A stretch of 30,097 nt of DNA, taken from positions 1 to 30,097 of the forward strand of contig DATJPP010000018.1 in the NCBI GenBank assembly GCA_035506355.1. The letters run 5' to 3'. This document shows positions 1-30,097 of this stretch, piece by piece; within the stretch, counting starts at the first letter, position 1, and each line of letters starts with the position of its first letter. The DNA comes from Candidatus Margulisiibacteriota bacterium. GTDB taxonomy: Bacteria; Omnitrophota; Gorgyraeia; Gygaellales; Profunditerraquicolaceae. Made by a program: the position numbers and the translations under genes. The notes under the pieces are model-generated. The model was not told where the DNA came from, did no database searches, and worked only from the letters and a program-made list of their open reading frames with translations.

Positions 1-23
1 TACTTTAAATTAATTAGAGCAGT

Positions 24-52
24 AAGATAGCATAATTAGCCCTTGTTGTCCA
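24..52 (-). promoter_or_regulatory. Possible sigma70 promoter for a gene beyond the left edge of the window
   Basis: Minus strand TGGACA(52-47)-N17-TATCTT(29-24), with TG extended -10, in the AT-rich gap after yqeY. The target gene is not visible. Confidence 0.3.
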
Positions 53-61
53 TAAGAAAGT

Positions 62-514
62 TTAATGAGCACTCAGCAGCCTCTCCCTTACCAGGTTGCT
101 TACTGTCTTTCCATCCGCCTGAGAACCTGTCTTGGCAGTGACTTCTTTCATGACCTTGCCCATATCCTTAATCCCGGCTGCCCCGGTAGCAATGATTACT
201 TCCTCAATTATCTTCTTTATCTCTTCCTCCGGCAGTTCCGGTGGAAGGTAGCCTTTTAGTAGCGCGAGCTCCTTCCCCTCTTTATCCGCCAGATCCTGGC
301 GGTTGCCTTTATTGAATTGCTCAATGGAATCCTGGCGTTCTTTTATCTGCTTCCTGATCACAGAAATTATCTCAGGGTCTTCCAATTTATTCTTCTTTTT
401 GGCTATAGCGACATTATTAATCTCCGCGCGCAGAAAATTCAGAACAGAGCTCTTTAAGGCATCCCTCGCCTTCATTGCCTCTTTGTAATCATTCATAATC
501 TTCTCTTCTAACAT
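62..514 (-). CDS. yqeY: GatB/YqeY domain protein
   Basis: KEAMKARD, IRKQIKERQDSIEQF..GNRQDLA, LKGYLP and KDMGKVM are typical YqeY motifs. Start moved to ATG 514, which follows AAGGAG. The track start at 544 overlaps the upstream gene. Confidence 0.92.
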   Translation of the reverse strand: MLEEKIMNDYKEAMKARDALKSSVLNFLRAEINNVAIAKKKNKLEDPEIISVIRKQIKERQDSIEQFNKGNRQDLADKEGKELALLKGYLPPELPEEEIKKIIEEVIIATGAAGIKDMGKVMKEVTAKTGSQADGKTVSNLVRERLLSAH

Positions 515-528
515 ACCCTTCTCCTTAT

Positions 529-1428
529 TTAGAAAATGAAACAACTCTTGAATTTATCCAGCCTGCCCTTGAGTTCTGCCTTATTCATCCTGCTCGTCTT
601 TTCCAGACCAAAGCCTTCCACGTTAAAAGAAGCTGCGACTGTACCATAGGCAATTGCCCTCTTTAAGTCGGCTGCGTTACTCTTCCCCCTCCTTGCCAGA
701 TACCCCATAAAGGCGCCGGCAAAAGTATCTCCTGCTCCGGTGGGGTCAATTACTTGATCTACGGGATACGCCGGGAGCGCAAAGATGAATTTAGGGCTGT
801 AAAATAGGACTCCGTGTTCGCCTTTTTTTATCAGAACCATATCCGGACCTAAAGACTTTAAATACCTGGCAGCCCTTATCAGATTATTCTCACCGGAAAG
901 GCTTCTTGCTTCCTGATCGTTGGCCACGTAAATATTGACTTCCTTAAGCAGCCTTAAGAGCTCTTTACGCTTATTTTTTATCCAATAGTTCATACTATCC
1001 AGACCCACCAGCCGAGGGGAGCGCAGCCTCTTAAGCAGGGACCTCTGTATATCCGGGTCTACGTTGGCCAGGAATATGTTCTTAATCCTGCTCTCCCTAT
1101 CCGAGATTACCGGCTTAAATACCGTAAGCACGCCCAGACAGGTATCCAGCGTAAGCGCAGTATTTAAATCTCCTTCGTATTTACCCTCCCACTTAAAAGT
1201 CTCTCCCCCGCTCCTGATAAGCGAAGTAAGTATAACCCCCTTATCCTCAAGGAATCTTATATGCCGGGGGGGGAAATCATTTCCTACTATGGCCGCAAGG
1301 TTTACCTGCGTAAACAAGCGGGCGGACATTGAGAAATGCACTGCCGAACCTCCGAGCAGGCGCTTGCGTTTGCCAAAAGGGGTCTCAACCGTATCCAAGG
1401 CCACAGTTCCTAAAACCAATATACTCAT
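529..1428 (-). CDS. PfkB-family carbohydrate/nucleoside kinase
   Basis: N-terminal GTVALD/LGGSA, IKKGEHG and the PfkB signature DPTGAGDTFAGAF. Substrate cannot be determined. Confidence 0.9.
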   Translation of the reverse strand: MSILVLGTVALDTVETPFGKRKRLLGGSAVHFSMSARLFTQVNLAAIVGNDFPPRHIRFLEDKGVILTSLIRSGGETFKWEGKYEGDLNTALTLDTCLGVLTVFKPVISDRESRIKNIFLANVDPDIQRSLLKRLRSPRLVGLDSMNYWIKNKRKELLRLLKEVNIYVANDQEARSLSGENNLIRAARYLKSLGPDMVLIKKGEHGVLFYSPKFIFALPAYPVDQVIDPTGAGDTFAGAFMGYLARRGKSNAADLKRAIAYGTVAASFNVEGFGLEKTSRMNKAELKGRLDKFKSCFIF

Positions 1429-1438
1429 CTTACTATCC

Positions 1439-2209
1439 CTACCTGAACCTAAACCAAAAAGCCACGGCTATCAATATCCTATATATGCCAAACGGGATAA
1501 AAGTATGCTTCTGGATAAAGACCAGCAAAAACCGGATAGCTATCAGCGCAACCAGAAAGGAAACTATGAGACCGACAGCCAACGCTAAATATTGAGCGGT
1601 GGTGAAAGCCTGCGCGCTCTTTAAAAGATCCAAGGCCATAGCCGCGCACATAGTGGGTATGGCAAGCAAAAAAGAAAATTCCACGATCGTCTTGCGCTTC
1701 AGCCCAACGACAAGGCCTCCGACGATAGTCGCAGCAGAGCGGGAGACTCCCGGTATAATGGCCAGCGATTGAAAAAAACCTATGAGCAACGCCTGAGGAT
1801 AGGAAATCTTTGATAATTCTTTGGCGGCATCCTCCTTCTCACGGTGGAAGAGCTCAAATAAGATAAGCACCCCACCTCCTATAAAAAGCGCCCAGAGGAC
1901 TACCGTGCTGCTATTGAGCAAAAAGTGCTTGATGAACTTATACAGTAATGCTCCGATTATGGCTGTTGGCAGAAAAGCTGCCAGTAGCTTTTTCCAGATA
2001 TCGAGCCCTCCGCGCAGTGTATTCCAATACATGGCTACCACCGCAAGTATTGCCCCGGATTGGATTGCGATCTCAAAGCTTTTCACGAATTCCGTCTGAG
2101 CAACTCCCAGATACCGGGCAGTAAGCATTAAATGCCCGGTGGAAGATACGGGCAGGAATTCCGTTATGCCTTCGACAATACCGAATATAATTGCCTGTGC
2201 TATATTCAT
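1439..2209 (-). CDS. uppP: Undecaprenyl-diphosphate phosphatase (BacA/UppP)
   Basis: GIVEGITEFLPVSSTGH, IQSGAILAV and PGVSRSAATI motifs in a hydrophobic membrane protein. Confidence 0.96.
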   Translation of the reverse strand: MNIAQAIIFGIVEGITEFLPVSSTGHLMLTARYLGVAQTEFVKSFEIAIQSGAILAVVAMYWNTLRGGLDIWKKLLAAFLPTAIIGALLYKFIKHFLLNSSTVVLWALFIGGGVLILFELFHREKEDAAKELSKISYPQALLIGFFQSLAIIPGVSRSAATIVGGLVVGLKRKTIVEFSFLLAIPTMCAAMALDLLKSAQAFTTAQYLALAVGLIVSFLVALIAIRFLLVFIQKHTFIPFGIYRILIAVAFWFRFR

Positions 2210-2221
2210 ATTTTGCCTCTC

Positions 2222-2851
2222 CTAATCAGCGTGTTCTTCCAAGAAACGCACCATCTCTGCTGCGAGAGGCGCGGCCAGGTTAAGAGATTTTCCTGTCAAC
2301 GGATGCGTAAAATTTAACTCCTTTGCATGCAGGCATAATCTCTTTGCCCTGATTTTAAAATCGCGCCTGAAAGCGAATTTTCTTTCCCCCAACACAGGAT
2401 GCCCTATATTTTTAAAATGTATCCTTATCTGGTTAGTCCTGCCGGTAAGCGGTTCTGCCTCAACTACCGCAAACTCTTTCCTCTGCTCGATAACCCGGTA
2501 ATATGTTACTGCCGGTTTGCCTTCGATGCGGTAATTTATTTCACCTTCTCTTTCAACCGGCTTGCCCTGCAGAAAAGCGATGTATCTCTTTTTTACTTTT
2601 TGGCCGTGGAAGAGGCCCATCATCTTCTGCTGCACGGACTTTCCCTTGGCGTAAATAATCGCTCCCGAAGTTTCCTTGTCTAAACGGTGGCAGGGATGAA
2701 GGCGATACGGTAAGGCCCTGGCTTTCAGGTCTTCATTAAGAATGCTGGTTAAGGTACGCTTTTCTTTTTTGGGAGTCGGGATCACTAACAAACCTGATGG
2801 TTTATCCAGCGCCACTAACCACTCATCCTCGTAAAGCACGGGGATATTCAT
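2222..2851 (-). CDS. RluA-family RNA pseudouridine synthase (no S4 domain)
   Basis: LDKPSGL, catalytic HRLDKETSG, TGRTNQIRIH and LCLHA motifs in 209 aa. Confidence 0.92.
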   Translation of the reverse strand: MNIPVLYEDEWLVALDKPSGLLVIPTPKKEKRTLTSILNEDLKARALPYRLHPCHRLDKETSGAIIYAKGKSVQQKMMGLFHGQKVKKRYIAFLQGKPVEREGEINYRIEGKPAVTYYRVIEQRKEFAVVEAEPLTGRTNQIRIHFKNIGHPVLGERKFAFRRDFKIRAKRLCLHAKELNFTHPLTGKSLNLAAPLAAEMVRFLEEHAD

Positions 2852-2852
2852 C

Positions 2853-3776
2853 CTAGACTATTTTAAGCATCCTGTCAATGGCAGTCCGTGCGCGCTCTCG
2901 GATATCATCAGAAACCCTTACTTCTTCCTTCATCTCTTCAAGGGACCAGAGAATCTTCTCCTGGGTAGTGCGCTTCATATTCGGGCAGACCGCGCGTTCA
3001 GAAGCAGGATAGAATTCCTTGCCGGGATTATCTTTTTTCAACCTGTAAATTATCCCGACCTCTGTCCCGATAATCATCTCTTTAGCGTCGGTCTCCTTGG
3101 CAAATTTGCCCATCTGGCTGGTGGAAAGCACGGCATCGGCTAAAGCCAGAACTTCAGGGATGCATTCGGGATGCGCTAAAACCTTGGCCCGCGGATGGAA
3201 TTTCTTCTCTCTCTTTACATCTTCAGGGAGAATCTTGACGTGCGTAGGGCAGAATCCGTTCCAGGCGATGAGTTCTCTGCCTGTATGCTTAGAGACATAA
3301 TCCGCAAGGTATTTATCCGGGATAAAAATAATCTCTTCCTTATCCTTTAAGGCATTGACCACTGCAACCGCATTTGTGGAAGTACAACAATAATCCAGTT
3401 CTGCCTTTACCTCGGCAGAGGTATTGACATAACCCACTGCCACGGCCCGGGGGTGTTCCTTTTTTAACTTCTTAAGGTCTAAAGCAGTAATCATATTGGC
3501 CATGGGGCATCCGGCATTGATATCAGGCATGATCACCGTCTTATCCGGGCAGAGTATGGAGGCAGTCTCGGCCATAAAATGCACGCCACAGAAAACGATC
3601 ACCTTTGCCTCTGTCTTGGCGGCAATACGGCTCAACTCCAGCGAATCACCATGAAAATCCGCAACCTCCTGGACCTCTGCGAGCTGGTAATTGTGCGCCA
3701 GGATCACCGCTTGCCGTTCTTTTTTTAATTTTCTAATCTTAGCCTCTAAATCAAACTTGAATAATTTTCCGAGCAT
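2853..3776 (-). CDS. nadA: Quinolinate synthase ([4Fe-4S])
   Basis: ILAHNYQ, GDSLELS, FCGVHFMAET, AGCPMA, YVNTSA, FCPTH, AHPEC and VCPNMK. ATG 3776 overlaps the mnmA stop (TGATG). Confidence 0.97.
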   Translation of the reverse strand: MLGKLFKFDLEAKIRKLKKERQAVILAHNYQLAEVQEVADFHGDSLELSRIAAKTEAKVIVFCGVHFMAETASILCPDKTVIMPDINAGCPMANMITALDLKKLKKEHPRAVAVGYVNTSAEVKAELDYCCTSTNAVAVVNALKDKEEIIFIPDKYLADYVSKHTGRELIAWNGFCPTHVKILPEDVKREKKFHPRAKVLAHPECIPEVLALADAVLSTSQMGKFAKETDAKEMIIGTEVGIIYRLKKDNPGKEFYPASERAVCPNMKRTTQEKILWSLEEMKEEVRVSDDIRERARTAIDRMLKIV

Positions 3777-4843
3777 CAATCCAAGACCTTTCCTATAATA
3801 CCGCCCCCTAAGACCCTATCTTTCTCGTAGAATACCGCTGATTGTCCGGGAGTAACGGCAAACTGGGGTTTAAGAAATTCGACTTTTAGCTGCTTCTTAA
3901 ATGGCATGATATTTGCCATCGCTTCCTTATGATTATAGCGTATCCTAACCCCAAGGGCAATCCTCTTTTTTGGCGACGGCATGATAAAATGCGCCTCTTC
4001 AAGCACGAAACTCTTCTTATAGGCCTCCTTGATTTTGCCGACGATAACTTCGTTACTGCGGCAATCCAGGCGGGTTATGTATAAAGGATAGCCCCTGGCG
4101 ATACCTAAACCTTCGCGCTGGCCTATGGTGTAAAAGGCAATACCCTTATGCGTCCCGAGAATTTCTCCTTGCGTATCCTTGATCAGCCCGGGCCTAAAAT
4201 ACCTGCTCATCCTTTCTTTGAGGAAGGCGCGGTAATCATTGTGCGGCAAGAAACATATATCCTGGCTGGCTGGTTTATCCGCTACGGGGAGCGAAAACTT
4301 CTCTGCCAGCCTTCTTACCTCAATCTTTGTGTATTCGCCTAGCGGGAAAATAGCATCTTTCAGTTCTCTCCGTCCCAGGCGGTATAAAAAATAGGACTGG
4401 TCTTTGGTCAGATCCCTGGCTTTCTTCAAGCAAAAATATTTGCTGCTTTTCTCTATACGCGCATAATGTCCGGTAGCCAGAAAGCGGGCCTTAAAGGCCC
4501 TGGCCTTTTGCAGCAGGAGACCGAATTTCAAGTACTGGTTGCACCTTACGCAAGGATTGGGGGTCCTGCCGCTAAGATATTGCCGGCAAAAATCATCTAT
4601 TACGTAATCTTCAAGCGCCTTGCGCATATTCAGGGTGTAATGCGGTATATCCAATTTTTGACAGACCCGGCGCGCGTCTTCTGCCGCTTGCGCTCCACAG
4701 CAGGCAGGGCGGTTCCTGCCGGAGTCAGAGAGGGAAAAACACATGGTTATGCCGATAACCTCAAAACCTTTACCCTTTAAAAGGGCGGCGGCTACCGATG
4801 AATCCACTCCTCCGCTCATCGCCACAACTACGCGCTCATTCAT
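3776..4843 (-). CDS. mnmA: tRNA 2-thiouridine(34) synthase
   Basis: AMSGGVDSS PP-loop, TPNPCVRCN, ATGHYAR, KDQSYFL, SQDICF, YTIGQR and VTPGQSAVFY. Confidence 0.97.
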   Translation of the reverse strand: MNERVVVAMSGGVDSSVAAALLKGKGFEVIGITMCFSLSDSGRNRPACCGAQAAEDARRVCQKLDIPHYTLNMRKALEDYVIDDFCRQYLSGRTPNPCVRCNQYLKFGLLLQKARAFKARFLATGHYARIEKSSKYFCLKKARDLTKDQSYFLYRLGRRELKDAIFPLGEYTKIEVRRLAEKFSLPVADKPASQDICFLPHNDYRAFLKERMSRYFRPGLIKDTQGEILGTHKGIAFYTIGQREGLGIARGYPLYITRLDCRSNEVIVGKIKEAYKKSFVLEEAHFIMPSPKKRIALGVRIRYNHKEAMANIMPFKKQLKVEFLKPQFAVTPGQSAVFYEKDRVLGGGIIGKVLD

Positions 4844-4850
4844 CTTGAAT

Positions 4851-5141
4851 TTAACTGACCTCGTCTATCCTTTTAAGATTATAATAACCCAGGACCTTCA
4901 CCTTGGCCTTGGATTTAGCCACCAGCAACTCATGGAACTCCCCCATAAAACGCTTATGCGCTCTTTCGCTCTTCCATTCATAAACCGAAACGTACTGGTT
5001 CTTAAAAGATATTCTTTGCATGGTAAAATAGGCGATGAAACCTCCGTGTTTCCTTGCCTCCCTTGCCCACATCTTGGAATCAAGGCGGTAGTCGCGCACC
5101 TCTTTCGGCTTAATTTCAAACAAGACTGCGTGGATGAACAT
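4851..5141 (-). CDS. Antibiotic biosynthesis monooxygenase (ABM/Dabb)-like protein
   Basis: 96 aa that fit the gap exactly, with a GGGGG RBS. The pattern F.I.P..., GF..Y, YVSVYEWKSERAH.RF resembles the dimeric alpha/beta-barrel ABM fold. Confidence 0.65.
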   Translation of the reverse strand: MFIHAVLFEIKPKEVRDYRLDSKMWAREARKHGGFIAYFTMQRISFKNQYVSVYEWKSERAHKRFMGEFHELLVAKSKAKVKVLGYYNLKRIDEVS

Positions 5142-5154
5142 TATCCCCCCCTAT

Positions 5155-7029
5155 TTAAGGTTTTATTTTTACCTCGACCATGCCGCGTACAGAATTACAG
5201 AGGTATACCTTATCGGCAGACTCAACTTCCTTTAAGCCTATCACCTTTTCTGTGACCAGCTTAGACTTAAGTAAATAAGCACGGAATATACCCGGCAATA
5301 ATCCTGAAGAAAGCGCAGGCGTGTAATACTTGCCTCTTGATTGGATGATTATATTAGAAAAAGAACCCTCGGTAAACTCATTTCTGCTATTAAGAAACGC
5401 TACTTCATAGTAGCCCTTTCTCCGGTAATAGGCATATTCTGAATCATATAAAGCGCGGTTAGTGGTCTTATGATAAAGCCAGATCCCGGCAGGGTCTAAT
5501 TTCTTTTTTGAAAGAATAACCAGCTTCTCCAGATGAGACGGGTCATCTTTAAGGAGAGAATACTCTACTCTGAACTTGCCATTTTTCCCCAACAAGAGTC
5601 TTATTTTATACCTTTCGTTTCCTAAGAACTTCTTCTCCGTGCATTTTAAAGAAGAAACGATCTCCCGGGGTTGAGAATAGAAATCAAAATATTCTGCGGA
5701 GCGGGCTATTCTACGCAAGTGTTCCTCCAGGAACCGGTACCCTTTTTCCCAGAGGATGGTCTCTATCAGGGAAAACTCCTTTGTTCTTTCAACGAGGAAT
5801 TTGGCCTTGAGGGAACACTCCTGGAATTCCTTATTTGGCAGGGAATCTATAACTATCCCCGAACCTACCCCCATCTCCGCTTTATTTCCGGAAAGAGATA
5901 TGGTCCTGATGGGCAAGTTGAATACTGCCCTGCCTTGAGGCCTGATTATCCCTAAGGCCCCGCAATAGACTTTCCTATACCCACGCTCTAATTCCCGTAT
6001 AATGCGCATAGAGCTTATCTTGGGGGCACCAGTGACCGAGCCCCCCGGGAAAATGCTTCTGAAGATATCAAGGTAAGTCGTGCCCTTTCTTAAGGTCCCT
6101 TTCACTGTAGAAGTAAGCTGAAATAAAGTATTATATTTCTCAACGGAAAAAAGCCCGGCCGTCCTGATACTGGAGACCCGGCAAACCCTCCCCAAATCAT
6201 TGCGGATTAAGTCTACGATCATCAGGTTTTCTGCCGTATCCTTAACGCTTCTTTTAAGCTGTGCTATCTGTTCTTTATCCTCTTCGATATCCCTCCCCCT
6301 TGCGATAGTGCCCTTTATTGGTCTTGAATATATCCTCTCTTTATCCTTCCTGAAATATAACTCGGGTGACAAAGAAATAACATAGTCGTCCTTAAATTTG
6401 CAAAATGATCCATAAGGCGTGTTCTGATTAAGCTTTAAATCCTGATAGAGCGATAAGGGAGAGCCGGAGAGATCAAACTGGTATTTACCTGTAAAATTGA
6501 CTTGGTAGGTCGAGCCTTTGCGTATATAGCTCTTTATCCTGGCTAATTTCCTAAGGTAGAGGGGTCTCGTAAAATTAAGGCGCAGGTTATCCAGACGGTA
6601 TTGCCTACCGGACCATTCGCCCTTAGCGAAAAGCCCGGGCAATTTAATATCCGTTCTTCCGGTCTTGTGGTTGAAGGTCACCGCCCTGTCAAAGACGCAC
6701 AACCGGATTAAGGGAGAGGGGTAAGATGCCGGGAGATTAAAAATCCCTTTCTCAAAATAATATCCTAATTCATAGGCAAAATATCCGGCAATATAATACT
6801 TCAGCGAGTATTTCTCTATTTTTTCAAAAGCCTCTTCCACGCGGCAGAAATTCCTGACTTCAATTATATCAATAGGTTTTGAGAAAATAAAGCTCTTGTA
6901 ATTCTCTCTGTCATAGAGGCTGCTCTCAAAAAGCAGGAAATACTCCTGTTTTTTTATATACTCCGGGTTGAGAGCAGGCAATTCAAGATGTCTTTTAACC
7001 ATATTGCTTTGGCGCTTCTTTCTTACCAT
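5155..7029 (-). CDS. pabB: Aminodeoxychorismate synthase component I fused to a class IV aminotransferase-like ADC lyase (PabB-PabC)
   Basis: SLSPELY, RPIKGT, ENLMIVDLIRNDLGR, FPGGSVTGAPK, YCGALG and GVGSGIV. The C-terminal part has LIETILW, HLRRI, HKTTNR.LY, EGSFSN, GLLPGIFR and CNSVRG. Alternative start at ATG 7002. Confidence 0.9.
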   Translation of the reverse strand: MVRKKRQSNMVKRHLELPALNPEYIKKQEYFLLFESSLYDRENYKSFIFSKPIDIIEVRNFCRVEEAFEKIEKYSLKYYIAGYFAYELGYYFEKGIFNLPASYPSPLIRLCVFDRAVTFNHKTGRTDIKLPGLFAKGEWSGRQYRLDNLRLNFTRPLYLRKLARIKSYIRKGSTYQVNFTGKYQFDLSGSPLSLYQDLKLNQNTPYGSFCKFKDDYVISLSPELYFRKDKERIYSRPIKGTIARGRDIEEDKEQIAQLKRSVKDTAENLMIVDLIRNDLGRVCRVSSIRTAGLFSVEKYNTLFQLTSTVKGTLRKGTTYLDIFRSIFPGGSVTGAPKISSMRIIRELERGYRKVYCGALGIIRPQGRAVFNLPIRTISLSGNKAEMGVGSGIVIDSLPNKEFQECSLKAKFLVERTKEFSLIETILWEKGYRFLEEHLRRIARSAEYFDFYSQPREIVSSLKCTEKKFLGNERYKIRLLLGKNGKFRVEYSLLKDDPSHLEKLVILSKKKLDPAGIWLYHKTTNRALYDSEYAYYRRKGYYEVAFLNSRNEFTEGSFSNIIIQSRGKYYTPALSSGLLPGIFRAYLLKSKLVTEKVIGLKEVESADKVYLCNSVRGMVEVKIKP

Positions 7030-8804
7030 TCAAACCTAAGACCGGACTTAACCCACCTGCCTGGCTGGAGGACCCCCCCTACTTCAGAATATTCCGTATT
7101 GCTGAAATTGTCAATTCTTAAGAAGGGCTCAAAACTAAATGACCGTCTTATTACCTTTCTTGAAATACAGAGGTTTCCTACAAAATATGTCTCACCGTAA
7201 TGCCTTTGATTATAACTTAATTCCCAACTTAGTTTATTCCCCCAAAAGGAGGAATCGATATCCATGACAAGGTGGTCCCTGAGTATATCCAGGGCGTATT
7301 TAGATAAGAAACCTGTTTCTTCCCTGACTAAGGTATTATGCGCATAAGAGAAGGAAAGCTTATCCAGGGTTACCCCCTTTAAATGGAATGCCGGATAAAA
7401 TCCGGAACTAAATTCTATACCTCGGATATCCGTTCTCCCCAGGTTAGTTGCCTGCCAGCGTTCATTGCTTGATGCGCGCGTCCAGTCTATTAAATTTCTT
7501 CCTCTCCTGTAGAAAAAATCTATGCTTAAATCCACCTGTTCCTGCCTTAAGGCAATACCCAACCCTGCATTCTCGGACTCTTCTATCCCAAGCCCGGGGT
7601 TCCCCTGGTTCCCTGCATCCGAATAATACAGTTCGGTAAAGCTCGGAAGCCTGAAGGCATACGCCAGGGATGATTTTACCTGAAGCATATTATTTAAAAG
7701 ATAACCCAAACCGATATTCCAGGAAGGCTGAAGGCCCCATTTCCGGAAATTATCTACCCTTGAGTTTATATTGACATTGAACCTTTCCCCAAAATCAGGC
7801 AGAAGTCCTGCTTTTAAACCTTCCTGCAGGCGCGAATGTTTCCCCAGATTCGTAGAATTGATCTCTTCTTCGGTAAGAGATAGCCCTAGGGATAAATCCC
7901 CTGCTCTTAAGGGAAAGGCAAAATCGGAATTTAATCCGTATACATAGGTGGTATGGTAATTAACCGAAACGGGATTATTCCTGTCCAGGATGAATTTATC
8001 TTCGTGCCGGCGCAGGTAAAGGCTGTTCTCGCAAGAGCCATCTTCTTTTTTTACGGAGAGCCCGGTTTTAAAGAGGAGCGTTCTGGTATGCTCCTCCTCC
8101 GCGGGGAAGAGGTTGGAATAAAAGCTGTCTGCGCCAAAATCATTTTTTTGAAAAGAGAGAAGGGTATTAAGGCCCAAGCCCCCCTCATCCTTGCCCAGGA
8201 ATAAGGAGGTAGTGCTAGAATCAAAATCCGTATTGGAGGTACCTCCGTTGGAGGATTTATGAGCGTAGGAAAACCTGCCGAAATATTCTTTGTGCGGCAA
8301 GCTTAAAGAGAGGCCTTCGCTGAATAAGGCATGTTCGCCGAAAGCGCTGCTTAGGCTGAATTTCCTGGTATCGGCCTTCCTGGTAATGATATTTACGCTT
8401 CCGGCAAAGGCCCCGGAGCCGTAAAGGGATGTTGCGCCTTCTTTTGTAACCTCAATCTTTTCTATATCCGCAGGAGTTAAGGGTATATCCAGGTTATAAT
8501 GCCCGCTCTGGGGGTCGTTAATCTTTAATCCATCCAGTAACACGGCAACCTGTTCAAAGGTCGAGCCTCTTAAGGAGATATCGGACTGCATACCCACAGC
8601 TCCCCGGGTGCGCAGGTCCAGACCGGCTATATTATCCAATTCTTCGCTAAAGGCTAATATGCCGCTGCCTTCCAAATCTTTGCGGCTGATACCTCCGGAT
8701 GCCCTGTTGCTCTCGTTCTTCACTACGATCCTCTCCAGAGAGAAGGGCTCGGAGAAACAGGTGCCCGGCAGAATCAAGAGTAAGATGAATGTAATCAACC
8801 ACAT
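7023..8804 (-). CDS. TonB-dependent outer-membrane receptor (BtuB-like size, substrate unknown)
   Basis: Signal peptide, TonB-box-like LERIVV, plug motifs ISLRG...LLDG..INDPQSGH and IEKIEVTKEGATSLYGSGAFAGSVNIITRK, FRLPSFTELY/GNPGL, and C-terminal GLRFEW. Confidence 0.93.
   Translation of the reverse strand: MWLITFILLLILPGTCFSEPFSLERIVVKNESNRASGGISRKDLEGSGILAFSEELDNIAGLDLRTRGAVGMQSDISLRGSTFEQVAVLLDGLKINDPQSGHYNLDIPLTPADIEKIEVTKEGATSLYGSGAFAGSVNIITRKADTRKFSLSSAFGEHALFSEGLSLSLPHKEYFGRFSYAHKSSNGGTSNTDFDSSTTSLFLGKDEGGLGLNTLLSFQKNDFGADSFYSNLFPAEEEHTRTLLFKTGLSVKKEDGSCENSLYLRRHEDKFILDRNNPVSVNYHTTYVYGLNSDFAFPLRAGDLSLGLSLTEEEINSTNLGKHSRLQEGLKAGLLPDFGERFNVNINSRVDNFRKWGLQPSWNIGLGYLLNNMLQVKSSLAYAFRLPSFTELYYSDAGNQGNPGLGIEESENAGLGIALRQEQVDLSIDFFYRRGRNLIDWTRASSNERWQATNLGRTDIRGIEFSSGFYPAFHLKGVTLDKLSFSYAHNTLVREETGFLSKYALDILRDHLVMDIDSSFWGNKLSWELSYNQRHYGETYFVGNLCISRKVIRRSFSFEPFLRIDNFSNTEYSEVGGVLQPGRWVKSGLRFEW
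7086..7114 (-). promoter_or_regulatory. Candidate internal sigma70 promoter for pabBC and downstream genes
   Basis: TTGACA(7114-7109)-N17-TATTCT(7091-7086) inside the 3' end of the receptor gene, about 55 nt upstream of the pabBC start. Confidence 0.45.
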
Positions 8805-8820
8805 GGTATTTCCGGCAATA

Positions 8821-8855
8821 AAAAACCCGACATCTAATTATATAGTTGCCGGGTT
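8821..8855 (-). terminator. Intrinsic terminator-like hairpin ending the sulfur/birA transcript
   Basis: Minus strand AACCCGGCA-A-CTA-TATAAT-TAG-A-TGTCGGGTT. The last two T's of the stem start a TTTTTATT run. Confidence 0.6.
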
Positions 8856-8864
8856 AATTGTCAA
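8837..8864 (-). promoter_or_regulatory. sigma70 promoter of the TonB-dependent receptor
   Basis: Perfect TTGACA(8864-8859)-N16-TATAAT(8842-8837), 32 nt upstream of ATG 8804. Confidence 0.8.
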
Positions 8865-8890
8865 CCAAATTGAAATTATAAGTTTACATT
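8857..8890. promoter_or_regulatory. BirA (biotin repressor) operator
   Basis: ATTGTCAAC-N16-GTTTACATT matches the known BirA consensus wwTGTtAAC-N14-16-GTTaACAww. It lies 6 nt after the birA stop and overlaps the -35 box. Confidence 0.75.
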
Positions 8891-8896
8891 TCTGCC

Positions 8897-9850
8897 TTAA
8901 CGGCAGTGCACTACATCCCCCGCCATAACCTTTGCGGTCAAACCTGAATCCTTCCTTACCAAGAGCCCTCCGTCAGTGTCGATATCCACGGCCTCCCCTT
9001 CCACCTCCTGTTTCTGACAGCAGACCCTGATCCTCCTGCCTAAGGTAATACTGTATTCCCGCCATCCTTTGAGGACCTGTTCCTCCCCCTTCTCCAGTGA
9101 CAGATAGTTTTCTTCAATCTTACGCAGTATCTCCTGCAGCAGAGGGACGCGGCTTAAATGCTCCTTCTTATGCTCCTTGAGGGATGTTGCCGAGGGCGGA
9201 AGCGACTTTTTATCGTTATTTACGTTGAGACCAAGGCCGATGACCACAAAATTTATCTTATCCGTCTCGGCATTAAGCTCGGTCAATATACCACCCAGCT
9301 TCTTATCTTTAAGTAAAATATCGTTGGGCCATTTTATCTTTGCCTCCATTGAAAGCGTCGAGCCAATAGCCTCGCAGGTACTCACTGCGGCAAGCAGGGT
9401 AAGTATGGACGCCTGGGCGGGGAGCATCTTTGGTTTTAAGATCAGGGATAAATATATCCCCTTGTGCTTCGCAGATACCCAGCTCCTACCAATCCTCCCC
9501 CTCCCCCTGGTCTGTTGTTCGGATAAGACTAGGGTTCCTTCGGGAGCGCCTTTCAACCCCAGCTCCCAGGCGGTATCCATGGTCGAAGGTAGGGATTCAA
9601 AATAATATATCTTCTTCCCGATGAATTTGGTTCCTAATCCGTGGGCTACTTCAAAATCAAAGAGCCTATCCGCCGAAGAGATAAGCTGGTAACCCAGATG
9701 CGGAACGGCGATTATCTCATACCCTTTTTCTTTAAGCTCCTGGATATGTTTCCATAAGGCCTGCCTGCTTATGTCGAGTTTCTGGCTAAGCTGGTCTCCG
9801 GAAATATAGCCTTCTTTGCGCTTCAATAAATCCAGAATCTTATCCTGCAT
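8897..9850 (-). CDS. birA: Bifunctional biotin-[acetyl-CoA-carboxylase] ligase / biotin repressor (group II, with HTH)
   Basis: N-terminal wHTH (ISGDQLSQKLDISRQALWKHIQEL), EQQTRGRGRIGRSW, KWPND, KKLGGIL, GLGLNVN and SH3-like C-terminus. Confidence 0.97.
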   Translation of the reverse strand: MQDKILDLLKRKEGYISGDQLSQKLDISRQALWKHIQELKEKGYEIIAVPHLGYQLISSADRLFDFEVAHGLGTKFIGKKIYYFESLPSTMDTAWELGLKGAPEGTLVLSEQQTRGRGRIGRSWVSAKHKGIYLSLILKPKMLPAQASILTLLAAVSTCEAIGSTLSMEAKIKWPNDILLKDKKLGGILTELNAETDKINFVVIGLGLNVNNDKKSLPPSATSLKEHKKEHLSRVPLLQEILRKIEENYLSLEKGEEQVLKGWREYSITLGRRIRVCCQKQEVEGEAVDIDTDGGLLVRKDSGLTAKVMAGDVVHCR

Positions 9851-9852
9851 CT

Positions 9853-11016
9853 TTATTTCTTTTCGTAAAGGGGAGACATGGCGCGCAGCCTCTCGGTTAC
9901 CTGAGGCAAATGTTCCAAAAGGGAATCGATATCCTCGGGTTTAGTCCACCTGCCCATAGTTATCCTTATTGAGCCATGGGCAAGTTCATGCGTGAGGCCG
10001 GTAGCCAAAAGGACATGCGAAGGCTCCAAAGATGAAGAGGTGCAGGCGGAGCCGGTAGAAACGGCAATCCCTGCCATATCCAGGCTTAAAAGGATGGATT
10101 CTCCTTCGATGTATTTTATGGAAAAATTAACATTATTTGGCAATCTCTTGGTAGGGTGACCGTTAAGATGAATCTCGGGGATCCTTTCGGGGAGTTCTCT
10201 GATTAATCTATCGCGCAGAACGCCTTGGAATTTCGCCTCTTCTGCCATTTTACCCCTGCACAATTCGACAGCCTTACCCAAACCTACTATCCCGGGAGTA
10301 TTATGCGTTGAGGCCCTCCGGTTATTCTCCTGATCTCCTCCGTGCATGAGCCTCTCAAGGCGTACTCCCTTGCGTACATAGAGAGCGCCTACACCCTTAG
10401 GCCCGTAGAACTTATGCGCGGAGAGCGATAACAAATCTACGTTCAAGTCATCCACATCGATAGGTATATGTCCGACGGTCTGCACCGCATCAGTGTGAAA
10501 ATAAATCCCCTTCTCCCTGGCAATGTTACCGATCTCTTTAATCGGCTGTATTGTGCCTATTTCGTTATTGGCGTGCATAACACTGATCAATACGGTCTTA
10601 TCGGTGATCGCCCTCTTTATATCGTCGGCAGAGACTAGTCCATATTTATCTACTCCCACGAAAGTCACCTTAAAGCCGTTTTTCTCCAGATATTTGCACG
10701 GCTCACTGATAGCATGATGCTCAATGGCGGTAGTAATGATGTGGTTACCTTTCTGCTGCATTATCTGGGCAACGCCTTTTATCGCCAGGTTATCCGATTC
10801 TGTGCCGCCGGATGTAAATATTATCTCCTGCGGCTTGGCCCCCAGGAAATTTGCTACAGAATCCCGGCTATCCTCAACCGCTCCTTTGGCTTCCTGCCCA
10901 AAGGCGTGCAGGCTTGAGGCATTACCGAACCTTTCGAAGAAATACGGCTCCATCGCCTTGAGCACCTCGGGGTCGCAGGGCGCAGTCGCCGCATAATCCA
11001 GATATATATTTTTCAT
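9853..11016 (-). CDS. nifS: Cysteine desulfurase (NifS/IscS)
   Basis: IYLDYAAT, FTSGGTESDN, HTDAVQ, SAHKFYGPKG (PLP Lys) and STGSACTS (catalytic Cys). Confidence 0.96.
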   Translation of the reverse strand: MKNIYLDYAATAPCDPEVLKAMEPYFFERFGNASSLHAFGQEAKGAVEDSRDSVANFLGAKPQEIIFTSGGTESDNLAIKGVAQIMQQKGNHIITTAIEHHAISEPCKYLEKNGFKVTFVGVDKYGLVSADDIKRAITDKTVLISVMHANNEIGTIQPIKEIGNIAREKGIYFHTDAVQTVGHIPIDVDDLNVDLLSLSAHKFYGPKGVGALYVRKGVRLERLMHGGDQENNRRASTHNTPGIVGLGKAVELCRGKMAEEAKFQGVLRDRLIRELPERIPEIHLNGHPTKRLPNNVNFSIKYIEGESILLSLDMAGIAVSTGSACTSSSLEPSHVLLATGLTHELAHGSIRITMGRWTKPEDIDSLLEHLPQVTERLRAMSPLYEKK

Positions 11017-11816
11017 CTGATCACCTCATTTATACTCCCGCTGCGGAAACCTTCCAGATCCAGCGTCACATAATTATAGCCTAATTTTTTCATTTTGTCG
11101 ACAACCTGCTCTCTAAACTTCAGAAAAAGCGGGATTTCTTCTTTCAAAACCTCTATCCGGCATAGCGCTTGATAATCCCTGACTCTAGCCTGCATAAAAC
11201 CTAGTTTCCCTAGGAGGGACTCTGCCTCTTCAATGCGCCTCAAGAGCCTTAAAGTTATCTTCCTGCCGTAGGGCACCCTGGAGGCAAGGCAGGCCTGGCT
11301 TGCCTTATTCCAGGTCAACAACCCTAATTTCTTGCTAAGTTTCCGTATATCTTCCTTGCTAAGAAGGGCCTCTTTAAGCGGCGAGCGCACTTTCAGTTCG
11401 TTTAAGGCCCTTCTACCCGGGCGGTAATCAGAATCATCTGAAATATTGCTGGCATCTACGACCACCTTAAGGCCTTCCCGGGAAGCAATTTTCTTTAGTT
11501 TCTTAAAGAGTCCTAACTTACAAAAATAACAGCGTTCAATTGGATTTGAGGTAAACCTTCTGTCTTTCAGCTCCTGCGTATTAACCACCCTGTGCCTGAC
11601 CTTTAAACCCTGCGTAATGCTCCGTGAGAAAACCAGCTCTTTCTTCGGATAGGTGGCCGAATTAGCGGTCACGGCGAGCAACTTCTCCCTGGGCAATACC
11701 AGCGATGCCACCTTTAAAAGAAAGGTGCTGTCTAGCCCGCCTGAGAATGCCACAAGGCAGGAGCCGTAACCGGAAATTATTTTCTTGAGACTCGATATTT
11801 TTTGCTCCGGAGTCAT
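11013..11816 (-). CDS. larE: ATP-dependent sulfur transferase, LarE family
   Basis: VAFSGGLDS PP-loop, RCYFCK, DYRPG, SPL, SQACLASRVPYG, RVR and YVTLDLEGFRSGS. Confidence 0.9.
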   Translation of the reverse strand: MTPEQKISSLKKIISGYGSCLVAFSGGLDSTFLLKVASLVLPREKLLAVTANSATYPKKELVFSRSITQGLKVRHRVVNTQELKDRRFTSNPIERCYFCKLGLFKKLKKIASREGLKVVVDASNISDDSDYRPGRRALNELKVRSPLKEALLSKEDIRKLSKKLGLLTWNKASQACLASRVPYGRKITLRLLRRIEEAESLLGKLGFMQARVRDYQALCRIEVLKEEIPLFLKFREQVVDKMKKLGYNYVTLDLEGFRSGSINEVIR

Positions 11817-11819
11817 CTT

Positions 11820-12227
11820 CTAAAAATGCACTTCCATGGCCCGGGTGGGACAGATCTTCACGCAGAGTTCGCAGGCAATGCATTTGTTATCGTAAAAATG
11901 AACCTTGCGGGTATGCTGATCGACCACCAGGGCATTAGTAGGGCATATAGGAACACAAACACCGCAATCAGTACATTTGCTCTCATTGCGTATTACATCC
12001 TGGCTTAAGGGCTGAATCCTCACCCCGCAGGACTGTAGATAATCTATCCCTTTGTTAAAATTATCGTCTTTCCCCTTAAGCTCAAGGACCATCAGCCCTT
12101 CTTCCTGGGGCGTGACATAAGCCTTAAGTATATTGAACTGCAGGTCATACTCCTTGACCAACTTATAGACTATAGGCTGGTCTACCAGGCGGTTGGGAAA
12201 ATGCAAAACTATTCTTTTTGAGGTCAT
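11820..12227 (-). CDS. NIL domain + 2x[4Fe-4S] ferredoxin (MA1822-like subunit of aspartate-semialdehyde sulfurtransferase)
   Basis: NIL motif (YDLQFNILKA), followed by CTDCGVCVPICP and CIACELCVKICP. Adjacent to the MA1821-like gene. Confidence 0.88.
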   Translation of the reverse strand: MTSKRIVLHFPNRLVDQPIVYKLVKEYDLQFNILKAYVTPQEEGLMVLELKGKDDNFNKGIDYLQSCGVRIQPLSQDVIRNESKCTDCGVCVPICPTNALVVDQHTRKVHFYDNKCIACELCVKICPTRAMEVHF

Positions 12228-12239
12228 CTTACTTTCTCC

Positions 12240-13442
12240 CTAACTAATTGGCCTTTCTTTTAACGGCTTAAAAGTATACCCGGAATCTGCTCCAGGGAGG
12301 CTTGCGACTGCTTCCGTGAGCAGAAATTCTCCCTTTTTAATCCAGGCCTTAAGCTCTTCGGCAATCTCACGCGCTTTGGAATAACTGGAGAGGTTACCCG
12401 TCGGAACATCCTTCCCCTGCACTGAAACCTTGCCGGTCTTTAGTTGCGCGTAATTAGCTTCCCCCAGAGAACCGGGGACGCATTGAGGATAATTTGCGCT
12501 GTAATCTACTATCTGCGTATACAATTCCTCGTCTCTTGCCGCGGCATTTTTGAGGATCTCTTCATCCAGTATCGGTATGGGGACTCCTATCCCCACAATC
12601 AGGGTTACTCCATAACCAAGCATGCTCGTCCCCACCAACCATTCCGCCCTCATCTGTTTTAGGTCCCCGATCACTGCCAATGTCCCTGCGGGAGCCTGCG
12701 GGACTCCATTAGGCTTCCTGGGCACCGAAGGATTGTGCTGGGTGCCTTGCCAGGCAACATAGCCAACGCCGCCTCCCAGGAATATCTTCGTACCAATACC
12801 TATGGTCTTAAGGTAAGGGTCTTTCAAAAGCGGTGAAAGCTGTCCGGCAGAACAGTAATTGGCATTACCTAATTTCGGCTTCAACGCGCCCATATAAGTA
12901 TAGATCATCTTATCAGAGAGGTTCACCGCGATATTGTAATTCTGATAGCAATTACGGATATTAAATAAGACTGCCTCGTTCATACCCTGCAGATTAACCC
13001 AGCTCTCCAGTTTCTTTCTGGGATAGCAGTCCGTCCCGTAAGCGGTCGCTTCCAAGCGTATATCCTTACCTGCCACGAGTTCCTGGATCACGTGTGCCCC
13101 GCCGTATTTAAACTCGCCCGGATAAACCTTATTCCGGGGGTCATCATCCGGTATGGCGGTGGCACCCAGGTAAATATCCACTGCCGCAAACCCGGTATAA
13201 ACAGGCACATCATTAAGCTTGCAGACGCCGCCTCCAAGTTTTATCCTGGGCTTGGAATGGCCGATATTAAAATATGCGCCCGATGAACACATCGGGCCGA
13301 AGGTCCCGGTAGTAACCACATCTATCTCTTCCGCCGCCTTCTTGCTCCCCTTCTTATTTACCAGGTCAATTACTTCCTCGGCAGTCACTACCACTGCCTG
13401 ACCCTTTTTTATCTTTTCATTTATCTCTTTTATGCTTTTCAT
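12240..13442 (-). CDS. Homocysteine biosynthesis protein (MA1821/DUF39 family, L-aspartate semialdehyde sulfurtransferase), no CBS domain
   Basis: EINEKIKKGQAVVVTAEE, DVVTTGTFGPMCSSG, YGTDCYP, RNCYQNY, YTYMG, GQLSPLLKDP and GTQHNP. Start moved to ATG 13442 after GGGGGTG. Confidence 0.88.
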   Translation of the reverse strand: MKSIKEINEKIKKGQAVVVTAEEVIDLVNKKGSKKAAEEIDVVTTGTFGPMCSSGAYFNIGHSKPRIKLGGGVCKLNDVPVYTGFAAVDIYLGATAIPDDDPRNKVYPGEFKYGGAHVIQELVAGKDIRLEATAYGTDCYPRKKLESWVNLQGMNEAVLFNIRNCYQNYNIAVNLSDKMIYTYMGALKPKLGNANYCSAGQLSPLLKDPYLKTIGIGTKIFLGGGVGYVAWQGTQHNPSVPRKPNGVPQAPAGTLAVIGDLKQMRAEWLVGTSMLGYGVTLIVGIGVPIPILDEEILKNAAARDEELYTQIVDYSANYPQCVPGSLGEANYAQLKTGKVSVQGKDVPTGNLSSYSKAREIAEELKAWIKKGEFLLTEAVASLPGADSGYTFKPLKERPIS

Positions 13443-13461
13443 TAATTTAACACCCCCCTTA

Positions 13462-13683
13462 CTATAACGCAACTACCTCTTTAACCTCCGGGATTTCCTG
13501 TTTTAGGATCCTTTCAATACCCATCTTAAGGGTCATTGAGCTCATCGGGCAACATCCGCAGGTACCGGTAAGTTTCAGCTTTACCACTCCCTCTTTGGTT
13601 ACATCTACTAATTCCACGTTTCCGCCGTCAGCGGCAAGCATCGGACGTACCTTCTCCAAAGCCTTCTCAACCTTCTCTCTCAT
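13462..13683 (-). CDS. Nfu/NifU C-terminal-type Fe-S carrier
   Basis: [36 protein letters not shown]. Confidence 0.92.
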
Positions 13684-13695
13684 TTTCTTCTCCTC

Positions 13696-14622
13696 TCATT
13701 TTTTGGCGAATAATTCCGTGCTAAGGTATCGTTCGCCGGTGTCAGGAAATATAACTACAATAAGCTTACCTCTATTCTCAACCCGCCTGGCCACTTCCAG
13801 GGCAGCATATGCGGCAGCCCCTGAAGATATCCCTACCAGTATTCCCTCTTCCCTGGCCAGCCTTGCGGAAGAGGAAGCGGCATCTTCATTGGAAACCTGG
13901 ATTATTTCGTCAATGATACTTCTGTTCAAGACCTCGGGTACGAACCCCGCGCCTATCCCCTGGATCTTATGCGGCCCGGGCTTGCCTCCGGATAAAACCG
14001 GAGAATCTTTGGGCTCAACTGCTACGGCCTTGAAAGAAGGTTTCTTTTTCTTGATAACCTCTGCTATACCTGTAATTGTACCGCCTGTCCCTACCCCTGC
14101 GACCAGAATATCCACTTTCCCCTCGGTATCATCCCAAATTTCATTTGCTGTGGTAAACCTGTGCACCTGCGGATTTGCAGGGTTCTTAAATTGCTGTAGT
14201 ATAAGATAGCGCTGATCGGCGCTCGCCAGATCTTCGGCTTTCTTTACCGCGCCTCTCATCCCCTCTGTCCCGGGAGTAAGGAGTATCTGGGCGCCCAATG
14301 CCGATAAAAGCTGCCTGCGCTCGATACTCATCGTCTCAGGCATGGTCAAGACCAGTTTATAACCCTTCACCGCGCAGACAAAGGCTAATGCTATACCGGT
14401 ATTCCCCGAGGTCGGCTCTATGATAATGGTATCCTTTTTGATCTTTCCCTGCGCCTCCGCTGCCTCGATCATAGCCAGCCCAATCCTGTCTTTTACCGAA
14501 GAACAGGGGTTAAAAAACTCCAGCTTAGCGTAGATATCAGCCTGGCAACCGCCGGTTATCCTGTTAAGCTGCACCAGGGGGGTATTTCCGATAAGCCGAG
14601 TAATATCTTTAGCAACTTTCAT
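13696..14622 (-). CDS. cysK: Cysteine synthase A (O-acetylserine sulfhydrylase)
   Basis: [50 protein letters not shown] and [10 protein letters not shown]. Confidence 0.97.
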
Positions 14623-14636
14623 TGTTTACGCCCTCC

Positions 14637-15077
14637 TTAAATGAAATAAGCCAACGCCTGCTCACCGGAATTAACCTGGGAAGCCAACTCTTCAAAAGTT
14701 ACGTTATCAATTATATCGGATGTCGCCTGAGATACCCTCTGCCACATCTTCTTGAACACGCACTTATTGATCTCCTTACAATTAGAATAACCTTCCTTCA
14801 CGCATGAAATTGGTTCTAGAGGGCCATCGATATATCTTACTACCTCTCCTACGGTTATTTTGTCGGGGGTTCTGGATAACATATAACCGCCGATATTACC
14901 GCGCCTGCTTTCGATAAAGCCACCTTTTCTCAAATCCAAAAGGACTTGTTCCAGGAATTTTACAGGCGCATCTATACGCTGAGCCAAATCGTGGCCTGTA
15001 ACTAATTCCTGGTTGTAATGAAGCGCTAAGTCTAAAACAGCCTTCAATGCGTAATCGCCTTTAAATGTAATCTTCAT
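14637..15077 (-). CDS. Rrf2-family regulator (IscR/CymR-like, three Cys)
   Basis: KGDYALKA, FLEQVLLDL...SRRGNIGGYML wHTH, and C-x7-C-x5-C (SCVKEGYSNCKEINKC). Confidence 0.92.
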   Translation of the reverse strand: MKITFKGDYALKAVLDLALHYNQELVTGHDLAQRIDAPVKFLEQVLLDLRKGGFIESRRGNIGGYMLSRTPDKITVGEVVRYIDGPLEPISCVKEGYSNCKEINKCVFKKMWQRVSQATSDIIDNVTFEELASQVNSGEQALAYFI

Positions 15078-15096
15078 TCTAACACCCTAATCCTAT

Positions 15097-15144
15097 TATC
15101 TCTATTGACAAAGTAGAGTATAGCTGAAAAAAATAGTTTGTCAA
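15097..15144 (-). promoter_or_regulatory. sigma70 promoter of the sulfur operon with an overlapping IscR-type inverted repeat
   Basis: TTGACA(15144-15139)-N16-TATACT(15122-15117), plus CTCTACT-TTGTC-AATAGAG (15118-15100), a 7-5-7 inverted repeat with one mismatch spanning the start region. Confidence 0.72.
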
Positions 15145-15151
15145 GTGATTC

Positions 15152-15826
15152 TTAAGAAATTATTTCTCTGAAAATCAAGGCTTTCTTGGGGCAGATAGAA
15201 ACACATAGGCCGCACTTAAGGCAATCCCTCTCTTTTACCAACTCTATCCCCTTACCTTTATAAAGGTAAGGCTTAAGTTGCACGGGGCAAACTTTGGCGC
15301 ACAATTTGCATCCAATACAAAGTTCAGAATTTATCTTAAGGGGGTTTTTATTTTTCCCTGTCAGGTTTACCAGTGTCCCTATCGGGCAAATCATGCACCA
15401 GGAGCGCTGATGGAATATCACTGCCAGGAGTACTCCTGTAATGGTAGTAATGGTAAGGAGGGTAACAAAAAATGCACCCATCTTATGGGGGCTAGGCCAA
15501 CTCCTTTCTAAATTATAGGCCATCACCAGCATAAGAAAAGTAAGAATAGTCAGCCTAAAATATATGTTTCTAAAAATAGCGGGGATCTTTTTCTTAAGGC
15601 TGACCTTGCGGAGTAAGGCGTCATAGAAACTACCTCTGGGGCAATACCAGTCGCACCATTTACGGCCCCGCCCTAGGCCTATGACTATTCCTAAAAGCAT
15701 GCAAAAAGGGATAAAGTACCCCAAGAGGGGATATTGCCAGCCCAAAATTAGTATCAAAATGAAACCTATAGACATGAGAAGCTGCCTGAATAGCCTCTTC
15801 TGCTGCCGAAGCTTGTATTCTTCCAT
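15152..15826 (-). CDS. Membrane 4Fe-4S protein (NapH/YccM-like polyferredoxin)
   Basis: Four hydrophobic segments, GRKWCDWYCPRG and WCMICPIG, then CIGCKLCAKVCP and CLKCGLCVSICP. Confidence 0.85.
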   Translation of the reverse strand: MEEYKLRQQKRLFRQLLMSIGFILILILGWQYPLLGYFIPFCMLLGIVIGLGRGRKWCDWYCPRGSFYDALLRKVSLKKKIPAIFRNIYFRLTILTFLMLVMAYNLERSWPSPHKMGAFFVTLLTITTITGVLLAVIFHQRSWCMICPIGTLVNLTGKNKNPLKINSELCIGCKLCAKVCPVQLKPYLYKGKGIELVKERDCLKCGLCVSICPKKALIFREIIS

Positions 15827-15828
15827 AG

Positions 15829-16734
15829 TTAAAATTTATGTTCTGCCAGATAACGGAAGGCGCTGAGCGCGGCTTTTGAACCTTCACCGGCGGCGATGAT
15901 GATCTGTTTCTCCGGGACATCGGTTACGTCTCCGGCGGCAAATATCCCCGCGATATTGGTCTCATTACGGCAATTGATCTTAATCTCCCCCAGGCTATTC
16001 TTTTCTATCTGCGGGGCAAAGCCGGAATTAGGCTCAAGGCCTATTTCCACGAATACCCCTTTAACGGCAAGCGTCTCATCCCTGCCTTCCCTTTTTATCA
16101 TGATACCATTTACCATTTTCTCACCCAGGATAGCCTTTACTCGACTGTTATTTAAGATAACGACATTTTTGGCCTCTTCTATTTTCTCGCGCATAACCGC
16201 ATCCCCGCGCAAGCTAGCGGTATCGTTAATTAAATATACCTTCCCGGCTATACGCATCAGTTGCATGACCGCATCCAGCGCGGAGTTCCCTCCTCCGATA
16301 ACCGCTATATCCTTAGAGGCGAAAAGCGGACCGTCACAGGTCGCGCAATAAGTAAGCCCCCTGTTTTTGTATTCCTTTTCTCCCGGGACATTCAATTCCC
16401 GCGCCTTTTTACCGGAGGCGATAATTACTGTCCTTGCCCCATACTCACCCTTATCAGTGGTAACGCTTACGGTCTCCTTAGATTTTTTTATCTCAATAAC
16501 TACCTCACTCTCTCTTACCTGTATACCGTACTTGCGCATGTGCTCTTCAAATTTGGCGGCTAACTCTAGGCCTGTGATAAACTGATAGCCCGTATAATTC
16601 TCTACATCGCCGCTTAAGGCGGCTTGACCACCGATATCCTTGCTGATGACCAGAAGGTCGAGTTTCTTCCTGGCGGCATAGACTCCGGCGGTAATACCGG
16701 CAGGTCCGGCACCGATAATAATCAGGTCTGTCAT
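15829..16734 (-). CDS. trxB: Thioredoxin reductase / AhpF C-terminal-like disulfide reductase
   Basis: IIGAGPAGITA, YCATCDGP, VIGGGNSA, FAAGDVTD and KQIIIAAGEG. Confidence 0.9.
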   Translation of the reverse strand: MTDLIIIGAGPAGITAGVYAARKKLDLLVISKDIGGQAALSGDVENYTGYQFITGLELAAKFEEHMRKYGIQVRESEVVIEIKKSKETVSVTTDKGEYGARTVIIASGKKARELNVPGEKEYKNRGLTYCATCDGPLFASKDIAVIGGGNSALDAVMQLMRIAGKVYLINDTASLRGDAVMREKIEEAKNVVILNNSRVKAILGEKMVNGIMIKREGRDETLAVKGVFVEIGLEPNSGFAPQIEKNSLGEIKINCRNETNIAGIFAAGDVTDVPEKQIIIAAGEGSKAALSAFRYLAEHKF

Positions 16735-16742
16735 CTTCTCTT

Positions 16743-16976
16743 CTAAATTCCCAGGGTTTCTTTTATTTTGCCTCTGTCAAAACCTACGATGATTACTCCT
16801 TCAATATCTACGACCGGGACTCCCATCTGCCCGGATTTTTTGATCATCTCTTCGGCAGCAACCTGGTTGGTAGATACGTCAAATTCTTCAAAGGTTACGT
16901 TGCTCTCCTTTAAGAATTGCTTTGTACGGATACACCACGGACAAGTGGGCGTGCTGTAAACCTTGACATTCTTCAT
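16743..16976 (-). CDS. Glutaredoxin-like (NrdH-redoxin) protein
   Basis: YSTPTCPWC, SGQMGVPV and IVGFD in 77 aa. Confidence 0.92.
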   Translation of the reverse strand: MKNVKVYSTPTCPWCIRTKQFLKESNVTFEEFDVSTNQVAAEEMIKKSGQMGVPVVDIEGVIIVGFDRGKIKETLGI

Positions 16977-16998
16977 AGCTTATCCTCTCTTTTTAAAT

Positions 16999-17475
16999 TT
17001 ATAAAGTCGATTTTAAGTCCACTAACTGCCGGAGATGCCCCTGTTCCTGCGCGATTAATTGGTCAACCAGCCTGTGGTCATCCTGCGGCACAAAACGCAT
17101 CATCCCCTCATAGAATATAATCGAATCTTTTTCAAAACCTATGGCCAGATCCACGGTCTCCTTGTCGCTTTTGACTTTCGCAGCGATTTCTTTACCCTTA
17201 TCCTTTTGGGTAAAGACCTGTTCGCTGGAAAGCGCCCTCATATAAGCCAGGTACTCGCCGGGGTAAGACTCCGCGGGCTCGTAGGCATTTACCGAGGCCA
17301 ATATTTTCTTAAATACCTCGATATGTTTCTCTTCTTCAAGCGCCAGATATTTGAATAATTTCCGCAACTTCTCATTAGAGGAGCTCTTGAGGCAGGAATC
17401 ATAGAAATCCCTCCCGTTTTTTTCGATCTCTATCCCCAATTCCACTATTTCGCTTCCAGAAAATATATTACCCAT
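16999..17475 (-). CDS. Ferritin-like / rubrerythrin-family diiron protein without a rubredoxin domain
   Basis: Two helix-pair motifs: IEIEKNGRDFY...LALEEEKH and IGFEKDSIIFY...IAQEQGH. Confidence 0.88.
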   Translation of the reverse strand: MGNIFSGSEIVELGIEIEKNGRDFYDSCLKSSSNEKLRKLFKYLALEEEKHIEVFKKILASVNAYEPAESYPGEYLAYMRALSSEQVFTQKDKGKEIAAKVKSDKETVDLAIGFEKDSIIFYEGMMRFVPQDDHRLVDQLIAQEQGHLRQLVDLKSTL

Positions 17476-17477
17476 TT

Positions 17478-17945
17478 TTATCTTTCTCCTTTAATATGTC
17501 CGGGGGTCAGGTCGATGACTTCTTCTGCCTGCATTTGGATAAGATATTCCGGGCGGGGCAGGAGCGCTTCCGGATGGTGCGGATGCCCCTTTTCTTCGCG
17601 CATATTCCTGATCACCCTGCTGGTCAGCCTGCCGGCAATCCTATCCTCCCAGGATTTAATGAGTGATTCTTTCATCTCTTTTTTAAAAACCAGCCTGGCT
17701 TTCCCCTTCAGGCTATAACCGATAAACTTATGCTCATCTACGGCAGTAATGCTGATACGAGGATTATCGGAGAGGTTAGCAAAGGTAAGACCCTTATATA
17801 GGTCGAAAAGATAAATGGCGCCTTCCCTGTCTATCTCAACTATCCCCTTACAGGCATTGTGGGGAAACCCCTTCTTGTCTATGGTAGATACGATGACGTA
17901 TCCCTGGCCCTGGAAAAAGTTCACTACTCCTTCGGTTAATCTCAT
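17478..17945 (-). CDS. Pyridoxamine 5'-phosphate oxidase-like FMN-binding protein
   Basis: VSTIDKKGFPH, TFANLSDNPRISI and GYSLKGKA split-barrel pattern. Confidence 0.8.
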   Translation of the reverse strand: MRLTEGVVNFFQGQGYVIVSTIDKKGFPHNACKGIVEIDREGAIYLFDLYKGLTFANLSDNPRISITAVDEHKFIGYSLKGKARLVFKKEMKESLIKSWEDRIAGRLTSRVIRNMREEKGHPHHPEALLPRPEYLIQMQAEEVIDLTPGHIKGER

Positions 17946-17955
17946 CGCCTTTGCC

Positions 17956-18135
17956 CTAACGGGTCATTTCATTTATTTTATCTTCGATCATCTTCCTATG
18001 CCTCTCTTCTTCGTTGACCAGGAATTCCAGGAGATCTTTTATCGCCTGGTGCTTCAAACTTAACCTGGTGTACAACTCGATGGAAGCATTCTCTTTGGAA
18101 AGCGCTATCTTTAAAGCGTCTACCGGACCCATCAT
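17956..18135 (-). CDS. 59-aa half ferritin-like (single helix-pair) protein, absent from the ORF track
   Basis: My translation: MMGPVDALKIALSKENASIELYTRLSLKHQAIKDLLEFLVNEEERHRKMIEDKINEMTR. It has E-x6-Y and EExxH motifs, its ATG overlaps the fprA stop (ATGA), and it fills the gap. Confidence 0.8.
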   Translation of the reverse strand: MMGPVDALKIALSKENASIELYTRLSLKHQAIKDLLEFLVNEEERHRKMIEDKINEMTR

Positions 18136-19328
18136 TTACCTCCTTTGATAATTTCGGCGAATTTCTTTCCGTATTCATAACAGCTTTTTAGCTCTGCTTC
18201 ATCGGGGGCATATTTCACCGATAAGCCCGGCAGAGAAGGTTCAATCCCTGCTTCTTTTAAGACCCCTTCGATCTCTTTTACCGCTCCTCCTGCCCAGCCA
18301 TAAGAACCGAAGGCAGAAACAACCCTGTTCTTCGGGCGCAGCCCTTTTACAAACTCCAGGAAACCGGCTAGATTCGGGAGCATGTCGTTATCGTGGGTAG
18401 AGGAACCAAAGAGAAAAGCCCTTGCCTCAAGCATCTCTTTGATTATTTCGGTGCGGTCAGACTCAGCCACATTAAAAAGCTTAACGCTCACTTTATTGGA
18501 AGATAGGCCCTCTGCTATCTTTCTGGCCATCTTCTCCGTAGCACCCCACATCGTCTCATAAATTATAACCGCCTTCTCTGCGGTCTCATTCTTCGCCCAA
18601 GAGACATAGGCCTGAATGATCTTTGCGGGATTGCAGCGCCAGATGACTCCGTGGCTGGGGGCGATCATCTTGATCGGCAGCTTTATCTTCTGTATTTCCT
18701 CGATCTTCTTTAAAATAATCTGGCCGAGGGGCCAGAGTATATTGCCGTAATATTTAGCCGCTTCATCCATCAGCGCGCACTGGTCTACCTCATCGTCAAA
18801 CCTTTCGCTGGTGGCATAATGCTGGCCAAAGGCATCGTTGGGCAGGAGGAGTTCTTCCTCCGGGCAATAGGTAAACATGCTGTCCGGCCAGTGTATCATC
18901 GGCGCTTCAAAGAAATTAAGCGTGCGCCTGCCAAGCTTAAGGCTATCACCGGTATGTACTACCTGAAAATCCCAAGTTCCGTAATAATTGCGGTAGAGGC
19001 CTTCCTTGCATTTTTCTGTACCCATTACCTTGGCCTTGGGGCAGAGCTTCATTAACGCTGGCAGCGCCCCGGAGTGGTCGGTCTCCACGTGGTTAGCAAT
19101 AATGTAGTCTATTTTTTCAGGAGGAATGACCTCTTTTATGTTTGAGATCAACTCATCGCTGAAGCTTGCCAGGACCGTATCCACCAGGGCGATCTTTTCG
19201 TCTATTATAAGGTAGGCGTTGTAAGTCGAACCTCTTTTGGTAGTATAGGTGTGGCCGTGGAAATTACGCACGTTCCAATCCACCACTCCCACTGAGTAGA
19301 TATCCGGTAAAATCTTTAAAGCTGACAT
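18132..19328 (-). CDS. fprA: Flavodiiron protein (rubredoxin:O2/NO oxidoreductase)
   Basis: GSTYNAYLI, NHVETDHSG, HWPDSM, DAFGQH and HG metallo-beta-lactamase ligands. Flavodoxin domain with TMWGATEKMA and FGSYGWAG. Confidence 0.95.
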   Translation of the reverse strand: MSALKILPDIYSVGVVDWNVRNFHGHTYTTKRGSTYNAYLIIDEKIALVDTVLASFSDELISNIKEVIPPEKIDYIIANHVETDHSGALPALMKLCPKAKVMGTEKCKEGLYRNYYGTWDFQVVHTGDSLKLGRRTLNFFEAPMIHWPDSMFTYCPEEELLLPNDAFGQHYATSERFDDEVDQCALMDEAAKYYGNILWPLGQIILKKIEEIQKIKLPIKMIAPSHGVIWRCNPAKIIQAYVSWAKNETAEKAVIIYETMWGATEKMARKIAEGLSSNKVSVKLFNVAESDRTEIIKEMLEARAFLFGSSTHDNDMLPNLAGFLEFVKGLRPKNRVVSAFGSYGWAGGAVKEIEGVLKEAGIEPSLPGLSVKYAPDEAELKSCYEYGKKFAEIIKGGK

Positions 19329-19341
19329 CTATATCTCCTTT

Positions 19342-20049
19342 CTAATAACCCTGGAAATTCTCGGTTACGATATTCTCCTGAGAGAGACTCAATTCGTTAC
19401 TTAATATCCCCTTCATCGCCTCAACCATCGGTGGGGGACCGCATAGGAAAAACTTTCTCTGGGTATAATCGGGTATCTCTTTCTTGACGAGCGAGCTGTT
19501 AATCAGGCCTATGGAACATAAGAACCCGGGTTCTTCTTTGCAAAGCACATGCGCAACCCGAAGGTTGGGATAAGCCTTTTGCATGGCATCAAAATCGTCC
19601 TTAAAAACTATGTCCTTGAAAGTCATGCTGGCGTAAAGCAGAACGATATCCAGGTTTAACCTTTTATCTGCGGCATACTTGCAGATGCTCCTTATCGGGG
19701 TGATCCCGATACCCCCGGATAAAAAGGCTATTTTTTGCGCGGGGTTATCTTCAAGCGTAAACTTTCCAAAAGGGTATTTTATCCTTAAAGAGTCACCTGG
19801 TTTCAGGGTATCTATGCTCTTGGAAAAATCGCTTCCCGTGATCTTCTTGGTAAACTCCAGATAGCCGTATTCCGTGGGAGAGCTGGATATAGACAAATAC
19901 CTTTGGTATCCTTCTTTATCTCCCAAGGCGACACTCATAAACTGCCCGGCCCTGAAGGGCGCTTCCGCCTCTATCTGAAGACGCACGCTTTTCACGTTAT
20001 AGGTGCGCTGGATTACTTCCTTGACTCTTGCTTCCAATTCATTGACCAT
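19342..20049 (-). CDS. FAD/NAD(P)-binding oxidoreductase (ferredoxin-NADP reductase-like)
   Basis: FRAGQF, QRYLSISSSP, GKFTL, SGGIGITP and LCGPPPMV. Confidence 0.88.
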   Translation of the reverse strand: MVNELEARVKEVIQRTYNVKSVRLQIEAEAPFRAGQFMSVALGDKEGYQRYLSISSSPTEYGYLEFTKKITGSDFSKSIDTLKPGDSLRIKYPFGKFTLEDNPAQKIAFLSGGIGITPIRSICKYAADKRLNLDIVLLYASMTFKDIVFKDDFDAMQKAYPNLRVAHVLCKEEPGFLCSIGLINSSLVKKEIPDYTQRKFFLCGPPPMVEAMKGILSNELSLSQENIVTENFQGY

Positions 20050-20050
20050 A

Positions 20051-20557
20051 TCAACTCTTCAGCTTCTTTATTATAGCCGCGCAAAAACGCGGAAGGTCAT
20101 AGGGGGAGCGCGAAGTAACCAGGTTCTTATCTACCACTACTTCCTTATCCACGAACTTTCCCCCGGCATTAATCAGGTCATCTTTAATCGCATGGAATCC
20201 GGTTATGGTCATCCCCTTCAAGATCCCGGCTGAAACCAGCACCCAGCCTCCGTGGCAGATCGCCGCCACAAGTTTATTCTTATTAAAGAGCTCTTTCACA
20301 AAATTATTCACTTCGGGGAATCTCCTTAGGAAATCAGGGGCATATCCTCCCGGGATTACCACCCCATCAAAATCTGCTGCCTTAGCCTTCTGGATCGGTA
20401 ACTCCTCCGAGGCGGGATAGCCTTCCTTGCTCTTATATTCCTTCCTGCCGGTCCCGACCAATACGGTATCAATCCCCTCCTCGCGAAGGCGTAAATAAGG
20501 ATACCATACCTCTAAGACCTGATAATAGTCTTCTACCAGGACCGCTACTCTTTTCAT
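20051..20557 (-). CDS. DJ-1/PfpI-family protein
   Basis: LEVWYP, DFDGVVIPGGYAPD, AAICHG (nucleophile Cys) and VVVDKNLVTSR.P.DL. Confidence 0.92.
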   Translation of the reverse strand: MKRVAVLVEDYYQVLEVWYPYLRLREEGIDTVLVGTGRKEYKSKEGYPASEELPIQKAKAADFDGVVIPGGYAPDFLRRFPEVNNFVKELFNKNKLVAAICHGGWVLVSAGILKGMTITGFHAIKDDLINAGGKFVDKEVVVDKNLVTSRSPYDLPRFCAAIIKKLKS

Positions 20558-21411
20558 CTTGCGCCTCCCGCCTCATCGATAATCTTGGCCATAATAAAAT
20601 CGTTCTCCGTTAAACCCCCTGCGGCATGCGTAGTAAGCGTGACTCTAAGTTTATCGTATAGTAAGGTAAGCGTAGGATGGTGCCCCTGCTCTTCGGCAAT
20701 GAAAGCAACCAGGTCCAGGAAATATTTGGCTTCGGCAAAGTCTTTGAATCTGAATTCCTTAACCAGCTTCTTATCTTCCACGAGCTGCCACCCGCGATAG
20801 GAGGCAAGGAGTTTATCAACTTTATCTTTCGGCAGCGGCGGCGTACCTTCTTCGCAAGGTTTACAGTGCGAAGGTAATTCTTCCCTTAATCCTTCCTGCG
20901 GATCCTTTATGACCTCCTTAAGGGCGTTGTAGGCCTCTTCAAGGTTAAGCGCCTGGGAGAGTTCCTCTGCAATCTGAATATACCTTATGATATCTGCCTT
21001 ATCCAGGATAAAGACCCCTCTCGCCAAAAGATTGAGCTCTCTTATCAGCATCCCATAATTAATCCCGAAAGAAGAATATTTATAATCGGAGAGGAGAATT
21101 TCGTTTTCAATGCCGTTTAAAGAACAGAACCTCTTCTGGGCAAAGGGAAGGTCCTTGCTTATGCCGATAACCACGACCTCTTCGGATAATGACGCTGCCT
21201 TTTTATTGAATTCCTTGATCTGCAAATCGCAAACCGGGGTATCCAGTGAAGGAAAGCTACTTATCACCTTGATCTTCCCCTTAAAATCAGCGAGGCTGGT
21301 CTCTTTTAATTCCGGCGAGACCGCCTTAAATCCTGGGGCTGCTCTCGAAACCTCCAGCGCCCTTCCCACCAGGGTAAGCGGGCTGGCTTTAAAAGTTATC
21401 TTCCTTAGCAT
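20554..21411 (-). CDS. tpx: Thiol peroxidase (Tpx) fused to pterin-4a-carbinolamine dehydratase (PCD/PhhB-like)
   Basis: N-terminal part: PSLDTPVCD, ISKDLPFAQKRFC, LLARGVF. C-terminal part: CKPCEEG.PPL, W.LVE, KEFRFKDF, EEQGHHP, TTHAAGGLTENDFIMA. One uninterrupted frame. Confidence 0.88.
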   Translation of the reverse strand: MLRKITFKASPLTLVGRALEVSRAAPGFKAVSPELKETSLADFKGKIKVISSFPSLDTPVCDLQIKEFNKKAASLSEEVVVIGISKDLPFAQKRFCSLNGIENEILLSDYKYSSFGINYGMLIRELNLLARGVFILDKADIIRYIQIAEELSQALNLEEAYNALKEVIKDPQEGLREELPSHCKPCEEGTPPLPKDKVDKLLASYRGWQLVEDKKLVKEFRFKDFAEAKYFLDLVAFIAEEQGHHPTLTLLYDKLRVTLTTHAAGGLTENDFIMAKIIDEAGGAR

Positions 21412-21428
21412 CTCTTCACCACCTTTGC

Positions 21429-21590
21429 TTAGACGACCTTTTCAAACATATCTTTGCCGACACCGCATTCCGGGCAGACCCAACTCTCCGGAAGTTGCGC
21501 AAAAGCCGTCCCCGGTTTAATCCCTTGCGTGAAATCTCCCAGTTGAGGATCATAAATATACCCACAAACCGTGCATTTGTATTTATCCAT
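21429..21590 (-). CDS. Rubredoxin (53 aa), absent from the ORF track
   Basis: My translation: [53 protein letters not shown], preceded by an AGGAGGGG RBS. Confidence 0.97.
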
Positions 21591-21603
21591 ACCGACCCCT
21601 CCT

Positions 21604-22452
21604 TTAAACTCTTCCTTCTATGAACTTCTTAATTGCAGCATCCCTCTCTGCGGGCTCGAGACGTCCCTCAACCGGTATTTCAAAAACAGGCGAATCTTTC
21701 TTATAAAATCTACCCAGGGCAATGGGCTTATCCGAGTTGTAATCCCACTCCAGTATTTTAGCTAAAGCCAGGGAAGAATCCTGGCTACCCTCTTCTTTCA
21801 ATTGATAAACCCTCTTATCATAATATTCGTAGGTATTAAAATAGGTAACGCATACCTGCAGCACGTCTACAAGTGAAAACCCTTTATGCAGGATTGCCTC
21901 TTTAAAAAGACGTTTCAGCAGTTCAATGCCGTGCGAGGTCCCGCGGCCCAGAAAAGTAGCGCCCGAGGCAAGCATAATCTGCAGCGGATTGACGGGGACC
22001 TCCTTGCTCCCTGAAGGGGTAGAGCGCCCGCGGAATCCCAGGGGAGAGGTAGGGGTATACTGCCCCGTAGTAAGACCGTAAACCCGGTTATCGTGTATTA
22101 TCATGGTGATGTCGATATTCCTTTTGGCCGCAAAAATCAAATGCTCCATCCCTTCCCCGTAGGCATCTCCATCGCCTGCAAAACCAATAACCTTTATCTG
22201 GGGATTGGCGATCTTTATGGCTTCCGCTACCGGGACTACCCTTCCGTGAATAGAATAGAAACTATTCAAGTTTAAATAATCTGCTATTTTTGCATGGCAG
22301 CCGATACCGGAGACGACAACAACCTTCTCAAGCGGATAACCCTCGCCGGCTAGTTCGCCGAGCACCGCCTTAAAGGCATTTAGGATGGCGAAATTTCCGC
22401 ACCCTGGGCACCAGGTATTCTGGGCGTAGGTCCCTAAATTTGTGCTTTCCAT
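21604..22452 (-). CDS. korB: 2-oxoacid:ferredoxin oxidoreductase beta subunit
   Basis: [26 protein letters not shown] (TPP-binding), [11 protein letters not shown] and QVCVTY. Confidence 0.93.
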
Positions 22453-22465
22453 ATTCCCCGATCCT

Positions 22466-24136
22466 TTAAATTATTTTCTTGAGCAGCCCTTCCAATTCAT
22501 CTACAGAGAAAGTCCGGCCGTCGTACTTTAGAATCTTATCATCTATCTTGAAACCGTAAGAATTCATGAGCCTGCAGAGCTGACCGGTAGCATTATTCTC
22601 CACACCGATTATTTTTTCCGACCCTGAAAGTGCCTCTAAAACCTGTCGGCTGGGAAATGGCGCAAGCACTAAAGGCTGAACCACCCTTAAACCTAGTCTT
22701 TCTGCCGCTTCGACACTCACACCTTTATTAGAGCCCCAGCATAATAAAGTTATTGGCGCATCTCTGCGCCCATAGACCTTAACCGTCCTGTATCCGGATA
22801 GCGCCTGCGACAAAGACTCCCCTTTGCGCAGGCGTTTCTCCTGCATTAACTTCGATTGAAGAGGATCCTCTGTTGTTATCCCGTACTCATCATGTTCATA
22901 ACTGTTAACCTTTACCACCATATTTTTGGAGGGGAGAACGGCAAGAGGAGAGACCCCATCCTCGGTATAGAGGTACCTCTTATAATTTAAGGCGTTTGAA
23001 GGAAGAGGAGGTTCTTCTGCGGGCAGCTCTTCTATTTCCTGGTCGTTAAAGCTGTAAACCCCTTCGGCCAATGTTTTATCGGAGAGTATAATTGATGGTA
23101 TTTGATACCTCTGGCTCATATTCATGGCTAGGGCGGATAAGAAATATGCCTCTTCAGCATCTCCAGGCGCAACCACGAAACGGGCAAATTCCCCCTGGCC
23201 AGCACTCAAAACAAAGTGCAATTCGGTCTGCGCAGTATAGGTAGGCAACCCCGTGCTTGGCCCGGGCCTCTGACCCACTATTAGCACTACCGGCAATTCC
23301 GCCATCCCGGCGAGGCTTAAACCCTCAGTCATCAGGCAAAAACCGCCTCCGGCAGTGCCGACGGCAACCCTCTCGCCCATATAAGAAAATCCCAGGGCCA
23401 TTAGAATCACCGCGATCTCGCTCTCGGGATGGATTACCCTCAAAGAAAACTGCTGGGCGACCTCCGCCAAAAAATGCAAAATCCCGGAAGAGGGAGTCAT
23501 GGGATAAGCGACGTAAGTCTTAAGCCCTCCTTTTATAAGCCCGAGGCCTAAGGCCTCGCTACCGGTAAGGAGGGGAAGTTTTCTTTGCCCCAAAGGCTGG
23601 AGAGAGATTATTTCTTTCGCGGCCTGGTAACCTCTTGCGGCTATCCTGATATTCGGTTCCAGTTCCTTGACGATTTCTTTTTTAAAAACCTCCTCAAGGA
23701 TAGCTATGCTTATACCCGCTGCCTTACAAAAAATGCCGATGATACAGCTATTACGCATAATCTCGGCAACATTCTCCTCTTTGACCATACTGGCTATCGG
23801 CAGGCCTAATGAGCGAAAGCCCTTGGGCAGGCCATCAGCTTTTACTGCATCCGAATCATAGACTACGGCCCCTTCATCTTTAAGCCTCCAGCTATGCAAA
23901 TTCAAGGTATTCTGGTCCAAGGCGAGCAGAAAATCTATTTTCTCTTCGTGGGAAGCGATCTGTTGACTGGATATTCTGATCAGAGAAAAGGTATGCCCTC
24001 CTCTGATAAGCGAAGGGTAATCACGATAGATATAGAGCCGGTAAGAGAGCTGACTGAGTATTCTGGCTATTATCGAGCCGGCTTTATCTATACCAAAGCC
24101 AGCTTTTCCACCGATGAGAACTGTCACGCTATCCAT
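22466..24136 (-). CDS. korA: 2-oxoacid:ferredoxin oxidoreductase alpha subunit (gamma-alpha fusion)
   Basis: GGKAGFG, YPSLIRGGH, YPMTPSS, ESEIA, GGGFCLMTE, QRPGPSTGLPT and VENNATGQL. Substrate specificity is not determined. Confidence 0.93.
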   Translation of the reverse strand: MDSVTVLIGGKAGFGIDKAGSIIARILSQLSYRLYIYRDYPSLIRGGHTFSLIRISSQQIASHEEKIDFLLALDQNTLNLHSWRLKDEGAVVYDSDAVKADGLPKGFRSLGLPIASMVKEENVAEIMRNSCIIGIFCKAAGISIAILEEVFKKEIVKELEPNIRIAARGYQAAKEIISLQPLGQRKLPLLTGSEALGLGLIKGGLKTYVAYPMTPSSGILHFLAEVAQQFSLRVIHPESEIAVILMALGFSYMGERVAVGTAGGGFCLMTEGLSLAGMAELPVVLIVGQRPGPSTGLPTYTAQTELHFVLSAGQGEFARFVVAPGDAEEAYFLSALAMNMSQRYQIPSIILSDKTLAEGVYSFNDQEIEELPAEEPPLPSNALNYKRYLYTEDGVSPLAVLPSKNMVVKVNSYEHDEYGITTEDPLQSKLMQEKRLRKGESLSQALSGYRTVKVYGRRDAPITLLCWGSNKGVSVEAAERLGLRVVQPLVLAPFPSRQVLEALSGSEKIIGVENNATGQLCRLMNSYGFKIDDKILKYDGRTFSVDELEGLLKKII

Positions 24137-24148
24137 TGGCGCTAAGGT

Positions 24149-24544
24149 TTATTCGGTTTTTAATTCTTGCGCGTTCTTCCAAAGCCCGTGGATATTGCAA
24201 TAAGAATTGGCAAATATTGTACCGTTCTTTTCGGTCTTAAAGGTAAGCTGGGCCTGCGGGTGCGTAAAAATACCGCTGGTATTCGGTCCCTGCGTGGAGG
24301 CGCCGTGGCTTAAGAATTCAGCCCTGCCTATCTGATAAGGGAATTTTTCTCCATCGGCGATAAAATAAACTTCAATCCAGCTTATATGGTGTTCTGTGGT
24401 ATTGGGATGTGCTATCTCTTTACCCACAGAGACCGTAAGATTGAAGAATTGCCCTTTCTTGACTCTCTCCGGAGATTCAATCACCGGAACGTGCTTCTCC
24501 TGTTTCCAATCCGCGCTCTGTAACAGGTCTTTAAAGTCAGCCAT
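24149..24544 (-). CDS. Superoxide reductase (neelaredoxin/class II desulfoferrodoxin)
   Basis: EKHVP, HPNTTEHHISWI and YCNIHGLW. Start set at ATG 24544; the track start is a TTG. Confidence 0.93.
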   Translation of the reverse strand: MADFKDLLQSADWKQEKHVPVIESPERVKKGQFFNLTVSVGKEIAHPNTTEHHISWIEVYFIADGEKFPYQIGRAEFLSHGASTQGPNTSGIFTHPQAQLTFKTEKNGTIFANSYCNIHGLWKNAQELKTE

Positions 24545-24561
24545 AGCCAACCCCCTTTTTT

Positions 24562-25854
24562 CTATTCTTTCGACAATATATTCTTTAGGTCCTCTTGAGG
24601 CGAACCGATAAGTTTCAAACCGTATTTTTCTTTAAGGAGATTAAAAACATTCTGCGATAAAAATGCAGGCGGAGTTGGGCCGACGTAAATACCTTTGATA
24701 TTAAGATACAGCAAAGTAAGCAGTATTGCAACTGCTTTTTGCTCAAACCAGGAGAGGACAAGGGTCAAAGGCAGCTCATTTACCCCGCATTTAAAGACAT
24801 CCGCCAAGGCCAGCGCGACCTGAATCGCAGAATAGGCATTATTACACTGCCCAACATCCAGAAGCCTGGGGATACCTTCGATAGAACCGAAATCAAGCTT
24901 GTTAAAGCGGTACTTTCCACAGGCGAGGGTCAGAATTATGCAATCCCTGGGTACGCTCTCAGCAAATTCGGTATAATAATTTCTCCCCGGCTTTGCCCCG
25001 TCGCATCCTCCGATTAAAAAGAAGTGCCGGATCTTTCCTGCCTTGACCAGCCCTACAATCTTATCCGCTAATCCTAATATAGCCGTATGATGGAAGCCGG
25101 TCATAATCTTTTTTCCTGATTTTTCCGGCAAGGGAGGAAGCGACTTGGCCTTCTCGATCAATGAAGAGAAATCCCTTGTTTTTAAATGCTTTGCCCCCGC
25201 AACACCGGTAATCCCTATTGTGAATAACCTGTCGAGATAAGTATTTTCAGGGGGAATAAGGACGCAATTGGTGGTCGCCAGTATCGCACCGCTGAATTCA
25301 TTAAATTCCCTCTTCTGCTCCTGCCACGCCCCACCGTAATTACCGGCTAAGTGCTTGAATTTCTTTAATTCCGGGTAACCGTGGGCAGGGAGCATCTCGC
25401 TATGGGTATAGACATTGATCCCCGTACCTTGAGTCTGCTTAAGTAATTCGTAGAGGTCAAGCAAATCATGCCCGGTGACCAGGATCCCGGGTCCATTTCT
25501 GGTGCCAGTCTCAACCTCGGTTGGCACAGGATTGCCGAAACGCAGGATATGAGCCTTATCCAAAACTTCCATCGCTTTCAGGTTCATCTTACCGCATTTT
25601 AAGACCAGCTCCAGGTACTGGTTAAGGTCAAAGCTGACATTGGTTACGGTCTTAAAGAGGGCCTCATGCATAAAGGCATCCACTTCATCATCCTTAGCAC
25701 CTAATTCCCTGGCATGATAGGCATAAGCAGCTATGCCTTTCAAACCAAAGAGCAGGGTATCCTGCAGGCTTTGTATATCTTCATTCTTACCGCAAACGCC
25801 GCTTTTAGTGCATCCGCTTCCGCCGGCTGTCTGTTCACACTGATAACAAAACAT
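24562..25854 (-). CDS. hcp: Hybrid cluster protein (hydroxylamine/NO reductase), short class III-type
   Basis: MFCYQCEQT-x5-CTKSGVCGK, GHDLLDL, YTHSEMLPAH, TNC, GGCDG, TLACGK, GQCN and WFEQKA. 430 aa from ATG 25854, which overlaps the upstream TAA. Confidence 0.95.
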   Translation of the reverse strand: MFCYQCEQTAGGSGCTKSGVCGKNEDIQSLQDTLLFGLKGIAAYAYHARELGAKDDEVDAFMHEALFKTVTNVSFDLNQYLELVLKCGKMNLKAMEVLDKAHILRFGNPVPTEVETGTRNGPGILVTGHDLLDLYELLKQTQGTGINVYTHSEMLPAHGYPELKKFKHLAGNYGGAWQEQKREFNEFSGAILATTNCVLIPPENTYLDRLFTIGITGVAGAKHLKTRDFSSLIEKAKSLPPLPEKSGKKIMTGFHHTAILGLADKIVGLVKAGKIRHFFLIGGCDGAKPGRNYYTEFAESVPRDCIILTLACGKYRFNKLDFGSIEGIPRLLDVGQCNNAYSAIQVALALADVFKCGVNELPLTLVLSWFEQKAVAILLTLLYLNIKGIYVGPTPPAFLSQNVFNLLKEKYGLKLIGSPQEDLKNILSKE

Positions 25855-26084
25855 TATCTGCCTCCTTTTAGCTCTTTCCACTTTTCATCTCCGATGCACT
25901 CCCGCGCGGACTTACACCAATCAACGCATGAGGGCAGCCTCACCCTGCAAACCAGGCTCCTGCATTTAGGACACTTCACCTTCACCTCGTCAGAGAATAT
26001 CTCTAATGTGTACCCGCAATCCGGACACTTTATATTCTCCGATTTTATATTTCTATCGTCCTGACCCGGGCATTTAAAGAACAT
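25854..26084 (-). CDS. Small Cys-rich metal-binding protein (zinc-ribbon-like)
   Basis: Nine Cys in 76 aa: CPGQD, CPDC, CPKC and PSCVDWCKSAREC. It is translationally coupled to both neighbours. Confidence 0.75.
   Translation of the reverse strand: MFFKCPGQDDRNIKSENIKCPDCGYTLEIFSDEVKVKCPKCRSLVCRVRLPSCVDWCKSARECIGDEKWKELKGGR

Positions 26085-30097: not shown

What the first reader, a model, noticed from the sequence alone, without database searches (positions are those of the whole stretch)
7023..9850. Candidate biotin-regulated TonB-dependent transporter: BirA operator on the promoter of an uncharacterised receptor, next to birA
Seen in sequence: ATTGTCAAC-N16-GTTTACATT (8857-8890) lies 6 nt after the stop of an HTH-bearing birA. 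Its left arm contains the TTGACA -35 of a perfect TTGACA-N16-TATAAT promoter driving a 593-aa TonB-dependent receptor. Established: this motif fits the BirA consensus wwTGTtAAC-N14-16-GTTaACAww, and BirA sites normally precede bio synthesis genes or inner-membrane transporters such as BioY. I am not aware of a characterised TonB-dependent biotin receptor. Inference: holo-BirA represses the receptor when biotin is sufficient, so it may scavenge biotin, dethiobiotin, biocytin or a precursor across the outer membrane. It would probably be auto-annotated as a B12 receptor, yet no cobalamin riboswitch or Fur box is visible in the 92-nt gap.
Basis: partly seen in the sequence, partly recalled or inferred. 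Interest (0 to 1): 0.82.

Follow-up and report, generated by a model that had tools for sequence, protein, structure and literature searches.

The report
Biotin-repressor-controlled outer-membrane receptor gene
In this uncultured Omnitrophota bacterium, the binding site of the biotin sensor-repressor BirA sits on the promoter of its only TonB-dependent outer-membrane receptor; relatives that can make biotin carry the biotin synthase operon behind the same site instead, so the receptor is probably an undescribed active route for taking biotin across the outer membrane.

Summary
TGTCAAC-N16-GTTTACA (8859-8888) is the only such palindrome in the 1.17-Mb genome. It lies 6 nt after birA, and one half-site supplies the -35 of a 12/12 TTGACA-N16-TATAAT promoter for a 593-aa TonB-dependent receptor.

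- **Conservation:** the same site, with the same N16 spacing and -35 overlap, precedes this receptor in 26 of 29 relatives' loci (0-1 mismatch). It also precedes it in nearly all Omnitrophota-type loci of a second set of 80, including many with no birA nearby.
- **It is a BirA operator:** six relatives that keep biotin synthase have bioB-bioF behind the same site after birA. Relatives with no operator near bioB have a BirA without the DNA-binding domain.
- **Gene content:** receptor and true bioB co-occur in 1 of 61 genomes. The receptor co-occurs with the inner-membrane biotin transporter BioY in 36 of 38 genomes, and six loci place bioY beside the receptor.

The fold is BtuB-like, but the protein fails the BtuB family cut-off and has no riboswitch. 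The substrate (biotin) is inferred, not shown. I found no paper describing this. This scan has noted the same layout on other Omnitrophota DNA at least eight times.

The parts
8897..9850 (-). birA: bifunctional biotin-protein ligase and repressor with an N-terminal winged HTH. It is the last gene of a co-directional run and starts 2 nt after nifS.
   Evidence: Pfam HTH_11 (64.5 bits), BPL_LplA_LipB and BPL_C. NCBIfam birA_ligase 210.8 bits, above its cut-off. GRGRIGRSW and KWPND motifs.
8857..8890 (.). BirA operator. The core is TGTCAAC-N16-GTTTACA (8859-8888). On the coding (-) strand it reads TGTAAAC-N16-GTTGACA.
   Evidence: It is the only exact match in the genome and none occurs in 100 shuffles. 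It is conserved in 26 of 29 relatives' loci with 0-1 mismatch. The same motif precedes bioB in six relatives. The half-sites are identical to those of E. coli bioO read from NC_000913.3, where the spacer is 2 nt longer.
8859..8864 (-). -35 hexamer TTGACA, lying inside the receptor-proximal half-site GTTGACA.
   Evidence: Promoter scan, 12/12 match. The hexamer is 6/6 in 31 of 34 distinct receptor loci.
8837..8842 (-). -10 hexamer TATAAT, 16 nt after the -35.
   Evidence: Exact TATAAT at 16-18 nt spacing in 28 of 34 loci.
8820..8855 (-). Intrinsic terminator of the nifS-birA transcript. A GC-rich hairpin (8824-8855) encloses the -10 box in its loop and is followed by a run of six T (8820-8825).
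   Evidence: RNA fold -16.6 kcal/mol, z = -4.2, 0 of 200 shuffles fold as well. Hairpins with different arm sequences plus a T-run occur in nearly all birA-adjacent loci. They are weak or absent where no birA lies upstream.
7023..8804 (-). 593-aa TonB-dependent transporter, the proposed outer-membrane biotin importer. It has a signal peptide, a TonB-box-like LERIVV, a plug, a 22-strand barrel and a C-terminal FEW.
   Evidence: Pfam Plug and TonB_dep_Rec_b-barrel. AF2 model with pLDDT 84. Best structural match is BtuB, TM 0.80 at 17% identity. It is the only Plug-domain gene in the assembly. BtuB equivalog score is 130 bits against a cut-off of 599.7.
5155..7029 (-). pabB-pabC fusion (aminodeoxychorismate synthase plus lyase). 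Its ATG overlaps the receptor's TGG-TAA end (ATGGTAA), so it is probably co-transcribed.
   Evidence: Pfam Chorismate_bind and Aminotran_4. Junction sequence. The same gene follows the receptor in L015, L017, L020 and L126, and precedes it in other loci.
7086..7114 (-). Candidate internal promoter (TTGACA-N17-TATTCT) inside the 3' end of the receptor gene. It could give pabB-pabC expression that does not depend on BirA.
   Evidence: Promoter scan, 10/12 match. This is a consensus match only, and its conservation was not tested.

Best explanation
The palindrome is the operator of the class II (HTH-bearing) BirA encoded just upstream.

**Proposed mechanism.**
- When biotin is plentiful, BirA makes biotinyl-5'-AMP, dimerises and binds TGTAAAC-N16-GTTGACA.
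- The downstream half-site is the -35 box of the receptor's strong sigma-70-type promoter, so binding shuts transcription off.
- When biotin is scarce, or apo-BCCP accumulates, the promoter is free.
- The cell then makes a small, BtuB-sized TonB-dependent transporter. It uses ExbB-ExbD-TonB energy to pull biotin across the outer membrane.
- The constitutively expressed BioY then carries biotin across the inner membrane.

The hairpin plus T-run around the -10 box is the terminator of the nifS-birA transcript. It insulates the receptor promoter from read-through.

**Shown here:**
- the site, the promoter, the hairpin and their conservation;
- the use of the same site for bioB in prototrophic relatives;
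- the gene-content pattern across relatives.

**Inferred:** BirA binding, repression, and biotin as the substrate.
For: 1. **Uniqueness.** The site is unique in the genome and absent from shuffles. Among 61 relatives the exact motif occurs in 31 genomes, once in 30 of them and twice in one, against 3 genomes for the reversed control. In a 401-genome sample of the phylum it occurs in 136 genomes, against about 15 for the control.
2. **Position.** In 26 of 29 relatives' loci the site lies between birA and the receptor with 0-1 mismatch and N16 spacing. This holds even where the receptors are only 30% identical. TTGACA is intact in 31 of 34 loci and TATAAT in 28 of 34.
3. **Independence from birA.** The site stays with the receptor when birA is not adjacent (L128, L130-132, L136, L138-145, L147, L157, L178).
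4. **Same motif on biotin synthesis genes.** In six relatives the motif follows birA and precedes bioB-bioF (L042/L072, L041/L073, L063, L065, L071, L074).
5. **Repressor domain tracks the operator.** Relatives with nifS-bioB and no operator have BirA without the HTH. The same is true of G012.
6. **Gene content.** Counts are for 61 genomes; the receptor count of 38 includes one plug fragment next to birA.

| Comparison | Both | First only | Second only | Neither |
|---|---|---|---|---|
| Receptor vs true bioB | 1 | 37 | 15 | 8 |
| Receptor vs BioY | 36 | 2 | 6 | 17 |

7. **bioY beside the receptor.** bioY lies next to the receptor in L118, L138, L139, L144 and L140. L187 has operator-bioY-receptor with a 4-nt gene overlap.
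8. **The genome needs and probably cannot make biotin.** It has AccB and AccC and BioY. bioB, bioD and bioA do not reach their family cut-offs.
9. **Energy coupling.** There are two ExbB-ExbD pairs and a TonB C-terminal domain.
10. **Not a B12 receptor by regulation.** The genome's cobalamin riboswitch lies elsewhere and none is found in the window.
Against: - No binding, expression or transport data exist, and no RNA run was listed for this DNA.
- Biotin is small enough to pass through ordinary porins, so an energised receptor is not obviously needed.
- The fold is closest to BtuB. Nothing in the sequence identifies a biotin pocket.
- bioY itself carries no BirA site in any of 30 loci, so the uptake route is not regulated as a unit.
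- The receptor is probably co-transcribed with pabB-pabC, which has no known link to biotin.
- One relative (G030) has both the receptor and bioB.
- The assembly is 75% complete, so the absence of bio genes is provisional.
- The relatives are kin, so the Fisher tests overstate independence.
Confidence: 0.72

Rival explanations
1. BirA does control the receptor, but the cargo is a biotin-containing or biotin-like compound rather than free biotin. Candidates are biocytin or biotinylated peptides shed by hosts or prey, biotin sulfoxide, or dethiobiotin.
For: TonB-dependent transporters usually carry cargo larger than porins admit. Omnitrophota are thought to depend on hosts (PMC10066038). Regulation by BirA fits any compound that ends up as biotin.
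Against: Dethiobiotin and earlier precursors would need bioB, which is missing from 37 of 38 receptor-bearing genomes. The tight co-occurrence with BioY, a transporter of free biotin, and the bioY-receptor operons fit free biotin best. I did not search for a biotinidase-like gene.
Confidence: 0.13
2. BirA controls the receptor, but the cargo is unrelated to biotin. It could be a nutrient that compensates for weak biotin-dependent carboxylation, such as fatty acids or dicarboxylates. It could also be a classical cargo such as B12, haem or iron that has simply been placed under BirA.
For: BirA regulons do extend to non-bio genes, for example fab genes in Desulfovibrionales (PMC5343134). The nearest fold is BtuB. 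This is the only TonB-dependent receptor in the assembly, so it might have to serve other needs. It is co-transcribed with pabB-pabC.
Against: The receptor takes the place of bioB-bioF behind the same operator. It is anti-correlated with bioB and correlated with BioY. It scores far below the BtuB and siderophore family cut-offs. It has no cobalamin riboswitch or Fur box, while a cobalamin riboswitch exists elsewhere in the genome.
Confidence: 0.1
3. The palindrome is not a BirA site. It would be a chance by-product of a strong promoter next to a terminator, or the site of another regulator.
For: One half-site is simply G plus the TTGACA -35 box. No binding experiment exists.
Against: The distal half-site TGTAAAC, which has no promoter role, is conserved at exactly 16 nt in dozens of loci. 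The motif equals the E. coli bioO half-sites. It precedes bioB in prototrophs. It disappears where BirA lacks its HTH. It occurs once per genome in most genomes that carry it.
Confidence: 0.03

Closest known systems
E. coli bioO / BirA repression of bioA-bioBFCD, and the BirA regulons reconstructed by comparative genomics (Rodionov, Mironov and Gelfand 2002, from my own knowledge; PMC5343134)
   Same: The repressor is a class II BirA with an N-terminal HTH. The operator is an inverted repeat with TGTAAAC/GTTTACA half-sites, read directly from NC_000913.3. The operator overlaps promoter elements. The same motif controls bioB in relatives.
   Different: The spacer between the 7-mers is 16 nt here and 18 nt in E. 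coli. The target is an outer-membrane TonB-dependent receptor rather than biosynthesis genes or BioY. bioY is not in the regulon. The regulon appears to be a single operator per genome.
BtuB, the TonB-dependent vitamin B12 receptor (E. coli 1NQE/1UJW; Bacteroides BtuB1-3)
   Same: It is a small 22-strand barrel with a plug (TM 0.80). It is a vitamin-scavenging outer-membrane transporter, repressed when the vitamin is sufficient.
   Different: Identity is only 17%. The TIGR01779 score is 130 bits against a cut-off of 599.7 and the PRK10641 score is 80 against 836. There is no cobalamin riboswitch, and control is by a protein repressor that senses biotin. No BtuG-like partner was seen.
Other TonB-dependent transporters for small cofactors: PqqU (PQQ; 9C4O) and the thiamine receptor of Bacteroides (the latter from my own knowledge)
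   Same: They set the precedent that cofactors small enough for porins are nevertheless taken up by energised receptors at trace concentrations. PqqU is among the structural matches.
   Different: The cargo and the regulation differ. Sequence scores are far below the family cut-off (PqqU 29 bits against 1200).
BioY / ECF-type and YigM-type biotin transporters
   Same: They serve the same physiological role, biotin salvage in auxotrophs. BioY co-occurs with, and sometimes sits beside, the receptor.
   Different: They are inner-membrane proteins with unrelated folds. In other phyla bioY is the usual BirA target, whereas here it carries no site.

Membership tests
BirA (bioO-type) operator | Inverted repeat of TGTNAAC / GTTNACA half-sites | tested here: met
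   TGTCAAC...GTTTACA at 8859-8888. The half-sites are identical to E. coli bioO.
BirA (bioO-type) operator | Fixed spacing typical of the lineage's genuine BirA sites | tested here: met
   N16 here, in 26 of 29 receptor loci, and in the bioB-linked sites of six relatives. E. coli has N18, so the spacing is specific to the lineage.
BirA (bioO-type) operator | The same motif precedes biotin biosynthesis or transport genes in related genomes | tested here: met
   birA-operator-bioB-bioF in G043, G048, G038, G013, G040 and G047. Operator-bioY-receptor in L187.
BirA (bioO-type) operator | The genome encodes a BirA with an N-terminal DNA-binding domain, and the site is absent where that domain is absent | tested here: met
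   HTH_11 in the window's BirA. HTH-less BirA and no operator in family f7 and in G012.
BirA (bioO-type) operator | Overlap with core promoter elements, so that binding represses | tested here: met
   The proximal half-site contains the -35 TTGACA.
BirA (bioO-type) operator | Binding by holo-BirA (biotinyl-5'-AMP dependent) | not testable with these tools
   This needs EMSA or footprinting.
TonB-dependent transporter | N-terminal plug inside a 22-strand beta-barrel | tested here: met
   Pfam Plug and TonB_dep_Rec_b-barrel. AF2 model with pLDDT 84. TM 0.76-0.82 to solved transporters.
TonB-dependent transporter | Signal peptide, TonB box and C-terminal aromatic residue | tested here: met
   MWLITFILLLILPGTCFS, then LERIVV, and ...RFEW at the end. 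This rests on inspection only.
TonB-dependent transporter | ExbB-ExbD-TonB present in the genome | tested here: inconclusive
   Two ExbB-ExbD pairs are present. A contig-end fragment matches TonB_2 at 24.1 bits, above its cut-off, and TonB_C just below its cut-off. Which pair is Tol and which is Exb was not resolved.
BtuB (vitamin B12 receptor equivalog) | Score above the curated family cut-off | tested here: not met
   TIGR01779 130.2 bits against 599.7; PRK10641 80.2 against 836.
BtuB (vitamin B12 receptor equivalog) | Cobalamin riboswitch in the leader | tested here: not met
   No Rfam match in the window. The genome's cobalamin riboswitch is on contig C106, before another gene.
Intrinsic (rho-independent) terminator | GC-rich hairpin followed by a U-run, downstream of a co-directional gene | tested here: met
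   -16.6 kcal/mol, z = -4.2, followed by T6. The hairpin is conserved with different arm sequences. It is strong where birA is upstream and weak where it is not.

The most novel reading that the evidence does not exclude
This receptor family is the first energised (TonB-dependent) outer-membrane importer for biotin. In a whole class of Omnitrophota the BirA regulon is a single operator that evolution has re-used as a switch point. It drives either the bioB biosynthesis operon in prototrophs or the outer-membrane importer in auxotrophs. A rare third solution, an unrelated PF13557 outer-membrane barrel, occurs in genomes that have neither.
Probability: 0.62. Interest if true: 0.8.

Novelty: new variant of a known kind. 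Interest (0 to 1): 0.72.

Why it matters
- **An open question in biotin uptake.** I found no described outer-membrane transporter for biotin. Uptake models stop at the inner membrane (BioY, YigM) and assume diffusion through porins.
- **What a BirA-repressed receptor would show.** Trace biotin would be actively scavenged, as B12, thiamine and PQQ are. Biotin would join the known cargoes of TonB-dependent transporters.
- **Annotation.** It would correct hundreds of automatic annotations such as 'vitamin B12 transporter' or 'iron complex receptor'.
- **Ecology.** It gives a concrete molecular handle on vitamin dependence in uncultured, possibly host-dependent Omnitrophota. That could help cultivation.
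- **Testability.** The regulatory logic is simple (one operator, one promoter) and can be tested directly with standard assays.

Tried and rejected
- **Cobalamin or other riboswitch control.** Rfam found nothing in the window and nothing near 15 Ignavibacteriota/Bacteroidota homologues.
- **Fur control.** The best match in the gap is 10 of 19.
- **A BirA site in front of bioY.** None was found with 1 mismatch or fewer in 30 bioY loci, including this genome's own.
- **Expression evidence.** Only wetland DNA metagenome runs hold this DNA and no RNA run was listed, so no transcription start or terminator could be seen.
- **Literature.** Five searches found no paper on a BirA-regulated or biotin-specific TonB-dependent receptor. 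Two apparent hits were irrelevant.
- **Homologues outside Omnitrophota.** About 25 Ignavibacteriota, Bacteroidota and Rhodothermota receptors at roughly 30% identity have no BirA site and no bio neighbours. The claim should not be extended to them.
- **A BirA site on the PF13557 outer-membrane barrel.** It is present only in G029 and not in the three other genomes with that gene.
- **Complex prediction.** I did not run BirA with DNA. The tool gives no verdict for DNA, and biotin is not among the ligands it offers.
Full report
**1. What is in the window.** All genes around the finding lie on the - strand. In order of transcription they are:

- an HcyBio-family gene, a NIL-ferredoxin gene and a LarE-like gene;
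- nifS (9853-11016);
- birA (8897-9850);
- a 92-nt gap;
- a 593-aa TonB-dependent receptor (7023-8804);
- a pabB-pabC fusion (5155-7029) whose ATG overlaps the receptor's stop.

The window is contig C18 of a 1.17-Mb assembly that is 75% complete. Its closest protein matches are from Omnitrophota MAGs. The DNA is held by wetland metagenome runs.

**2. The observation.** The palindrome, the 6-nt distance from the birA stop, the 92-nt gap and the plug motif are exactly as described. The promoter scan gives TTGACA-N16-TATAAT, a 12/12 match, on the - strand. The core TGTNAAC-N16-GTTNACA has no match in 100 shuffles of the window. It is the only exact match in the genome for any spacer from 12 to 18 nt. 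The next-best sites have two mismatches and lie at unremarkable places.

Between the -35 and the start codon lies a GC-rich hairpin followed by TTTTTT, with the -10 box in its loop. It folds at -16.6 kcal/mol, z = -4.2.

**3. Conservation.** A search of 60 relatives from the same family and order found the receptor in most of them.

- In 26 of 29 loci, a site with 0-1 mismatch and exactly 16 nt of spacer lies between birA and the receptor. Two more loci have two mismatches and one has no site.
- This holds for receptors at 45-52% identity and also for a second group at only 30-36%.
- Across 34 distinct loci, the proximal half-site is GTTGACA, so the -35 is 6/6 in 31 of them. An exact TATAAT follows at 16-18 nt in 28.
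- The distal half-site TGTAAAC has no promoter role yet is equally conserved.

A genome-wide pattern search gives the background rate.

| Genome sample | Genomes with the exact motif | Genomes with the reversed control |
|---|---|---|
| 61 relatives (30 hold one copy; G023 holds two, one at each receptor copy) | 31 | 3 |
| 401 genomes across the phylum | 136 | about 15 |

In the phylum sample the motif is concentrated in the window's class and is almost absent from the other classes.

A second set of 80 loci came from species-representative genomes. The site precedes the receptor in nearly all Omnitrophota-type records. That includes many where birA is not nearby, so the site belongs to the receptor promoter and not to birA.

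**4. Is it really a BirA site?** Three results say yes.

- **Same motif on bio genes.** In six relatives that keep biotin synthase, the layout is birA, then the same N16 motif, then bioB (radical SAM plus BATS) and bioF.
- **The operator tracks the repressor domain.** In family f7 and in G044 (family f9), nifS is followed directly by bioB with no birA and no motif. The four f7 BirA homologues found start at about residue 62-71 of the window's protein, so they lack the HTH. G012 is the same.
- **Same half-sites as E. coli.** The half-sites equal those of E. coli bioO, read here from NC_000913.3, where the spacer is 18 nt rather than 16.

**5. Is the receptor linked to biotin supply?** Counts are over 61 genomes.

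| Feature | Genomes |
|---|---|
| True bioB (above the family cut-off) | 16 |
| BirA-linked receptor | 38 |
| Both receptor and bioB | 1 (G030) |
| BioY present | 42 |
| Receptor genomes that also have BioY | 36 of 38 |
| bioB genomes that also have BioY | 2 of 16 |

Fisher tests give p of about 1e-7 to 1e-8, and p = 0.014 within family f1 alone. The genomes are kin and the receptor class was set by an E-value threshold chosen after seeing the data, so these numbers overstate independence.

Gene neighbourhood agrees with the counts.

- bioY lies just downstream of the receptor in L118, L138, L139 and L144.
- bioY is divergent from the receptor, with the site between them, in L140.
- In L187 the order is operator, promoter, bioY, receptor, with a 4-nt overlap between the two genes.

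The window's own genome fits the picture of a biotin auxotroph.

- It has BCCP and biotin carboxylase and BioY.
- bioB, bioD and bioA do not reach their family cut-offs.
- This receptor is its only Plug-domain gene.
- It has two ExbB-ExbD pairs and a TonB C-terminal fragment.

bioY never carries a BirA site. BirA therefore appears to control only the outer-membrane step.

**6. The protein.** The AF2 model (pLDDT 84) is a plug inside a 22-strand barrel. Its best structural match is E. coli BtuB, with TM 0.80 at 17% identity. Cir, ChuA and PqqU follow. By sequence it is far below every curated family cut-off, including BtuB. The genome's cobalamin riboswitch lies on another contig, in front of a Diphthami_syn_2-family gene. 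Fold and sequence therefore place the protein among TonB-dependent transporters but do not identify the cargo.

**7. The hairpin.** Hairpins with different arm sequences enclose the -10 box and are followed by T-runs in nearly all birA-adjacent loci.

- Median folding energy is -15 kcal/mol where birA is upstream and -8.8 where it is not.
- The clearly birA-less loci fold at only -1 to -9.

I read the hairpin as the terminator of the nifS-birA transcript. The receptor's transcription start would fall inside its 3' arm, so the receptor mRNA would not contain the hairpin.

In the window the leader is about 30 nt. In the two more distant receptor groups an ATG lies 6-7 nt after the -10 box, which suggests leaderless mRNAs.

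**8. Mechanism and rivals.**

- **Best explanation (0.72).** Holo-BirA occludes the -35 and represses the receptor when biotin is sufficient. When derepressed, the receptor imports biotin, which BioY then takes across the inner membrane.
- **A different biotin-type cargo (0.13).** The cargo could be a biotin conjugate or another vitamer. Dethiobiotin and earlier precursors are unlikely because bioB is missing.
- **An unrelated cargo placed under BirA (0.10).** This is disfavoured by the swap with bioB behind the same operator and by the link to BioY.
- **Not a BirA site (0.03).**

Weak points are as follows:
- there are no experimental data;
- porins could admit biotin;
- the receptor is probably co-transcribed with pabB-pabC, although a 10/12 internal promoter match at 7086-7114 might uncouple the two;
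- the assembly is incomplete.

**9. Novelty.** Five full-text searches found no description of a BirA-regulated or biotin-specific TonB-dependent receptor. Two Omnitrophota papers note only that biotin synthesis is patchy in the phylum.

Notes from this scan show that the same layout was reported at least eight times on other Omnitrophota DNA, with the same reading. This window is therefore a further member and not the first sighting.

- the swap between bioB and the receptor behind one operator;
- the quantified gene-content pattern, including BioY;
- the match between HTH-less BirA and missing operators;
- the dependence of the hairpin on an upstream gene;
- the limits of the family, since Ignavibacteriota and Bacteroidota homologues carry no site.

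I rate the finding as a new variant of a known kind: a known regulator and a known transporter architecture, with a new target and a new presumed cargo.

Noticed in passing
L062 / L201 (G029:C45, site at locus L062 1501-1530): In relative G029, which has BioY but neither bioB nor the receptor, the genome's single exact BirA motif overlaps the start codon of a PF13557 (Phenol_MetA_deg) outer-membrane beta-barrel gene, and a TATAAT lies just upstream. This barrel gene was found in only 4 of 61 relatives (G003, G012, G026, G029). All four are among the eight genomes that lack both bioB and the receptor. The other three have no BirA site there. It may be an alternative outer-membrane route.
   Followed up: partly
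L015-L032, L138-L147, L178 (receptor groups at 30-37% identity): In these loci an ATG lies 6-7 nt after the -10 box, so the receptor mRNA looks leaderless. In the birA-adjacent loci among them, the 3' arm and T-run of the birA terminator fall inside the codons for the signal peptide (for example M-L-K-I-N-R-x-G-L-F-F).
   Followed up: partly
window 5155-7029 and 7023-7029: A pabB-pabC fusion (aminodeoxychorismate synthase plus lyase) overlaps the receptor's stop by 7 nt (ATGGTAA). The same gene is a recurrent neighbour of the receptor elsewhere, downstream in L015, L017, L020 and L126 and upstream in L139, L144, L147, L157 and L178. No functional link between pABA and biotin is evident.
   Followed up: partly
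G000 contig C106:816-1013 (L193): The genome's only cobalamin riboswitch (65.5 bits) precedes a Diphthami_syn_2-family (PF01902) gene. A DUF6580 membrane-protein gene lies on its other side, upstream. It does not precede a classical B12 transporter.
   Followed up: no
window 9853-13472: Upstream of birA runs a co-directional block of sulfur-handling genes: HcyBio (PF01837), a NIL-domain ferredoxin, a LarE-like sulfur transferase and NifS. nifS-birA adjacency is conserved in most relatives. Where birA lacks the HTH and sits elsewhere (family f7 and G044 of f9), nifS is followed directly by bioB.
   Followed up: partly
L153 (Syntrophobacter sp. MAG, CAZNJP010000063.1): Outside Omnitrophota, a Thermodesulfobacteriota MAG has birA (with HTH), a DUF1284 gene and a 593-aa homologous receptor in a row. 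TGTTAAC-type palindromes with 1 mismatch lie at the start of birA and near the receptor start.
   Followed up: partly
L148-L192 (Ignavibacteriota, Bacteroidota, Rhodothermota, Chlorobiota records): About 25 homologues at roughly 30% identity form their own clade. They have no BirA-type site, no bio gene neighbours and no riboswitch, and their cargo is unknown.
   Followed up: partly
G023 contigs C80 and C44 (L005, L059/L121): One relative carries two copies of the operator-receptor unit (about 50% identical to the window's receptor), each with its own exact site.
   Followed up: no
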